A stretch of DNA of 64,000 bases, taken from an uncultured bacterium (GTDB taxonomy: Bacteria > Cyanobacteriota > Vampirovibrionia > Gastranaerophilales > Gastranaerophilaceae). The notes beneath the pieces were generated by a model. The model was not told where the DNA came from. It did not search any database and was given only the letters and a program-made list of their open reading frames with translations. Made by a program: the position numbers and the translations under genes. Position 1 is the stretch's first letter; every line of letters starts with the position of its first letter. Shown here piece after piece: positions 1 through 64,000 of this stretch. Location: the NCBI GenBank assembly GCA_949286885.1, contig CASEEG010000125.1, forward strand, positions 123-64,122, in the 5' to 3' direction.

Positions 1-2
1 TA

Positions 3-257
3 TCCGAAAAGCTTACAAAAGAGCTTGTAAGCTATGGATTAAGGGGTATTGAAGCATATCATCGTAAGCACTCTCCTGCAGTTGTAGAATATTTTTCAAC
101 CTTAGCTGAAAAATACGGTTTAATAATAACCGGCGGTTCTGATTTTCATGCTCCATCGCTAAACCATGGTGCAATTTTAATGGGTAAAAACTTTGTTCCG
201 GAATGGGTTTATGATGAATTAATAAAGGAAAAAAGAAGAATTGAGATGTCATTTTAA
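3..257 (+). CDS. PHP-family phosphoesterase, C-terminal fragment (5' end lies outside the window)
   Basis: Frame +3 is open from the window edge and reads ...GIEAYHRKHSPAVVEYFSTLAEKYGLIITGGSDFHAPS... to TAA at 255-257. GGSDFH matches the terminal metal-ligand motif of PHP domains. It is absent from the ORF track because no start codon lies in the window. Confidence 0.55.
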   Translation, partial: SEKLTKELVSYGLRGIEAYHRKHSPAVVEYFSTLAEKYGLIITGGSDFHAPSLNHGAILMGKNFVPEWVYDELIKEKRRIEMSF

Positions 258-260
258 AAA

Positions 261-281
261 GGCTCAATTTTGAGCCTTTTT
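261..281 (+). terminator. Rho-independent terminator after the PHP gene
   Basis: GGCTCA-ATTT-TGAGCC stem-loop (261-276) followed by TTTTT. Confidence 0.75.
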
Positions 282-355
282 AAAATTGTTACATTTTTGA
301 TATTTTTGCCAGGTGCGCTAGAATATTTATGTGAAGATTAAATTTTAGGGATATT

Positions 356-913
356 ATGACAAAAAAAGAAACAATACAGTCTGTAATTAAATTTTTGGAA
401 TTGGCTTTAAGCGATGATGCACTTGCTTTCTTTTTTCAAATAAAAAAGTCTTTCAGTGACGATGAGCTATTTTACGATTTTTTGCACCATTACTTGACAA
501 TTCAGAAAGACGGGCTACCCCCTCTTGAGGGTAGGCTATATGCTGATTTTTGTACGTATTTCTCGCATATGCTTGAAATCCAAAGTGAGGAAAAGGTTCT
601 TGAACAAGTAGCCAGATATGCAAAATACTATTTAATGTTAAAGCTGGAATACATTGAAGACAAAGATTTTGCACGCAGTATATCGGTGATAAACGCTTAT
701 GAAGCCTGGGATGCTTATCCTTTCTTACTTGAAGTAATGGATGATTATGAAAACAAAAGAATTGATTCAACCGCACTTTTAAATATGTTAAACATGGTTG
801 AAGATTTGGCTTTTAAAAGGTTGCAAACCGGTGAAGACAATAGTCTTTCGACACTTGGTATGGATATTAATAAAATGTTATACAGTTCAAATTTACGTAA
901 GGACGCAATTTGA
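356..913 (+). CDS. hypothetical protein (185 aa)
   Basis: Intact ORF whose stop overlaps the obg start (TGATG), which suggests translational coupling. No motif recognised. Confidence 0.5.
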   Translation: MTKKETIQSVIKFLELALSDDALAFFFQIKKSFSDDELFYDFLHHYLTIQKDGLPPLEGRLYADFCTYFSHMLEIQSEEKVLEQVARYAKYYLMLKLEYIEDKDFARSISVINAYEAWDAYPFLLEVMDDYENKRIDSTALLNMLNMVEDLAFKRLQTGEDNSLSTLGMDINKMLYSSNLRKDAI

Positions 914-2196
914 TGGCCGCATTTATAGATAAAGTAAAAGTAAAAGTTGTGTCAGGACGTGGCGGAAATGGTTGCGTTGCTTGGAGAAGAGAAAAATTTG
1001 TAGATAAAGGCGGCCCGGCCGGTGGTGATGGTGGCAGGGGTGGTGACGTTTATTTTGTTGCCGATGAGAACATGTCAACTTTACTTGATTTTACTTATAA
1101 GTCCGTATTTCGCGCACAAGACGGTGAAAACGGTAAAAATAAAAATTGCCATGGGCAAGCAGGTGAAGACATTTATCTCAAAGTTCCAGTAGGTGTCATT
1201 ATTCGCGACTTAAAAAACGGAAAAATCATTGCTGATTTGGATGAACATGCCAAAATCGTTCTTGTGGCAAAAGGTGGTAGGGGCGGAAGAGGCAACGCAA
1301 GGTTTGCCACTGCTCAAAAAAGAAGCCCTCAATTTTGCGAACCCGGTGAAGCCTCGGTTGAAAGAGAACTAGAGCTTGAACTAAAACTTATTGCAGACGT
1401 GGGGTTGCTCGGTATGCCCAATGCTGGTAAATCAAGTCTTATAAGCATTATAAGTTCTGCGCGTCCAAAAATAGCTGATTATCCATTTACTACACTTACC
1501 CCTAATCTTGGCGTGGTAAAAAAGCTGGATGGGGATGGCTTCGTTGTTGCAGATATTCCAGGACTTATTGAAGGAGCATCTGAAGGCATTGGTTTAGGAT
1601 ATGAATTTTTGCGACATGTTCAGCGTTGCAGATTTTTTATTCATATTGTTGATATTAGCTCACAAGATCCAGTAGCCAGCTATTTAAAAATTAATAATGA
1701 GCTGGAAAAATATGATAGTGAACTTTTAAAAAGGCACCAGGTTTTAGTTTTAAACAAAAAAGATATTGTTAATGAAACTAAAGTAGAAAAAGTACTGACA
1801 GAATTTAAAAATGTTTTTAGCGGAAAACTTTTTGTAGTGTCTTGTGCGACATCGGAGGGCATTAAGGAACTTTTAAACTGCTTGTATACTTTGGTTGATG
1901 AACTCCCGCGTCATGAATTTGAAATTGAAATTCAGGATGATTATGAATTTAACAATAACGATGATTCCGAGTTTTTTATTACAAAACTTAATAAAAATAC
2001 ATATAGTGTTACCGGCGGAAAACTGAAGAGGCTTATCGCCGTTACTGACGTTAAAAACGTCCAACAAGTAAGACGACTTTCCAACATCATGGACTCTATG
2101 GGCGTTTGGTCAGAGTTAAGGCGTCTGGGTGTTCAAAACGAGGACTGCGTGGTTGTTGAGGGTGTTGAAATGATTTATACCGAAAATTATTTTTAA
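913..2196 (+). CDS. obg: GTPase Obg/CgtA
   Basis: Gly-rich Obg fold (GGNGCVAWRREKFVDKGGPAGGDGGRGGDVYF), G1 motif GMPNAGKSS, DIPGLIEGA, NKKD, and a C-terminal Obg-CT extension. ATG at 913 is preferred to the TTG at 910 given in the track. Confidence 0.95.
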   Translation: MAAFIDKVKVKVVSGRGGNGCVAWRREKFVDKGGPAGGDGGRGGDVYFVADENMSTLLDFTYKSVFRAQDGENGKNKNCHGQAGEDIYLKVPVGVIIRDLKNGKIIADLDEHAKIVLVAKGGRGGRGNARFATAQKRSPQFCEPGEASVERELELELKLIADVGLLGMPNAGKSSLISIISSARPKIADYPFTTLTPNLGVVKKLDGDGFVVADIPGLIEGASEGIGLGYEFLRHVQRCRFFIHIVDISSQDPVASYLKINNELEKYDSELLKRHQVLVLNKKDIVNETKVEKVLTEFKNVFSGKLFVVSCATSEGIKELLNCLYTLVDELPRHEFEIEIQDDYEFNNNDDSEFFITKLNKNTYSVTGGKLKRLIAVTDVKNVQQVRRLSNIMDSMGVWSELRRLGVQNEDCVVVEGVEMIYTENYF

Positions 2197-2227
2197 GTTC
2201 ATTTGTTTGTATGATTTTTTACAAAAA

Positions 2228-2256
2228 TTGACGACAAGTCAACTTGAATATATGAT
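2228..2256 (+). promoter_or_regulatory. candidate sigma-70 promoter for the pilus operon
   Basis: TTGACG (2228-2233), 17-nt spacer, TATGAT (2251-2256). The -35 lies inside a TTGAC-N5-GTCAA inverted repeat. Confidence 0.35.
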
Positions 2257-2318
2257 AATAATATTGAGTATGAATACAAGTTATGTTAGAATAGCCAACG
2301 GATAGTATTGAGAGAATA

Positions 2319-3530
2319 ATGTTTTTTGAGGACGAAAAGGAAAATTTAGATAATCTGGAAAATCTTGATGATTTAGATCTTGATTTGGATGATGAGTCTG
2401 ATGACGAGTCGATTAGTTGGGATGAACTACTTAAGGATAGTACCCCTACTGATACCGATGTTGTTTCGGTTGCTACCGGTAAAACAGAACCGTTAAAAAG
2501 CGTGAAGACAAAAAAACATGTTTCTGCTAAAAAAGCCACTTCTACAGAAAGTGACGATGAACTTTTGCAAGATGATTCGGATTTGCAAGAAGAAATTTTT
2601 AGCGAACCCGGCAATATAAATAGTAAGAGCACTAAAAAAGATGCTTTTGATGTTTTTGGAGGGAAAGAGGCAACAGAGAATCTTACCGATGTTGATAATG
2701 TTATGGATGATCAGGATCAAGGTATATTAAATGAACTTGATAATATGGAGTCTGTTCCTGATTTGAGCACAGATGATGAAAATTTAAATATCGGGATTAA
2801 AAATGATGATAAGCAAACCAGTATACCTGTTATAGCCGGGGTTATATTTGCTTCTGCCTTGGTGCTGGGCTCTCTTTTGTTTATGTTTTTTGGTCCTAAA
2901 AATACACCACGACCTCAGGTTGCGCAGCCTCTGCCACAGCAAACCGGTGTAGAACAGGCAGAACAAAAGGAAAATGTTCCCGCCCAGCCTGATGATAAGG
3001 TTTCAAATGAACAAATCCCTGTTGTTAAAGATGATGACGCAAAGAAGTTGAAAGCAGACAAGAAAGTTGTGCTATCTGTTGAAAGTGCAGGTAGAGCTAA
3101 TCCTTTCTTACCTACCTTTGATGATTTTAATGACAATTATTATGCTGGCATTCCTCCGCAATCACTTCTTCCCCCAGATAAGTATGGTAATGAACCAGAT
3201 GCTCAAGATCTGTTGAAAATTGCTGTTTCGGGAATTTTGTTCGACGATATAAAACCTTCTGCAATAGTTACTATTTCTGGTATTGATTATTTTGTACAAA
3301 AAGGCGATATGGTAGATGACTATCTTGTTATGGATATCAATCGTCAGTTTGTGGTTGTAAAGAAAGGTACCAATATTTATAAAGCCGGAGTAGGCGAGAG
3401 ATTTAGCCAGAATTCCGAAATAAGTGGTGCTGCAGTGTACGGTTCCGGTGGTGTTAGAAAATATAAAAGCTTTGGTGATGATTATACATCAGCTTCAGAC
3501 ATCGAAATTCACCCTATACAGAGAAATTAA
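2319..3530 (+). CDS. pilus assembly protein with one TM segment and a PilP-like C-terminal domain
   Basis: Acidic N-terminus, TM segment IPVIAGVIFASALVLGSLLFMFF and a Pro/Gln linker. Next comes GRANPFLP, followed by a beta-rich segment (AVSGILFDD...YFVQKGDMVDDYLVMDINRQFVVVKK) typical of PilP. It sits directly upstream of the secretin gene. Confidence 0.55.
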   Translation: MFFEDEKENLDNLENLDDLDLDLDDESDDESISWDELLKDSTPTDTDVVSVATGKTEPLKSVKTKKHVSAKKATSTESDDELLQDDSDLQEEIFSEPGNINSKSTKKDAFDVFGGKEATENLTDVDNVMDDQDQGILNELDNMESVPDLSTDDENLNIGIKNDDKQTSIPVIAGVIFASALVLGSLLFMFFGPKNTPRPQVAQPLPQQTGVEQAEQKENVPAQPDDKVSNEQIPVVKDDDAKKLKADKKVVLSVESAGRANPFLPTFDDFNDNYYAGIPPQSLLPPDKYGNEPDAQDLLKIAVSGILFDDIKPSAIVTISGIDYFVQKGDMVDDYLVMDINRQFVVVKKGTNIYKAGVGERFSQNSEISGAAVYGSGGVRKYKSFGDDYTSASDIEIHPIQRN

Positions 3531-3565
3531 AGTTATAAGTAAATAATCTAGGAGTTTAAAATATA

Positions 3566-5545
3566 ATGTTTACGCAAAAAACAAAAAGTATTGTTCAAAA
3601 ATTTACCGTATTACTTATGTTATTCTCTTTTGTCCAGTCTTCATGGGCAGGGATTGACTTTAAAATATCTAATTTGAGTGCAAGCGATAATAAAATTGCG
3701 TATACAAATTTTGACACTCCTGCTAATTATTACAACGACGGCGATGACTCAAATATTTTAAATATTAATAATTATTATCAAGACAAGAGCACTGCGGAGC
3801 CTGTGAATTTAAACGAGAATGTTAGAATTACAAATTCCAAAGCAAAGATTAATTTGTCCTTGCGGGATTCTGATGTTAAACAAGTGCTGAGAATGTTTGC
3901 TCAAAAAGCAGGGCTGAATGTTATATTTCATAACTCTGTTGACGGTAGAGTTACATTAGATCTTGTTAATGTCACCCTCAATGATGCTTTCTTGTTAGTA
4001 TTGAGATCTGCTGAACTTACATATGTTCTGGATGGCAAGAATATTATAGTTGCCTCAAATGCTCAAGGTTCAAAGCTTAGTTTTGCAAAACAGAATTTGA
4101 ATATTATTCCGATTAAATACGAAAGAGCTCAAAATATCGCAGATTTTTTGAATAACAATATTTTTGGTTCAAATATTGCAGGTTTGTCGAACGATAAAAT
4201 TGTTACTTCTAACCCTGCAACAAATGAAATTTTGTTGTTTGGTACTCAGAATGATTATGAAGTTGCGAAAAGAATTGCTCAAAAACTTGACAGAAAGCCC
4301 ATGATTAATACATTCAAAGTAAACCATACTACTCCAAAGGAAATGGCTATGCTTATCTGCAGTACTTTCATCGAGGTAAATAAAAAGGTTTCTACTGAAG
4401 ACGAGGACAGTCTCGCTGATGATGATGACGATGATGATACTGAAGATGATGAAGAAATTAAAAAAGTAAAATTAGGCAGTGGAATAGTCGCTTGTAGAGC
4501 CACAGAAGAAGTTGTCAGAGGTGATTCTGGTAGTTCCAATCCTGTTGGCGGGGTAAATAACGAAGAAAACGCATTAAAAATGTTTGCCTCCGCTCCTTTG
4601 GCAGTAGTCTATTTCCCTGAGCTGGGCACAATAAATGTCAATGGCGGTTCGTATGAACAAGTCAAAATGATAAAAGAATTTATTGAACAAAACGATAAAA
4701 AACAACCGATGGCTTATGTTGAAATGACAGTCGTAGAACTTAATGAAACTGGTTCAAAAGAGTTCGCTAATGAGTGGAGTTTGTGGACACCTTTTATCAG
4801 CTTAGATTTCAATACTGCCAATGGTCTTTCCACAAATGCTAATCATCCTACATTCTTTATGGGTAGAAGTTATGATGTAATAACAAATACTACCGGTGAT
4901 GATGGTGGAGCCACTACAACAAGATACACTGTCGATAAATATCGTGGTGATTCTACGTTGGTTTATCGTCTGAAATATTTAGTTCAAAATGGCAAAGGTC
5001 GAGTTTTAACTAATCCAAAAATCATGGTTACAAATGGTCAGAAATCAATAATAGATATGACAGCCGATTATGTTAAAACTGTTAAATCTGAAATGTTGAC
5101 CACTATTGACAATGCAGGTATTTCAAGAACTTATGAAGTTGGCGATGACGAAGGTCTTAAGATTGAATTAATGCCCTTTATAAGTCCTGACGGTTACGTT
5201 TCGTTAAATATCAAACCAGAGTTTGCTACTATTAAAGAAAGAATCTATGCTCCGGGTCAAAGCAGTGAAGATGAGCTTCAAGCTACCTTACTACAAAGAA
5301 GAGATCTTTCTTTGAATAATATCAGAATTAAAGACGGTGAAACATTAGTACTTGCTGGTTTGATTAAGGAGAATGAAACTCAACAAGTAACAAAAATTCC
5401 TGTTTTAGGCGATCTACCCTTGGTTGGTGTTTTCTTTAGGACTTCTTCTAACCAAAAATCAAAAGAAGAGCTTGTGATAATGATTACTCCTCATATCGTA
5501 TATTCTTCTGAAGATATTGCAAATATCAAGCCTATAGATCTGTAA
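3566..5545 (+). CDS. pilQ: type IV pilus secretin PilQ (GspD/PilQ family)
   Basis: Signal peptide, an N0/STN-like domain (INLSLRDSDVKQVLRMFAQKAGLNVIF...) and a secretin core (VTNGQKS, LVLAGLI, PVLGDLPLVGVFFR). A good SD (TAGGAG) precedes the ATG. Confidence 0.9.
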   Translation: MFTQKTKSIVQKFTVLLMLFSFVQSSWAGIDFKISNLSASDNKIAYTNFDTPANYYNDGDDSNILNINNYYQDKSTAEPVNLNENVRITNSKAKINLSLRDSDVKQVLRMFAQKAGLNVIFHNSVDGRVTLDLVNVTLNDAFLLVLRSAELTYVLDGKNIIVASNAQGSKLSFAKQNLNIIPIKYERAQNIADFLNNNIFGSNIAGLSNDKIVTSNPATNEILLFGTQNDYEVAKRIAQKLDRKPMINTFKVNHTTPKEMAMLICSTFIEVNKKVSTEDEDSLADDDDDDDTEDDEEIKKVKLGSGIVACRATEEVVRGDSGSSNPVGGVNNEENALKMFASAPLAVVYFPELGTINVNGGSYEQVKMIKEFIEQNDKKQPMAYVEMTVVELNETGSKEFANEWSLWTPFISLDFNTANGLSTNANHPTFFMGRSYDVITNTTGDDGGATTTRYTVDKYRGDSTLVYRLKYLVQNGKGRVLTNPKIMVTNGQKSIIDMTADYVKTVKSEMLTTIDNAGISRTYEVGDDEGLKIELMPFISPDGYVSLNIKPEFATIKERIYAPGQSSEDELQATLLQRRDLSLNNIRIKDGETLVLAGLIKENETQQVTKIPVLGDLPLVGVFFRTSSNQKSKEELVIMITPHIVYSSEDIANIKPIDL

Positions 5546-5557
5546 TTAATTATAAAT

Positions 5558-7843
5558 ATGACTAATGATTTACTTGAGAAACTTATAAAGAAAATAAACT
5601 TTGAATATGCCAATAATTTTGAGTTGGCAATTGCAAAGGAGTATTCTTTTGTGCCAATAAATGTGCAGGGCGATTCCTTCTTTGTGGCAGTTTCTCCTGA
5701 TGCTGATAAAGAAAAAATCATTGAGTACATAAAGCCAATTATAGATAAAAAAGTTGAGTTTATATTTCTTTCAAAGCCCAATTTTGACACGTTGTTTGAC
5801 GGTTTTTTGAAAAAATTCTCCTCTAAATTTGGATCCGTATTGTCTGATAATTCTTCAAGTGATCCATTTTCAGATGTTGTTTTTGAGCAGCAAAAAGAAA
5901 AGTCTGAACTTTCTGATAATGAACCACAGGATAGTGATGACGCTATTGATCTGGATGATGAAGTTGATTTAGATAGTGATGATGATTTAATTGACATTTC
6001 AGATGATAACATTCCTGATGGCAATGCTGCTAAAAATGATGTTAATAATGAATCTTCTCCAGATAGTAAGCCAAAAAAAAACGATATTAGGGGCGATATA
6101 AATTCTGTTGAGGCACCCTCAACAAAAAAAATCGGTGAAATACTTATTGAAGAAGGATTGATTACAGATAAACAATTGACCATGGCTTTGGCTGAATCTA
6201 AAGTATTAGGAATACCATTGGGTTCTGTCTTGGTAAAAATGGGATTTATTACAATTAAAGAGCTTAAAGAGGCGTTGGGTGCGCAGATGGGTGTTAAGCT
6301 TGCCACAGCTGAGCAACTCAAAGCTCTTCCTACTGCTATTTCTATTTTGCCCGAAGACTTTGTTCGTGAGAATAAGGTTATACCGCTAAGTATGACCGAT
6401 AAGTCACTTGTTGTTGGTATGGTTGATCCCGGTAATTCAAAGACAATTAATGAAATTGTCTACCAGACTGGTTTAAAACCTACTGTAATTATGGTCACCC
6501 ATTATGAATACGAAGCTTTTTTGCAGACATATTATGAAAATGAGCGTGAAGCTGCAAACAAAATTCTTCAAGAAATCGAAAATGAGAAATCCGAGGTAGA
6601 TGCTTCAGATTCTTTATGGGATCAAGTTGAAAATGAGATAAAAGATACTTCTGGTACTGTTGCAAAATTCGCAAACAAAATTGTAACACTTGCTATTGAT
6701 CAAAAAGCTTCTGATATACACATTGAACCAAGGCTTGTTGGTTATGTTGTAAGGTTCCGTGTCGACGGTACATTAAGAGAAGTTTTAAAAATTCCTGCAA
6801 AGGTTGATTCTGCGGTAGTTTCAAGGTTTAAAGTATTGGCTCGCATGAATATTGCTGAACACAGACGTGCTCAAGACGGTAACTTTTCTATCAAGTATAA
6901 AAAGGTGCAGCATGATTTTCGTGTAAACACTTTGCCTGTTGGTAACAAAGAGAAGATGGTTATAAGGGTTCTTGCTCCCGCAATTACTGATTCTAGTAAT
7001 GATAAACAAATTAATATAGATGGAATATCTGAAGAAGAAAGAAAAAAAATTGAGTATTTGATTTCATTGCCAAATGGTATAGTTTTGACATCTGGTCCTA
7101 CTGGTTCTGGTAAAACTACAACGCTGTACTCGCTTATAAGAACATTGAATTCAGAAGACGTTAATATTACTACAATAGAAGATCCTATCGAAATTAAAAT
7201 GGATGGAGTAAACCAGTCGGCTGTTAATCCTAAGGCAGGAATTACTTTTGCTAATTGTCTAAGAGCTATCCTGAGACAGGACCCTGATATTATACTTGTT
7301 GGTGAGATACGTGACTTTGAAACACTCGAAGTTGCAATTTCCGCTTCGCTGACAGGTCACCTGGTATTAAGTACAATTCACACAAACTCTGCTTCGGCAA
7401 CAATTACTCGTTTAATTGAAATGGGTGCAAAAGACTACTTGGTTTCTTCCACGGTAACGGGCGTAATTGCACAAAGACTTGTAAAAAAACTTTGTCCCGA
7501 GTGTAAAGAGCCATACAAACCCACACTGGAAGAAGCCCGTAAGATACTTACCGATCCTCAGGATATAAAAAGATTGATGGATTCAACCATATATAAAGCT
7601 TGCGGTTGTCCGTATTGCAATGATACCGGTTATTCCGGACGTACTGGTGTTTTTGAAATTATGTTAATAAATAAAGAAATGAAAAAAATGATTGCTCAAA
7701 GGGCACATGATGTTGAGTTGGAGGATTATGCAGTTAAGCATGGCATGAAAACACTCAAGATGTCTTGTGTTGAGCATATAATTAATGGTGTAACTACGAT
7801 AGACGAGTTTGTTAGAATTCTGGGTCTTGCAAGAGAACAATAG
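5558..7843 (+). CDS. pilB: type IV pilus assembly ATPase PilB (GspE family) with an extended N-terminus
   Basis: Walker A GPTGSGKTTT, Asp/His boxes (DPDIILVGEIRD, TGHLVLSTIHTN), tetracysteine CPEC...CPYC and T2SSE_N/MshEN-like N-domains. Confidence 0.92.
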   Translation: MTNDLLEKLIKKINFEYANNFELAIAKEYSFVPINVQGDSFFVAVSPDADKEKIIEYIKPIIDKKVEFIFLSKPNFDTLFDGFLKKFSSKFGSVLSDNSSSDPFSDVVFEQQKEKSELSDNEPQDSDDAIDLDDEVDLDSDDDLIDISDDNIPDGNAAKNDVNNESSPDSKPKKNDIRGDINSVEAPSTKKIGEILIEEGLITDKQLTMALAESKVLGIPLGSVLVKMGFITIKELKEALGAQMGVKLATAEQLKALPTAISILPEDFVRENKVIPLSMTDKSLVVGMVDPGNSKTINEIVYQTGLKPTVIMVTHYEYEAFLQTYYENEREAANKILQEIENEKSEVDASDSLWDQVENEIKDTSGTVAKFANKIVTLAIDQKASDIHIEPRLVGYVVRFRVDGTLREVLKIPAKVDSAVVSRFKVLARMNIAEHRRAQDGNFSIKYKKVQHDFRVNTLPVGNKEKMVIRVLAPAITDSSNDKQINIDGISEEERKKIEYLISLPNGIVLTSGPTGSGKTTTLYSLIRTLNSEDVNITTIEDPIEIKMDGVNQSAVNPKAGITFANCLRAILRQDPDIILVGEIRDFETLEVAISASLTGHLVLSTIHTNSASATITRLIEMGAKDYLVSSTVTGVIAQRLVKKLCPECKEPYKPTLEEARKILTDPQDIKRLMDSTIYKACGCPYCNDTGYSGRTGVFEIMLINKEMKKMIAQRAHDVELEDYAVKHGMKTLKMSCVEHIINGVTTIDEFVRILGLAREQ

Positions 7844-7851
7844 AGGTGTAA

Positions 7852-9078
7852 ATGCCAACTTTTTCATATACTGCATTAAAAAATAATAAAGATATTGTTA
7901 GCGGAAAAATTGATGCACTTGATGCTCGTTCCGCACGTGAGGCAATAAAAAAAATGGGTCTTCTTCCGACAAAAATTACGGACGATTCGGTAAAGACTCC
8001 TGGTAATAAATCCAGTGAAGTAAAAAAAATACGTGTAAAAAATATAAGAAGTTTTTCCTTAAAGGATAAAATAGAATTTACGCAGACTTTACAGATTTTA
8101 ACATCAACAGGTATTCCTATAATTGAAACTCTTGTGTTTATGGAAAATAATGCACAGTCACCATCAATTAGGGCAGTTGCACAGGAATTGCGTAGAAATA
8201 TCATTGTTGGTGGCTTAACTCTTGCCGAAACATTAGAGAGACACAGAAAAATATTTGGCAGGGTTTACGTTGGCCTTGTAAAAGCTGGGGAGGATTCCGG
8301 TGAATTAGATAAAACTCTTTCCCGTATGTTGGAATTACTCAGAAAGCAGGATGATATAAAGAGTAAAGTTATCGGTGCGCTTATTTATCCGGTTTTTGTT
8401 ATTCTGCTTGCTTGCATAGTTGTCACAGTGATGTTGGTTTTTGTTTTCCCTGCGTTTAAGGAAATGTTTGATAACTTAGGACGCGAGTTGCCTTTAATGA
8501 CACAAATTTGTATGTCGTTGGGATTGTTTATTAGGAAATTCTGGTTCATTCCGATAATTGCTATAACGTTCCTGGTTTTGGCTGTTAAACATATTTTATC
8601 TAATGACATTACAAAACGTCCTGTTGACTCTTTTTTGTTAAAAGTTCCACTTTTGTCGGAGTTGTTGCGTTTTTCTAATTATTCAAATTTCCTAGCTGTT
8701 TTACAAGTTGCATATGAGGCAGGTATTCCGATTGTAGATTGTCTTTATCTTGCAAATATGACACTTGACAACTTGGTACTTAAGGATGCAATCTTTCAAG
8801 CTACTTCAAGAGTTCAGCAAGGTACGCACTTGTCTGTTGCTCTGAGGTCTTCAAATCAGATACCAAGTATGATGACCTTTATGATTGCAACCGGTGAACA
8901 ATCAGGTCGTTTAGGTGAATTATTGCATCACTGTACAACTTTTATTGATCAAAGACTAGATGGTATTATTGACAAGTTTACAAAACTTGTTGAACCGGCA
9001 ATGCTAATATTTATTGGCGGAGTTGTTCTGTTCTTGGCCTTGTCGCTTTATATGCCACTGTTTGCTGCTTACGGCTAG
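7852..9078 (+). CDS. pilC: type IV pilus platform protein PilC (GspF family)
   Basis: Two GspF repeats (GLVKAGEDSGELDKTL and ATGEQSGRLGELL), three TM segments, and position after pilB. Confidence 0.92.
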   Translation: MPTFSYTALKNNKDIVSGKIDALDARSAREAIKKMGLLPTKITDDSVKTPGNKSSEVKKIRVKNIRSFSLKDKIEFTQTLQILTSTGIPIIETLVFMENNAQSPSIRAVAQELRRNIIVGGLTLAETLERHRKIFGRVYVGLVKAGEDSGELDKTLSRMLELLRKQDDIKSKVIGALIYPVFVILLACIVVTVMLVFVFPAFKEMFDNLGRELPLMTQICMSLGLFIRKFWFIPIIAITFLVLAVKHILSNDITKRPVDSFLLKVPLLSELLRFSNYSNFLAVLQVAYEAGIPIVDCLYLANMTLDNLVLKDAIFQATSRVQQGTHLSVALRSSNQIPSMMTFMIATGEQSGRLGELLHHCTTFIDQRLDGIIDKFTKLVEPAMLIFIGGVVLFLALSLYMPLFAAYG

Positions 9079-9187
9079 AAAGCAGTCAGGTAAAATCCTA
9101 TAGCGTTAATTAATTTGAAGTTTTTTTCTTGATTTTACTTTTGTGCTATTATTTTTCTGTTGATATTTTTGTAAAAGGAGTTTTAAA

Positions 9188-9964
9188 ATGAGCAGAAGAC
9201 CTATTATAGCTGGAAATTGGAAAATGCACAATAACCGAGAAGAAAGCTTAAAGCTTGTTTCGGGTATAAAAGATGCTATCCAAAATATTGATTTAGATGC
9301 ACTACCTGAAGTAGTTGTAGCTCCGGTTTTTACTTCATTACATGTCGTTAGCGAAAAAATTTGTAACTGCGGTTGTGCCAAAATTAAACTTGCTGCCCAA
9401 AATTGTTACTATGAAGCAAAAGGCGCATTTACTGGCGAAGTTTCCATAGATATGATAAAAGATTTTGATGCAAAATATATAATTATTGGACATTCGGAAC
9501 GTCGTCAAATCTTTGGTGAATCTGATGAAATGATTAATAAAAAAGCAATAGCAATTATTGATGCCGGTCTTACCCCAATTATTTGTTGTGGTGAAACTCT
9601 TGAGCAGCGTGAACTTGGTGTTACCGATTCTCATATTGCATCACAAATTGTAAAAGCATTAGACGGCATTAAACCTTCTGACGTTGCAAATGTTGTTATC
9701 GCTTATGAGCCAATTTGGGCAATTGGCACCGGTAAGACCTGTGACAGTGCGGAAGCAAACAGAGTTATTAAGGGTATAAGGGCAACATTGACTCAAATTG
9801 CAGGTAAAGAAAATGCTGATAAAGTGAGAATTCTTTATGGCGGTTCTGTAAAACCAGAAACAATTAAAGAGCAAATGGCACAATCTGATATTGATGGTGC
9901 ACTTGTTGGCGGCGCTAGTTTAAAAGTAGATAGTTTTGTTGAAATAATAAAAGGTGCTATCTAG
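9188..9964 (+). CDS. tpiA: triosephosphate isomerase
   Basis: IIAGNWKMH, IIGHSERR, AYEPIWAIGTG and YGGSV motifs. SD AAAGGAG lies upstream. Confidence 0.95.
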   Translation: MSRRPIIAGNWKMHNNREESLKLVSGIKDAIQNIDLDALPEVVVAPVFTSLHVVSEKICNCGCAKIKLAAQNCYYEAKGAFTGEVSIDMIKDFDAKYIIIGHSERRQIFGESDEMINKKAIAIIDAGLTPIICCGETLEQRELGVTDSHIASQIVKALDGIKPSDVANVVIAYEPIWAIGTGKTCDSAEANRVIKGIRATLTQIAGKENADKVRILYGGSVKPETIKEQMAQSDIDGALVGGASLKVDSFVEIIKGAI

Positions 9965-9988
9965 ACCGTTTTGATTTTATAAACTGCT

Positions 9989-10014
9989 AAATGACCCCTG
10001 CATTGGGGTCATTT
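9989..10014. terminator. bidirectional terminator hairpin between tpiA and metW
   Basis: AAATGACCCC-N6-GGGGTCATTT perfect 10-bp stem between convergent genes. Confidence 0.6.
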
Positions 10015-10016
10015 AG

Positions 10017-10607
10017 TTATTTAGAAATGACAAAAACAGCTTCTTCAGTAAAGAAGTTTGTAATCGTCCTTATTAATATGCCACTTCTTACCTTTTTTCT
10101 TGTTAAATATGCTGTTTCTTCTATTTTTATTTTTCTTTTTTTGCAAAATTCATAAAAATCATTTATTGTTAAAAGGTGTATATTGGGTGTATTGTACCAT
10201 TCATACGGGAGAGCTTTACTCTTTGGCATCTTACCTTTAAAAAACAAATAGAATCTGATTTTCCAATATGCAAAATTAGGGAAACTCACTATAGAACGTT
10301 TTGCAACTCTCAGCATCTCCTCTATTACATATTCGGGATTATTTGTTGATTGCAGGGTTTGGTTTAATATTGCATAATCAAAACTATCATCAGGAAATTG
10401 TTTAAGACCTTTATCCAAGTCTCCTTGTATGATACTTAACCCTTTTTCCAACGCTTCAATAACGCAGTTTTCATCTATTTCTACACCTACTCCGCTAACT
10501 TGTTTTTTTTCGATAAGCATTTTAAAAAGTGCACCGGAACCACACCCAAGATCTAATATTTTGGATTTTTCCTTTACTAGTTTAACAATTACGCTATAAT
10601 TAAGCAT
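10017..10607 (-). CDS. metW: methionine biosynthesis protein MetW
   Basis: SAM-methyltransferase-like LDLGCGSGALF, typical MetW length, and position immediately downstream of metX. Confidence 0.9.
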   Translation of the reverse strand: MLNYSVIVKLVKEKSKILDLGCGSGALFKMLIEKKQVSGVGVEIDENCVIEALEKGLSIIQGDLDKGLKQFPDDSFDYAILNQTLQSTNNPEYVIEEMLRVAKRSIVSFPNFAYWKIRFYLFFKGKMPKSKALPYEWYNTPNIHLLTINDFYEFCKKRKIKIEETAYLTRKKVRSGILIRTITNFFTEEAVFVISK

Positions 10608-10608
10608 T

Positions 10609-11706
10609 TTAGCCTTTCAAAAAACTCTCTATAATTTTTGTTTGTTTCTCCCATTCAATTAAAAAAGCGTCATGTCCACATGAACTTTTTAGTTCTACAA
10701 AAGAAACTTCTTTGTTATTTTTAATCAAAGCATCAACCATTATTTTTGCTTGTTCTGTTGAAAAAAGCCAGTCTGAAGAAAATGAAATAATTAGAAATCT
10801 TGATTTTGTTTTCTCTAAGGCATTTTCAAGCGAGCCATATTTTCTTGCCGGATCGTAGTAATCTACTGCTTTAGTAATGTATAAATAGCTATTTGCATCA
10901 AACCTGTCAACAAAGATTCTGCCCTGATGTTCAAGATAGCTCTCTACTTGAAAATCTATCCCAAAATCAAACGATGGTTTGTCTTTAAAATCTCTGCCAA
11001 ATTTATTATGCATAGCTTCTTCACAAAGATAAGTAATATGTCCTACCATTCTTGCTATGCTCAAACCTTGTTCTGGATGTTCCCCGCTGTAATAATTCCC
11101 GTTATTAAAATTTTTGTCTGAGATTATAGCGTTTCTACCCACTGCGTTAAAGGCAATCCCTTGCGCAGTTAATCTTGGAGTGCAAGCAATTATTATTGTT
11201 GATTTGACCATATCAGGATATTCAATAGACCATTCAAGCGCCTGCATTCCGCCCATTGAGCCGCCAACGACAATAAGCTTTTTTACTCTTAAATAATCAA
11301 TCAATTTTTTTTGTACCTTAATCATATCATTGACTGTTATTACAGGGAAATCCAGTGCATATTCTTTCCCTGTGTCAGGATTTATTGATGATGGTCCTGT
11401 CGTGCCCTTGCATCCGCCTAAAACATTTGAACAAATGACAAAAAACTTTCTTGTGTCAAATGCTTTATTGTCGCCAATCATTGTATCCCACCAACCCGGT
11501 TTTTTGTCATCAGGTGTGTTGTAATATGCAGCATGGGCGTCAGCCGTTAGAGCATGTAAAATTAATATTGCATTATCGCCACTGTCGTTTAGTTTGCCAT
11601 AAGTTTCGTATGCAACTTGAATTTCTTTTAATTCTTTTCCGCATTCAAGTTTGACAGGTTCGTTTATTTTAAAATATTTTGTTTCAACAAGAATTTTCCC
11701 GCTCAT
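10609..11706 (-). CDS. metX: homoserine O-acetyltransferase
   Basis: Alpha/beta hydrolase with the GGSMGGMQALEW nucleophile elbow, ILHALTADAHAA and CGHDAFL. The metX-metW pairing supports the call. Confidence 0.93.
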   Translation of the reverse strand: MSGKILVETKYFKINEPVKLECGKELKEIQVAYETYGKLNDSGDNAILILHALTADAHAAYYNTPDDKKPGWWDTMIGDNKAFDTRKFFVICSNVLGGCKGTTGPSSINPDTGKEYALDFPVITVNDMIKVQKKLIDYLRVKKLIVVGGSMGGMQALEWSIEYPDMVKSTIIIACTPRLTAQGIAFNAVGRNAIISDKNFNNGNYYSGEHPEQGLSIARMVGHITYLCEEAMHNKFGRDFKDKPSFDFGIDFQVESYLEHQGRIFVDRFDANSYLYITKAVDYYDPARKYGSLENALEKTKSRFLIISFSSDWLFSTEQAKIMVDALIKNNKEVSFVELKSSCGHDAFLIEWEKQTKIIESFLKG

Positions 11707-11840
11707 ACGTTGGAATTATAGCATATCAAATTAAAGTTTATCTTATTGTAAACTTTAGTATAAATTTTGTAAAAAAAGCAAAAGTTTTTCTAAAGTGTGC
11801 CGATATTATAAACATAATAAAACACATATAGGAAAATTAT

Positions 11841-13124
11841 ATGGAAAACTTTAGAAACCATAACGGTGAAGGGCAAGAAAGCGGCATTTCAATATATTCT
11901 CGTTCAATAAATCTGCTTGATGATGATCCTTTAGAGGAAATCTTTGCACTTAATTTGGGTGATTTCTTGACAGAACACCTCATTAATCCTGAGCTTGCTC
12001 ACAAGATAGGCGATAAAGTTCGGGATAAGAATGAAAGTTTAAAAGAACAATTAAGAGAGCTTGTTTCCATATATTCAATTGACAACACACTCTCGCTTTT
12101 GGGATTTAAAAATAACGAAGATTATGTAATTTATAATTCTATTGCAAGAACAATTAAGCTCATGTTGTCCTTGGAAGAGTGTAATATTTACCTTTGTAAT
12201 AAGGGTGAAAATTTAAAACTTCGCGGAAACAGCGAGGAAAAAATCACTGAAAATATAGAAGATTATATTCTCAACTGCCATAGAGAAGAAAAAGATGTTG
12301 TTTTTGAAAAAAATGGCTTTCAAATAAGTGTTTTTCCCATGAAAAATAATTTTGAATGTATTGGATCTATAGAAGTTGTAAGAAAAATTGAGAAACCGCT
12401 TGAAGAACAATTTGCACAACTTATTAAAATTACCGCAGGTCTTTTTGTTACATCTTTAGGGTTGCAAAAATTAATTGATGAAGTTAACAGACTAATTGCG
12501 CAAAAAATTGTTTCGACTTCAGAACTGCAAAATTTAAGAGCGCAGCTAACTGCAATAATAGGCGATCTTGGTGATCAGCAGCAGTCATTTGTGGAAAAAT
12601 TGGCTTATGCAGTTGATTGTAAGGGTAAATACGAAAATAATCACTCCAGACGTACTGCCGAACTTTCAAGAGAAATATGTCATTACCTTGAATTGAATGA
12701 AAAAACAACGGATTTAATATACTATGCAGGTTTGTTGCAAAATATTGGAAAAATTACACTAAGTGATGATTTATTCTGTAAAAAAGAAAAACTCACAAAA
12801 GAAGAATGGGAAAAACTGCAAGAGCATCCAAATGCAGGTGTAAGTTTACTTATGAATATTAACTTTATGTCTGAAGTTGTTCCGTATATTCACTATCAAC
12901 GTGAACGTTGGAATGGGCAAGGCGCGCCTGAAGGCTTAAACGGAAACTCTATTCCCTTTGGCTCAAGGATTATTTCAGTTGCCGATGCTTACTGCGCATT
13001 ACTTGAGGATAGGCCTCAGCGTAGTGCATTAAGTTCCAAGGAAGCTCTTGAAATTCTGCACAGTGAAAGCGGAATAAAATGGGATCCTGTTGTGGTGGAC
13101 GCACTTATCAAATTAAAATCTTAG
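11841..13124 (+). CDS. HD-GYP-family domain protein with degenerate catalytic motifs and an uncharacterised N-terminal sensor region
   Basis: The C-terminal domain aligns by eye to HD-GYP (NHSRRTAELS..., EHPNAG..., RIISVADAYCAL). The HD dyad reads QN (12738-12743) and GYP reads GAP (12921-12929). Confidence 0.8.
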   Translation: MENFRNHNGEGQESGISIYSRSINLLDDDPLEEIFALNLGDFLTEHLINPELAHKIGDKVRDKNESLKEQLRELVSIYSIDNTLSLLGFKNNEDYVIYNSIARTIKLMLSLEECNIYLCNKGENLKLRGNSEEKITENIEDYILNCHREEKDVVFEKNGFQISVFPMKNNFECIGSIEVVRKIEKPLEEQFAQLIKITAGLFVTSLGLQKLIDEVNRLIAQKIVSTSELQNLRAQLTAIIGDLGDQQQSFVEKLAYAVDCKGKYENNHSRRTAELSREICHYLELNEKTTDLIYYAGLLQNIGKITLSDDLFCKKEKLTKEEWEKLQEHPNAGVSLLMNINFMSEVVPYIHYQRERWNGQGAPEGLNGNSIPFGSRIISVADAYCALLEDRPQRSALSSKEALEILHSESGIKWDPVVVDALIKLKS

Positions 13125-13146
13125 CATAAGTCAAAAATAGTTAGAC

Positions 13147-13178
13147 AACTCCCTTTTTAAGGGAGTTTTATTTTTTTC
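13147..13178 (+). terminator. Rho-independent terminator after the HD-GYP gene
   Basis: AACTCCCTT-TTT-AAGGGAGTT stem followed by TTATTTTTTT. It overlaps the stop codon of the convergent permease gene. Confidence 0.7.
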
Positions 13179-14709
13179 TGTTTTTATCCCTATGTGCAGG
13201 ATAGCCGTAAATGAAATATATTATTATACCAATTATAATCCAAAACGGGAAAATTATCGAAGATGTTTTTAGTGTTTTTAATGAGTAAACTATCAACCCT
13301 GCACAAAACATGATGCCCAGAATTGGAAAGAGTGGTACAAATGGAACTTTAAAGGGTCTTTTTCTGTCGGGGTCTGTTTTTCTTAAAATCAAGACAATAA
13401 TGCAAATTACAATAAAGGATGTAAATGTACCAAAATTACAAAGTTCCGCAGAAATGTTTAAATCCATGAACAAGGAGCCTATAATTACTATAAGACCGCA
13501 AATCCAGGTAAGCATGTTTGGTATTCTGGTTTTTCTATTGACCACCCTTAATGAACGGGGTAGAAATTTATCACGGCTCATGGCGTACAAAATCCTGACA
13601 GTTCCAAGTTGATAAACCAGTAAAACCGATGTTAAACCTGCAATAGCCCCTGCTGAAATAAAGCCTGCAAACCAGTCTTTGCCAACAAAATGCATAGCAT
13701 GTGCTATTGGAGCCTGAATGTCAATTAATTTATATGGCACCATACCTGTTAAAACAAGAGCTACTCCTATGTATAGAGCAGTACATATTGCAAGCGTACC
13801 TAAGATACCTATAGGGATATCTTTTTGTGGGTTTTTTGTTTCTTCGGCGGTTGTAGATATGGCATCAAACCCGATGTATGCAAAGAAAATTAAAAATGCA
13901 CCCATTACAACGCCGGAAAAACCGTTTGGCATAAATGGTGTCCAGTTTTCAGGTTGTACATATTGCGAGCCGACAAGAATAAATGTAGATATTATAAAAA
14001 GATTGATTGCAACCATAATTCCTGCAAAACGTGTAGATTCTTTCACTCCCTTTATTAGTATTAGTGTAAGTAGTACCACAATAAAAATCGCCGGAAGGTT
14101 TAGCGCAAAAGGTATCTTTCCAAACAAAAAAGGTACTTTGTCGTGTATATCAAAACCAAACCTGTCGCACATTACACTGATTGAGCGATAGTCATTTCTT
14201 AGCCAAATAGGAAAATGTGTTACAAAATCAGGCAAAACATGTTTAAAACCTTTTAAAAATTGTGCAAAATAACCACTCCAAGCACTTGCAATTGTTATAT
14301 TGCCAATTGCATATTCTAACATCAAAATCCAGCCAACGACCCAAGCCATAAACTCGCCCATTGTAACATATGTATATGTATAAGCAGAACCTGCGATTGG
14401 TATCATTGCGGCAATTTCAGAATAACATAAGGCAGAAAAAATGCTTGCAATGGCAGCCAAAACCATTGAAAGAATAATGGCAGGACCTGCTCCTGCTCCT
14501 TCAGGCCCTCCTACAATTGCACTTCCCACAATCGTAAAAATTCCCGTTCCCACAACCGCTCCTATACCGAGAATTATAAGGTCAAATGCACCAAGAGTTT
14601 TTCTCAGCTCGGATTTTTTTGCAGTTTCTATGACATCATCAACTGACTTTTTTTCAAATAAATTCGAAAAAAAATTTTTTAAATTTTGTCTTAATATAGT
14701 ATTATTCAT
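13168..14709 (-). CDS. APC-superfamily amino acid permease (CAT/YfnA-like)
   Basis: About 12-14 TM segments, with the conserved blocks GAFDLIILGIGAVVGTGIF, SAYTYTYVTMGEF and FAYIGFDAISTTAEETKNPQKDIP. Confidence 0.9.
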   Translation of the reverse strand: MNNTILRQNLKNFFSNLFEKKSVDDVIETAKKSELRKTLGAFDLIILGIGAVVGTGIFTIVGSAIVGGPEGAGAGPAIILSMVLAAIASIFSALCYSEIAAMIPIAGSAYTYTYVTMGEFMAWVVGWILMLEYAIGNITIASAWSGYFAQFLKGFKHVLPDFVTHFPIWLRNDYRSISVMCDRFGFDIHDKVPFLFGKIPFALNLPAIFIVVLLTLILIKGVKESTRFAGIMVAINLFIISTFILVGSQYVQPENWTPFMPNGFSGVVMGAFLIFFAYIGFDAISTTAEETKNPQKDIPIGILGTLAICTALYIGVALVLTGMVPYKLIDIQAPIAHAMHFVGKDWFAGFISAGAIAGLTSVLLVYQLGTVRILYAMSRDKFLPRSLRVVNRKTRIPNMLTWICGLIVIIGSLFMDLNISAELCNFGTFTSFIVICIIVLILRKTDPDRKRPFKVPFVPLFPILGIMFCAGLIVYSLKTLKTSSIIFPFWIIIGIIIYFIYGYPAHRDKNRKK

Positions 14710-16279
14710 TGTTTTCCGATTTTCTCTGTTTTTTATAACTGTATGTCAAATATATCAGTATTCCAAATCCAAGCCATAATGGAAAAAGAATTCTTGATGT
14801 GGTTAAAAATTGCATTGAATAAATCATTAGACCTGCACAACAAATCACACCCAAAAGAGGGAAAAGTGGTGAAAACGGGACTTTGAAAGGCCTTTTTCGT
14901 TCGGGGTCTGTTTTTCTTAAAATTAGTACTGCAACGCAGACAATTATAAATGAAGTAAATGTTCCAAAGTTACATAGTTCTGCTGCTGTTGAAATGTTTA
15001 AAAACAGCGTACCGAATATGCAGACAAAAGCAGTTAGAATTGTTATTATGTGGGGAGTTTTATATTTTTTATGAACCGATTTTAAAATGGAGGGCAAATA
15101 GTTATCTCTGCTCATTGCAAACAATATTCTTGTGCCTGCTAACATTAAGACCAAAAGTACAGATGTAAGACCTGTTAGAGCGCCAAGCGAAATTAAACCG
15201 GCAACCCAATCTTGCCCTGCAAGCCGCATAGCATGGGCAATTGGCGCATGCGTATCAATTTGATTAATAGGCACCATGCCCGTTAGCACCAATCCTACAA
15301 GGACATACACTATTGTACATACCGCAAGTGAGCCGATAATACCAATAGGCAGGTTTTTCTGTGGGTTTTTTGTTTCTTCTGCCGCAGTTGCTATGGCATC
15401 AAAACCAATGTAGGCAAAGAATATTATAAAGGCACCCATAAAAATACCTTCAAAACCATTTGGTGCAAAAGGTACCCAGTTTTCGGGTTTGACATAAAAA
15501 GCGCCGGTAAACACAAAAAGTGCAATTACGGCTAACTTAATTATTACCATAATCCCTGCCATGTTGGTTGATTCTTTTATACCCTTAATAAGTACTCCTG
15601 CCATAAAAATTGTTATTAATATTGCAGGTAAATTAAGAGATATTGGTATTCCCGCAAAAGTCGGTATAACGCTTGCAGGGTCTATTCCTTGTTTTGAGAG
15701 AATGCTTACCGCACTGCCATAATCGCTTATCAACCATACAGGCGGGTTTGTTATAAAAGCAGGTAAAAATGGAAAACCTTTCAGAAATTGTATTAAATAT
15801 CCTGTCCAAGCATTAACTACGGCTATATAGCCCACAAGATATTCTAACATTAGAACCCAGCCTACAATCCAAGCCAAAAACTCTCCCATGGTGGCATATG
15901 TGTACAAATAAGCTGAGCCGGCGGCAGGTATCATGGAAGCAAATTCACTGTAGCACATTGCTGAAAAAACACAAGCCAATGAAGCTAAAATCATTGATAA
16001 CACAAGCGCAGGCCCGGCCCCGACACTTTCGGGAGAACCTGCTGCTGCGATACCCACTACGGTGAAAATACCAGAGCCTATTATTGCTCCAACACCAAGA
16101 ATAATAAGGTCAAATGCACCAAGGGTTTTTTCAAGACCACCTTTGTTTGCATTTTCAATCATTTCATCAGGATTCTTGGTTTTAAACAAATTTTTTACAA
16201 ATTTGTTTAATGCTCCGACTTCTTTGATTTCGAATTTTTCTTCGCACGAGCTGTGCAAGTTGTTGTTAATCTCTTTCAT
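14702..16279 (-). CDS. APC-superfamily amino acid permease, tandem paralog
   Basis: Same conserved blocks as the downstream gene (GAFDLIILGVGAIIGSGIF, FAYIGFDAIATAAEETKNPQKNLP). The two genes overlap by 8 nt. Confidence 0.9.
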   Translation of the reverse strand: MKEINNNLHSSCEEKFEIKEVGALNKFVKNLFKTKNPDEMIENANKGGLEKTLGAFDLIILGVGAIIGSGIFTVVGIAAAGSPESVGAGPALVLSMILASLACVFSAMCYSEFASMIPAAGSAYLYTYATMGEFLAWIVGWVLMLEYLVGYIAVVNAWTGYLIQFLKGFPFLPAFITNPPVWLISDYGSAVSILSKQGIDPASVIPTFAGIPISLNLPAILITIFMAGVLIKGIKESTNMAGIMVIIKLAVIALFVFTGAFYVKPENWVPFAPNGFEGIFMGAFIIFFAYIGFDAIATAAEETKNPQKNLPIGIIGSLAVCTIVYVLVGLVLTGMVPINQIDTHAPIAHAMRLAGQDWVAGLISLGALTGLTSVLLVLMLAGTRILFAMSRDNYLPSILKSVHKKYKTPHIITILTAFVCIFGTLFLNISTAAELCNFGTFTSFIIVCVAVLILRKTDPERKRPFKVPFSPLFPLLGVICCAGLMIYSMQFLTTSRILFPLWLGFGILIYLTYSYKKQRKSENNE

Positions 16280-16298
16280 CCTTCAAGAATTTTCCAAT

Positions 16299-17174
16299 CT
16301 ACTTTTTAAGTAAAGGAAAACCTAGGCTCTCCCTTTGTTTTACATATAGTTGCGCAACAGCTGCTGCCATTGTTCTTACTCTGTTTATATAATTTACTCT
16401 CTCGTCTTTAGAAATTACTCCTCTTGCATCAAGCAAATTAAATGTGTGAGAACACTTTAAGACCCAATCATAAGCAGGCAGAACTATTTCCGCCTCAAGG
16501 GAAGAAAATGCTTCTGCTTCACAAAGGTCAAACATTTGAAACAATCTTTCAGGAGTTGAATATTCAAAATTGTATTTAGATTGTTCTATTTCATTTTGAA
16601 GATAGATATCTCCATATTTCAGTTTATTATTCCACATTACATCATATACTGAATTTACATTCTGAAGATACATTGCGATACGCTCTAAACCGTACGTAAT
16701 CTCCAATGCAACAGGTTTTACTTCTAAGCCTCCAACTTGTTGAAAATAAGTAAATTGTGTTATTTCCATACCATCGAGCCACACCTCCCAACCAACACCT
16801 GCAGCACCCAATGTCGGGCTTTCCCAGTTGTCTTCGACAAATCTCACATCGTGTTTAGTTAGATCTATTCCTATTGCTTCAAGTGATCTTAAGTAAATAT
16901 CTTGTGCATTGTCAGGAGAAGGTTTAAGTATTACCTGATATTGAAAATAATGACCTAAACGGTTTGGATTTTCTCCATATCTTGCGTCAGTGGGACGTCT
17001 GCAAGGTTCAATCATTGCAACACTATACGGCTCGGGGCCCAGTGATCTTAAAAAGGTTGCAGGGTTCATTGTAGACGCACCTTTTTCAATATCGTACGGT
17101 TGCTGAATAATACAACCGTTGTCCGACCAGTATTTTGATAAATTTAAAACAAGTTCTTGAAAAGTTATTGTCAT
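16299..17174 (-). CDS. glyQ: glycine--tRNA ligase alpha subunit
   Basis: Highly conserved GlyQ sequence ([39 protein letters not shown]). No glyS gene is adjacent. Confidence 0.95.
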
Positions 17175-17268
17175 AATTTAAATTCTATTACAAGTGTATG
17201 ATTAACGCAATAAAGTTTTTGCAAACGTAATGCCAGACATTCTTTATTACGTACTATGCTTTTGATTA

Positions 17269-18303
17269 TTAAGCATTTTTATTATCGTAATCTATTCTGC
17301 CTATCAATTTGTTTAGTTTTTTTGTAATTTCTTTAAATTGATCAATATTTAAACTTTGTGCACCATCTGACGAAGCATGATCGGGGTCATGATGCACTTC
17401 TATCATAAGACCATGTGCTCCGGCTATAAGAGCTGCTTTGCCCATTGGTTCTATCAGATAACGTTTTCCTGTACCATGCGAGGGGTCAACTATTATCGGC
17501 AAATGAGAATATTTTCTTATAATAGGTACTGCGGCAACATCGAGAGTGTTTCTTGTAAAGTCATTGTCTATGCCCTTTATGCCTCTTTCGCAGAGAATAA
17601 CATTGGGGTTGCCATTGTAAACAACATATTCGGCAGCAAGTAGAAATTCTCTAATTGTGGCTGCCGGCCCTCTTTTTATCATAACAGGTTTGTCTATTCT
17701 TCCCAAGGCTTTTAGCATTTTGTAGTTTTGCATGTTTCTTGCGCCAACTTGTAAAATATCCGCATACTTGCACACAAGCGGTATGTCCATAGTGTCCATA
17801 ATTTCCGTTACAATTAAAAGCCCTGTTTCTTTTTTTGCTTGAGCAAGATATTCAAGCCCTTTTTCTTCCAAACCTTGAAAATCGTACGGTGAAGTTCTGG
17901 GTTTAAATGCTCCGCCTCTTAAGAATTGACACCCCATTTCTTTTACTGCTTTTGCAACTTTTAAAAGACCGTTGTAGTCTTTTTCCACACTACATGGGCC
18001 TGCCATTATTACTGGTTTTTCCAGACCGCCGAGCTTAACGCCGTTTTTAAAAGTTATGATGGTGTCTTCTTCTTTTGTGCTTCTGGAGACAAGCTTGTAA
18101 GGTTCCTGTATAACCTTTACTTCTCTTACACCTTCAAAAGTATTGATGCTTGTGGAATTAACTTTTGTTTTGTCCCCTAAAACAGCAATAACAGTGAGAT
18201 GCTCTCCCCTATTGATATTAACTCTTAAACCTTTTGATTGAATATAGTCAACAACTTGTTGTATTTGATCTTCGGTTGTTTTTGGTTCCATTACGACAAT
18301 CAT
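17269..18303 (-). CDS. aroF: 3-deoxy-7-phosphoheptulonate (DAHP) synthase, type I-beta with an N-terminal ferredoxin-like regulatory domain
   Basis: KDO8PS/DAHPS I-beta core ([28 protein letters not shown]) preceded by a ~70-aa ACT/FL-like domain. Confidence 0.9.
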
Positions 18304-18403
18304 GCTTATACTCCAACTTAGTACTGTTACAAAAAATAATTAAAACACAAAAATAGTATTCAATAAAATTTTTGTGTCCTATATTCTTTATAAAACTTAT
18401 TAT

Positions 18404-19303
18404 TTACTTATTCTGTGTTGCTTGGTTTTTGTCTTTTACCATTTTTTCTTTGATTATTTTTACAATTTTTCCTGCAACAGGCACCATAAGAACTGTTACT
18501 AAAAATCTTACAGTAATTGAGAATACTGTCAAAGATTTTGCTTTTTCGAAGCGTTTTGTATAGTCTTTAATTTTCATTCTGAATTCTTTTGATCTCATTA
18601 TGTCTTCTGCAAGATCTTCAATGGAGCCACCGTTTAGTCTGTTTAAAATATCCGGTGTATTATTTATTACGCCATCAAGAACTTGTTTGCCCTTCTTGAG
18701 ACATAAAGCAGCTTTAACCCTATCTAAAATTACATCGCTTCCCTTGTCTATTAAGGCTGCCATGGTTGAAGAAACTACCGTTACCGCAATGTTGTTAACC
18801 ATCAGCGGCATCTTGCGTTCTTCTTCTATTTTTTCTGATTTTCGTGTATTGTTAACATAGAAAAAAGTTATCGCAAAGGATGCTAAATCTGCCATTCTTG
18901 CAGATGGTTTTTTGAAATTACCAAGCCTTGACACAAGTTTTTTTGAAGTTTCACTGTTGCTTAAGCTACCTATTATGTAAGCTATGCCGTCGGTTATTTT
19001 ATCATTAGCATTTGATTTCCACTGTTTTACTTGTTTTATAAAACGCACATTGTTTATTTCTTTGCGTTTGTCGGATATCCAATTAAATGTTCTTTTTAAA
19101 AAGGCTGAGTTGTTAATAAATTCCAGCACTTTTTTTGAGACTCCGCTATCCGTTTCTTTTCCTGCTTTTGAAAATACATTTTCAAAAGACTTGTCTATCA
19201 TTGTTTTTATGGTTTGTTTAATACTTTCTTCGTATTTGTCCAACGAGGAAGCGCCTTTGAAGTTTATATTATTTTTGTATTGAACATTTATTGGTGTTAA
19301 CAT
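18404..19303 (-). CDS. hypothetical membrane protein (299 aa)
   Basis: Intact ORF with hydrophobic segments. The N-terminal NFKGASSL motif is shared with the upstream gene. Confidence 0.6.
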   Translation of the reverse strand: MLTPINVQYKNNINFKGASSLDKYEESIKQTIKTMIDKSFENVFSKAGKETDSGVSKKVLEFINNSAFLKRTFNWISDKRKEINNVRFIKQVKQWKSNANDKITDGIAYIIGSLSNSETSKKLVSRLGNFKKPSARMADLASFAITFFYVNNTRKSEKIEEERKMPLMVNNIAVTVVSSTMAALIDKGSDVILDRVKAALCLKKGKQVLDGVINNTPDILNRLNGGSIEDLAEDIMRSKEFRMKIKDYTKRFEKAKSLTVFSITVRFLVTVLMVPVAGKIVKIIKEKMVKDKNQATQNK

Positions 19304-20196
19304 TGCGTCATCTTTCCTGCTATTTCTTGAAATACTTTTTCGTCTTGACTTAGATTAATTTGTTTGGCTTTTATTTGTGCCTGAGCATTTTTTAATGCTT
19401 CTCGTTCTGCTTTTTTTGCTGCCTTTTTCTTGCCAAAAAGAAAATCTAAAAGATAAGGCATAAAAGCAATGGTAATTGCAGCTTTTGTTGGTGTGATAGC
19501 CATATCTGCCACTTTCTTATAAAAAGTTGAATATGCATCGGCCAGATCGCCGGCCATGACTTTTTTACCATTTTTCAAAACTTGAACAACCTCATCCCCA
19601 AATTCTTTTTTGTCAATAAGTCTTATATAGTCAGGGTCCTTTATATATCTTGGAAGATTTGCCACTACTTTTTTTACTCCCTTCGAAACAGGTGTAAGAA
19701 TTAAAGTAGACAAAAAGAAGCTTGTAATTGCGCCTACAATATTTTTTGTAGCTGCTGCCTGTTTGTCCTCTTCTTCGGCACCAGGCATTGCAAGTACGCA
19801 AATCGGTTTTAAAATACCTGCCAGAACAATATTTATTAGGTTTTCAAATAACGCTTCATTTTCATTTACAAGATTGAGAACTTTTTCGTTAAAGAAATTT
19901 GAATCCACAAGTTTAAAAGCCCAGCGGGTAGGTTTTTTTATACCTTTATATTCCCTTAATTGTTCATTTATGAGTTTATTAAGAGTTTTTTCTATTATTT
20001 TTGCACTATCCGTGTTTAAACTTGCAGACCCGCTAAAGTTTACACTCTTAGCGGGTCTGTTATTATACTCTACACCTTTTTCGTTTACACCGGGACCTTT
20101 ATGATAACGCGCTTCTTGCCCTGTCTTTTTCCTCGTTTTATGAAACGGGTACATAGAGCCTGAGTATAGACTAAAATTTGCAAGATACGCTTTCAT
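19297..20196 (-). CDS. hypothetical membrane protein (299 aa), distant paralog of 18404..19303
   Basis: Intact ORF of the same length with an NFSGSASL motif and about three hydrophobic segments. It overlaps the downstream gene by 7 nt. Confidence 0.6.
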   Translation of the reverse strand: MKAYLANFSLYSGSMYPFHKTRKKTGQEARYHKGPGVNEKGVEYNNRPAKSVNFSGSASLNTDSAKIIEKTLNKLINEQLREYKGIKKPTRWAFKLVDSNFFNEKVLNLVNENEALFENLINIVLAGILKPICVLAMPGAEEEDKQAAATKNIVGAITSFFLSTLILTPVSKGVKKVVANLPRYIKDPDYIRLIDKKEFGDEVVQVLKNGKKVMAGDLADAYSTFYKKVADMAITPTKAAITIAFMPYLLDFLFGKKKAAKKAEREALKNAQAQIKAKQINLSQDEKVFQEIAGKMTQC

Positions 20197-20259
20197 AGTA
20201 CCAGTATAAAGTAAAAAAATATTTTTCTTTGCTAGTATAAAAAAAATGATTTACATAAT

Positions 20260-21249
20260 TTAACATTTTGTAAATACGCTTATTTGATCTTGTTTTTTAT
20301 TTTTTAAGATATAGTTTTCAATTTTGTCGACTATAATTTTTTCCAGACTTATTCCGTAAATTAAATTAATTTCTTTAATAAAAAAGCATGGACTTGTTAT
20401 GTTTATTTCTATTATTTTACCGCCTATTGTATCAAGACCTGCCATAACAACACCGTCATCAAGCAATTTTTCTGATATTATATTTTCTATTTCTTTTTCG
20501 TCTTTGGTAAGTTTGGTCATTTTTAAATTAGCATCACAATGTTCATTGAATTTAAAATCATCGTTTGTTGCTACTTTTTGGACACTGTAGTCAAGAATTT
20601 CGCCACAGATAAATATAAGTCTTTTGTCCCCCTCTTTTATTTCGGGCAAATATTCTTGTACCATAACAGCAGTTTTGCCGTTTTCGGTTGCAGTGTTTAT
20701 AATGGTATTTGTATTTTTATCTCCATGGCAAAGATAAAACACTCCGCTTGAAAAACAACGGTTAAGTGGTTTTATGACTATTTCATTGTTTTCCTTTAAA
20801 AAACTTCTTATTAGTTTTGGGTTTGAAGTTACAACGTTATTCGGGGCTATTTGCGGGAATTCGTTGATGTAGAGTTTTTCGTTCTTGTTTCTTATTGCTT
20901 CTGCTGAATTAATAATAATTGTTCTTTTTTTGTCTGCCATGCTTAAGATGTGAGTTGCATTAATGTATTCCATATTCACCGGTGGATCCGGTCTGAAGAA
21001 TACAATTTCGAAGTCTTCAACGGCTATATTTTCAAGCAAGTTATCTTTTAGCAATTCCCCATTTTGCATATAACTTTTTGCGCAAAAACAGTACGGTTTA
21101 GCATTTTTCACGTTTAGCATGTTTTTTGTAGCAACAAAAACGCTATAAGAGCGTCTCAGAAACTCGACATTTAACCAAAAGCTAGTTACAAGCTTGTTAA
21201 ATTCAAAATATTTAAACTCTAATTCATCTATAATAAAAAGTGTTTTCAT
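20260..21249 (-). CDS. gshB: glutathione synthetase (ATP-grasp)
   Basis: Collinear with prokaryotic GshB: RPDPPVNMEYINATHIL, NEKLYINEF, YLPEIKEGDKRLIFICGE and GLDTIGGKIIEINITSP. ATG at 21249 is preferred to the GTG at 21279 given in the track. Confidence 0.85.
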   Translation of the reverse strand: MKTLFIIDELEFKYFEFNKLVTSFWLNVEFLRRSYSVFVATKNMLNVKNAKPYCFCAKSYMQNGELLKDNLLENIAVEDFEIVFFRPDPPVNMEYINATHILSMADKKRTIIINSAEAIRNKNEKLYINEFPQIAPNNVVTSNPKLIRSFLKENNEIVIKPLNRCFSSGVFYLCHGDKNTNTIINTATENGKTAVMVQEYLPEIKEGDKRLIFICGEILDYSVQKVATNDDFKFNEHCDANLKMTKLTKDEKEIENIISEKLLDDGVVMAGLDTIGGKIIEINITSPCFFIKEINLIYGISLEKIIVDKIENYILKNKKQDQISVFTKC

Positions 21250-21317
21250 AATACAAATTATATAATAAATAAAACGCACTATTTTAAATTATTTTTTTAT
21301 ATAGTATAATTTCAACT

Positions 21318-21527
21318 ATGAACAGATGTCCTTTTAGTAATGAATATTGCAACAGTGAGTGTGCTTTATTTATATCAAAAGACGAGTTAAACGAACTTGT
21401 GGTAAACAGGTTAAAAGCGATAGGAGTTTTTAGTGACAAAGACGGAGGTTTGTGCTCGCTAAAATCCGTTGCGTTGGCTCAATCTCGATACATATTTGAG
21501 AATACTACCGTATATAATAAACAGTAA
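21318..21527 (+). CDS. small hypothetical protein with the N-terminal motif CPFSNEYCNSEC
   Basis: Intact 69-codon ORF in an otherwise empty gap. No family recognised. Confidence 0.4.
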   Translation: MNRCPFSNEYCNSECALFISKDELNELVVNRLKAIGVFSDKDGGLCSLKSVALAQSRYIFENTTVYNKQ

Positions 21528-21546
21528 TCAAGAAAGATAAATACCA

Positions 21547-22587
21547 ATGCATAAGGAAATTTTAATTAAAGATTTAAAAAATAAAATAGCCCAGTTGCCC
21601 GATTGTGACGAGAATTACAGAGCACTTGCAAATATATATGTAGCTGATGAAGATTATGAGTCGGCTCTGGCAATCTACGAGACCCTTTTGAAAAAATTCC
21701 CAGATGACATGCAAGCTCTTATAAACTCAGGCAGCATACACTTTTATAAAAAGAATTATGAAAAGGCCATAGAAAATTATCTGAAAGCAAATAAATCCGA
21801 TTCCTCTTCTTTTGCCGTTAATTATAATCTAGGTAATGTGTATGCAGAAATAGGCAGCTTTGCAAATGCTTTAAAATATTATAATAAAGCTTTAGAATTA
21901 AAACCGGGTGCAGCGGAAGTATATAACGCGATTGGGTTTTTATATCAAGACAATGATGATCTTCAGGAGGCAAGACGTTATTACCAAAAAGCTGTTGACA
22001 TGGATAATTTATGCCCTGAATATCACATCAATCTTGCAAACGTTTATCAAAAAATGGATGAATTTGATTTTGCATGTGAACAATATAGAATTGCCTATGA
22101 ACTTGATAAATCAGATAAAAAAGCTTGTTTGTGCCTTGCAAACGTATATGCCTCTATGGAAAACTTTAAACAAGCTGAAGAATACTTTGAACATACAACT
22201 AAAATTGATCCGCAGTATTATTCCGCTTGGGTTTGCTGGGCTATTTCAAAAGCTGACGAGGGTGATTTAGATAAGGCGATAATGCTTTTTAAACACGCGA
22301 TTGAGCTTGATGTGTCTAAACCTAATGCATACTTGCTCTTGGCAAATATTCTAATTGCGCAAATGCGATATCAGGAAGCAATTTCCTTATACGAGAAGGC
22401 ATTAATGCTTACGGAAAATAAAACAAAAATTTATGTTCTGATGGCAAATGCATACATAATGTTAAATTTGTATACTCAAGCAGCGAGATATTACAGGCTT
22501 GCCATGAAAGAAGAACCGGACAATCTTGAAATCAAGTTAATATATACAGATGTAGCAAATAACTATATACTAAAAAAGGTAGGTTAG
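21547..22587 (+). CDS. TPR repeat protein
   Basis: Serial 34-aa TPR units, for example YNLGNVYAEIGSFANALKYYNKALELKP. Confidence 0.85.
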   Translation: MHKEILIKDLKNKIAQLPDCDENYRALANIYVADEDYESALAIYETLLKKFPDDMQALINSGSIHFYKKNYEKAIENYLKANKSDSSSFAVNYNLGNVYAEIGSFANALKYYNKALELKPGAAEVYNAIGFLYQDNDDLQEARRYYQKAVDMDNLCPEYHINLANVYQKMDEFDFACEQYRIAYELDKSDKKACLCLANVYASMENFKQAEEYFEHTTKIDPQYYSAWVCWAISKADEGDLDKAIMLFKHAIELDVSKPNAYLLLANILIAQMRYQEAISLYEKALMLTENKTKIYVLMANAYIMLNLYTQAARYYRLAMKEEPDNLEIKLIYTDVANNYILKKVG

Positions 22588-22588
22588 T

Positions 22589-23005
22589 GTGCGTTCAAAC
22601 GGGATAACTGTTCAGCTTATGGAGAGAATAATTTGTGCATTGTCTTACATAACCTTTGGTATAGTAGGTGTTATCTGGATTGTAATTTCTTACATTATAA
22701 AAAATTCAATGTCGCAATTTTGTACTTATAATATATACCAATCCATATTTTTCTCTTTTTTCCTTTATATTTTGTCCCTCATTTGTTCAATTGCGGCAGG
22801 ATTTCTTGGTGCAATTCCTGTTGTAGGCAATTTTGTTAATAATTTTGTCATATTTTTTACTCAAACACCAATATATTTTGGCTATACACTCTGGGGGTTC
22901 ATTGTTTTAGTGTTTATATGCTATTTTGTAATTTTTGTAATTTTTGGTAGGTATCCTTACATTCCTTTTATTTCTGATGTTATAAATTCTGGTTTTAGGA
23001 GATAG
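22589..23005 (+). CDS. small integral membrane protein (about 4 TM)
   Basis: Hydrophobic ORF packed tightly after the TPR gene. The start is uncertain (GTG 22589 or ATG 22619). Confidence 0.6.
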   Translation: MRSNGITVQLMERIICALSYITFGIVGVIWIVISYIIKNSMSQFCTYNIYQSIFFSFFLYILSLICSIAAGFLGAIPVVGNFVNNFVIFFTQTPIYFGYTLWGFIVLVFICYFVIFVIFGRYPYIPFISDVINSGFRR

Positions 23006-23054
23006 AAAAATAAAAAAAATAATTCTTACATTAAATGTTTTATTAAATTCTGCA

Positions 23055-23420
23055 ATGGTATTTGCGCTTGACTCACCTTATTCTTCGCAAGAATTCCAGG
23101 AAGTGTTAAAGCATGATAACTATGAACCTAACTATTTTACGCTTATCTTTGGGATGCTTATTGTTATATGTTTAATATATTTCACTGGTTATTTTTATCA
23201 AAAACTGGTGGGTGTAAATTCAAAGATGAACAAAAGGGCGAATGAAGACGAAGATTTTGACAGAGTCAAGATTGTTTCTGCCACCCCGCTAGGTCAGGGA
23301 AAAAACATATATGTTGTAGAGATAATGAATAAATACCTTGTGATTGGCGCGACTGATAATCAAATAAATCTACTTAAAGAGTTTGATGCCTGCAAATTTG
23401 ACGGGGGTTTAGATGTCTAA
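23055..23420 (+). CDS. FliO-like small membrane protein
   Basis: One TM segment followed by VKIVSATPLGQGKNIYVVEIMNKYLVIGATDNQINLLKEF, which matches the FliO-family core pattern. The start may lie upstream (see findings). Confidence 0.5.
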   Translation: MVFALDSPYSSQEFQEVLKHDNYEPNYFTLIFGMLIVICLIYFTGYFYQKLVGVNSKMNKRANEDEDFDRVKIVSATPLGQGKNIYVVEIMNKYLVIGATDNQINLLKEFDACKFDGGLDV

Positions 23421-24279
23421 TATTGTAAAAATTGGTGGTTTTAATGTTGGTGATCAAAATCACTGTTTTATAATTGCTGAAATAGGAATAAATCACAACG
23501 GGGATGTCAATCTGGCAAAGAAACTTATTAAGATTGCTCATGATCTTGGTGCCGATGCTGTTAAATTTCAAAAAAGAACCGTTGAGGTAGTCTATTCAAA
23601 ACATGAACTTGAAATGGAACGCCCAAACCCTTTTGGTAACACAAACGGAGATCTTAAAAGGGGATTGGAATTTGGATATAAAGAGTATTCTGTTATTGAT
23701 AAGTACTGCAAAAGTCTTTCAATGTTGTGGTTTGCATCTTGTTGGGATAGACAGTCAGTAGATTTTATTGAACAATTTAACCCCCCTTGTCATAAAATAT
23801 CCTCCGCCTGTCTTACTGATGACGATTTAATAACGTATATAAAAAGCAAGGGACGTCCTATCCTTCTTGCTACTGGCATGAGTACTCAAGAGCAGATTGA
23901 TCATGCAGTTAAAATTCTCGGTGAAGATAATCTTGTTATTATGCATTGTACTTCTACCTATCCCAGTAGTGAGGCAGAGTTAAATTTGAACGTAATACCA
24001 AATTATATTAAACGCTATAGTTGCCCAATAGGTTATAGTGGTCATGAAAAGGGTGTATTCCCCTCTGTATTGGCTGCTTCTATGGGTGCTTGCGTCGTAG
24101 AAAGACATATTACAACAGATAGAACGCTTTGGGGGTCAGATCATCCTGCAAGCTTAGAACCTGAAGGTCTTAGACGTCTGGTCAGAGATATAAGACTTTT
24201 AAATACAATCAAAGGTGACGGCAGTAAAGTTGTCTATAAGTCAGAACTCCCTATTATTAAAAAATTAAGAAGGAAATAG
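23413..24279 (+). CDS. NeuB-family nonulosonic acid (sialic acid-type) synthase without a C-terminal SAF domain
   Basis: IIAEIGINHNGDVNLAKKLI..GADAVKFQKR, GYSGHE and ERHIT motifs. At 288 aa it ends before the SAF domain would begin. Confidence 0.85.
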   Translation: MSNIVKIGGFNVGDQNHCFIIAEIGINHNGDVNLAKKLIKIAHDLGADAVKFQKRTVEVVYSKHELEMERPNPFGNTNGDLKRGLEFGYKEYSVIDKYCKSLSMLWFASCWDRQSVDFIEQFNPPCHKISSACLTDDDLITYIKSKGRPILLATGMSTQEQIDHAVKILGEDNLVIMHCTSTYPSSEAELNLNVIPNYIKRYSCPIGYSGHEKGVFPSVLAASMGACVVERHITTDRTLWGSDHPASLEPEGLRRLVRDIRLLNTIKGDGSKVVYKSELPIIKKLRRK

Positions 24280-24281
24280 AA

Positions 24282-24764
24282 ATGACATTAAGATTATCTA
24301 AAAATATCAAACTAATTGCTTCTGACTTTGATGGCGTATTTACGGATGGTTCTTTGTATTTGGATGAAGATTTAAAACAAGTAAAAAAAATAAATTTTTC
24401 TGATGTAATGGGTGTTTCAAGGCTTTTAAAGGCCGGCTATAAGTTTGCAATAATTTCAGGTGAAACATCTAATATTCTGAATTATTTTAGAAACAAATTT
24501 AATATAGAAGAAATCCATGGTGGTATTAGACAAAAGGGAATAGTCTTGGGTGAAATCATGAAAAAATATTCCTTGAGTTCAAATGAGGTTTTATATATTG
24601 GCGATGATGTTAATGATTTGGCAGCATTTGAATGTGTTGAGTATAAAATTGCACCTAAAAATGCAAATCCGATTTTAAAGTTGAGAGAGGATATACAAAT
24701 TACCCAAAATTCGGGCGGACATGGTGCATTTCGTGAGGTTGTTGATGAACTCTTAAATTTGTAG
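24282..24764 (+). CDS. HAD-IIIA phosphatase of the KdsC family (KDO-8-P / KDN-9-P / Neu5Ac-9-P phosphatase type)
   Basis: DFDGVFTDG nucleophile motif, GDDVNDL, and the ~160-aa KdsC size. Confidence 0.85.
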   Translation: MTLRLSKNIKLIASDFDGVFTDGSLYLDEDLKQVKKINFSDVMGVSRLLKAGYKFAIISGETSNILNYFRNKFNIEEIHGGIRQKGIVLGEIMKKYSLSSNEVLYIGDDVNDLAAFECVEYKIAPKNANPILKLREDIQITQNSGGHGAFREVVDELLNL

Positions 24765-24777
24765 TGGAATTATTTTA

Positions 24778-26475
24778 ATGTTTAAATTTCTTCAAAAATT
24801 AATAAAACAAGTTAATAAGTTCAACGCTTTTGTGAATGATTATAAAAGTGTAGCAAAAGAAGTTTCCTTGCCTTCTCAAGCTTATGTTAATTGGGGTATG
24901 CAGCTTGCTGAATCCGGAAAAGAAGAAGAGGCGTTGGAGAAATTTAAACTCGGCGCTCAGATGGTAAATGCTACCCCTGACGCTTTTGTCAATCTTGGTA
25001 TACTCTCTGCAAAACAAGGGCAATTTGAAGAAGCTGCAAAATTTTTCAAGAAGGCAATAAAAATCGACGAAACTTGTGCAAAGGCTTGGTCTCTGTTGGC
25101 AAGTGCGCAGGGAGAATTGGGCGATAATAAGGAAGCGCGAAAATCCTTTAAAATCTCATTAAAGTATGATAAAAGGAGTTTTCAAACATATTTAAATCAA
25201 GGTGTATTTTATGCAAAAATTGGCGAAGCACAGGAAGCGTTGATTAGCTTTAGAAATGCGTACGCTTGCAATCCCCAGGAACCGCAGAGCGCTTTTTTGT
25301 CAGGCATTTTATATTCGCAGATGAAAAACTATCAAGATGCAATTAAAATGTTTAAGTTGGCTATTTCTGCTTCACCGTTTCATTCTGAAGCGCTTTATCA
25401 CTTGGCATTTTGTTATTATCAATTAAAGAACTACGAGCTTGCAATTAACTACGCAAAAAAATCAAAAAGTGCAAGCCCTACTAAAATTGAAAATTTCATT
25501 ATTATTGCTGAAAGTTATATGGCAATGAAAAATAAAGAAGAGTGCCTTAAGACATTTGAGGACGCAAAAAAGCAAGGTCTTGTATCTTACCAGTTGTTGT
25601 ATTCAAAGGGAGCTGCACTGCAATATTTTGATATGTGGGAAGAAGCTATTGACATTTTTAAAACTGCTTTGGAATTTGACGACGAAAATTTTCTCTGCCA
25701 CTATGGTCTTTCACTTTCATATTTAAAGCTTGAAAAATCCCATGAAGCAAAAGAGGAGCTTATCCGGACAATAGAGTTGAATCCGCTGCATACTGTTTCA
25801 ATGTTCAATTTAGGACAATTGCTTTTTAAAGAAGGTTTGTATGATGAGGCTATAAACTGGTATAAAAAAGCAATTGCAACTGATGCTAAGCTGGTTAACA
25901 TATACTTTAATATTGCAAGTGCTTATCAAATGAAAGGTGATTTGCGAAAAGCTATTAAATATTGGGAAAAGTCGATTGAGTATGATGGCAAAAATATTGC
26001 TGCCCTTATGAATTTAGCAAATACTTACCTGTCTATAGGAGAAATAACACTTGCCGCAAGAAAAGCAAGGAGTGCTTACATTATCGACAAAAAGAATATC
26101 GATGCCATTATAACTTATGGTGTTGTGCTAATGAGACAAAATGATATTTACAGCGCAAAAGAAAAGTTTGAAGAAGTTCTGCGCATAAATCCGGAATCTA
26201 TTAGTGCAAAATTTGCATTAATAGAGTGTATGATAAAAACTAATAAACCAAAGGAAGCAATGAATGAGATAGAACAATACAGGGAAAAATATGGTGATAA
26301 GAAAGAATTTATGGTTTTGAACCTTCTTGCTTATTTAAAAATAGATGAGATGGAACAAAATAATTATTTGGTTGAACAAATTATAAACATTTGTGATAAA
26401 ATATTGACTACATTCGGTGAAGATGCTTGGGTAACGAATGTTAAAAATGAATATATAAAGAAGCAAACAACATAA
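24778..26475 (+). CDS. TPR repeat protein (565 aa)
   Basis: More than ten tandem TPR units throughout. Confidence 0.85.
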   Translation: MFKFLQKLIKQVNKFNAFVNDYKSVAKEVSLPSQAYVNWGMQLAESGKEEEALEKFKLGAQMVNATPDAFVNLGILSAKQGQFEEAAKFFKKAIKIDETCAKAWSLLASAQGELGDNKEARKSFKISLKYDKRSFQTYLNQGVFYAKIGEAQEALISFRNAYACNPQEPQSAFLSGILYSQMKNYQDAIKMFKLAISASPFHSEALYHLAFCYYQLKNYELAINYAKKSKSASPTKIENFIIIAESYMAMKNKEECLKTFEDAKKQGLVSYQLLYSKGAALQYFDMWEEAIDIFKTALEFDDENFLCHYGLSLSYLKLEKSHEAKEELIRTIELNPLHTVSMFNLGQLLFKEGLYDEAINWYKKAIATDAKLVNIYFNIASAYQMKGDLRKAIKYWEKSIEYDGKNIAALMNLANTYLSIGEITLAARKARSAYIIDKKNIDAIITYGVVLMRQNDIYSAKEKFEEVLRINPESISAKFALIECMIKTNKPKEAMNEIEQYREKYGDKKEFMVLNLLAYLKIDEMEQNNYLVEQIINICDKILTTFGEDAWVTNVKNEYIKKQTT

Positions 26476-26491
26476 AGGGCGAAGGACAAAA

Positions 26492-27751
26492 ATGGGAATC
26501 GTAGTTCAAAAATTTGGTGGCACTTCTGTAGCGGATGCAGAAAAAATTAAGAATGTAGCCAATGCTGTAATTAAGGAAAAACTAAATGGAAATAAGGTGA
26601 TCGTGGTTGTTTCTGCAATGGGACACACTACGGATAACCTTATAAAATTGTCAAAAGAGATCACTACAACACCGCCTGAACGTGAAATGGATATGCTCTT
26701 GTCAACAGGCGAACAGGTTTCAATGTCCCTGCTTGCAATGGCTATTAACCAAAAAGGTCACAAAGCGGTAAGCCTAAATGCAATGCAAGTTGGTATTTAT
26801 ACCGAACCAAATCATTGCAAAGCAAGAATTGTGGATATTAAGAAAGACAGAGTAATTAAACATCTTGATAATGATGAAATCGTTATTATTGCAGGATTTC
26901 AGGGTGTTACAAAAGATGGCGAGATAACAACTTTGGGCAGAGGTGGTTCAGATACTTCAGCCGTTGCCCTTGCTGCCGCGTTTAATGCTGACAGATGTGA
27001 TATATATTCTGATGTGGAGGGTGTATACACTACTGATCCCAGAGTAGTACCTACAGCTCAAAAGTTAGATGTAATATCGTACGAAGAAATGTTGGAATTG
27101 GCGCGTGTCGGAGCAAACGTATTGCACCCCAGATCCGTTGAGACGGCAAAATTGTGCAATGTGCCAATGAGAGTCCGTAGCTCTTTCAAGCTAGATGATT
27201 TAGGAACATTAATTATAGGAGTAGATAAAATGGAATTACACAAACCTGTTACAGGTCTTGCCTGTGATAGCTCTCAGGTTAGAATAGTTATTTGTGATGT
27301 AGCCGACAAGCCGGGTAATGCTGGAAAACTCTTTACACTCCTTGCGGGCTGCGGCTTGAGTGTTGATATGATTATCCAGTCTTACGCAAGAAGTTCAAAT
27401 AACACAAATGACATTGCTTTTACAATAGATAAGAGCGATGTCGCCAAATTTGACAAAGTTTTGCCTGAAATTAAAAGTATAATGAACCCGAGCAATGTTC
27501 ATATAGATGAAGATATTGCAAAGGTTTCTATAGTTGGTGCAGGCATGATAGACAGACCCGGTATAGCGGCAACTATGTTTGAAACCCTTGCTAAATTAGG
27601 TATTAATATAAAGATGATCTCCACATCTGAGATTAAAATTAGTTGTTTGGTCGAAAAACGTCATGCGAAAGATGCGGTAGTTGCTCTTTGCAAGGTCTTT
27701 GAGCTTGATGGTGCCGCTGTTGCCGATGTTAAGGGTGATTTACCTGTCTAA
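26492..27751 (+). CDS. lysC: aspartate kinase
   Basis: VQKFGGTSV, GRGGSDT and two C-terminal ACT domains. Confidence 0.93.
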   Translation: MGIVVQKFGGTSVADAEKIKNVANAVIKEKLNGNKVIVVVSAMGHTTDNLIKLSKEITTTPPEREMDMLLSTGEQVSMSLLAMAINQKGHKAVSLNAMQVGIYTEPNHCKARIVDIKKDRVIKHLDNDEIVIIAGFQGVTKDGEITTLGRGGSDTSAVALAAAFNADRCDIYSDVEGVYTTDPRVVPTAQKLDVISYEEMLELARVGANVLHPRSVETAKLCNVPMRVRSSFKLDDLGTLIIGVDKMELHKPVTGLACDSSQVRIVICDVADKPGNAGKLFTLLAGCGLSVDMIIQSYARSSNNTNDIAFTIDKSDVAKFDKVLPEIKSIMNPSNVHIDEDIAKVSIVGAGMIDRPGIAATMFETLAKLGINIKMISTSEIKISCLVEKRHAKDAVVALCKVFELDGAAVADVKGDLPV

Positions 27752-28660
27752 ATGTTTAAGCTGATTTGTGGTCTGGGAAATACAGATATTAAAAATATTA
27801 AAGCCCTTGTAAAGCTATATGCTCACGCAGGGGCTTGGATGTTTGATGTTTCACCATTTGTTTTGGGTGTGCTCAATGAAGCTATAAATGAAGAAAATCT
27901 TAATCCGTATGATTATAAATATTGTATTTCTGTACCTGTCGAAGGTGATGCCCATGGCAAAAAAGCCAAAATAATCACAGAAAAATGTAAAAAATGTCTG
28001 AAGTGTACAAAAATGTGTCCTCAAAATGCTATAAGGGATTTTGTAGTCGACAAAAACAAATGTATAGGTTGTGCAATTTGTAAAAAAAACTGTCCATGCG
28101 GGGCTATTAAACTTTTTGATAAAACAGACTATTTTGATGAACTTAATAAAATTTTGAGAAGCGATTTAAAACTTGATTGCATAGAGCTTCATGCTTCTGT
28201 CGGCAGTAAAAAAAAGATATTGTGCAGATTAAAAAAAATATGTAAAAAATTCAAAGGAGATATAAGTCTTTGTATTTCAAGGAAATATTTTTCAACTCAG
28301 GAGGCTGTTTTAATAATTAAAAAGGCACAAGAAATTGCGAAAGATAATACAAATTTTTATGTGCAGGCAGATGGTAACTCTATGAATGGCGCTAACGAAA
28401 AATTAATATCTACATTGGAGTGTGTTGCTTTTGCCCTTGCCTTAAGAGAAAACGGAATTGACCAGAGTAAAATTATTTTAAGTGGCGGTGTTAATGAATT
28501 TACCAAAAAGCTTTGCAATGAATTATTGTTTTCACCTTTGGCAATTGCATTTGGTACATATGCCAGGAAATTAGTGTTAAACTTAGAACATTGCGATGCT
28601 CTTAAGGTCGCAAAAAGACTTGTGCAAAACGCAAATGAGATCAATTATGGCAATTCTTGA
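27752..28660 (+). CDS. LdpA-like iron-sulfur protein (2x[4Fe-4S] ferredoxin motif)
   Basis: The N-terminal FKLICGLGN...LVKLYAHAGAWMFDVS resembles the FKLICGAS...YTLAGADCIDVA start of cyanobacterial LdpA, as recalled rather than searched. It also has CKKCLKCTKMCP and CIGCAICKKNCP cluster motifs. Confidence 0.6.
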   Translation: MFKLICGLGNTDIKNIKALVKLYAHAGAWMFDVSPFVLGVLNEAINEENLNPYDYKYCISVPVEGDAHGKKAKIITEKCKKCLKCTKMCPQNAIRDFVVDKNKCIGCAICKKNCPCGAIKLFDKTDYFDELNKILRSDLKLDCIELHASVGSKKKILCRLKKICKKFKGDISLCISRKYFSTQEAVLIIKKAQEIAKDNTNFYVQADGNSMNGANEKLISTLECVAFALALRENGIDQSKIILSGGVNEFTKKLCNELLFSPLAIAFGTYARKLVLNLEHCDALKVAKRLVQNANEINYGNS

Positions 28661-29951
28661 AAATGTAAAAAAGTATTTAGGGCAAAATAATATTTCAAAT
28701 ACCGTTATATGTGCACTCTCCGGTGGTTGTGATAGTGTAGTTCTGACGCACATTATGCACAATCTGGGGTTAAGAGTTATTGCAGTGCATCTTAATCATA
28801 ATTGGCGGGGTATGGAATCTGAAAGAGACGAAAAATTCTCAAAAGAGTTTGCAAAAAGTCTTGGAATTGAGTTCTACAGTGAAAAATTAAAGAGTGATGT
28901 TAAAAAAACCGAACTTGCGGCTAGGGAACTCAGGTACGAATTTTTTCAAAAATGTGCAAAAAAATTTAACTGTAATTTCGTTTTACTTGCTCATAATAAA
29001 AATGATAATGCCGAAACGCTTCTATACAGGGTTTTCAAGGGAACAGGCACAAGAGGTATTTGTGCTATTCCGAAAAGTCGGGATATTTTTTATCGTCCGT
29101 TGCTTGAAATTTCAAGAGATGAAATCGAAATTTATGCAAAAGAAAATAATTTAAAATATATTAATGATAGTTCAAATGACTGCATTTATTACCAAAGAAA
29201 TTTTATAAGAAAAGAGATTATACCTTTAGCTAAAAAAATCAATCCTGATGTAATTAGTTCGATTAATAATCTTTCTGAAGTTGCAAATATGCACTATCAG
29301 ATAATTTGTGACACTTTGACACAAACAAAAAAGAAAGTTTTCAAGGGTGATAAAATTATTCTTGAGGAGTTCTTAAAACTGTCAAAACCATTAAAATATG
29401 AACTTATTAATGATTTTGTAGGGGCTGATTTGAAATATAGAGATTTTAAAAGAATAGAATCTTATGTAAATTTTATTATCGATAACCATAAGAAATCCTC
29501 TAGAAAATCAATCAAAACAAATCTTTTTCTGGAAATTTCCGATCCTTATGTATATAAGGTATCTGGATGTACAAAAAATAATTTTGAATTGCAGATAAAA
29601 GGTGAGGGTGAGTATGTTTTTTGCGGGAAAAAAATAGTGATAAAAAAAATTCAAAATTATCCTAATTTTAGCGATTTAGGAAATATCCATTATTTGAGTA
29701 TGAACTTTGAAAATAAAATTGTTCTCAGAACAAGACGTGACGGGGATATTTTTAAGCCTTTTGGTATGGTATCGGGCAAAATGAAGTTAAAAGATTATTT
29801 GATAAATAAAAAAATTGCACGACAAAAACGTGATAATCTGTTATTATTAGCTGAAGGTAATGAAATATTATGCATTTTAGGTTTGCAAATAAGTCAAAAA
29901 ATGATTGTTGAAAAAGGTAGACCTTGTTATTCGTTAGAGATTTTGGAGTAA
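28647..29951 (+). CDS. tilS: tRNA(Ile)-lysidine synthase
   Basis: PP-loop SGGCDSVVL, LNHNWRG and HNKNDNAET. ATG at 28647 was chosen instead of the track start 28596, which overlaps the upstream gene by 65 nt. Confidence 0.9.
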   Translation: MAILENVKKYLGQNNISNTVICALSGGCDSVVLTHIMHNLGLRVIAVHLNHNWRGMESERDEKFSKEFAKSLGIEFYSEKLKSDVKKTELAARELRYEFFQKCAKKFNCNFVLLAHNKNDNAETLLYRVFKGTGTRGICAIPKSRDIFYRPLLEISRDEIEIYAKENNLKYINDSSNDCIYYQRNFIRKEIIPLAKKINPDVISSINNLSEVANMHYQIICDTLTQTKKKVFKGDKIILEEFLKLSKPLKYELINDFVGADLKYRDFKRIESYVNFIIDNHKKSSRKSIKTNLFLEISDPYVYKVSGCTKNNFELQIKGEGEYVFCGKKIVIKKIQNYPNFSDLGNIHYLSMNFENKIVLRTRRDGDIFKPFGMVSGKMKLKDYLINKKIARQKRDNLLLLAEGNEILCILGLQISQKMIVEKGRPCYSLEILE

Positions 29952-29953
29952 AT

Positions 29954-30481
29954 ATGTCAGATAACAAATTAAAAATTTTAATTGATGAAAAAACTCTTGT
30001 TATGAGAATTAAGGAACTGGCAGATGATATAAATAAATTTTATGGAACTGATGATGAACTAACGATTGTCTGTGTTTTAAAAGGTGCTGTCATGTTTTTT
30101 TGCGAGTTGGCAAAATATTTAAAAATGCCAATTAGGATGGAATTTGTCGGTCTTTCAAGTTACGGTGAGGCAAAAAAGTCATCCGGCAAGGTTTCGGCAT
30201 TGAATTTGTCATTGCCGCCATTAGAAGGAAAGAATGTTTTGGTGGTTGAAGACATAATGGATACAGGGTTAACTCTTAATTTTTTGCTTGATTTTATGCG
30301 TTCAAATTGTAGGGCAAAAGATGTAAAACTTGCTGTAATGTTTGATAAAAAGTGTGCGCGCAAATACCCTTTAGCTCCGGATTTCTGTGCATTTGACGTG
30401 GATGATAAATTTATTGTGGGGTTCGGTTTGGATTATTCGGAACTATATCGAAATTTGCCTTTTATTGGCTATTATGAGTAG
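29954..30481 (+). CDS. hpt: hypoxanthine phosphoribosyltransferase
   Basis: PRPP motif VLVVEDIMDTGLT and GFGLDY. ATG at 29954 follows a GGAG SD and the tilS stop. Confidence 0.92.
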   Translation: MSDNKLKILIDEKTLVMRIKELADDINKFYGTDDELTIVCVLKGAVMFFCELAKYLKMPIRMEFVGLSSYGEAKKSSGKVSALNLSLPPLEGKNVLVVEDIMDTGLTLNFLLDFMRSNCRAKDVKLAVMFDKKCARKYPLAPDFCAFDVDDKFIVGFGLDYSELYRNLPFIGYYE

Positions 30482-31011
30482 AAGAAAAATCTTGAAATTG
30501 CAACTGCGCATATAATGCCTGTAATGTCTGCTAAAATTCCCGTCAGTACTGCGTGTCTGAATTTTTTTATACCTACGGCACCAAAATATACCGCAATTAC
30601 ATAAAATGTAGTTTCAGAGCTGCCTGCAATTATGGCACTTAATTTTGCCGCATAAGAGTCGGCGCCATGGGTATTAACAATTTCGCTAAAAATTCCCAAT
30701 GTTGCACTGCCGGAAAGCGAGCGAGTTACCATAAGCGCAAGAGTATCTGCCGGAATTTTTAAAAACTCAAGCGGGGTTTTGAACAAATTGTATAAAAATT
30801 CCAAGGCACCTGATGCTCTAAACATTGATACTGCGACCATTATAGCTATAAGATAAGGTAGAATTTTTATTGCTACCCAAAAGCCTTCCTTTGCGCCGTC
30901 ACAAAATTGTTCGTATAGTGGAACTTTTTTACATATTCCATGCAACAAAATTGCACTTATAATAAAAGGTAAAATCCATATAGAAATTGTATTTAGTATT
31001 TCCCTCATCAA
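30472..31011 (-). CDS. spmB: spore maturation protein B-like / nucleoside-recognition (Gate) domain membrane protein
   Basis: SpmB-like sequence (SGSATLGIFSE, AGSSETTFYVIAVYFGAVGI), paired with spmA upstream. Confidence 0.8.
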   Translation of the reverse strand: MMREILNTISIWILPFIISAILLHGICKKVPLYEQFCDGAKEGFWVAIKILPYLIAIMVAVSMFRASGALEFLYNLFKTPLEFLKIPADTLALMVTRSLSGSATLGIFSEIVNTHGADSYAAKLSAIIAGSSETTFYVIAVYFGAVGIKKFRHAVLTGILADITGIICAVAISRFFFYS

Positions 31012-31583
31012 AATACCTTCTCGAGAGTTTTTGATATTATAATCGCACTAAAAAATGATATAGTCGTAACAATTAAAACAGGTAATATTATTTCTGCAGG
31101 ATTATGTGCACCTGCTGCACTCAAAACCGCCAATACGGATGTTGGAACAAGTTGAAAACCTGCCGTATTCATTGCAAGCAGAGTGCACATTGAATTTGTT
31201 GCGGTTTCTTTGTCTTTGATATTTTCTTTTTGCAAGTCTTGCATTGCTTTTATGCCAAAAGGAGTTGCAGCATTTGCAAGCCCTAAAGCATTTGCACTAA
31301 AATTAAGCGCTATATTTGAAAATGCATCTGAATCCTTTTTTATATCTTTAAAAACAATTTGCATTAATGGTGCAATAATTTTTGAGAATGTCTTGATTAA
31401 TCCGGATGTTTTGGCAATTTTAACTATTCCGAGCCAGAACGACATAATACCAATTAATGAAAAAGCTACTAAAACTGCTTGTTGTGATGATTTTAACATT
31501 GCATCGACAACATCTGCCATCGTTGCGTTAATTGCAGCAAAAATAAATGATGTAATAATTAAAAACAGCCAAATATAGTTCAT
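31008..31583 (-). CDS. spmA: spore maturation protein A-like / nucleoside-recognition domain membrane protein
   Basis: SpmA-like sequence (MNYIWLFLI..., ANALGLANAATPFGIKAM). It overlaps spmB by 4 nt. Confidence 0.8.
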   Translation of the reverse strand: MNYIWLFLIITSFIFAAINATMADVVDAMLKSSQQAVLVAFSLIGIMSFWLGIVKIAKTSGLIKTFSKIIAPLMQIVFKDIKKDSDAFSNIALNFSANALGLANAATPFGIKAMQDLQKENIKDKETATNSMCTLLAMNTAGFQLVPTSVLAVLSAAGAHNPAEIILPVLIVTTISFFSAIIISKTLEKVF

Positions 31584-31584
31584 T

Positions 31585-32220
31585 TTATCCGCGCAATTGG
31601 TTTATAAAGTAAGATTCACCATCAGCACTTAGGGTGTATTTGAGTGAGCCGTTTTCTTCAACTGTGTCAATAAAACCTCTCATTCTTGCTTCATCAACTA
31701 TTGATAAATCAATTAATTTACCGGTGGCTGGATAGAATTTAGAATTTAAAGTCTTAACACTATACGTGGTTATATTAAGTATCCTTTTAAAATAATATGC
31801 ACATATTACAAATTCCGAGAAAATATCCGTACTTTTGTTGGAATTTATAAAGTCCTCAAGACTTATATACGCCTCCTGTACAGGTTTCACCACATTATTT
31901 GCAATGTCCTTAACAGTATTATCTTGCTGATATTGAGGTTGTTGAACAATAGTCTGCTCTTGTTGCACAGGCTGCTGATATTGAGGTGCTACCAAATTTT
32001 GCGTCTCTTGTTTTGCTTGTAAATTAACACTTTCTGTGTAATTAAATTGCTCTTTCTGCTTTGAAATTCTTGTCTGTGTAATATATGGTGCGCTCTCAAT
32101 TTTTCTGTTTAAGAAGCACTCAAGATATCTATCAAGCTCATATGCCAATAAAGACCCATCTTTTGCACAAACCTCCAGTTGAGCATTGTTGCATTTAATT
32201 TTTAATCGATATGTACTCAT
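31585..32220 (-). CDS. hypothetical protein (211 aa) with a Gln-rich linker and a winged-helix-like C-terminus
   Basis: Intact ORF abutting spmA. No family recognised. Confidence 0.6.
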   Translation of the reverse strand: MSTYRLKIKCNNAQLEVCAKDGSLLAYELDRYLECFLNRKIESAPYITQTRISKQKEQFNYTESVNLQAKQETQNLVAPQYQQPVQQEQTIVQQPQYQQDNTVKDIANNVVKPVQEAYISLEDFINSNKSTDIFSEFVICAYYFKRILNITTYSVKTLNSKFYPATGKLIDLSIVDEARMRGFIDTVEENGSLKYTLSADGESYFINQLRG

Positions 32221-32224
32221 TTAA

Positions 32225-32350
32225 TTAACCTTGTTTTTTAAGTATTTCTTCACGCCACTTTGCAAGCTGCTGTTCTACAAACTCAGCATCATCAGAAGAA
32301 AGTTCTATTTCTATTTCGCCCTTTTTCATTTTAAAAACGTATTCTGCCAT
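32225..32350 (-). CDS. small ORF (41 aa), not in the ORF track
   Basis: ATG at 32350 preceded by AGAGGA about 8 nt upstream. It reads MAEYVFKMKKGEIEIELSSDDAEFVEQQLAKWREEILKKQG to TAA at 32225-32227, 4 nt before the next start. It resembles the N-terminus of the 211-aa protein. Confidence 0.45.
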   Translation of the reverse strand: MAEYVFKMKKGEIEIELSSDDAEFVEQQLAKWREEILKKQG

Positions 32351-32551
32351 GTTTAATTCCTCTTTTTTATATTATTATGATATATTTTTTTTCAAACAAC
32401 AAATATTTTAACAAAAATTTATATCTTTGCTTGAAATTAAGTCAAAAATAATTAAAACTGTTAGTGTAATTCGGTCGTTTGAATGAATACTCTTTTTTAT
32501 TCCTCTATTATACTAAATATGGGAGTATCAGGGTAGAATCGGGGATATATT

Positions 32552-34177
32552 TTGTACAATTCAATTCACCCAATAAATATTACATATAGAAACCCAAGAC
32601 AGTCAGGTTCGCTGTCAAATCCTGATGCTCAAAATTATGAACAAACGCCCATATCTTACGAAAATGGAAGCAACGGTAACGATAACAGGCAATTCCCAAA
32701 CGGCACAAAAGTTGCCATTGATTATACAAAAAATACGGTAAATATATCCCAAATCGTAACCGATTTTAAAAGTACGGTTATTGCAATAGGTGCGCCTGAT
32801 GATATTTCCGATGAGGTTAATTCCTATCTTTCACTTGTTGAAAAAGAATCTCAAAAAGCAAATCCTTCAAGAGAGATAATATTCTCCAATCTTATTAACG
32901 CGTCTAAGATTTCTGACGCTTATATCCACCAAGAGTTATCCAAAAAAAACGGTAATGCCCCTAAAAATGTTGTTGAAGGCTGGATTGATGCTTTATTTAA
33001 GCAAAAAGTAGAGCTAAAAGCAGATGCTACTCATATCAACCCTGATTTTCAGCTTGATATCCCCGATAAAAAAAGAGCCAAACAGCCCCAACAAACACAA
33101 AAAGAGCCTGCAAGCAATCAGGATGAATTCCAAAAAGCACAACCATTTGCTAGGGAAATTCCAAAAGAGGACGCACTGCACAGTATGCCAGAAAGTGACA
33201 CCGTTCTTGATATTAAACCGGAATCTGTTTTTGATGAACAGGCTCAAGTTGAACAACAAACTTCTTTTATACACCCGCAAAAAATAAAAAACGATGACAC
33301 TATTGAATTTCGTGTGATCGAGCCTGCAAATACTCAAATTCAAACACAAGATATCCAACCTCAAGACCCCGAACCTGCACTCACAGAAGAACAATCTAGA
33401 CAAAACAAGCCGATTTATATATCAAGCGAGTATGACAGAGTACTATCCGGTGCCCTAAAAGATGCAAAAACATATTTAACACTTGATGATGACCCAGCGC
33501 TTGCCCTTGAAACCCTTAATAATGCGTTGGGTGAAGCAAATTCCGAAACAAATGAAAACTTACGTGCCGCATTGCACTTTGAGCGCGGAAAGATTTTTGA
33601 TGATTATGATTATGTAAATTACGCCTTGAGAGATTATTATGAAGCCACAAAGTGCAATGATGACAATTTGAAATCTCAAGCCCATTTAAGAATGGCAAGA
33701 ATTTATGATGATTATGTTGATTTTGAACCTGCACTTGACCATTATCAAGATGCCGTTGCATATAGCGGAGAAGCCAGCAACTTACGTGCGCAAGCAAAGA
33801 TTTTAACCGAAATGTCTTCAATGTTTGCAGACAGATATGACCTTGACAGTACTCAAATGCTGGCAGATCTTTCACTCGATGCTGCCAGAGAAACCGGTGA
33901 TATGATGTTGCTTTCAAAAACTTATTCGACAGCAGGAAGAAATTATGAATACTTGGGCGAAGACTTTGCCGCGCTAGATAGCTATAAAAATGCCACAAAG
34001 GCAATTAGTGCACTGGATGACGATTATGAAACCTGCAAAATGCGTGCACAATATTATGAGGATGCTGCAAATATAATGGATAGACTTGGCAATGTTGCTA
34101 AATCAGAGAATCTATTATCAAAAGCTCGTCTGTATCGTCAAAGAGCGCAGCTTGGGCAGCTGTCCGAGGCAGTATAA
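32552..34177 (+). CDS. hypothetical protein with a TPR-like helical C-terminal half (541 aa)
   Basis: Long intact ORF with a TTG start in the track. The C-terminal part has TPR-like A..Y..A periodicity. Confidence 0.65.
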   Translation: MYNSIHPINITYRNPRQSGSLSNPDAQNYEQTPISYENGSNGNDNRQFPNGTKVAIDYTKNTVNISQIVTDFKSTVIAIGAPDDISDEVNSYLSLVEKESQKANPSREIIFSNLINASKISDAYIHQELSKKNGNAPKNVVEGWIDALFKQKVELKADATHINPDFQLDIPDKKRAKQPQQTQKEPASNQDEFQKAQPFAREIPKEDALHSMPESDTVLDIKPESVFDEQAQVEQQTSFIHPQKIKNDDTIEFRVIEPANTQIQTQDIQPQDPEPALTEEQSRQNKPIYISSEYDRVLSGALKDAKTYLTLDDDPALALETLNNALGEANSETNENLRAALHFERGKIFDDYDYVNYALRDYYEATKCNDDNLKSQAHLRMARIYDDYVDFEPALDHYQDAVAYSGEASNLRAQAKILTEMSSMFADRYDLDSTQMLADLSLDAARETGDMMLLSKTYSTAGRNYEYLGEDFAALDSYKNATKAISALDDDYETCKMRAQYYEDAANIMDRLGNVAKSENLLSKARLYRQRAQLGQLSEAV

Positions 34178-35162
34178 GGTTAATCTTTGAATTTTTTACC
34201 TTTTTGTCTGATTTCATAATTTCAATAACTTTAGCTGAGTTTAATTTTTCAATTTTCGGCGCAAGGTTGAATTTGTCTATCAGGTTAATTCCATAATCGT
34301 AATAATTTTGGTTAATTACGCCTTTTAGTAATGATGCCTTAAGTGCCATTTTAATACCAGCGGCAACTGCTTGCCCATGCGCAATTTTATAGTTTGAAAT
34401 TGTCTCTATGGCATGTGCGTAGGTGTGCCCCAGATTTAAAATTGCTCTTAAACCGTTTTCTTTTTCATCTTGCTCAACAACTGCCGCTTTTAAACTTACG
34501 CATGCGTAGATAATGTCTTCAATTTTATTTTTAATTTCATCAGGATTTATATTTTCAAAAAGCTTAAAAAGGTTAAAATATTCTTTTGCATTACAGCTTT
34601 TTTCAATGAATGCATATTTTATAACTTCACCCATACCGCATTGAAAGTCTTTATCAGATAATGTGTTTAAGACATTAGTATCTATTAAAACTTTTTTTGG
34701 TTGATAAAACGCGCCGATTAAATTTTTGCCATGTTTATTATTAAAGCCTGTTTTGCCACCTACCGAGGAGTCGACTTGCGACAACAGGGTAGTTGGTATT
34801 TGGATAAAATTAACGCCTCTTAATACACTGGAAGCGCAAAATCCCGACATATCTCCGATTACACCGCCGCCAAAAGCTACGATACAGTCTTTTCGCTCTA
34901 TTTTATTATCAAGTAATTTGTTTAGAATAAACTCGATTGTTTTTAAATTTTTATATTTTTCACCGTCTTTAATGATTATTATGCGATTTTTATCAAATTT
35001 AGATAAAAAATCATTGTATATCTTCGCGATTTTATCGTTAGTAATAAGAAAATATCTTTTGTCTTCAAATTGATTTTCAATATTATCTAAAATCCCGCGT
35101 TCTATTATAATCGGATATGTTAAATCAATTTCATTTTTTAGATTAACGCACAAGTTTTTCAT
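34098..35162 (-). CDS. aroB: 3-dehydroquinate synthase
   Basis: GGGVIGDMSGFCAS, VDSSVGGKTG and NLGHTYAHAIE. ATG at 35162 follows an AGGAGA SD and is preferred to the TTG at 35177. Confidence 0.92.
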   Translation of the reverse strand: MKNLCVNLKNEIDLTYPIIIERGILDNIENQFEDKRYFLITNDKIAKIYNDFLSKFDKNRIIIIKDGEKYKNLKTIEFILNKLLDNKIERKDCIVAFGGGVIGDMSGFCASSVLRGVNFIQIPTTLLSQVDSSVGGKTGFNNKHGKNLIGAFYQPKKVLIDTNVLNTLSDKDFQCGMGEVIKYAFIEKSCNAKEYFNLFKLFENINPDEIKNKIEDIIYACVSLKAAVVEQDEKENGLRAILNLGHTYAHAIETISNYKIAHGQAVAAGIKMALKASLLKGVINQNYYDYGINLIDKFNLAPKIEKLNSAKVIEIMKSDKKVKNSKINLILPRTAAQAALFDDTDELLIIDSLI

Positions 35163-35654
35163 AAATTTCTCCTGCAATTTCTTTTGTGCTTTTGTTATCG
35201 GTTATAATTTTTTCGCCCGATTTTTCGTATTGTTCAAGTCTTTTATTTAAAATTTCTTCTATGCTTTTTTTGGATTTTTTGTGTTTAAAAGTGGTCTGTG
35301 GTTTTGATTTTTAATACGTCCATATATTGTTTCGCTTTTTGCGCTAAGATAAAATACCTGACCTATTTTTTTTAAAATTTCAATATTTTCATCTTTTAAA
35401 ATAATTCCGCCGCCTGTTGAGAGGACAAATTTCTCTTTTTCTTTTAGGTTTTTAAGTTCTTGAGTTTCTGCTTCTCTAAAATATGCTTCGCCTTTTTGTG
35501 CAAAAATGTCAGATATTTTTCCGTATTTTTTTTCTATAATTTCATCTAAATCAATAAAATTGCAATTAAGCAAAGCCGCAAGTTCTTTGCCCACAGTTGT
35601 TTTCCCCGAACCCATCATCCCGGTTAAAATTATATTTTTATATTTTTTTTGCAT
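35143..35654 (-). CDS. aroK: shikimate kinase with its reading frame interrupted at an A7 run (uninterrupted ORF is 35259..35654 only)
   Basis: Walker A GMMGSGKTTVG, STGGG and RPLL. The conserved C-terminal 40 aa (SIEEILNKRLEQYEKSGEKIITDNKSTKEIAGEIYEKLVR) continues in the -1 frame after the A run at 35265-35271 and ends at TAA 35143-35145. Confidence 0.85.
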
Positions 35655-36744
35655 TGTTTTGAAAGTTCTTTTTGATTTCATCGTAATTATCGCAGCCGAA
35701 TTTTTCAAAAAATACATCCAAAATTACAACTGCACACATGTTTTTAACTACAACTGCGCAAGCATGTACAGCACAGGTGTCTGCACGTTCAAAATGCGCT
35801 TCTACTTGTTCTTTTGTATTTATATTAATTGATTTTAGGGATTTTTTCATTGTAGGAATCGGCTTCATTGTTGCCGTAATTACCACGTCTTCACCGTTTG
35901 TCATGCCGCCTTCAATGCCGCCTGAATTATTTGTTTTTCTTAAAATTCTCTCGTTTTCATCTAGAAAGATTTCATCGTGTACAAGGGAGCCGAATTTATC
36001 TGAGCATTTTGCTCCAAGCCCTATTTCGACACTTTTTATAGCGGGAACGCTCATAACTGCTTGAGCAAGTCTACCATCAAGCCTTCTGTCCCAATGCACA
36101 AAGCTGCCAAGACCTATTGGCAGATTTTTTATTGTAATTTTAACTTTACCACCTAAGCTTTCGCCAAGTTCTTGAGCTTCTTTGACTTTTGCTTCAAATT
36201 TTTCAGGGTCTTCTTCTCCGCCAAGACTTATAACTTCGGATGTAAATTCAATATCAAAGTTTTTAAGAATATTTTGACAAATTGCACCCAGTGCAACTCG
36301 AGTTGTTGTTTCCCTTGCGCTTGAACGCTCTAAAATATTCCTTATATCTTTTTGATTATATTTTATAGCACCTGCAAAATCAGCATGTCCTGGGCGTACA
36401 TTTTCAATTTCTTTTGATTTTAAAAGTTCTTTTTCTTCTGTTGTGAGCATGTCTATATTTAATCTTTCAACACTCATAGGAATAAGCCAATTTTTATAGT
36501 CTCGGTTGTTTATTTGAATACAAATTGGTGCACCTGTTGTTTTTGCAAATCTTACACCCGAGTTAAAGTGAATTAAATCGGTTTCAATTTTCATTCTGCC
36601 GCCACGCCCTATGCCGCCTTGACGAGCCTTTAATTCTGAATTTATAAAATCAAAATCAAGTTCAAAATTCGCGCCAATGCCTTCTATTATTGCATTTAAG
36701 CATTCACCATGTGATTCACCCGATGTTAAAAAGCGTATTGACAT
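35638..36744 (-). CDS. aroC: chorismate synthase
   Basis: FLTSGESHG, RPGHADF and GRSSARETT-like motifs (ERSSARETTTRVA). Confidence 0.95.
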   Translation of the reverse strand: MSIRFLTSGESHGECLNAIIEGIGANFELDFDFINSELKARQGGIGRGGRMKIETDLIHFNSGVRFAKTTGAPICIQINNRDYKNWLIPMSVERLNIDMLTTEEKELLKSKEIENVRPGHADFAGAIKYNQKDIRNILERSSARETTTRVALGAICQNILKNFDIEFTSEVISLGGEEDPEKFEAKVKEAQELGESLGGKVKITIKNLPIGLGSFVHWDRRLDGRLAQAVMSVPAIKSVEIGLGAKCSDKFGSLVHDEIFLDENERILRKTNNSGGIEGGMTNGEDVVITATMKPIPTMKKSLKSININTKEQVEAHFERADTCAVHACAVVVKNMCAVVILDVFFEKFGCDNYDEIKKNFQNNAKKI

Positions 36745-36753
36745 TTTTTCTCC

Positions 36754-37491
36754 TTATATATATGCCCAAGGTACTTGTTCGTGCGCTATTATTGTCTCTA
36801 CACCGGTTTTAGCTATTAAGCCTTGAATTAGCGGTAAAACCGGCAGTTCTGATTCAAAGTGACCAATATCAGCCACTGCAAACCCCTCAACCTCAAGTGC
36901 CGAGTGGAATTTTATGTCACCTGTAATATAAAGGTCTACATCGTAGTCATTTAGTGTTTCAATGTGACTTCCGCCACCGCCTGCGCATATTGCAACATTT
37001 CTAACAGTTTGAACGTTCGAGGGATTGATTAGTTTTATTCTTTCGGAATTTAGGGATTGTTTTATTCCTAAAACAAACTCATCAAGTGCAATTTCATCTT
37101 TCAGATGTGAAATTTTGATGTAATCGTTTACTGTTATAAGATTTTTTAAACCTAAAACCCCACAAAGAGCGTCAGTTGTCGAGCCGTATGTTTTGTCCAA
37201 ATTTGTATGTGCACTGTATACACAAATATTGTGTTTTATAGCTTGAATTAATATGTTGTTATCGATTTTATTTAATTTGTGAAAAATCGGAGGATGATGC
37301 GTAATAATAAGGTCGCAATCATTTGTTATTGCTTGTTCAAGCACTTCTTTAGTGAATGAAAGCGCTACAAGTACGCGATTTGTGTAATCGTGGTGCAAAT
37401 TAATTTGCCAGCCCGTATTATCCCAGCTTTCTGCTAAATCGGGAGATGCATACTTTTCAATTTTTGAAATAATTTCTTCTGTTTTAATCAT
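36754..37491 (-). CDS. NIF3-family dinuclear metal centre protein (YqfO/YbgI-like)
   Basis: ESWDNTGWQI, ITHHPPIF and YSAHTNLD motifs. Confidence 0.88.
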   Translation of the reverse strand: MIKTEEIISKIEKYASPDLAESWDNTGWQINLHHDYTNRVLVALSFTKEVLEQAITNDCDLIITHHPPIFHKLNKIDNNILIQAIKHNICVYSAHTNLDKTYGSTTDALCGVLGLKNLITVNDYIKISHLKDEIALDEFVLGIKQSLNSERIKLINPSNVQTVRNVAICAGGGGSHIETLNDYDVDLYITGDIKFHSALEVEGFAVADIGHFESELPVLPLIQGLIAKTGVETIIAHEQVPWAYI

Positions 37492-38647
37492 ATAATTTCT
37501 CCAAAATTGCGCGTGCTATATTTTCTTTGGTTGTTTTATCTATTTTTTGGATATTTTGTGCTTTGTCTATTATCCAAACTTCGTTTTCATCACTTCCAAG
37601 GGCTGTTTTAGCCTCGTTTGCAATTATTAAATCACACCCTTTTGATTTAATTTTTTCTTTTGCACTTTCTAAAACATTTTCGCTTGAGAGGCAAAAACCT
37701 ATTGCTGTTTGACTTTTACTTTTTTGTTCACACATTGTCTTTAGAATATCAGGGTTTTGCACAAGTTCAAGATTATATGTTTGCCCTGCTTTTTCCTTTG
37801 ATATTTTATTTTTTGAATAGTTTTTAACTCTGTAATCGCTAACTGCAGCTGCCATAATTAAAACATTAGCGTTGTTTTTTATAAAAGCTTGTTTTGTTTC
37901 ACTGAGCATTGTTTCTGTGTCTGGTGCAATTACGACTTTATAGGGTTTTATTGTTTTAAAAGTTGAAATAAGTGTTACATCAGCTCCCAATTCATAAGCA
38001 CAATCTGCAAGTGCTAAACCCATTTTGCCTGATGAAGAATTGGATATAAAACGAACAGGGTCGATTGCCTCTTTTGTTCCACCTGCTGTTATAACAATTT
38101 TTTTGCCTTTCAAACGATTATTTTTGCTAATTGAGTTATATATCTTATCCAGGGAACACAATCTGCCTTTATCGTTTGTACCGCAAGCAAGAAAGCCGCT
38201 TTCGGGTTCCAAAACTTCGCAACCGAAGTCCTTGAGTTTTTCAAGATTTTCCTGTACAAACGGGTTTTGCCACATGCCAGTATTCATTGCAGGAGCTATT
38301 ATTACAGGTTTTTTGTGTCCTAAATATGCGCAAAAAACGGAGGTTAAAAGGTTGTCGCATATACCAAGCGCCATTTTACTTAATGTATTAGCACTTAGCG
38401 GTGCAACAACAAAAGTATCCGCCCATTCGCACAGGCTAATGTGTTCTGTCTTATCTCTCGGGCTAAATTGTTCACAATATACACTGTTACAACTTAGTGT
38501 TTCAAGTGTAAGCGGCGTTACAAAGTTTTTTGCATCGGGTGTCATTACGACTTTGACGTTATAGTCTGATTTTTTGAACATTCTTATAAGTTCACAAATT
38601 TTATAGGCTGCAATGGATGAGGTTATGCCGATTAGAATATTTTTCAT
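37484..38647 (-). CDS. coaBC: bifunctional phosphopantothenoylcysteine decarboxylase / phosphopantothenate-cysteine ligase
   Basis: N-terminal flavoprotein domain (ILIGITSSIAAYK, PAMNTGMW) plus a C-terminal DFP domain (ITAGGTKEAIDPVRFISNSSSGKMG). Confidence 0.93.
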   Translation of the reverse strand: MKNILIGITSSIAAYKICELIRMFKKSDYNVKVVMTPDAKNFVTPLTLETLSCNSVYCEQFSPRDKTEHISLCEWADTFVVAPLSANTLSKMALGICDNLLTSVFCAYLGHKKPVIIAPAMNTGMWQNPFVQENLEKLKDFGCEVLEPESGFLACGTNDKGRLCSLDKIYNSISKNNRLKGKKIVITAGGTKEAIDPVRFISNSSSGKMGLALADCAYELGADVTLISTFKTIKPYKVVIAPDTETMLSETKQAFIKNNANVLIMAAAVSDYRVKNYSKNKISKEKAGQTYNLELVQNPDILKTMCEQKSKSQTAIGFCLSSENVLESAKEKIKSKGCDLIIANEAKTALGSDENEVWIIDKAQNIQKIDKTTKENIARAILEKLYD

Positions 38648-39216
38648 AGCGTCCTCTCATTTTCATATATATCTTGCAGCTGTTCAAAAGCTTTTTCTAC
38701 TTTATCATTTATTACTATGTATTTATAGTTTTTTGATTCTTCAAGCTCTTTTCTAACGACATTAAGGCGTTTTAAAATCATTTCTTCGGTTTCAGTTTTT
38801 CTGCCCCTCAAGCGTTTTTCAAGTTCGCTCATATTTGGCGGCATAATAAAAATTGAAACACAGTCAGGATATTGTTCCATAACTTTTTTAGCACCCTGAG
38901 TTTCTATTTCAAGGATGACATTTACCCCTTTTTTAAGTGAATTTAGGACAAATTCTTTTTTTGTGCCATAATAATTGTCTGAATACTTTGCCCACTCAAG
39001 AAATTCGTTATTTTTTATTTCGCGTTCAAATTCTTCTTTTGAAATAAAAAAGTAGTTAATTCCGTCTTTTTCTCCAAGGCGTGGTTTTCTTGTTGTTGCC
39101 GAGACAGAATATATTATATCTCCTTTATTTTTTTCAAAAAATTTATTGAGTACAGTCCCCTTGCCAACTCCTGATGGGCCTGTAATTACGTATAATTTCG
39201 CCTTTTTATCATTCAT
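38644..39216 (-). CDS. gmk: guanylate kinase
   Basis: GPSGVGKGT, TTRKPRLGEKDGINYFF and EWAKYSDNYYGT. Confidence 0.95.
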   Translation of the reverse strand: MNDKKAKLYVITGPSGVGKGTVLNKFFEKNKGDIIYSVSATTRKPRLGEKDGINYFFISKEEFEREIKNNEFLEWAKYSDNYYGTKKEFVLNSLKKGVNVILEIETQGAKKVMEQYPDCVSIFIMPPNMSELEKRLRGRKTETEEMILKRLNVVRKELEESKNYKYIVINDKVEKAFEQLQDIYENERTL

Positions 39217-39259
39217 AGAGGCTATTATACAACAGTTTTAAGTAGAAAAAAAGCGTTTG

Positions 39260-39919
39260 TTATTGTAAGTATTGTTGAAATTCTTCAATGTTTTTTCTGA
39301 ATTTTTCTGATGTATAGTCTACCCCGAGTGAATCAACACTGATTTTACCGTCAACAGAACCATCTACATTATCCATTGCTGCATAAAATCCTTGCAATTC
39401 ATTCTTTTCAATTATTCCATCGCCATCTATATCTATTGTGTTAAATACTTCTTCAGCGTAACTAACTGCGGCATTATAGCCCTCTTCCCCAAGCTGACTT
39501 GCATCTGCAGAGCCAAGTTGTGATGATTTGTATTCTTCCAGACTAATGCCATCTTCTCCATCGGTCTCCCAACTATCCATGTCACCCTGAGCAAGTTTTC
39601 CGGTTTGTTCAATGTAAGCCGGAATAAAAGTTTGCCCGTCTGTTATATCGTAATCTCCTTCCATAAAATTAAAACTTCTGCCCACCTCTTTTTCCTGCTT
39701 TAAATAGTTTAGTTCTGCTTCAAGGTAGTTCATTTGCAAGTCTGCAAATTTTTCGTTTAATTCGTTGTATTCTTTATTTGTGAGTTTTTCTTGATACTGT
39801 TGAAAAATTTCATAAAATTGTTTTTCAAACTCATCCATTTTGCTTGAAAAGTCACTAACATTTTTTCCATGACCATTCAACCAGGATTGCATTTGACCGT
39901 AAACTCCATTGGTAGACAT
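39260..39919 (-). CDS. EF-hand calcium-binding domain protein
   Basis: Canonical 12-residue loop DIDGDGIIEKNE plus two weaker loops (TDGEDGISLEEY, DGSVDGKISVDS), and an N-terminal coiled-coil-like segment. Confidence 0.65.
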   Translation of the reverse strand: MSTNGVYGQMQSWLNGHGKNVSDFSSKMDEFEKQFYEIFQQYQEKLTNKEYNELNEKFADLQMNYLEAELNYLKQEKEVGRSFNFMEGDYDITDGQTFIPAYIEQTGKLAQGDMDSWETDGEDGISLEEYKSSQLGSADASQLGEEGYNAAVSYAEEVFNTIDIDGDGIIEKNELQGFYAAMDNVDGSVDGKISVDSLGVDYTSEKFRKNIEEFQQYLQ

Positions 39920-39999
39920 AAATATTTTTCTCCTCTTCCCTCTTTAACCAAATAAAAAAAATCTACCCAAAAAAATTTACTGTTTGTAAATAAATGTTA

Positions 40000-40025
40000 A
40001 AGGCGGGAATTTATACCCGCCTTTT
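40000..40025 (-). terminator. terminator hairpin downstream of rpoD
   Basis: AAGGCGGG-N8-CCCGCCTT stem located 3 nt after the rpoD stop, with T-rich flanks on both strands. Confidence 0.55.
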
Positions 40026-40027
40026 CT

Positions 40028-41101
40028 TTAAACTTCGATATATTCTTTAAGTCTTTTTGAGCGATTAGGATGTCTTAGTTTCCTTAATGCTTTTGCTTCA
40101 ATCTGTCTGATACGTTCGCGAGTTACGCCAAATAATTGTCCCACCTCTTCGAGAGTTCTTTGTCTGCCGTCATCCATACCAAAACGTAATCTTAAAACAT
40201 CTCTTTCGCGTGCAGACAAGCTGCCCAAAACTTCTGCCAAATCTTCCCTTAAAAGCTCGTGAGCAACAGTTTTTACCGGAGCATCAGCATCTTTATCTTC
40301 TATAAAATCACCCAACCTGGAATCTTCTTCTTTTCCGATAGGTGTTTCCAGGGACAAGGGTTCTTGAGCTACTTTAATTATTTCCCTCAGTTTATTTATT
40401 GAAATTCCCATTTCAACAGATAATTCTTCTTCGGTCGGTTTTCTTGCAAGCTCTTGAGCCAGTTTTCTTGTTACTTTTTTGAGTTTATTGATTGTTTCAA
40501 CCATATGAACGGGAATTCTTATAGTTCTTGCCTGATCAGCAATTGCGCGGGTTATCGCCTGTCTAATCCACCAGGTGGCATATGTTGAAAACTTATAACC
40601 TCTTTCATGGTCAAATTTTTCTGCCGCCCTGATTAGCCCCAAATTGCCTTCTTGTATCAAATCCAAGAAAAGCATGCCACGCCCTACGTATTTTTTTGCA
40701 ATAGACACTACAAGGCGCAGGTTGGCTTGAACCAATTTTCTTTTGGCTATGGCCCCACCATTTCCGCCTGCCACTATTTTTCTGGCTAAATCAATCTCTT
40801 CATCAGCAGTTAAAAGTTTTATCCTGCCTATTTCTCTCAAATACATTCTGACAGGATCGTCTACCGAAATTCCGCGTGGCGGTGTGATGTCTCCATCCTG
40901 CGAGTCTTCTTCGTCCTCTTTGTCAAAGAAACCGCTGGAAAGCCCGCTTTCCATCTGACTCATACCATGGTTGCTTATAATGTTATTAATATTGTCTGTC
41001 TCCAGACCTGTAGAGTCAAAATAGCTATCTTCTCCAATCATGTCTGTATTTTTGTCAACAACACTTATGACTGAATCATCGGAATTTCTTTTTCTGCTCA
41101 T
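40028..41101 (-). CDS. rpoD: RNA polymerase sigma factor, group 1 (RpoD/SigA)
   Basis: Region 2 ([33 protein letters not shown]), region 3, and region 4.2 ([28 protein letters not shown]). Confidence 0.95.
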
Positions 41102-42978
41102 TAAGTTGTCTCCATTCTGTTTGTTTTAAATTGTTTAAAAAGTAATTCAAGTTTTTCGCTTTCGCTAAGACTTTTGTCTTTAATTTTTTGTCTAAGCTCA
41201 TTTTTTTCAAGCCTGCTACTTATATTGCTAAGCCTTTCAAAAATTTCGTTAACGGCTTGTATATAATTTTCATAATTAAGATTTTCATATTGCGTTGAAG
41301 AAAAAATTTCGTCTGATAATTTTTTCTGTATTGTTGTATTATTGTAAAACTCGCAAAAAAGTTTTTTTGCTAACTCATCAATATTATTTACTTCACCAAG
41401 TGCTTTGTCAATTGAGGTGATTATTGTCTGATTGTCCTGGTCGTGCACTTTATAGCTGTTTATTGCATGCAAGTAAAAGTTTCTTTTCTCTGGAGTATTT
41501 GCTGCAAATGCTAATTTTATAAGATTATTTTCCATAAGTGTATATTTTGTCTTCAGGTCTTTTGAAGCGAAACGCAAAAGAAAACTTTGTTCCTTGTTTT
41601 GTTGTTCTCCTAAAGAATTATTCTTATACATTGATTTCTGCACTTGTGTTTTTAATATTTCTTCATCAAGATTCAACTTAAAAGACGTGTTTTTAATATA
41701 ATCGGACAAAATTACGGGATTTTGAATTTCTGATAAAATATCAGCTATTTGTTGTACAATTTCGCTTTTTTGTTGGGGTGTTGTATCTGACTTTATATTT
41801 TCAAGGGTTTTATTGAGTCTATAATCAAGGAATAGCGGAGCATTTTGTATGTGTTTTTTATATTCTTCGGCTCCAAATTCTCTTATAAATTCGTCAGGGT
41901 CTTTACCGCCAATCTGAGACACCACACGAATTTCGCACACCGAGTCGTTATTTTGAGAATAGCTGGAGTCATATTGCTTTATGTCACCCAGATTAGAAAA
42001 AATATTTTTTATTACCTCTGCACCTAAATTTGTCGCTTTTTGCCCTGCATTATCAGAATCAAATGCAAGATAGATTTTTCTTGATGGACAATATCGCGCA
42101 ATAAGCTTAATATGCTGCGGCGTAAGGGCTGTTCCGCATGAGGCAACAGCATTTTGAACTCCTGCAACATGTGCTGATATTACATCAAAATAACCCTCCA
42201 TTATTATAGCGGCGTCTTCCTGTTTGATAAAATCTTTGGCTCGATTCAGGCCAAAAAGAATATTGCTTTTATTGTAAATGGAAGAATCCGGCGAGTTTAG
42301 ATATTTTGGATTTTGCCCATCTATGATTGCGCGCGCACCAAAGGCTATTGTGTTTGAATTTACATCCATTATTGGAATAATTATGCGATTTTTGAATCTG
42401 TCTAAAAAATCACCGTTTTTTTCATACAAAAGCCCCGCTTTATACATTTCGTCGTTGGTGTAGCCTTTTTCACGCAGGTACTCTTTTAGTTCAAAATTTG
42501 AATTTGGTGCCAGCCCAAGGAAAAACTTGCCTATTGCAACTTCTCCCACTCCTCTTTTATCAAGGTATTTTAAGGCGCGCTCATTTATCAAAAGTTTTTT
42601 GTGGTAAAACTTCATAGCTTCGTCCATGGCAGCAAGCAGACGATCTTTTTCTTGTTTGTATTTTTGTGTATCTTTTGAACTTTTTGGTAATTCTATACCC
42701 AGAATTTCAGCCTGTTCTTCTATTACTTCTTTAAAGCTTTGATTGTTTATTTTCATTAAAAATGCGAGTACATCGCCACCTTCTCCACATCCAAAACATT
42801 TAAAAATTTGCCTTGATGGAGTTACCACAAATGATGGTGTTTTTTCGTTGTGAAAAGGACATAAACCGCTGTAATTGTGTCCCGCCTTTTTTAAGACAAC
42901 ATATTTTGAAATAACATCCACAATATCAAGATTATTTTTTATTTGCTCTACTGCTTCGCCGTAAGTTACTTCTGACAT
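41101..42978 (-). CDS. dnaG: DNA primase
   Basis: Zinc ribbon [13 protein letters not shown]...[12 protein letters not shown]-polymerase core and TOPRIM ([18 protein letters not shown]). It forms a dnaG-rpoD operon. Confidence 0.95.
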
Positions 42979-43916
42979 ATTTCCTTATGAGTTATGATGG
43001 CAAACTGATCGCTCATTCCTGCTACATAATCAATAGCGCCCTGCTCACCATAAATATTTTTGTAATACTCGAACAAATCTAAAACTATTTTCTTAATTTT
43101 GCACTCTTCCTGTTTCGTTTTATCATTAAAATAAACATTTTTAAACATCCAAGTCCTTAAATTGTTTAAAAAGTTTACACAAATTTCTGACATTCTGATT
43201 TCATTTTGCCCAAAACTGTTTATGTACATGTCTTTTATGACATTATTAATGCGCTGATGTTTTGTTGTGCCGAAATACTCCTGAAATTCTTTAGGAATGT
43301 CACTTTCTTTTATAACATCTTCTCTTATGGCATCTTCAATGTCATGGTTAAGGTATGCGATTCTATCTGCAATTTTTACAATTTGCCCCTCAAGTGTAAA
43401 GGGTTTGCCTATACCTGTGTGGTTTAAAATCCCATCTAATGTTTCTTTTGTCAGGTTGAGCCCTTCTATAACTTCTACAACTCTTACTCCATGGACATTG
43501 TGCTTAAAGCCATTTTTTGTTGCATCCATGAGTGCTTCTTCCCCGCTATGACCAAATGGGGCATGTCCTAAATCATGGCCCAGTGCAATGGCTTCCGTTA
43601 AATCTTCATTTAAGTTTAAAATTCTTGCAAGTGTTCTTGAAATTTGTGAAACTTCAAGGGTATGGGTAAGACGTGTTCTTAAGTGATCATTTTTCGGAGT
43701 ATAGAAAACCTGAGTTTTTCTCTTCAAGCGTCTAAATGCTTTAGAGCTTATGATTCTTTCTTTGTCTGTTTGAAACTCTGTTCTAAATGGATCTTTGGAG
43801 TCTTCTTTTTTTGTTCTACCCTTTGAATTTATTGATTTTTGCGCAAATTCAGAAAGTGCGTCTTCTTTTTCATATAAAAGTTCTCTAATATTATTTAAAT
43901 TATCACTTAAAGACAT
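42966..43916 (-). CDS. dGTP triphosphohydrolase-like HD-domain protein
   Basis: RTRLTHTLEVSQI, GHDLGHAPFGH and the dGTPase-like length for the short clade. Confidence 0.88.
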   Translation of the reverse strand: MSLSDNLNNIRELLYEKEDALSEFAQKSINSKGRTKKEDSKDPFRTEFQTDKERIISSKAFRRLKRKTQVFYTPKNDHLRTRLTHTLEVSQISRTLARILNLNEDLTEAIALGHDLGHAPFGHSGEEALMDATKNGFKHNVHGVRVVEVIEGLNLTKETLDGILNHTGIGKPFTLEGQIVKIADRIAYLNHDIEDAIREDVIKESDIPKEFQEYFGTTKHQRINNVIKDMYINSFGQNEIRMSEICVNFLNNLRTWMFKNVYFNDKTKQEECKIKKIVLDLFEYYKNIYGEQGAIDYVAGMSDQFAIITHKEICQK

Positions 43917-43993
43917 ATCTAAATTTTAACATAAACTTTATAATACGCTATTGAAATTTAAAATTTCTACTCTATACTAGTAGTTAGGTTATT

Positions 43994-44953
43994 ATGTTGG
44001 GTCGATTGATGAGCAGTAAAAAGTTATCAGGTGAAGTCATTTTTTGCGTAAGGGATGCAATTAAAAATTCAAAAGATAACTTTGAGTCTTTGTTTTCTCA
44101 GTTAGAGTTACAGTATAGCAAGGATGAACTGTCTGAAATTTATTCTGGTCTTTTAGGGGATGTTAAAACCCCTAATTTTTTACGTGTTTTGATATATAAG
44201 ATTGATAAGCTTAGACATAGTAAAAATCTTGAAGATTTAATAGATTTTATTTTGGATTGCGATTCTAAAGATTTTAATGATCAATCAGATTATCTTTCAT
44301 TGAAAATTCTATGTATAAAAGCAATTTCTAACTATAAAGATGTAAGAGCTCTAACGCCTCTTTTATATTGCTTGAATAATAAAAATGAAAATTACAGATT
44401 TAGGCTTGCTGCAGCAGAGGCACTGGGTAAAATAGGGGACAAAAATGCAGTTGAATCTTTGATTAAAGTGGTTTCGGATGAGGAAGAGAAGTCTGTTTAT
44501 GTAAGAGAATCTGCTGCGCTTGCACTTGGAATGATTGGTGATGCGCGCGCCCTTGATACATTTGTTACGATATTGGAAGCAAAAAAAACATTTATTAACA
44601 AATTTACTTTTTTAAAAGAAAGAATAATTGAAGCTTTAAATAAAATTGACTTTTCCGGCAATGCAAGAGTTGTTGCTGCGCTTAAAGAGACTCTTAATGA
44701 TGAGTCAGCCCAAGTTAGAATTAATGCTATAGAGTCCCTAATGAATTCAAAAGTTCCTCAAGCTGCGGATTTAATATGGAAGATGCTATATGATGAAGAA
44801 CAGGAAGTTAGGAGAAATGCGGTACTCGCCCTGTATAATTTAGAGGGTAGAGATGTGCTTATAAAGATTATTTCAGACGAAACACTAAGTCCTGACTGTG
44901 CCCAAGAAGCGCAAGAGGTTCTTATGGAAGCAGACGAGGAAGATGATGAATAA
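43994..44953 (+). CDS. HEAT-repeat (PBS-lyase type) protein
   Basis: Repeated R..AA.ALG.IGD..A...L units, for example RLAAAEALGKIGDKNAVESLIKV and RESAALALGMIGDARALDTFV. Confidence 0.8.
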   Translation: MLGRLMSSKKLSGEVIFCVRDAIKNSKDNFESLFSQLELQYSKDELSEIYSGLLGDVKTPNFLRVLIYKIDKLRHSKNLEDLIDFILDCDSKDFNDQSDYLSLKILCIKAISNYKDVRALTPLLYCLNNKNENYRFRLAAAEALGKIGDKNAVESLIKVVSDEEEKSVYVRESAALALGMIGDARALDTFVTILEAKKTFINKFTFLKERIIEALNKIDFSGNARVVAALKETLNDESAQVRINAIESLMNSKVPQAADLIWKMLYDEEQEVRRNAVLALYNLEGRDVLIKIISDETLSPDCAQEAQEVLMEADEEDDE

Positions 44954-45620
44954 AACCGGGGTTATACTTTTGTCCGGAGGTTTAGATAGCCTTGCAAGTC
45001 TTGCCGCTGCCAGAGATTTTTGCGATATTAAGTTGGCTCTCACATTTGATTACTCTCAACGCGCTGCAAATGAAGAAATACAAGCAGCATATGATATCGC
45101 AAAGCATTATGATATTGAGCACAAAGTAATTAAGCTACAATTTTTGTCTGATATAACAAATAATATACTAACAAAAGCCGGTTCGGATCTGGAATTTAAG
45201 AATCTTGACAGTTCAAGCGCAAAAGCAGTATGGGTTCCAAACAGAAACGGGCTATTTTTAAATATTGCAGCCAGTTTTGCAGATTCCGAAGGGTATGATT
45301 ATATAGTAATAGGTGCAAATAGAGAAGAAGCGAAAACTTTTCCTGATAACGGAGAAGATTTTCTGCAAAGTGCGGACAAATTTTTTGAATTTTCAACACT
45401 AAAAAAACCAAAAGTTTTTGCTCCTTTGAAAAAATTAGAAAAGTACGAGATTATAAATCTTGCAATAAACAAAGGTGCCCCTCTCAAATATTTAAAAAGT
45501 TGTTACAATTCTTTGGACGATTGTGGTAAAAAACATTGCGGGAAGTGTGAATCCTGCAGACGTTTACATGATGCTATTTTAAAAAGTGTTAACAAAGACT
45601 TGCTAAAACTCTTTTTTTAA
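44943..45620 (+). CDS. queC: 7-cyano-7-deazaguanine synthase
   Basis: PP-loop LLSGGLDS, VPNRNG and the C-terminal Zn cluster C...CGKCESC. ATG at 44943 was chosen because the track ORF starts inside the HEAT gene. Confidence 0.92.
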   Translation: MMNKTGVILLSGGLDSLASLAAARDFCDIKLALTFDYSQRAANEEIQAAYDIAKHYDIEHKVIKLQFLSDITNNILTKAGSDLEFKNLDSSSAKAVWVPNRNGLFLNIAASFADSEGYDYIVIGANREEAKTFPDNGEDFLQSADKFFEFSTLKKPKVFAPLKKLEKYEIINLAINKGAPLKYLKSCYNSLDDCGKKHCGKCESCRRLHDAILKSVNKDLLKLFF

Positions 45621-45640
45621 CCCAAAATTATAGTGTGGGT

Positions 45641-46198
45641 ATGAAGAATTTATTTGTTAAAAGGGAAATAGAATACACTGGTAAGGAGCTTTCTCCACAT
45701 TGGATTTACAAAAATTTCGGTATATGCGAAGACTGCATTGTTGCCTTTATTGGCAAGGTAAGAGTTGGTCTTGAGGAAATGGTTGATATAGAAGATGTTA
45801 TCAATGTTGAACCGATATCGTCAGATAAGATGTTAAATTTTATTATAGAATGTTTCGATTGCTCTCTTTCTGAGATGGTCTACAGACAGAGGTTGTTTGT
45901 GGCAGTCATTAAAGAAACTCTCGAAAAATACGGCAAAACAGTGCTAAGAGATGGCGATGATTTATTTTATGATGGGAAAAAACTTTCAGTTTCAATTGCA
46001 ACAAAGTCTTTGACTTCTACTCTTATTCATACTGCACTTAATATTGTTAGCGAAGGGGCACCAATAGAGGTTTCTTCTTTGTTCGACTTGGGAATTGACA
46101 ATGTTGATATTTTAGCACAGGATATTATGAATGCTTACTGTAAAGAAGTTGAAAGTATATATCTGGCAAAGTGCAAGGTAAGGGGTGTAGTTGAATAA
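45641..46198 (+). CDS. conserved hypothetical protein, possibly DUF366-like
   Basis: Intact ORF 21 nt after queC. The family assignment is from memory of the sequence pattern (MVDIEDV...MLNFIIE) and is weak. Confidence 0.55.
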   Translation: MKNLFVKREIEYTGKELSPHWIYKNFGICEDCIVAFIGKVRVGLEEMVDIEDVINVEPISSDKMLNFIIECFDCSLSEMVYRQRLFVAVIKETLEKYGKTVLRDGDDLFYDGKKLSVSIATKSLTSTLIHTALNIVSEGAPIEVSSLFDLGIDNVDILAQDIMNAYCKEVESIYLAKCKVRGVVE

Positions 46199-46909
46199 AT
46201 GAGTATGAATTCTCCTGATTATCTTACGTATAAAAAGAGTAAAATCAACCCGCATCAAGAACAAATGAAGCGTGGTTCCAGATTAAGGATTGCATTTTGG
46301 ATTTTTGTTATTACTTTTTCAATAATTTTTGCTCTGGTTGTGCAAGTTGTAAGAAAGTATGCTACAAGAATTGATATTGAGTACGGCAGAAATACTGAAG
46401 CCCAACAGAGTAACAATTCAATTCTTTCTCAAGGATTTGGCAGTGATGCAAAAAAGATGATTGATAAGCGTTTAAAACTGATTCAACTGGAAGAAAATGC
46501 ACCAAATGAGGCAAAAATATTATCAAGCGAAAAAGAAAATAACGAAGTTATTGATCTTGAACAATTTGCACAAATGAAAAAAAGCGAAGTTGTTGATGAT
46601 AATACCGATGTAATTGACGGTGTAGATAAAAAACAAATACCAAATTCTAATGAAGATTATTCAAGTATGTCTAATTCTAATATTGCGGTATACTCTAAAG
46701 TGTTGATAGGTAAATACGCGACTTTCGAGGATGCACGCGCGGCTCAGGATTCTGTGAGAGAAGTAAATCAAGGCACTACGCCGTTTATAAGAAAAGTAGG
46801 TGATATATACGCCCTGCAAGTAGGCTCGTTTCAAGATATTAATACTGCAAAACAAATAGCTTCAAAATTTAGAGCAGAAAATTTTGATGTATGGATTTAT
46901 CAACAGTAA
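46199..46909 (+). CDS. SPOR-domain protein with an N-terminal TM anchor
   Basis: TM segment IAFWIFVITFSIIFALVV and a C-terminal SPOR-like domain (YSKVLIGKYATFEDARAAQDSV...YALQVGSFQDINTAKQIASKF). Confidence 0.75.
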   Translation: MSMNSPDYLTYKKSKINPHQEQMKRGSRLRIAFWIFVITFSIIFALVVQVVRKYATRIDIEYGRNTEAQQSNNSILSQGFGSDAKKMIDKRLKLIQLEENAPNEAKILSSEKENNEVIDLEQFAQMKKSEVVDDNTDVIDGVDKKQIPNSNEDYSSMSNSNIAVYSKVLIGKYATFEDARAAQDSVREVNQGTTPFIRKVGDIYALQVGSFQDINTAKQIASKFRAENFDVWIYQQ

Positions 46910-46980
46910 ATCTATACTTGATTTTATGTATTTTTATTTTATTATTTAGATAAGACACTATCGTTTGAAAGGATGTACAA

Positions 46981-47172
46981 ATGTCAATCGTATGCGAAAT
47001 ATGCGGAAAAAAATCAATTAAGGCGGCAAAAATTTCGTTCTCTCATAAGCAACATGTGCACAGGCAAATGCCCAACTTGCATACAGTCAAGGCTAATATT
47101 AACGGTGTTGTTAAGAGAGTTCGTGTATGCTCTTCATGTATTAGAGCAGGCAAGGTAAAGAAAGCCGTATAA
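46981..47172 (+). CDS. rpmB: 50S ribosomal protein L28
   Basis: MSIVCEICGKK...SHKQHVHRQMPNLHTVK...RVRVCSSCIRAG is the characteristic L28 sequence. Confidence 0.93.
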   Translation: MSIVCEICGKKSIKAAKISFSHKQHVHRQMPNLHTVKANINGVVKRVRVCSSCIRAGKVKKAV

Positions 47173-47193
47173 ATTTAACACTAAGTGATTTTC

Positions 47194-47225
47194 AAAAACA
47201 GTCGCTTTACGGCGACTGTTTTTTG
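47194..47225 (+). terminator. Rho-independent terminator after rpmB
   Basis: AAAAACAGTCGC-N6-GCGACTGTTTTTT. Confidence 0.85.
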
Positions 47226-47281
47226 TCTGGCAATTTTTTGTATATAAATGTTTTTATTTATGTATAAAAAGGAGAGAGCTT

Positions 47282-47641
47282 ATGTCTGATTATGGTACAT
47301 ACAGGTATATGGGTTTTTGGTTTCAACCTGATCCTGTGCCAATGGATGAAGCAAGACCGTTTTCAAATAACGGTTTTTTGAAGAAATATTGGGATGAAGA
47401 TTATTACACAGAGGTATCAAACCAAACGAGCAACCCTTTTGAAAATTATTTTCATATTAATTTTGATTTAAATACTGGTTGCACTCAAACAGATATAAAT
47501 TTTAAAGATTCACTTGATAATGCTTCTTCAATAAACCTTGATAATGATTTACAAGCGGGGCAATCGGTGATTAATTTAAGCGAAAACAATTGCTCAAAAA
47601 AAATTGATTACATTAAATATTTCAACTCTATATTTAATTAG
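47282..47641 (+). CDS. hypothetical protein (119 aa)
   Basis: Strong SD (AAAAGGAGAG) 5 nt before the ATG. No family recognised. Confidence 0.55.
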   Translation: MSDYGTYRYMGFWFQPDPVPMDEARPFSNNGFLKKYWDEDYYTEVSNQTSNPFENYFHINFDLNTGCTQTDINFKDSLDNASSINLDNDLQAGQSVINLSENNCSKKIDYIKYFNSIFN

Positions 47642-48254
47642 ATATTTTATATGAAAAATGTAAAAAATTTCCCATTAAGTTTTCATTCCAAACTTCAACA
47701 CCTTTTGGAACATCAAGAACTGACGGGGAAAAATTCCAAATATACTTAATGCTAGATTTCACAAGAAAATCAGCAGTTTTTTGAGCCGCATTTCTGGGAA
47801 CTGTCAAAAGAACCATTTGAACACCCATTTTTTTTGCCAATTCTGGCAATTTTGAAATGTGAAAAACCTCTTTTTTATTTATCGTAACACCAACTTTAAG
47901 AGGATCGTTATCAAATAATGCCATTACATTTAAACCATAGTTTAAAAAATTATCGTATTTTGCAAGTGCAAGCCCTAAATTTCCCGCTCCTACTATAAAA
48001 GCGTTTTTTGGGTGTTCAAAGCCCAGAGTTTTTTCTATTGCCTTTTTTAAATCCGAAACATGGTAGCCAACACGAGATTTTCCACTGTTTTCTAGAAGCG
48101 ATATATCTTTTCTCACCTGAGAATCATCAATATTAAGCAAATTTGCAATCTGAGAAGACGTTATGGTATCTGTTTTTGAGGCAATAAAATCACTTAAAAT
48201 GCAATGGTAAAGGGTAAGCCGATTTATTGTTTTGTCTGAAATTTTTTCTTTCAT
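47634..48254 (-). CDS. rex: redox-sensing transcriptional repressor Rex
   Basis: N-terminal wHTH (TINRLTLYHCIL..SSQIANLLNIDDSQVRKDIS) and a Rossmann motif VGAGNLGLAL. Confidence 0.92.
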   Translation of the reverse strand: MKEKISDKTINRLTLYHCILSDFIASKTDTITSSQIANLLNIDDSQVRKDISLLENSGKSRVGYHVSDLKKAIEKTLGFEHPKNAFIVGAGNLGLALAKYDNFLNYGLNVMALFDNDPLKVGVTINKKEVFHISKLPELAKKMGVQMVLLTVPRNAAQKTADFLVKSSIKYIWNFSPSVLDVPKGVEVWNENLMGNFLHFSYKISN

Positions 48255-48265
48255 AATTTTTAAAA

Positions 48266-48298
48266 ATATCGGACAGCGTAAAATACACTGTCCGATAT
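48266..48298 (-). terminator. Rho-independent terminator after adhE
   Basis: On the minus strand: ATATCGGACAG-N11-CTGTCCGATAT followed by TTTTTAAAAA. Confidence 0.8.
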
Positions 48299-48307
48299 GA
48301 ATTTAAT

Positions 48308-50941
48308 CTATACTTCGCCGTTGTAGGCTTTAATATACATTTCTCTAATTTCTTTCATTAGAGGATATGCAGGGTTTGCACCTGTACATTGATCATCGAA
48401 TGCCAATTCTACGAGGTTGTCTAGTTTAGCATAGAACTCATCTTCTGATACACCAAGTTCTTTGATTGAGAGTGGTATATCAAGCTCTTTTTTCAAATTG
48501 GTTATCGCATTTAACAATAATTCAACTTTTTCGTCTTCACTATTCCCGCCTAATCCTAAGTTATCAGCAACTTGAGCGTATTTTGTCTTAGCATTAGGGA
48601 ACTTGTATTGAGGGAATGCTGCTTGTTTTCTCGGGCAATCATTTGAGTTAAAACGAATTACCTGATTTAATAGCATAGCGTTTGCAATACCATGAGGAAT
48701 GTTAAACGCTGCACCAAGTTTGTGAGCCATAGAGTGGCAAACACCCAGGAATGCGTTAGCAAATGCCATACCTGCAAGAGCTGAGGCGTAGTGAATTTTT
48801 TCTCTTGCGATAGGATCATCCTTACCGAATTTGTAAGAACGTGGTAAGTATCTAAAGATTAACTTAGCAGCCTCAAGAGCAGGTGAATTTGTGAAGTTTG
48901 TAGCCATTGAGCTTGCATAAGCTTCAAGTGCGTGGCTTAGTGCGTCAATACCTGATGCAGCGCAAAGACCTTTAGGCATAGAATCTACAAAGTTAGGGTC
49001 GATAATTGCCATCTCAGGTGTTAGAGCGTAGTCTGCAAGAGGATATTTGATGTGTGTTTTATCATCTGTAATAACCGCAAAAGGCGTAACTTCGGAACCT
49101 GTACCCGATGTTGTAGGAATTGCAACCATTGTAGCTTTTTTACCAAGAGCAGGAAGGTCGCAAATTCTTTTTCTGATGTCCATAAATCTCATTGCAACAT
49201 CGTCAAATACTGTTTCAGGTTGTTCGTACATTAACCAAATAACCTTAGCAGCGTCAATTGGCGAACCACCACCAAGAGCGATGATTACATCAGGTTTATA
49301 CACATTAACCATTTGCATTGCTTCGTTAATTGTAGATAATGTAGGATCGGGTTTAACGTCAAAGAAGATTTGGAAATCTACACCAATTTCTTCTAATACT
49401 TTTGTAACGTTATAAACAGTGCCTGAGTCAAATAAGTATCTGTCTGTTACGATAAATGCTCTTTGTCTGCCTTTTAATTCACGAAGTGCTAAATCTGTTG
49501 CACCACGTTTAAAGTAAACTTTTGGCGGAACTTTAAACCATAGCATGTTTTCTCTCCTTTCGGCTACTGTTTTGTAGTTTAATAAGTGTTTAATACCGAC
49601 GTTTTCGCTTACTGCGTTACCGCCCCAAGAACCGCAACCGATAGTTAATGTCGGATCTAATTTAAAGTTGTAAATATCACCGATAGCACCTTGAGATGCA
49701 GGTGAGTTAATTAAAATTCTACCTGTGTGCAGAGTTTTTGCAAATTTTTCAATTCTTTCTGGTTTTCTTTCATCTGTATAAAGAACTGAAGTATGACCTG
49801 CACCACCAGCGTCTACCAAAGTAAACGCAATATTTACAGCGTCATCAAAGTCGCAAGCTCTGTACATTGCAAGTACCGGTGATAATTTTTCATGTGCAAA
49901 AGGCTCATCCATTGAATAATCACTTACTTCGCCGATAAGAACTTTTGTATCTTCAGGAACTTCAAAACCAGCCATTTGAGCGATTTTATAAGCAGGCTGA
50001 CCAACGATACCGGCATTTAATCTGCCTTCGGGGAACATTGTGTTTCTTAGTGCCTGTTTTTGATCTTCATTACAGAAGAATGCACCTCTGTACATAAATT
50101 CTTTTTTAATTTCTTCATAAACACTGTCTATTGCGATAACTGCTTGTTCTGACGCGCAAACAACACCGTTATCAAATGTTTTTGACAAAAGAATTGAAGA
50201 AACTGCCATTTTAATGTTAGCTGTTTCATCAATAATAGCAGGGGTATTACCAGGACCAACGCCAAGAGCCGGTTTGCCTGATGAGTAAGCTGCTTTAACC
50301 ATTCCGGGACCGCCTGTAGCTAAAATCATATCGATTTTTGGGTGGTGCATTAATTGGTTAGATAATTCAACTGATGGTTCATCAATCCAGCCGATAATAT
50401 CTTTTGGAGCACCTGCTGCAACTGCTGCATCAAGAACAATTTGAGCAGCTTTAATTGTAGCTTTTTTAGCTCTGGGGTGAGGGGAGAATACAATTGCATT
50501 CCTTGTTTTTATGGCAATTAATGATTTAAAAATTGCTGTTGAAGTTGGGTTTGTAGTAGGAACAATACCTGCTAAAACACCAATGGGTTCGGCAACTTTT
50601 TTAATTCCGTTTGGTTTATCTTCTTCAATAATGCCGCAAGTTTTGCAGTTTTTATATTTGTTGTAAATATACTCTGAAGCAAAGTGATTTTTAATAACTT
50701 TATCTTCAACGATACCCATGCCTGATTCTTCATGAGCCATTTTGGCAAGAGGAATTCTTGCTTTGTTTGCAGCCAGTGCTGCCGCCCTAAAGATTTTATC
50801 AACCTGTTCTTGGGTGTAAGTAGCAAAAATTCTTTGTGCAGCTTTTGCTCTTTCAATTAACTGGTCTAAATCCTCAGCGCTTGTAACCGGTCGACGATTT
50901 TCGTCATTTTGGACTTGAATTTCCATGTTTTCTTGTGTCAT
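48308..50941 (-). CDS. adhE: bifunctional acetaldehyde-CoA / alcohol dehydrogenase
   Basis: N-terminal ALDH domain (catalytic Cys context NGVVCASEQ) plus a C-terminal Fe-ADH domain (GGGSPIDAAK, CHSMAHKLG). ATG at 50941 follows AAGGAG and is preferred to the track start 51001. Confidence 0.95.
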   Translation of the reverse strand: MTQENMEIQVQNDENRRPVTSAEDLDQLIERAKAAQRIFATYTQEQVDKIFRAAALAANKARIPLAKMAHEESGMGIVEDKVIKNHFASEYIYNKYKNCKTCGIIEEDKPNGIKKVAEPIGVLAGIVPTTNPTSTAIFKSLIAIKTRNAIVFSPHPRAKKATIKAAQIVLDAAVAAGAPKDIIGWIDEPSVELSNQLMHHPKIDMILATGGPGMVKAAYSSGKPALGVGPGNTPAIIDETANIKMAVSSILLSKTFDNGVVCASEQAVIAIDSVYEEIKKEFMYRGAFFCNEDQKQALRNTMFPEGRLNAGIVGQPAYKIAQMAGFEVPEDTKVLIGEVSDYSMDEPFAHEKLSPVLAMYRACDFDDAVNIAFTLVDAGGAGHTSVLYTDERKPERIEKFAKTLHTGRILINSPASQGAIGDIYNFKLDPTLTIGCGSWGGNAVSENVGIKHLLNYKTVAERRENMLWFKVPPKVYFKRGATDLALRELKGRQRAFIVTDRYLFDSGTVYNVTKVLEEIGVDFQIFFDVKPDPTLSTINEAMQMVNVYKPDVIIALGGGSPIDAAKVIWLMYEQPETVFDDVAMRFMDIRKRICDLPALGKKATMVAIPTTSGTGSEVTPFAVITDDKTHIKYPLADYALTPEMAIIDPNFVDSMPKGLCAASGIDALSHALEAYASSMATNFTNSPALEAAKLIFRYLPRSYKFGKDDPIAREKIHYASALAGMAFANAFLGVCHSMAHKLGAAFNIPHGIANAMLLNQVIRFNSNDCPRKQAAFPQYKFPNAKTKYAQVADNLGLGGNSEDEKVELLLNAITNLKKELDIPLSIKELGVSEDEFYAKLDNLVELAFDDQCTGANPAYPLMKEIREMYIKAYNGEV

Positions 50942-51017
50942 GTTCTTCTCCTTATTACATAGCTCTTTTTTTGATTGTTTTTTCCCTAGATTAAAAAACA
51001 TTTTATCTCCGATTTAT

Positions 51018-51035
51018 TTGTGATTTATTTCACAA
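51018..51035. promoter_or_regulatory. Rex operator
   Basis: Perfect palindrome TTGTGA-TTTATT-TCACAA, matching the Rex consensus TTGTGAAnnnnnnTTCACAA. It overlaps the predicted adhE transcription start. Confidence 0.75.
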
Positions 51036-51039
51036 TATG

Positions 51040-51068
51040 ATTTTAAAACAAATAATGGCAAAATGCAA
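51040..51068 (-). promoter_or_regulatory. candidate adhE promoter
   Basis: On the minus strand: TTGCAT (51068-51063), 17-nt spacer, TAAAAT (51045-51040). Confidence 0.5.
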
Positions 51069-51171
51069 GTGTATTTAATACACATCATAAAAACTTTATA
51101 TAATTTTAATTTTATTAACAACTTTTTACTTTGAATTTTTAACTTTTTTGATAAAATAATCTTGGTGAAGT

Positions 51172-52173
51172 ATGATAAATCAAATTACTTTAAGCGATAT
51201 ATTTATGGTGCTGGGCTTTTCGCTCTCACTTTATGCATGCGTTTCTAATGATGTTATTCAAACTCTGGGCACTTTTTTAAGCACTACAAGAGAAAAGCCG
51301 GCATGGTTGATTTGGTTATTTGCGAGTGCTGTTTTGGTTTTAACTTTTGTGTGGGGTTGGTATGTCGATGATGGCGATATGGCTTTTGGCAGGTTGGATA
51401 GAATTCCTTTTGCCGAGCATTTTTACTGGTGGCATATTCTACCTCCCGTTATTCTAATATTTTTGACCAAAAAAGGCATTCCTGTTGCAACGGCCTTTTT
51501 AATATTGAGTATTTTTTCTTCAGGTACAGTTATAAGCTTAATGCTTGCAAAGTCATTTTTAGGCTATGTGATGGCATTTACAATTTCAATAGTCCTGTAC
51601 TTTATAATTTCGAGACCTCTTGAAAAAAAATTCCTGTATACCAAGGGGAAACCAATATCAAAATGGTGGTATGTAACCAAATGGAGCGCAACAGCGTATC
51701 TATGGTCAATGTGGCTTATGCAGGATGCAGCAAATCTTTATGTATATTTGCCAAGAAAACTTGATTTTGCACAGATGATTACCACTCTTGCGATTTTTGT
51801 AACATTTTTGGGTTGGATAGTTTATAAGCGAGGCGGTGAAATCCAAAATATTGTGAAATTAAAAACAAATACTCAAGATATCCGCTCTGCAACAATAATT
51901 GATGTTACTTATGCTTCTATTCTTCTTTATTTCCAAAATGTCAACAATATCCCAATGTCTACTACCTGGGTGTTTTTAGGACTTTTAGCAGGTCGTGAAA
52001 TTGCCATGTATAACAGATTAAGATTTGAAACCCAGAAAAAAGTATATAAACACGTTGCCAAAGACTTTACAAAAGCACTTATCGGCCTAATTGTTTCAAT
52101 GGTTGTTGTGTGTTTAATAAATCATTTTGATGTAATTATAAAAATAATGCATGTGTATTTGCATCTTGACTAG
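51172..52173 (+). CDS. polytopic membrane protein, distantly PiT/PHO4-like
   Basis: About 8-9 TM segments. SNDVIQTLGTF and IPMSTTWVFLGLLAG resemble the two GANDVAN / PVSTTH half-site motifs of PiT transporters. The family call is weak. Confidence 0.6.
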   Translation: MINQITLSDIFMVLGFSLSLYACVSNDVIQTLGTFLSTTREKPAWLIWLFASAVLVLTFVWGWYVDDGDMAFGRLDRIPFAEHFYWWHILPPVILIFLTKKGIPVATAFLILSIFSSGTVISLMLAKSFLGYVMAFTISIVLYFIISRPLEKKFLYTKGKPISKWWYVTKWSATAYLWSMWLMQDAANLYVYLPRKLDFAQMITTLAIFVTFLGWIVYKRGGEIQNIVKLKTNTQDIRSATIIDVTYASILLYFQNVNNIPMSTTWVFLGLLAGREIAMYNRLRFETQKKVYKHVAKDFTKALIGLIVSMVVVCLINHFDVIIKIMHVYLHLD

Positions 52174-53242
52174 TCTTTGACTGTTTTTTTAATGTTACGG
52201 TGCAAAAATTGTTTATAAAATCATTTAAATCCATAACTTTTGGGATTTTATTATTTTTATTTATCAATTTATTGATAAACATTGAAAATTGCAAGCTCCA
52301 AAGACAGGTAGGACATGATGTTAAAACAAAATCAGCATTTGTATTAATTACATTTTTAGCTTTTTTCATTGAAATTGAGTAGGCAATTTTCGGGTGTCGT
52401 ATAAAAAAATCCCCTCCAAAGCCACAACAGTCTTGGGCTTTTTGCATTTGTATGTAATTTATATTTTTAAATGATTTTAAAATATTTTCTATTTCACTTA
52501 ATTCAACACCACCACTTTTTAAGTGACAAGGCAGATGATATGTAATTTTATAATTTTTATTTGCGGCAATATCAACGTTTTTGTAAAAATCTGTATAGAA
52601 TATTAGCTTTTCTTTATTTTTCAAATTTTTAAAAGGATAGTTCTTAACTGCGCTGAAGCAAGTTGCACAGTCAAATACAACTAGATCAGCATTTTCAATT
52701 ATATTTTCATTGTGTTCGACCATTTTTTCATAAATATCTTCCCTGCCTTTTGTAAGGTAAGGTAAAGCACAGCACAAAAAATTGCCATTTTTTAGCTTAA
52801 TACCTTTAATTTTAAAATCTTTTTTTAGTTTTTTTGCAATACATCCCTGAAAGTAGACAATTCTTGAACCGTTTTCAAGTTTTGGAGATTTTTTGAATAT
52901 AGAAAAAAAGCCAAGCATTGAAAGCTTTAAATTAAACATAAAATTTGAATTTAAGAATTTACCTAGAGTGTTTAACTTTTTTTCTTTAGAAAAAACCCCT
53001 GTTGTGTTGACTGCCGATGGGCAGTTTATTTTGCATTTGTCGCAATTTAGGCATAAGTCTAGGCTTTGTAAAATTTTTTTGTTTAATCTTAAATCTCCCT
53101 TTTTAACTCCCCAGATTTGCATGAGTTTACCACGTGCTGTTGAATTTTCGTTTTTAATTTCTTCATAAACAGGGCAAACACCCTGGCATAAGCCGCAACG
53201 AGAACATTTAAGAATATTTTGTTTTACTTCATTGTCATGCAT
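52136..53242 (-). CDS. (Fe-S)-binding oxidoreductase subunit with two CCG domains (GlcF/LutA/HdrD-like)
   Basis: CSRCGLCQGVCPV and CLNCDKCKINCPS cluster motifs, and CCG motifs (CCALPY, CCGFGG). ATG at 53242 is preferred to the TTG at 53260. Confidence 0.85.
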   Translation of the reverse strand: MHDNEVKQNILKCSRCGLCQGVCPVYEEIKNENSTARGKLMQIWGVKKGDLRLNKKILQSLDLCLNCDKCKINCPSAVNTTGVFSKEKKLNTLGKFLNSNFMFNLKLSMLGFFSIFKKSPKLENGSRIVYFQGCIAKKLKKDFKIKGIKLKNGNFLCCALPYLTKGREDIYEKMVEHNENIIENADLVVFDCATCFSAVKNYPFKNLKNKEKLIFYTDFYKNVDIAANKNYKITYHLPCHLKSGGVELSEIENILKSFKNINYIQMQKAQDCCGFGGDFFIRHPKIAYSISMKKAKNVINTNADFVLTSCPTCLWSLQFSMFINKLINKNNKIPKVMDLNDFINNFCTVTLKKQSKTSQDANTHALFL

Positions 53243-53262
53243 AATTGTAGTATAATTCAAGT

Positions 53263-53433
53263 ATGAAACAAGCTCAATCGATTCTTGAATTTACTATAAT
53301 AGTTGCATTTGTGCTTATTTTTGTGAGTATATTCCTGAACAGTTTCAGATTAAAGGGCATTGAACAAAAAGCAACTTTTGGCGTAAAGGAATCAGGTTCA
53401 AGTACCGTTGTTGTACCGCCAATGACTCCTTAA
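53263..53433 (+). CDS. small ORF (56 aa) with a TadE/pseudopilin-like N-terminus; not in the ORF track
   Basis: MKQAQSILEFTIIVAFVLIFVSIFLNSF.... ATG lies 6 nt after TATAAT (53251-53256), and TAA at 53431-53433 lies 10 nt before the next gene. Confidence 0.4.
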   Translation: MKQAQSILEFTIIVAFVLIFVSIFLNSFRLKGIEQKATFGVKESGSSTVVVPPMTP

Positions 53434-53443
53434 GAGGACAACG

Positions 53444-54418
53444 ATGAAAAGTGCAAAATTAATTGATTCTAAGGTGAAAATTATTGATATTGAAAAACCC
53501 TCACTAGAGGACAAAGGCGCAATAATAAAAGTTTTGGGCTGTGGACTTTGCGGCTCTGATATTGTAAAAATAAAGCACGCAACAAAAGATAACGAGCAGC
53601 AAATTAAATTAGGGCATGAAGTTGTAGGACAAATTGTTGAAATAAACTCGAATACTTTGTTTAAAGTTGGCGACATTGTTGCGCTTGGACATCATTATCC
53701 ATGTTTTAATTGTGATTTTTGTCGCATTGGTGCATATTCAATGTGCGAAACATTTAAAAAATCAAATATTTTCCCTTGCGGTTTTTCAGAATATATAAAA
53801 GTCGATGAAAATCACCTTAAATACACTGTTTGCAAAGTACCTGAAAATATTGAACATGAAGAAATTTCTTTCTTAGAGCCTCTGGCATGCATTGTAAGAG
53901 CAATAAGACGTGCAGGATACGAACTTGATAAAGATAATTTAAAATCGAATGCACTTGTTATTGGCCTGGGCTCAATTGGGCTTTTAACAGTTCAAGCACT
54001 TAAGGCTTTTGGAGTTAAGGCTTTTGGATATGATATAAATAGTGAGCGCATGGAATTTGCTTCAAGATTTGATATTTCATACAAGAAGGATAAATATGAT
54101 GTAATTTTTATGACTTCAGGTTCATCCAGGGCAATTCCAACAGCTCTTGAACATGTTCGAGATGGCGGAAAAATAGTTGTATTTTCATCCATTGAGAATG
54201 AAGAAGGTTATAAAAATAATGACATTTATTATAGGGAATTAAGTATAATTGCAAGTTATTCCCCCTCGCCTGATGATTACAAAATTTCTTATGATTTTTT
54301 GTGTAATAAAAAAGTCAATGTTAAGGATACAAGTACTGTTTACACACTTGACAATTTAGCGTTTGCGATTGAAGATAATATTTGCGGAAAGATTTTTAAG
54401 GCTTATATAAAAATATGA
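53444..54418 (+). CDS. zinc-dependent MDR-family alcohol/polyol dehydrogenase
   Basis: GLCGSD, GHEVVGQI, the structural-Zn Cys cluster CFNCDFCRIGAYSMC and GLGSIGL. Confidence 0.88.
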   Translation: MKSAKLIDSKVKIIDIEKPSLEDKGAIIKVLGCGLCGSDIVKIKHATKDNEQQIKLGHEVVGQIVEINSNTLFKVGDIVALGHHYPCFNCDFCRIGAYSMCETFKKSNIFPCGFSEYIKVDENHLKYTVCKVPENIEHEEISFLEPLACIVRAIRRAGYELDKDNLKSNALVIGLGSIGLLTVQALKAFGVKAFGYDINSERMEFASRFDISYKKDKYDVIFMTSGSSRAIPTALEHVRDGGKIVVFSSIENEEGYKNNDIYYRELSIIASYSPSPDDYKISYDFLCNKKVNVKDTSTVYTLDNLAFAIEDNICGKIFKAYIKI

Positions 54419-55452
54419 AAATGAAAGCTGTAATGTACTATGCTCCAAAAGACATTCGCTATGAAGAAGTGAATGTAAAAATGCCTGATACGGGTGAAGT
54501 TTTGGTTAAGGTTGAGGCTGCTCTTACTTGCGGAACAGATGTTAAAACTCTAAGACGCGGTCACCCTGTTTTGATTAAAAAAACCCCATCAGGTTTTGGA
54601 CATGAGTTTGCAGGTACAATAGTGCAACTGGGTGATGGTGTTGAAAATTTTAAAGTTGGCGACAGGGTCGTTGGCGCTAATTCTGCCCCTTGTGGAGAGT
54701 GCTTTTTCTGTCGCCGTGGGGAAGAAAATCTTTGCGAGAATTTAGATTTACTTAATGGTGCTTATGCTCAATATATAACGATTCCAAAAAGAATAGTAGA
54801 GAAAAACCTGCTGATAATCCCTGATGATGTCAGTTTTAGGCGTGCGGTATTTTGTGAACCGCTTGCAAATGTTGTACATGGAATCGAAAGAACACCTATC
54901 AAAAAGGGTGATACTGTAGGAATTGTAGGTATTGGTCCGATTGGTCTTATGTTTGCCCGCCTTGCAAAGCTAAAAGGTGCAAAAGTTATAGCTATGGGCA
55001 GAAACCCGCTTAAATTAAAAATGGCACGAGAATTTGCCCAAGCCGATGAAGTTATTGATTTAAAAAAACATCCCGACCCAAAAGATTTAATTATGACAAT
55101 GACAGAAGAAGGCAGGGGACTGGATGTTGCAATCGAGTGTGTCGGATTACCAGAAATTTGGGAAAGGATGTTTGCACTTGTACGCCGTGGAGGCACAGTG
55201 CATCTTTTTGGAGGGTGTTCTGCAGGTACAAGTGTAAATATTGATACACGCAGATTGCATTATGATGAAGTTAATATTATTAGTGTTTTTCATCATACAC
55301 CAAAATACTTTAGACGTGCACTGGAACTTATTTCAAGCGGAGAGGTTAATGTAGAGAAATTAATTACAAAAACCATGCAAATGAAATATGCTAAACGTGC
55401 GCTTGAAATGCACCAAAATGGTGAAGCAATAAAAGTTTTGTTGGAAAATTAA
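54415..55452 (+). CDS. zinc-dependent MDR-family alcohol/polyol dehydrogenase, tandem partner
   Basis: CGTDVK, GHEFAGTIV, CGECFFCRRGEENLC and GIGPIGL. It overlaps the upstream gene by 4 nt (ATGA). Confidence 0.9.
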   Translation: MKMKAVMYYAPKDIRYEEVNVKMPDTGEVLVKVEAALTCGTDVKTLRRGHPVLIKKTPSGFGHEFAGTIVQLGDGVENFKVGDRVVGANSAPCGECFFCRRGEENLCENLDLLNGAYAQYITIPKRIVEKNLLIIPDDVSFRRAVFCEPLANVVHGIERTPIKKGDTVGIVGIGPIGLMFARLAKLKGAKVIAMGRNPLKLKMAREFAQADEVIDLKKHPDPKDLIMTMTEEGRGLDVAIECVGLPEIWERMFALVRRGGTVHLFGGCSAGTSVNIDTRRLHYDEVNIISVFHHTPKYFRRALELISSGEVNVEKLITKTMQMKYAKRALEMHQNGEAIKVLLEN

Positions 55453-55459
55453 ATAAATC

Positions 55460-55487
55460 TTGACTTGAAATCTTGAATTGGTAAGAT
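55460..55487 (+). promoter_or_regulatory. candidate promoter for the tRNA-Phe transcript
   Basis: TTGACT (55460-55465), 16-nt spacer, TAAGAT (55482-55487). Confidence 0.45.
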
Positions 55488-55499
55488 AGATTAGGTAAA

Positions 55500-55572
55500 A
55501 GATTTGCCGCGTTAGCTCCGAGTGGAGCAAAAGCGAAACGGAGTCAAAAAAGTAGAGCTTGCTCTACCAACT
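55500..55572 (+). repeat. partial tRNA-Phe 5' duplicate plus an inverted copy of the tRNA D-arm in the tRNA leader
   Basis: 55500-55518 is identical to 55589-55607 (AGATTTGCCGCGTTAGCTC). 55558-55572 (CTTGCTCTACCAACT) is the exact reverse complement of tRNA positions 55608-55622. Confidence 0.8.
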
Positions 55573-55594
55573 CCATTGAAAATTAAATAGATTT

Positions 55595-55667
55595 GCCGCG
55601 TTAGCTCAGTTGGTAGAGCAAGGGACTGAAAATCCCTGTGTCCTTGGTTCGATTCCGAGACGCGGCA
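55595..55667 (+). tRNA. tRNA-Phe (anticodon GAA), CCA not encoded
   Basis: Manual cloverleaf: acceptor GCCGCGT/ACGCGGC, D-arm GCTC-AGTTGGTA-GAGC, anticodon arm AGGGA-CTGAAAA-TCCCT, T-arm CTTGG-TTCGATT-CCGAG, discriminator A. Confidence 0.95.
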
Positions 55668-55683
55668 AATTTTTTGTTTGTTA

Positions 55684-55801
55684 AGCTGTAATTTTACTAT
55701 CAGATTGGTTTGTACGGATACTTTGATTATTTTGGTTTAGGTCGCTGTAATTAAACGACCAGTTTGATTTGTACGGATACTTTGATTATTTTGGTTTAGC
55801 C
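55684..55801 (+). repeat. two tandem 59-bp units sharing an identical 32-bp core
   Basis: TTTGTACGGATACTTTGATTATTTTGGTTTAG occurs at 55708-55739 and 55767-55798. Each unit starts with GCTGTAATT. Confidence 0.9.
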
Positions 55802-55840
55802 CGCTCTGCGAGGGCGTTTTCAGGTCGGAAAATTATGTTT
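55770..55840 (+). repeat. ~70-bp dispersed direct repeat, copy A (partner is 58087-58156)
   Basis: The blocks GTACGGAT, TTTGA, ATTTTG, GAGGGCGTTTTC, GGTCGGAAAATTA and GTTTT occur in the same order in both copies. Confidence 0.8.
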
Positions 55841-55878
55841 TCCAAAAAAATCAAACTGGAAAACTGGACTTTTTCTGG

Positions 55879-55957
55879 ACTGTACGGATAGATTGATTTT
55901 TTCTTAATATAACTGGATTTAGCACCAATTTTGAAGTGTACGGATAATTTGATTATT
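55879..55957 (+). repeat. two further degenerate copies of the GTACGGATA..TTGATT motif
   Basis: CTGTACGGATAGATTGATTTTTT starts at 55879 and GTACGGATAATTTGATTATTT spans 55937-55957, both in the same orientation as the tandem units. Confidence 0.75.
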
Positions 55958-56016
55958 TAGGAATAGTCCAGTTCCGCAAATTTTCACAAAAATATCATAA
56001 GGTTTGAGAATTTGAA

Positions 56017-56044
56017 ACAAGGTCGGGAAAATTTTTCCGACCTT
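56017..56044 (-). terminator. terminator hairpin after the MBL hydrolase gene
   Basis: CAAGGTCGG-N10-CCGACCTTG stem, 30 nt downstream of the stop. Confidence 0.7.
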
Positions 56045-56073
56045 GGGTTGAGCAACTTCATTAGTATAAAATT

Positions 56074-56865
56074 TTAATTATTGCCTATAAAATCAAGCGT
56101 TTCTCCATCATCAGGGATTAACAGATTACCAATATTATTTTTAGTTTTAAATTCTTTTAAATCTTCTCTTGTAACAGAAAGATGGCTGACTGTATCTAAA
56201 TGACTTGCAATTACTTTTGCGTCAGGCGCAGCATCCAAAACATTTTTTACATCTTCAATATTCATAATTATGCGTTCTCCGTTCAAAAGAGTTGCCGCAC
56301 AGGCATTTACTACTATAACTTCAGGCTTGTATTTGCCTAAGACATCTTTTACTTCCTCACACCAAATTGTATCGCCTGCAATATACAATGATTTTTCATT
56401 ATTTGATTTAAAAACAACACCCATTGCATCATAAGGCAAGCCAACAGAATCGCATAACGGTTTTATTATCTCTCTTTTGCCATGTTGAGTTCTTGTTTTG
56501 TATAGGGTTATGCCATTATATTCTGTTCCGGATTCTTGTATAACTTCAACATTTGTAAAACCCTTTGAGATAACGTAGTCTTTATCAACAGAAGATTGAA
56601 CAAAAACTTTTATATTTTTATCCAGAGTTTTTTCAGCAAATTCGTCCCAGTGGTCAGGGTGGATATGAGTGATAATAACTGCATCAACATCAACAATTTT
56701 TTCAATGCCAAAAGGTAATTCCACTCTCGGCTGACGAATTTGTGAGTTTATGGCGCTATCAAACCCGGGCATATAATCTTTTGGCATAAGCCAAGGGTCT
56801 ATTAAAAATTTTGTATTATTATATTCAACTATAATTGTTGCACTTCTTACCTGTGTAATTTTCAT
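56074..56865 (-). CDS. MBL-fold metallo-hydrolase
   Basis: HxHxDH motif (ITHIHPDHWDEF) and downstream His/Asp ligands. It is divergent from an HxlR regulator gene. Confidence 0.88.
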   Translation of the reverse strand: MKITQVRSATIIVEYNNTKFLIDPWLMPKDYMPGFDSAINSQIRQPRVELPFGIEKIVDVDAVIITHIHPDHWDEFAEKTLDKNIKVFVQSSVDKDYVISKGFTNVEVIQESGTEYNGITLYKTRTQHGKREIIKPLCDSVGLPYDAMGVVFKSNNEKSLYIAGDTIWCEEVKDVLGKYKPEVIVVNACAATLLNGERIIMNIEDVKNVLDAAPDAKVIASHLDTVSHLSVTREDLKEFKTKNNIGNLLIPDDGETLDFIGNN

Positions 56866-56972
56866 TTAGATTTCCTCCTTTAATAAAGCAATTTTATACA
56901 TTTATTATCATTTTGACAAGAATGCACTTTTTTGTATAATACTTACCAAAAAGTAAATTAGGGACTTTAATT

Positions 56973-57332
56973 ATGACTAAGCATAAGAAAGATGAATATA
57001 AATGTCCTCTTGAGGCAACAATGGAGATAATCGGCGGGAAATACAAAGGAGTTATAATCGGACACCTTATAAATAAAACATTGAGATATAATGAACTGCA
57101 AAAACTTATTTCTCACGCTACACCCAAAATGCTTATACAACAGTTAAAAGAACTTGAAACAGATGGAATAATCAAACGAAAACTTTATCCCGTAGTGCCG
57201 CCAAAAACTGAATATTCTCTCACTAAAAGAGGTGAAACACTTATTCCTGCAATTATTGAGTTAAACAAGTGGGGAATGAACTATTTAAAAGAAGAAAATA
57301 TACCCTGCGCCTACAAGGGTGATATAGATTAA
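56973..57332 (+). CDS. HxlR-family transcriptional regulator
   Basis: CPLEATMEIIGGKYKGVII..L......RYNELQKLI...TPKMLIQQLKELETDGIIKRKLYPVVPPKTEYSLT is the typical HxlR wHTH. Confidence 0.9.
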   Translation: MTKHKKDEYKCPLEATMEIIGGKYKGVIIGHLINKTLRYNELQKLISHATPKMLIQQLKELETDGIIKRKLYPVVPPKTEYSLTKRGETLIPAIIELNKWGMNYLKEENIPCAYKGDID

Positions 57333-57358
57333 TACACGATTTATCATAACAAGACCAC

Positions 57359-57387
57359 TTGACAAATATACCCCTATAGGGTATTAT
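57359..57387 (+). promoter_or_regulatory. sigma-70 promoter upstream of the Cys-rich mini-gene
   Basis: TTGACA (57359-57364), 17-nt spacer, TATTAT (57382-57387). Confidence 0.6.
57368..57384. promoter_or_regulatory. CsoR-type operator 1
   Basis: ATACCCCTATAGGGTAT is a perfect palindrome lying in the -35/-10 spacer. It resembles the B. subtilis copZA operator TACCCTACGGGGGTA. Confidence 0.65.
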
Positions 57388-57401
57388 GTACATGTAGTTA
57401 G

Positions 57402-57418
57402 ATACCCCCTGTGGGTAT
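57402..57418. promoter_or_regulatory. CsoR-type operator 2
   Basis: ATACCCCCTGTGGGTAT is a near-perfect palindrome between the predicted TSS and the SD. Confidence 0.65.
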
Positions 57419-57438
57419 AAAAGAAAAAGGAGGCTAAT

Positions 57439-57558
57439 ATGGCTAAATGTTCAAATCCACATTGCAAATGCGTTAACTGCAAATGCGGAGACAACTGTAC
57501 TTGCACCGAAGACAAATGTAATTGCCCGCCTGAGTGCAATGAACTTTCTAAAAAATAG
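57439..57558 (+). CDS. metallothionein-like cysteine-rich peptide (39 aa, 10 Cys); not in the ORF track
   Basis: AGGAGG SD 7 nt upstream. It reads MAKCSNPHCKCVNCKCGDNCTCTEDKCNCPPECNELSKK to TAG at 57556-57558, with CxC/CxxC spacing as in metallothioneins. Confidence 0.6.
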   Translation: MAKCSNPHCKCVNCKCGDNCTCTEDKCNCPPECNELSKK

Positions 57559-57575
57559 AATATTATTTTGGGATT

Positions 57576-57601
57576 AAGGAGCGGCGTTGCTGCTCCTTTT
57601 T
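57576..57601 (+). terminator. terminator or attenuator hairpin after the Cys-rich gene
   Basis: AAGGAGCGGC-GTT-GCTGCTCCTT (10 pairs including one G-U) followed by TTT. Confidence 0.6.
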
Positions 57602-57616
57602 GTGTATAATGAAAGA

Positions 57617-57925
57617 ATGAAAAAAGAGTTTACAAACGATATGAACATAAAAAAATCAGAAAATCCGAGCCATAAACATGAGATACCTCGCCTAAACAGG
57701 GCAATAGGTCAGTTGGAAGGTATCAAGAAAATGATTGAAGAACAACGATATTGTCCGGATATTATTGTGCAGCTCAAGGCTGTACGTTCAGCAATAAAAC
57801 ATGTCGAAAGCAATATATTGAAAACACATCTTGAAGAATGTGTTACTAAGTCTTTTTCTGATTCTGAAATTGCAAAAGAAAAAATTATGGAAATTAAAAC
57901 TCTGCTTGATAAAATGCAGAGTTAA
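57617..57925 (+). CDS. csoR: CsoR/RcnR-family metal-sensing repressor with the C-H-C ligand signature
   Basis: RLNRAIGQLEGIKKMIEEQRYCPDIIVQLKAVRSAIKHVESNILKTHLEEC has Cys in RYCPD plus the H-x3-C of the CsoR fingerprint. An alternative TTG start lies at 57587. Confidence 0.88.
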   Translation: MKKEFTNDMNIKKSENPSHKHEIPRLNRAIGQLEGIKKMIEEQRYCPDIIVQLKAVRSAIKHVESNILKTHLEECVTKSFSDSEIAKEKIMEIKTLLDKMQS

Positions 57926-58017
57926 CTTATATATTTTAATTTGTTTTTATGACAGTAACTTTATATTCTTAAAATTGCAAATTTGCTCATTTATTTAATA
58001 TTTCAAATTTATGTTGC

Positions 58018-58060
58018 CCAAAATAATCAAACCATGTGGAACAAATAATCAAACCATGTG
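58018..58060 (-). repeat. two adjacent inverted copies (22-bp period) of the TTTGATTATTT motif
   Basis: AAATAATCAAACCATGTG occurs at 58021-58038 and 58043-58060. CCAAAATAATCAAA (58018-58031) is the exact reverse complement of TTTGATTATTTTGG at 55721-55734 and 55780-55793. Confidence 0.8.
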
Positions 58061-58086
58061 TTCTTTTACAACAACCAGCTTGATGG

Positions 58087-58156
58087 GTACGGATGGTTTG
58101 AGAATTTTGCAGACCCCACTCAGTGAGGGCGTTTTCGGGTCGGAAAATTAAGTTTT
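58087..58156 (+). repeat. ~70-bp dispersed direct repeat, copy B (partner is 55770-55840)
   Basis: GTACGGATGGTTTGAGAATTTTG...GAGGGCGTTTTCGGGTCGGAAAATTAAGTTTT. The 26-nt block 58125-58150 differs at one position from 55809-55834. Confidence 0.8.
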
Positions 58157-58160
58157 TTAA

Positions 58161-58203
58161 GATAATCAAACCAAGTGTTTGTTTACATTAATCAAATCAT
58201 GTT
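58161..58203 (-). repeat. two more degenerate inverted motif copies
   Basis: GATAATCAAACCAAGTG (58161-58177) and TTAATCAAATCATGT (58188-58202). Confidence 0.6.
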
Positions 58204-58265
58204 TTTTACAGTTGCAAAATGCAGTTAAAAAATGTACCATGGATTTTGGTATAAGGAATTTTAGT

Positions 58266-58835
58266 ATGAAGAAAATTTTTCTATTGTTTGCTATATTTGT
58301 TCTATGTGTAAGTTCAGCAAATGCGCAGGTATTTAAAGCGCGTGCACTTGGTGAAATATCAACCAAAAACCCAAGTGAAACAATAAAAGTAAAGGCGCTG
58401 AGAGATTTGAATTTGAGCAATGGATTAATTATTGAAAAAAATTCTATTATTACTGGTAAAATGACAGAGGTTGTATCTCCTCAAAAGTTTCACAAAAATG
58501 CAAGTTTTACTTTTATCCCGATAGAGTTTATTGACCCTGAAGGTGCTGAACATAAAATAGAGACCGAGGTAAGGGCATCATACAGACAAAAATTAAAACC
58601 TGACTTTAAACATTCGCAGATAAGTTTCGGAATGAGTAGTGATGGCAAGGACCCTCTGAACTCTGCTTTTGTATTTTCGCCTTCATATATTTCTGATGCC
58701 AAGAAAATTATTCATGGAGAAGGCGGAGAAGTATGGGAAGATTATAAAAACAGAAATACTCCTTGGGGCGATGGAGAGGATATTGATATTAAGATTAATG
58801 AAGTTATCTACTTTAATTTTCCGGATTTCGAGTAA
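58266..58835 (+). CDS. secreted hypothetical protein
   Basis: ATG at 58266 follows AAGGAA. It has the signal peptide MKKIFLLFAIFVLCVSSANA-Q. No family recognised. The track start at 58179 lies in the repeat region and is rejected. Confidence 0.65.
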   Translation: MKKIFLLFAIFVLCVSSANAQVFKARALGEISTKNPSETIKVKALRDLNLSNGLIIEKNSIITGKMTEVVSPQKFHKNASFTFIPIEFIDPEGAEHKIETEVRASYRQKLKPDFKHSQISFGMSSDGKDPLNSAFVFSPSYISDAKKIIHGEGGEVWEDYKNRNTPWGDGEDIDIKINEVIYFNFPDFE

Positions 58836-58928
58836 AAGTTACGAAAAGATGGTAATTGGTAATATAAACTTCTTTTAAACACTTACTTGTTTCTTAATAC
58901 TTTGAATATTCTTTAAAAACTGTATAAG

Positions 58929-58957
58929 TTGACATCTTGCAGGATTTTTTCTATATT
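58929..58957 (+). promoter_or_regulatory. candidate promoter for the His-rich peptide / MATE operon
   Basis: TTGACA (58929-58934), 17-nt spacer, TATATT (58952-58957). Confidence 0.5.
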
Positions 58958-58985
58958 AATTATTTAAAAGGATTAGGGGGAACGG

Positions 58986-59243
58986 ATGTTTAAAAGGGTT
59001 TTTGGCATTATTTTTTGCTTTGTAGTATTTTCGCTATTCTCAAGCGCGGATGCGCATAGTACATTCACTTGGTTTGGGCTAAGAAAGGATAATACGGAAA
59101 TCTTTATTAATACAGGTACGGCACATGAGCCGGATTGTCCGCCGCATAAGCCACATCCCAAAAAACATAAGCCGAAACCGCCAAAGCATGAACCGCATAA
59201 AAAAGGGCCGAAACATCACAAATGTTTCTGGTGGTGCAAATAA
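58986..59243 (+). CDS. secreted His/Pro/Lys-rich small protein
   Basis: Signal peptide MFKRVFGIIFCFVVFSLFSSADA, then HEPDCPPHKPHPKKHKPKPPKHEPHKKGPKHHKCFWWCK. A GGGGGA SD precedes the start. Confidence 0.6.
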   Translation: MFKRVFGIIFCFVVFSLFSSADAHSTFTWFGLRKDNTEIFINTGTAHEPDCPPHKPHPKKHKPKPPKHEPHKKGPKHHKCFWWCK

Positions 59244-59247
59244 TTAA

Positions 59248-60624
59248 ATGATTAAGGATTTAACAAAGGGTGAACCCTTAAAGCTTATTTTATTGTTTTC
59301 TGTACCGTTATTAATCGGCAATATTTTTCAGCAACTGTATAATATTGCAGATTTGGTAATTGTTGGTCGACTTTTGGGGGTGGAAGCTTTTGCCTCGGTT
59401 GGAGCTGTTGCGCCTTTGTTTTTTCTTATAACTTTTATTATTGTAGGTTTGACTAATGGTTTTGCAGTTATTACCGGTCAGAGGTTTGGAGCAAAAAATA
59501 CGCAAGGTGTTAAAAATTCTGTCGTTATATCAATTGTTTTAAGTTTGGCTGCAACTTTGTTTTTTACTATATTGTGCTCGGTTTTAATGCATCCTGTGTT
59601 GTATATGCTCAATGTACCTCAAAATATATATACTAATGCGTATTGGTACATAGAAATTGTAATAATAGGGCTTGTTACCACAACACTTTATAATCTTCTA
59701 GCTAGTATTATAAGAGCTTTAGGAGATAGTAAAACGCCTTTGTATTTTTTAATCGTAGCCTCTATTGCCAATATTTTTCTCGCGTTAATATTTATTCAAA
59801 TTCTAAAGATGGGCGTTGCCGGTTCTGCAGTTGCTGTTGTTTTGTCACAGGGTATTTCGGTGGCGTTGTGCTTGATTTATGTCAAGAAAAAATTTCCTAT
59901 TCTACATTTAAAAAAGCAAGATTGGCTTTTAGGGATTAACGAAGATTTTTGTAATTCGGCGCTTGAGCATTTACGTGTCGGAGTACCAATGTCTATACAA
60001 TTTTCAATAATAGGTTTGGGTGTAATTGTAATACAAAGTGTATGTAATTCATTTGGATCAGATGTTATAGCCGCAGTGACTGCTGCACTTAGAATTGAAC
60101 AGATTGCAACTTTGCCGATGGTATCCTTTGGTACTGCGTTAGCATCCTTTGTTGCGCAAAATTTTGGCGCAAAAAAAATCAGAAGAATAAGAACTGGGGT
60201 GTTGCGAACATCCGTTCTAAGTGTAATCTTGAGTATCGTTATGGCACTTATAATGCGTTTTTGGGGTGTAGATATTATAAGGGAGTTTATAGGTAGTGCA
60301 ACAAACAATATCATAGAAATTGCACATCAATATCTTTTGATAAGCACGTTTTTCTATATTTTTCTTTCGCAAATTTTCATATACAGAAGTGCGCTACAAG
60401 GCATGGGTGAAGTAATTTTTCCCTTATTAGCGAGCGTTGCAGAACTTTTAATGCGTGCCTTTGCAGCAGTTTACTTGGCAATAAAGTTTGGTTACATAGG
60501 AATGTTTTACTCCGGGCCAATTGCTTGGGTAAGCGGCTGTATTGTTTTATCTTTTGGGTATTTTGGAAGTATAAAACCAATTGTTTATAAAGTAAAAGAA
60601 CAGACTTGTCTTAGTAAAATGTGA
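59248..60624 (+). CDS. MATE-family efflux transporter
   Basis: 12 TM segments with the MATE N-terminus (PLLIGNIFQQLYNIADLVIVGRLLG). It starts 4 nt after the His-rich ORF. Confidence 0.92.
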   Translation: MIKDLTKGEPLKLILLFSVPLLIGNIFQQLYNIADLVIVGRLLGVEAFASVGAVAPLFFLITFIIVGLTNGFAVITGQRFGAKNTQGVKNSVVISIVLSLAATLFFTILCSVLMHPVLYMLNVPQNIYTNAYWYIEIVIIGLVTTTLYNLLASIIRALGDSKTPLYFLIVASIANIFLALIFIQILKMGVAGSAVAVVLSQGISVALCLIYVKKKFPILHLKKQDWLLGINEDFCNSALEHLRVGVPMSIQFSIIGLGVIVIQSVCNSFGSDVIAAVTAALRIEQIATLPMVSFGTALASFVAQNFGAKKIRRIRTGVLRTSVLSVILSIVMALIMRFWGVDIIREFIGSATNNIIEIAHQYLLISTFFYIFLSQIFIYRSALQGMGEVIFPLLASVAELLMRAFAAVYLAIKFGYIGMFYSGPIAWVSGCIVLSFGYFGSIKPIVYKVKEQTCLSKM

Positions 60625-60626
60625 CA

Positions 60627-60652
60627 AATATAATATCGAAAGATATTATATT
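60627..60652. terminator. AT-rich hairpin between the convergent MATE and autotransporter genes
   Basis: AATATAATATC-GAAA-GATATTATATT forms an 11-bp stem, but it is all A/T apart from the closing pair and has a weak T tract. Confidence 0.4.
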
Positions 60653-60730
60653 ATTCTGCTGTGTAAATAATTGCTCCATTTGTTAAATAATAAAGAATGC
60701 TTCTTTTGCATTATTACAACGTTGAAATAA

Positions 60731-63415
60731 TCAGCTGCTGATGTTGTTGAGGGTAATTTTTGTCTTTGGAAGTTCGGGAATTCCCGTACTTGTTCTATCA
60801 ATATTAGAAGGTTTAGTTTTGCCTAGTGACCATCTTAGTCCGCATTGTAGCCCTATACCGTTTCTGCCGCCGTTTGTAACATATGCTTGCGCAAAACCTG
60901 TAAATTTTTCACCAATTCTTTTTTGAAAGCCTGCTCCATATTTTACATATGGTTTTACGGATAATTCAGGCAAATATACATCATCTGCCATAAATTTTGT
61001 GTTATCCATGATGTTCCAAGCTACTGAGACTGCCAGATATGGTTGTAACATATTTTTAAAATTACCTATAATTTTTATTTGCGGCTCTATATGTATCACA
61101 TTTAGCGGTTTAGCATTTATGTGTACGCCGCTTGGATTTGTAAAATCAAAAGTATTAACAAAAGTATATGCGCTCATTATATTGGGTTGAATAATCAATC
61201 TTTTTTTAAAGAAAGAAAAGTTATAGCCTGTTTTTTGTGCAATCCCTGTGTTTAACATTGAGAAGTTGCTTGTGTCAAAATGTGTGTGTGCTTTTGCGCT
61301 ATTCGCTCCGACATTTGCACTCCAGAGTGAAAAGAAGTTATCTTTGTAGAAAGCCGCAATTCCTCCAAAAAGTCCACCATTATTATATATTCCAATTCCT
61401 TCGTATGCTTGATGAGAACCATTGTATGAAATATATTGTCCATAGAGCCATTTCCATCCTTTTTTTAAATCTCTCAGGCTGCTTTCACCTCCTATCAATC
61501 CTCCATAACCCACATTTGAAACAGTCGGGCCATTTTTAAGGGGAATATTTTCAAAAGTTGTATATGGCTTAAACCATATACCACAGTTTTGCTCTGGTAT
61601 CGCCGGGTTGACAAAGCCAAATGAATTTTCTCCGGTATATGCAAATTTATTGTAAAATTTCATAGCTGTTTTTGTATAGTTATCTAATGTAGTAACCATG
61701 TCAAGATTTGAAAACACGTTGTTAAATGTATCTATTTGTAACAGGTATCCTGCTGTTTGTGCCGCAATTTCCGCAGAGAGGATGCCCGCATTAAAACCCC
61801 TCCTTGTAAAGACAAAATCTCCATCTGTGGAGTTATAATATGATAAATAATTATAGATAGGTGTTTCTATTAGTCTGGAATCGTAAACCACCGAGTCTTT
61901 TAGTATTGAATCTGCAAATGGTATTGAAATAAAATTGGCTTTTGGAATTCCATAAACTGCTAAATCTGGTACGTATATTTTTCCACTGCCACTTAGACTT
62001 GATGCACCTATTGTATCCATTGTATTTATTGATAAGTTGACATCAGGGTATATGTTTGCATTTCCAGATAGAGTTGTTGTGCCAAAGTTTAAATTGTCAA
62101 TTTGTCCGTTTTGCATATTAAGATTAACATTGTTGGAAAAATTAGTTGCATTTGCATTAAAGTATTCGCTATTTGCCATAACATTTACGGTTCCACTTTC
62201 CAGATTAAAAGTTCCGGTATAGTTTGAATTGTTCCCCCCTAAATTTAAAATACCGCCACCATTTTTATTGATGTTTCCGCTGCCTCTTATCCCGCTTAGT
62301 ATGTTGGTTGTTCCATTTCCTGTAAAATTAATTATATTATTGTTATATATGTCGTTTGGACCATTTATATCTGTATTATTTTTGAATGTTGAATCAATAA
62401 TTGTAATTACGCCCTCATTGCCAATTGCTCCACCTCTACTATTTTGAGCATTAATCGAATTGTTTTCAAAGACCGAATTTTCTATTGTAACGTTTCCGTC
62501 CACATAGTTATATAGCGCTCCTCCTGATGTGTCTATATCAGATGTTATGTAGTTATTATTAAAGATGCTATTTGTTATAGTTAAATTTGAATTATTATGT
62601 ATGGCGCCACCGTAGGAAAATGAGTTATTATTTCCAATTATATGGTTGTTATAAAAATAGCTGTTATCTATATTCATATTGCCCGTATTGTAAATACTCC
62701 CCCCATAAAGGTATGCATCGTTTGAGGTAGCTGCAGTGTAATTATTATTAAATAAACTATTTGTTATGTTTATTGTTGCATAGTTACCGTTTGCAATTGC
62801 ACCACCATATGAAACAGCAGAACTGCTTGCGTAGTTGCTGTTAAAAACCGAGTTGGTTATATTTATGGTGCCCTTTCCTGTATCATTTCCTATTGCACCA
62901 CCCTGTGCGCTTGCGCCATGTGTATAATTATTATTAAAAAGTGTTGAGTTTATTGTTACATTTCCATTGCTGAGATTGTAAACTGCTCCTGCGACTGCAA
63001 AGTTAATTCCCCCCGCGTCAGCATAATTGTTGCTAAAGGTAGAATTTTCAATTAATGTGTTGCCGGCATTGTTAAAAATTGCGCCTGCAAAATATGAACC
63101 ATTATACAATTGTCCTTTGCAGTTGCTCATTCTTATCATATTAAAATTACTTCCCTGATTTAAAATGAAGCCGCCGAAATTATTGCCGCCATTTATACTG
63201 TGGTTTTGACCCTCAAAATATACATCTTTTGTGAGAAAACTATTCCCTATAGATGTATTTGATGTTAAATCATTTACAATTGTAATAGTATCCCCACTAG
63301 AGCTCTGTGCGCCTGATTGCAGTAGTTCGTTGAAGTTTTCAACGTATATATTATTTGCGTAACTTTTTGTATTTATTACCAGAATAAAAAGAATAATAAT
63401 TAGTCTTACTATCAT
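60731..63415 (-). CDS. autotransporter outer-membrane protein with a Pmp-type (GGAI / FxxN) beta-helical passenger
   Basis: Signal peptide MIVRLIIILFILVINTKSYA, about 8 tandem ~25-30-aa units containing GGAI(G/A/H)N and F(N/S)NNY, and a C-terminal ~280-aa beta-barrel-like domain with alternating aromatic residues. Confidence 0.85.
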   Translation of the reverse strand: MIVRLIIILFILVINTKSYANNIYVENFNELLQSGAQSSSGDTITIVNDLTSNTSIGNSFLTKDVYFEGQNHSINGGNNFGGFILNQGSNFNMIRMSNCKGQLYNGSYFAGAIFNNAGNTLIENSTFSNNYADAGGINFAVAGAVYNLSNGNVTINSTLFNNNYTHGASAQGGAIGNDTGKGTINITNSVFNSNYASSSAVSYGGAIANGNYATINITNSLFNNNYTAATSNDAYLYGGSIYNTGNMNIDNSYFYNNHIIGNNNSFSYGGAIHNNSNLTITNSIFNNNYITSDIDTSGGALYNYVDGNVTIENSVFENNSINAQNSRGGAIGNEGVITIIDSTFKNNTDINGPNDIYNNNIINFTGNGTTNILSGIRGSGNINKNGGGILNLGGNNSNYTGTFNLESGTVNVMANSEYFNANATNFSNNVNLNMQNGQIDNLNFGTTTLSGNANIYPDVNLSINTMDTIGASSLSGSGKIYVPDLAVYGIPKANFISIPFADSILKDSVVYDSRLIETPIYNYLSYYNSTDGDFVFTRRGFNAGILSAEIAAQTAGYLLQIDTFNNVFSNLDMVTTLDNYTKTAMKFYNKFAYTGENSFGFVNPAIPEQNCGIWFKPYTTFENIPLKNGPTVSNVGYGGLIGGESSLRDLKKGWKWLYGQYISYNGSHQAYEGIGIYNNGGLFGGIAAFYKDNFFSLWSANVGANSAKAHTHFDTSNFSMLNTGIAQKTGYNFSFFKKRLIIQPNIMSAYTFVNTFDFTNPSGVHINAKPLNVIHIEPQIKIIGNFKNMLQPYLAVSVAWNIMDNTKFMADDVYLPELSVKPYVKYGAGFQKRIGEKFTGFAQAYVTNGGRNGIGLQCGLRWSLGKTKPSNIDRTSTGIPELPKTKITLNNISS

Positions 63416-63529
63416 TTATTAATAATAAGTACTATTAATTTGTTTTAAATTGCACAAAAGACTAGTCTCGATAGTAGATGATAAAACTTATTTATATAAA
63501 ACAGTGGCCGAATCACTCAGGGGAGGCAT

Positions 63530-63553
63530 TAAAAAAGAGAGCTTATGCTCTCT
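63530..63553 (-). terminator. Rho-independent terminator immediately 3' of the tRNA-like element
   Basis: On the minus strand: AGAGAGC-ATAA-GCTCTCT followed by TTTTTT. Confidence 0.6.
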
Positions 63554-63560
63554 AATTATC

Positions 63561-63628
63561 TACCCTGGATGCGATTCGAACGCATGACCTACTGCTTAGA
63601 AGTAGCATATAGCCCTATTCGCAAGGGT
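63561..63628 (-). ncRNA. 68-nt tRNA-like element with non-canonical D-arm and anticodon loop
   Basis: The minus strand reads ACCCTTG CG A ATA-GGGC-TAT ATG CTACT-TCTAAGC-AGTAG GTC ATGCG-TTCGAAT-CGCAT CCAGGGT A. The T-arm is canonical and the acceptor stem pairs 6 of 7. The D-stem has only 3 bp, the variable region has 3 nt, and position 33 is C. Confidence 0.35.
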
Positions 63629-64000
63629 TTTTAGGTTTTACTATAATTTGTCAGAAGTTATTATTTTTATTATCTTCAAGCTTGTTTCATCTCTCAATCT
63701 TTACCCCCTTTTGCTGGGATTTATCAGGATTTTTGCAAGAAGGTTGTAGTATTAATGTGGTAAAAGCTTAAATTTTATAAAAGTAGCCCCGCCCTATAGG
63801 GGGAAAGCTAAAATTTAATATGTTGTCGAGAGTTAGAAAAACTCCCGACTGATTTTTGAAAATTGAAAGTTAGCAGAAAGTAAATAAAAAATTATATAAT
63901 CGCAACGATTTGCAAAATAAATATCAACAAAAAATTTTAACTCATATTTTTATGGTATGCTAATAAATATGAAGAAGGCTAAATCTAAAAGTGTTACAGT

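Follow-up and report, generated by a model that had tools for sequence, protein, structure and literature searches.

Reviews recognise only two families of bacterial metallothionein, SmtA/BmtA and MymT, and the Csp copper-storage proteins are unrelated. In Mycobacterium tuberculosis the copper metallothionein MymT is repressed by RicR, a CsoR paralogue for which the recognised site is TACCCCGCTGGGTA (PMC3944814). The Cu(I)-sensing members of the CsoR family share an x-C-H-C fingerprint, made up of Cys36, His61 and Cys65 in the M. tuberculosis numbering, and yet the same ligand set as in CsoR is found in InrS, which senses nickel (PMC7055735). The CsoR operator of S. lividans has the consensus ATATACCCCTNAGGGGTATAT, in which the TAC-X9-GTA element is required for binding (PMC3902906).

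Here we describe two adjacent genes in a 64-kb stretch of DNA, referred to below as the window, that encode a 39-residue cysteine-rich peptide and a CsoR-family regulator (Table 1). The DNA comes from a gut member of the Gastranaerophilales, which are non-photosynthetic relatives of the Cyanobacteria. The open reading frame, promoter, twin palindromes, hairpin and csoR gene that had been described in a first-pass annotation were all found at the locus. We read it as a two-gene metal-defence cassette, in which a repressor would gate the synthesis of a cytosolic thiolate sponge, and we give this circuit a probability of roughly 0.8. The HxlR-family gene on the 5' side has its own perfect promoter (TTGACA-16-TATAAT at 56913-56940, promoter scan) and, together with the divergent gene for a metallo-beta-lactamase-fold protein, probably forms a module separate from the metallothionein-csoR pair. 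The metallo-beta-lactamase-fold gene is a recurrent neighbour of the pair, with homologues directly 3' of csoR in two other loci (L052 and L077).

Table 1. Features of the metallothionein-csoR locus and its neighbours, numbered from the first nucleotide of the window.
Feature	Coordinates	Strand	Basis and remarks
Metallothionein promoter, -35 hexamer TTGACA	57359..57364	+	Promoter scan, 11/12; 17-nt spacer to -10
Operator 1, palindrome ATACCCCTATAGGGTAT	57368..57384	unstranded	Occupies promoter spacer; 3' arm overlaps -10
Metallothionein promoter, -10 hexamer TATTAT	57382..57387	+	Promoter scan; TATAAT in most relatives
Operator 2, palindrome ATACCCCCTGTGGGTAT	57402..57418	unstranded	In 5' untranslated leader, ~34 nt downstream of operator 1
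Shine-Dalgarno sequence AGGAGG	57428..57433	+	5 nt to metallothionein-like ATG; read off the sequence
Metallothionein-like gene, 39 aa, 10 Cys, MAKCSNPHCKCVNCKCGDNCTCTEDKCNCPPECNELSKK	57439..57558	+	Conservation and coding signature
Intrinsic terminator	57576..57603	+	Hairpin 57576-57598 with 10-bp stem and 3-nt loop, then T run
csoR promoter, -10 hexamer TATAAT	57605..57610	+	6 nt to ATG; no Shine-Dalgarno sequence, no operator; leaderless
CsoR-family repressor gene, 102 aa	57617..57925	+	PF02583, E = 9e-26
HxlR-family regulator gene (neighbour)	56973..57332	+	PF01638, E = 2e-30
Metallo-beta-lactamase-fold protein gene (neighbour)	56074..56865	-	PF12706

A conserved cysteine-rich peptide

The peptide is small and cysteine-rich in the manner of metallothioneins, with cysteine at 26% of its positions, a single histidine and no phenylalanine, tryptophan or tyrosine. 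Its relatives are 36-72 residues long with 9-19 or more cysteines, and the core pattern C-x4-C-x-C-x2-C-x-C-x3-C-x-C-x4-C-x-C, which has the CxC and CxxC spacing of metallothioneins, is kept in 77 loci. The nine cysteines are invariant among the Gastranaerophilales-type forms, while the alphaproteobacterial peptides have expanded to 14-19 cysteines through CxCG[DE]NCxC repeats. Neither a conserved histidine nor a signal peptide was found.

A comparison of 54 distinct nucleotide versions of the open reading frame gave a divergence per site of 0.13, 0.14 and 0.51 at codon positions 1, 2 and 3 respectively, the third position diverging approximately four times faster than the first and second, and in the same set TGT and TGC are exchanged at all nine core cysteine codons. 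This asymmetry and the synonymous switching at cysteine codons argue that the frame at 57439-57558 is translated. A Shine-Dalgarno sequence of AGGAG type is kept 5' of the frame in related loci; at the locus in the window AGGAGG is present as first described, but its distance to the ATG is 5 nt and not the 7 nt claimed. The frame and its cysteine positions are conserved in homologous loci together with this coding signature, and judged by these comparisons the 39-residue product is a real, selected protein. The codon-position data led us to reject both a chance open reading frame and an untranslated csoR leader.

Relatives of the peptide were identified in 105 species genomes by scanning genome DNA, mostly in gut Gastranaerophilales, with others in gut Alphaproteobacteria and a few further lineages; relatives in Elusimicrobiota were found separately. 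A HMMER search of 1.84 billion representatives gave only six proteins, because open reading frames this short are rarely called as genes, and the query of the homologous-protein search was the 39-residue peptide padded with X. The scan of genome DNA was far more informative than the protein search in finding relatives. The few copies that have been called are named "hypothetical" or "unknown", most copies are uncalled, and a literature search found no paper on the peptide.

The window peptide matches no Pfam or NCBIfam model. It had been considered unlike the SmtA/BmtA fold, and this view is borne out by PF02069, to which neither the window peptide nor 14 diverse members gave a match up to E = 10. 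There is likewise no real similarity to MymT, for which BLASTP gave 16 bits and 6/20 identities with the cysteines not aligned, a comparison to be taken as indicative only. Among the eukaryotic metallothionein families in Pfam (PF00131, PF02067, PF05522 and others) none reaches its gathering score, the faint matches being to Metallothio_5 (E = 0.2 in 4 of the 14 members) and Metallothio_6 (E = 2.2 in 2 of the 14).

The best match in the Protein Data Bank is the beta domain of sea-urchin MTA (1QJL), which is a Cd3Cys9 domain. All nine cysteines are aligned (E = 0.029, bias 25.5), hhalign gives a probability of 87%, and the two nine-cysteine patterns match at every column once a gap of a single residue is allowed, with N, K, G and TE residues in common. 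This likeness to the eukaryotic proteins is weak, with composition as its driver, and common descent is unproven. The claim that the peptide is unrelated to the described families stands for the Pfam and NCBIfam models and has to be qualified for the nine-cysteine core, which aligns weakly with the sea-urchin domain. Metallothioneins without metal are generally disordered. Overall the peptide appears to represent a bacterial metallothionein family not described before, with metal binding predicted from sequence.

Operators, terminator and the adjoining regulator

Of the 78 genome loci that could be scored, 71 have a CsoR-family gene downstream of the peptide gene and in the same orientation, and one or two operator sites are present in 62 of 70 distinct upstream regions. 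Conservation, this co-occurrence with csoR and the palindromes, and the comparisons with PF02069 and MymT, which together make up the checks in the first-pass annotation that could be computed, all came out in favour of its reading. The pair occurs in many unrelated neighbourhoods and has representatives in three phyla or more, Elusimicrobiota among them. Homologues from Fimbriimonadaceae and termite-gut Firmicutes have neither a CsoR gene nor an operator, and therefore the pairing is not universal.

The promoter scan recovered the promoter that had been proposed (TTGACA-17-TATTAT), which is of the sigma-70 type. Most of the 70 upstream regions also have TTGAC at this distance from operator 1, and 39 of the 70 carry a second operator site at the same spacing. 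From 101 sites, for which the count matrix reads A-T-A-TACCC-N5-GGGTA-T-A, the arms TACCC and GGGTA are near-invariant and the central 5 nt are free. In the 64-kb window there are exactly two copies of ATACCC-N5-GGGTAT where 0.04 would be expected, with 0 of 100 shuffles reaching two, and the linkage of operator to gene is exclusive: elsewhere in the 695 kb of DNA scanned there are no TACCC-N4-6-GGGTA sites, so that no regulon members are added there. The assignment of the palindromes to the CsoR type is upheld by their match to the experimentally defined CsoR operator (PMC3902906) and to the RicR site (PMC3944814), as by sequence both fit TAC-X9-GTA, with C/G tracts and an N5 centre, and both also match TACCCCGCTGGGTA.

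A scan of metagenomes for the operator gave at least 120 stretches in which it overlaps a -10 element, and among the matches listed these are mostly classical csoR-copA loci, with no new Gastranaerophilales regulon members. When the downstream genes were sorted by a crude motif classification, those among the matches listed from these stretches (at least 120) were CsoR-like in 22 cases and CPC/CPH P1B ATPases in 17; HMA-like proteins follow 11 of the overlaps listed, and neither a CDF nor a cysteine-rich open reading frame follows any of them.

The hairpin and T tract reported between the two genes were confirmed. Six of the ten pairs are G-C, and the region folds with -17.8 kcal/mol (z = -3.3), with 0 of 200 shuffles folding as well. 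Of 65 distinct spacers, 44 have a hairpin followed by a T run in the corresponding position, the stem differing in sequence; for these counts the spacers were folded singly instead of by RNAalifold consensus, which is weak because the stem lengths differ. A TATAAT-N6/7-ATG arrangement is present in 43 of the 65 spacers, 24 of these with a TGn extended -10. Three routes to csoR expression had been put forward, namely terminator read-through, a TTG start at 57587 and a leaderless promoter, and the comparative data favour the last of these, a TATAAT-N6-ATG promoter that csoR would have to itself after the terminator. The TTG start was rejected, since this stretch evolves as a hairpin and not as codons; the corresponding extension of csoR is also absent in most relatives.

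The regulator is a CsoR-family protein, as had been described, with 90.5 bits against a cut-off of 22.8 for PF02583, and its key residues are His19, the RLXR motif R25-L-N-R28, Tyr45, Cys46, His71, Cys75 and Glu92. Cys46, His71 and Cys75 align with the ligands of InrS and Geobacillus CsoR in alignments to PDB structures, and they are invariant in the full-length sequences of a 61-sequence alignment with the exception of one sequence of uncertain quality. The Cys...His-x3-Cys set corresponds to the x-C-H-C fingerprint of the Cu(I)-sensing CsoR subgroup, and the second shell is also present, with Tyr45 preceding Cys46 and Glu92 aligning with InrS Glu98, the equivalent of CsoR Glu81. An extra N-terminal histidine (His19, in a P-x-H motif) is invariant across the regulator clade and sits 5 residues away from where InrS His21 and RcnR His3 fall in the alignment. 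The best PDB match is the nickel sensor InrS (1.3e-14), followed by the CstR-like structure 7mq1, which has asparagine at the histidine position. The RicR model NF052430 gives 61.6 bits against a cut-off of 175, which places the regulator outside the RicR orthologues.

We infer that the gene is repressed, that metal induces it, that the peptide binds metal, and which metal this is. In the circuit so drawn, tetramers of the repressor would occupy both TACCC-N5-GGGTA operators when metal is absent and the 39-residue gene would be off. Occupancy of operator 1, in the spacer and over the -10 hexamer, would exclude RNA polymerase, and occupancy of operator 2 in the leader would act as a roadblock. 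When the cytosolic level of a thiophilic metal goes up, the metal would be bound at Cys46, His71 and Cys75, possibly joined by the clade-invariant His19, and the metal-bound repressor would leave the DNA, allowing the small cytosolic peptide to be made. The nine invariant cysteines would then enclose several ions of the metal as a thiolate cluster, giving metallothionein-like buffering. The repressor would be supplied from the constitutive leaderless promoter right after the metallothionein terminator; with a constitutive promoter of its own csoR would therefore not be primarily autoregulated, and read-through of the terminator would add some feedback.

Candidate metals and competing readings

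The first-pass annotation held that the metal could not be read from the sequence. This caution stands, for the partners of related regulators are copper exporters in certain lineages and a zinc-type CDF in other lineages. Our leading candidate is Cu(I), at slightly better than even odds, with zinc or cadmium as the main alternative and a serious rival. Copper is favoured by regulators that are 58-59% identical, share the P-x-H motif and operator, and adjoin a CopA-type ATPase (TIGR01511, 574 bits versus 388 for the Cd type) and operon genes for CusF and a CopZ-like protein. It counts against copper that the 64-kb window has no copper exporter; no copper ATPase, CopZ or CDF was found there, and a regex match to "CDF" proved to be a DAHP synthase and was discarded.

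Alternatively the same circuit could respond to Zn(II) or Cd(II), through a Cys2His2 site formed by Cys46, His71, Cys75 and His19 and with an M3Cys9 cluster in the peptide like that of the sea-urchin beta domain, a possibility that we regard as real but on the unlikely side. It is suggested by nine alphaproteobacterial loci in which the genes form a tight MT-csoR-CDF or MT-CDF-csoR operon with 8-28-nt gaps; their CDFs score 165-169 bits as ZitB and 90-97 bits as DmeF. In locus L071 the pair has a ZntA/Cd-type P1B ATPase gene 2 kb away, and in locus L082 ZnuA and ABC-3 genes adjoin it. The clade-wide invariance of the N-terminal histidine, the recurrence of histidine in the long alphaproteobacterial peptides and the Cd3Cys9 stoichiometry of 1QJL point the same way. 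A CsoR regulon in Bradyrhizobium is induced by zinc and cadmium as well as copper (PMC5057107). Against this, equally close regulators with the same histidine motif and operator sit on the CopA and CusF/CopZ copper operons, the regulator keeps the second-shell network of Tyr, His and Glu that is typical of CsoR proteins sensing Cu(I), the pair lacks a linked zinc gene in the lineage of the window, and in the metagenomes the operator/-10 architecture goes with copper ATPases and not CDFs among the matches listed. To our knowledge no Zn-specific sensor of the CsoR family has been described, and if the zinc or cadmium reading were true the CsoR/RcnR family would gain its first zinc sensor.

A broader version of this alternative joins a horizontally mobile gut-bacterial module, spread over Vampirovibrionia, Alphaproteobacteria and Elusimicrobiota, to the sensing of Zn(II)/Cd(II) by a Cys2His2 site with His19 and to a peptide that is a true homologue of the eukaryotic beta-domain-type metallothioneins. 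True homology would mean that the gene had passed from one domain of life to another and had not arisen by convergence, and we consider the combination improbable.

There is a slim chance that the regulator is an InrS-like sensor of Ni(II) or Co(II) and that the peptide buffers nickel or cobalt. InrS is the closest structure, combines the CsoR ligand set with an N-terminal histidine and binds a CsoR/CstR-type inverted repeat overlapping the Pribnow box; the host belongs to the sister lineage of the Cyanobacteria, and DmeF-type CDFs partner RcnR-family regulators. However, the invariant histidine is 5 residues off the position of InrS His21 and RcnR His3, Tyr45 is kept where InrS has replaced it, the linked CDFs score higher as ZitB than as DmeF, and thiolate-only metallothioneins are poor buffers of nickel and cobalt.

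A CstR-like response to reactive sulfur species or oxidants, with the peptide acting as a sacrificial thiol or persulfide buffer, is very unlikely. The second-best PDB match and the use of the same operator type by CstR would fit it, as would the neighbouring HxlR-type redox/electrophile regulator and metallo-beta-lactamase-fold gene, but His71, asparagine in 7mq1, is invariant in the relatives (one sequence of doubtful quality aside), the regulator has the Tyr/Glu network of copper-sensing CsoR, the CxC spacing of the peptide is classic for metallothioneins and related regulators sit on metal exporters. That the open reading frame is no metallothionein is hardly credible, whether it is then taken as an untranslated csoR leader or as a secreted, disulfide-rich product, for instance a bacteriocin, a toxin or the precursor of a RiPP. 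The frame is very short, seldom called by gene finders, cysteine-rich like knottins and weakly matched to a plant toxin (E = 3.7), but it has strong codon-position asymmetry, synonymous cysteine-codon switching and a conserved Shine-Dalgarno sequence. It encodes no signal peptide, its varied neighbourhoods contain no genes for modification or export, and a terminator stands between it and csoR.

Significance and comparison with described systems

The peptide would be a third family of bacterial metallothionein beside SmtA/BmtA and MymT, and one that is invisible to annotation though about a hundred species have it. Most of these are Gastranaerophilales, an order for which we know of no cultured representative. 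Newly described here, on the evidence of the sequences, are the predicted leaderless promoter of csoR, the alphaproteobacterial operon with a ZitB-like exporter and the N-terminal histidine of the regulator clade. A metal sensor and a metallothionein can apparently travel together as a self-contained cassette. The peptide also offers a concrete and easily tested handle on how these gut bacteria deal with dietary copper or zinc. With copper exporters as partners in some hosts and a zinc-type CDF in others, the regulator clade would be a natural system for studying metal specificity in the CsoR fold, and the 39-residue peptide, promoter and repressor are small enough to be synthesised and could serve as a compact part for metal biosensing or sequestration.

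As in the SmtB-SmtA systems of cyanobacteria and pseudomonads, a metallothionein gene adjoins the gene of its own metal-sensing repressor, and the host here is a relative of the Cyanobacteria. The proteins are different in both positions, however, as the peptide lacks a match to PF02069 even at E = 10 and the regulator is of the CsoR rather than the ArsR/SmtB family. SmtA has zinc-finger-like fold elements and conserved histidine, and the peptide described here has neither.

The Synechocystis InrS system shares with this one the C-H-C ligands, an N-terminal histidine and the operator type, and differs in the position of that histidine and in the tyrosine that is kept here as Tyr45. DmeR-DmeF pairs resemble the alphaproteobacterial cassettes in having a CsoR/RcnR-family regulator in an operon with a CDF, but the Z position is cysteine here and histidine in DmeR and RcnR, the CDFs here are ZitB-like, and the metallothionein gene lies within the operon. 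With the CsoR-copZA operons of B. subtilis, S. lividans and Geobacillus the regulator has in common its fold, the Cys-His-Cys ligands, the Tyr/Glu shell and the RLXR motif, along with a TAC-X9-GTA operator overlapping the -10; the target there is an ATPase or chaperone, whereas here it would be a metallothionein-like peptide, and an additional N-terminal histidine is invariant in the regulator clade.

RicR-MymT also combines a CsoR-family repressor, a TACCC-Nx-GGGTA promoter palindrome and a small cysteine-rich cytosolic peptide that was originally unannotated. The gene for MymT lies apart from ricR, as part of a five-locus regulon, whereas here the two genes are adjacent, in a mobile cassette with twin operators, and ricR is autoregulated while csoR would be read from an operator-free leaderless promoter. 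The peptides have no detectable sequence relationship in the indicative comparison above, and the regulator falls well below the cut-off of the RicR model (61.6 bits against 175). The hosts are also dissimilar, being a gut anaerobe here and an intracellular pathogen in the case of M. tuberculosis. In both, however, the logic would be that of a thiolate sponge that is derepressed when metal rises.

The cassette in the window and its surroundings

The sequence features described in the first-pass annotation (a small ORF, its promoter and palindromes, a hairpin and a CsoR-family gene) are all present in the window, although the Shine-Dalgarno distance, given there as 7 nt, is 5 nt. The hairpin region has a folding energy of -17.8 kcal/mol (z = -3.3). 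ATACCC-N5-GGGTAT occurs in the 64-kb window only at the two operators, where 0.04 sites are expected and no shuffle reached two.

Features of the cassette and its upstream neighbours (window coordinates)
Feature	Position	Strand	Description
tRNA-Phe(GAA) gene	55594-55668		first 22 nt duplicated at 55497-55518
MBL-fold gene	56074-56865	-	upstream, divergent from hxlR
HxlR-family gene	56973-57332		upstream of cassette
Peptide-gene promoter	57359-57364, 57382-57387	+	TTGACA, 17 nt, TATTAT; promoter scan 11/12
Operator 1	57368-57384		ATACCCCTATAGGGTAT; fills promoter spacer, extends into -10
Operator 2	57402-57418		ATACCCCCTGTGGGTAT; within leader
Shine-Dalgarno	57428-57433	+	AGGAGG, upstream of peptide ATG
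Peptide ORF	57439-57558	+	MAKCSNPHCKCVNCKCGDNCTCTEDKCNCPPECNELSKK; 10 Cys, 1 His, no aromatic residues
Hairpin and T run	57576-57603		10-bp stem, 3' of peptide stop codon
TATAAT	57605-57610		6 nt before csoR ATG
csoR	from ATG 57617	+	102 aa; PF02583, E = 9e-26

The MBL-fold, hxlR, metallothionein and csoR genes are bracketed exactly by a 57-nt direct repeat (55800-55856 and 58115-58171, 84% identical), whose 26-nt core has just two copies in the window, and this four-gene block looks like a cassette inserted beside the tRNA gene. Short-repeat families lie on both sides (55671-55965 and 58005-58194); one has a 59-nt unit with TGTACGGATAnTTTGATTA at its end, and copies of the other, AATAATCAAACCATGTG, occur in both direct and inverted orientation. 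An 85-aa ORF at 58986-59243 (+), with a signal-peptide-like start, a His/Pro/Lys-rich tail (HKPHPKKHKPKPPKHEPHKKGPKHHKCFWWCK) and no Pfam match, could encode a secreted metal-binding peptide near the cassette. The MBL-fold protein (PF12706, HxHxDH motif) recurs beside the cassette in differing arrangements and may be part of the same stress response. Its gene directly follows csoR in a Vampirovibrio MAG (L052, 4437-5264), where it overlaps the csoR end, and in an alphaproteobacterial MAG (L077, 4492-5280).

Conservation of the peptide

A protein search yielded seven clusters of peptide relatives; among 185,579 species genomes scanned, 105 encode a relative, and 80 loci were retrieved. Candidatus Gastranaerophilales, Melainabacteria or Vampirovibrio account for 48 loci, gut Alphaproteobacteria MAGs with distinct long forms for 16, termite-gut Firmicutes for three and Fimbriimonadaceae for two; some of the remainder are probably mis-binned. 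With Gastranaerophilales MAGs (L013-L019) the window shares 97% identity in the peptide and 99% in the regulator, which assigns it to this order. Conservation in homologous loci had been proposed as a check, and nine Cys are indeed invariant in Gastranaerophilales-type peptides, while the tenth Cys and the His vary; eight Cys columns stay invariant when the most divergent forms are included. The alphaproteobacterial peptides have 53-63 aa (72 aa in one version) and 14-19 Cys, built from repeated CxCG[D/E]NCxC. When 54 distinct nucleotide versions of the 26-codon core are compared in pairs, codon positions 1, 2 and 3 diverge by 0.131, 0.141 and 0.514 per site, and both TGT and TGC are used at every one of the nine core Cys codons. 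Judged by this asymmetry and codon switching, the small ORF on the + strand is translated and its product is under purifying selection.

Several variants were seen. One lineage found in four samples (L009-L012) has the peptide stop changed from TAG to AAG, giving a 60-aa read-through product (e.g. L009, 2784-2966) that crosses the terminator hairpin and whose end overlaps the csoR ATG, and one contig encodes a 109-aa in-frame peptide-CsoR fusion (P0008). Two loci binned as 'Azospirillum sp. 51_20' and 'uncultured Alphaproteobacteria' (L024, L026) carry a Gastranaerophilales-type cassette with 92-95% peptide identity, reflecting either mis-binning or recent transfer; L026 has a G+C of 38% and the MBL-hxlR neighbours of the window.

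Operators, regulator and metal

The first-pass annotation suggested checking whether the Cys pattern co-occurs with csoR and the palindromes, and it does. Of the 78 genome loci that could be scored, 71 have a CsoR-family gene directly downstream in the same orientation, two of the other seven ending at a contig edge, and 62 of 70 distinct upstream regions have at least one TACCC-N5-GGGTA site (two sites in 39). Neighbourhoods vary, with DnaB-CinA / MgtE_N-like genes in one lineage, MBL-HxlR / PBECR1 in another and many others, and regulator homologues led to an Elusimicrobiota genome with the same cassette and two operators. The layout is fixed as cTTGACAaata-TACCC-N5-GGGTA-TAAT, with the second site about 34 nt further downstream, ahead of the Shine-Dalgarno sequence. 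The arms show almost no variation among 101 sites and the five central positions vary freely, so by their substitution pattern the palindromes evolve like protein-binding sites. No site was found beyond the cassettes within the 695 kb of DNA scanned, and six alphaproteobacterial promoters have a related palindrome instead, e.g. TATACATATAGGGGGTATATGTATA. The proposal that these are CsoR-type operators holds well, as the motif is identical to the CsoR consensus established by experiment in Streptomyces, ATATACCCCTNAGGGGTATAT, which requires a TAC-X9-GTA repeat and takes two tetramers per site (PMC3902906), and resembles the RicR site TACCCCGCTGGGTA (PMC3944814).

The peptide homologues of Fimbriimonadaceae (L081, L086) and termite-gut Firmicutes (L080, L085, L092) have neither CsoR gene nor operator. 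The former have a 112-aa secreted Cys-rich ORF just 5' (L081, 3589-3927; L086), and the latter a different conserved upstream element, ACTATACCACATTnAnGTGCGTACTTG; in L092 the gene is located between mnmE and a SpoIIID-like gene.

To see how csoR is expressed we compared 65 distinct intervals between the two genes. A stable hairpin with a T run occurs in 44, with stem sequences differing by lineage, and TATAAT (at least 5/6 match) 6-7 nt before the csoR ATG, without a Shine-Dalgarno sequence, in 43, of which 24 have a TGn extended -10; both occur in 40. The conserved columns of a 13-sequence spacer alignment are the T run, TATAAT and ATG. The gap is 30 nt or less in 16 spacers, mostly alphaproteobacterial and some with an AGGA-type Shine-Dalgarno sequence, so there the genes are operonic. 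Of the csoR starts offered earlier, the leaderless TATAAT-N6-ATG is favoured, while TTG 57587 was rejected, as it lies within the hairpin and its N-terminal extension is unconserved. Given these patterns, csoR of Gastranaerophilales most probably has an operator-free promoter of its own and a leaderless transcript, and terminator read-through, if any, would add feedback.

Regulator residues were assigned from alignments with solved structures and 61 distinct relatives. R25-L-N-R28 (the RLXR DNA-binding motif), Tyr45-Cys46, His71 and Cys75 (corresponding to CsoR Cu(I) ligands) and Glu92 (aligned to InrS Glu98, whose CsoR counterpart is Glu81) are conserved in essentially all. Measured against the summary in PMC7055735, the regulator lacks none of the ligands or second-shell residues of a Cu(I)-sensing CsoR, and the Cys...His-x3-Cys set read earlier is Cys46, His71 and Cys75 in both alignments. 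The clade has an extra invariant His19, in P-x-H-x3-[IL]-x-R-[LI]-N-[RK], often beside an extra Cys (PCH, CC). With 61.6 bits against a cut-off of 175, the regulator is not a RicR ortholog by NCBIfam. Extra His apart, regulator and operator are by their sequences ordinary CsoR-family parts.

We consider Cu(I) the metal of the window lineage with a probability of about 0.55. Besides the ligand set and the RicR-MymT precedent, this is suggested by a 58% identical regulator that shares the His motif and operator and lies directly 5' of a CopA-type ATPase (CopA model 611 bits; TIGR01511 574 bits versus 388 for the Cd type), and by a 59% identical one in a CusF - regulator - unknown - CopZ-like operon. 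A metagenome sample gave at least 120 stretches with the same operator/-10 overlap; by crude motif classification of the genes after it, the 120 matches listed include 22 CsoR-like regulators, 17 CPC/CPH P1B ATPases and 11 HMA-like proteins, with no CDF or Cys-rich ORF. Zn/Cd is the main alternative, though less probable. In nine alphaproteobacterial loci, peptide gene, regulator and CDF form one tight operon, and the CDFs score far higher as ZitB (165-169 bits) than as DmeF (90-97 bits). One cassette has a ZntA/Cd-type ATPase (528 bits versus 375 for the Cu type) at a distance of 2 kb, another is adjoined by ZnuA plus ABC-3, His is recurrent in long peptides, a Cys2His2 site including His19 would suit Zn(II), and a Bradyrhizobium CsoR regulon responds to Cu, Zn and Cd (PMC5057107). 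Ni/Co is improbable; the regulator is about equally near the Ni sensor InrS (57.5 bits) and Geobacillus CsoR (53.4 bits), and His19 is five residues off the position aligning with InrS His21 and RcnR His3. The InrS example (PMC7055735) means that sequence alone is insufficient for a metal assignment, in agreement with the caution of the first reading, and the partner genes are mixed.

Iron genes also adjoin some cassettes. In one alphaproteobacterial group a FeoA-FeoB fusion gene directly follows the cassette in L071 (4581-6941) and the MBL-fold gene in L077, and a Fer2_BFD gene lies 3' of csoR in another locus (L107), which hints at a link to iron handling.

Relation to known metallothionein systems

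Neither the window peptide nor 14 diverse members reached any Pfam model, PF02069 included, with only faint traces of Metallothio_5 (E = 0.2) and Metallothio_6, and no NCBIfam metallothionein model matches the peptide, in keeping with the earlier view that it is unlike the SmtA/BmtA fold and the described families. Its few database copies are labelled "unknown" or "hypothetical protein". In literature searches no paper was found to contain its motifs, nor any that mentions metallothionein alongside Melainabacteria, Gastranaerophilales or Vampirovibrionia. The bacterial metallothioneins covered by reviews are SmtA/BmtA and MymT, and the Csp proteins named beside them are unrelated. The family therefore appears undescribed so far. 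As a well-supported and easily testable candidate it would be the third metallothionein family of bacteria; we are aware of no cultured member of the gut bacteria in question.

By profile, the solved structure closest to the peptide is 1QJL, the sea-urchin MTA beta domain, with all nine Cys aligned and one single-residue gap; the E-value is no better than 0.029 and compositional bias is heavy, and hhalign gives 87% probability over 24 columns. A 645-aa protein (P0009; L108, 6001-7938) with 11 tandem repeats of a similar unit containing CGNPSCKCPTCECGTGCTC matches the bacterial profile with E = 5e-7. Its neighbours on a 1.4-Mb contig look eukaryotic, with Ank and CH domains and gene calls that are fragmented, and the protein is possibly a eukaryotic poly-metallothionein sharing the motif. 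We regard the eukaryotic resemblance as a lead, short of evidence for homology.

The earlier interpretation of a repressor-controlled, metal-inducible thiolate sponge is supported overall by ORF conservation, operator match and csoR linkage; we infer repression, induction and metal binding from sequence and context. Such a circuit would be functionally like RicR-MymT and, more loosely, like SmtB-SmtA, where a metallothionein is likewise controlled by a metal sensor of its own. It differs in that the peptide falls outside both bacterial families, the two genes form a compact cassette found in several phyla, the promoter carries two operators and the repressor would have its own leaderless promoter. 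The mechanism appears to be a familiar one, and the peptide family the new part.
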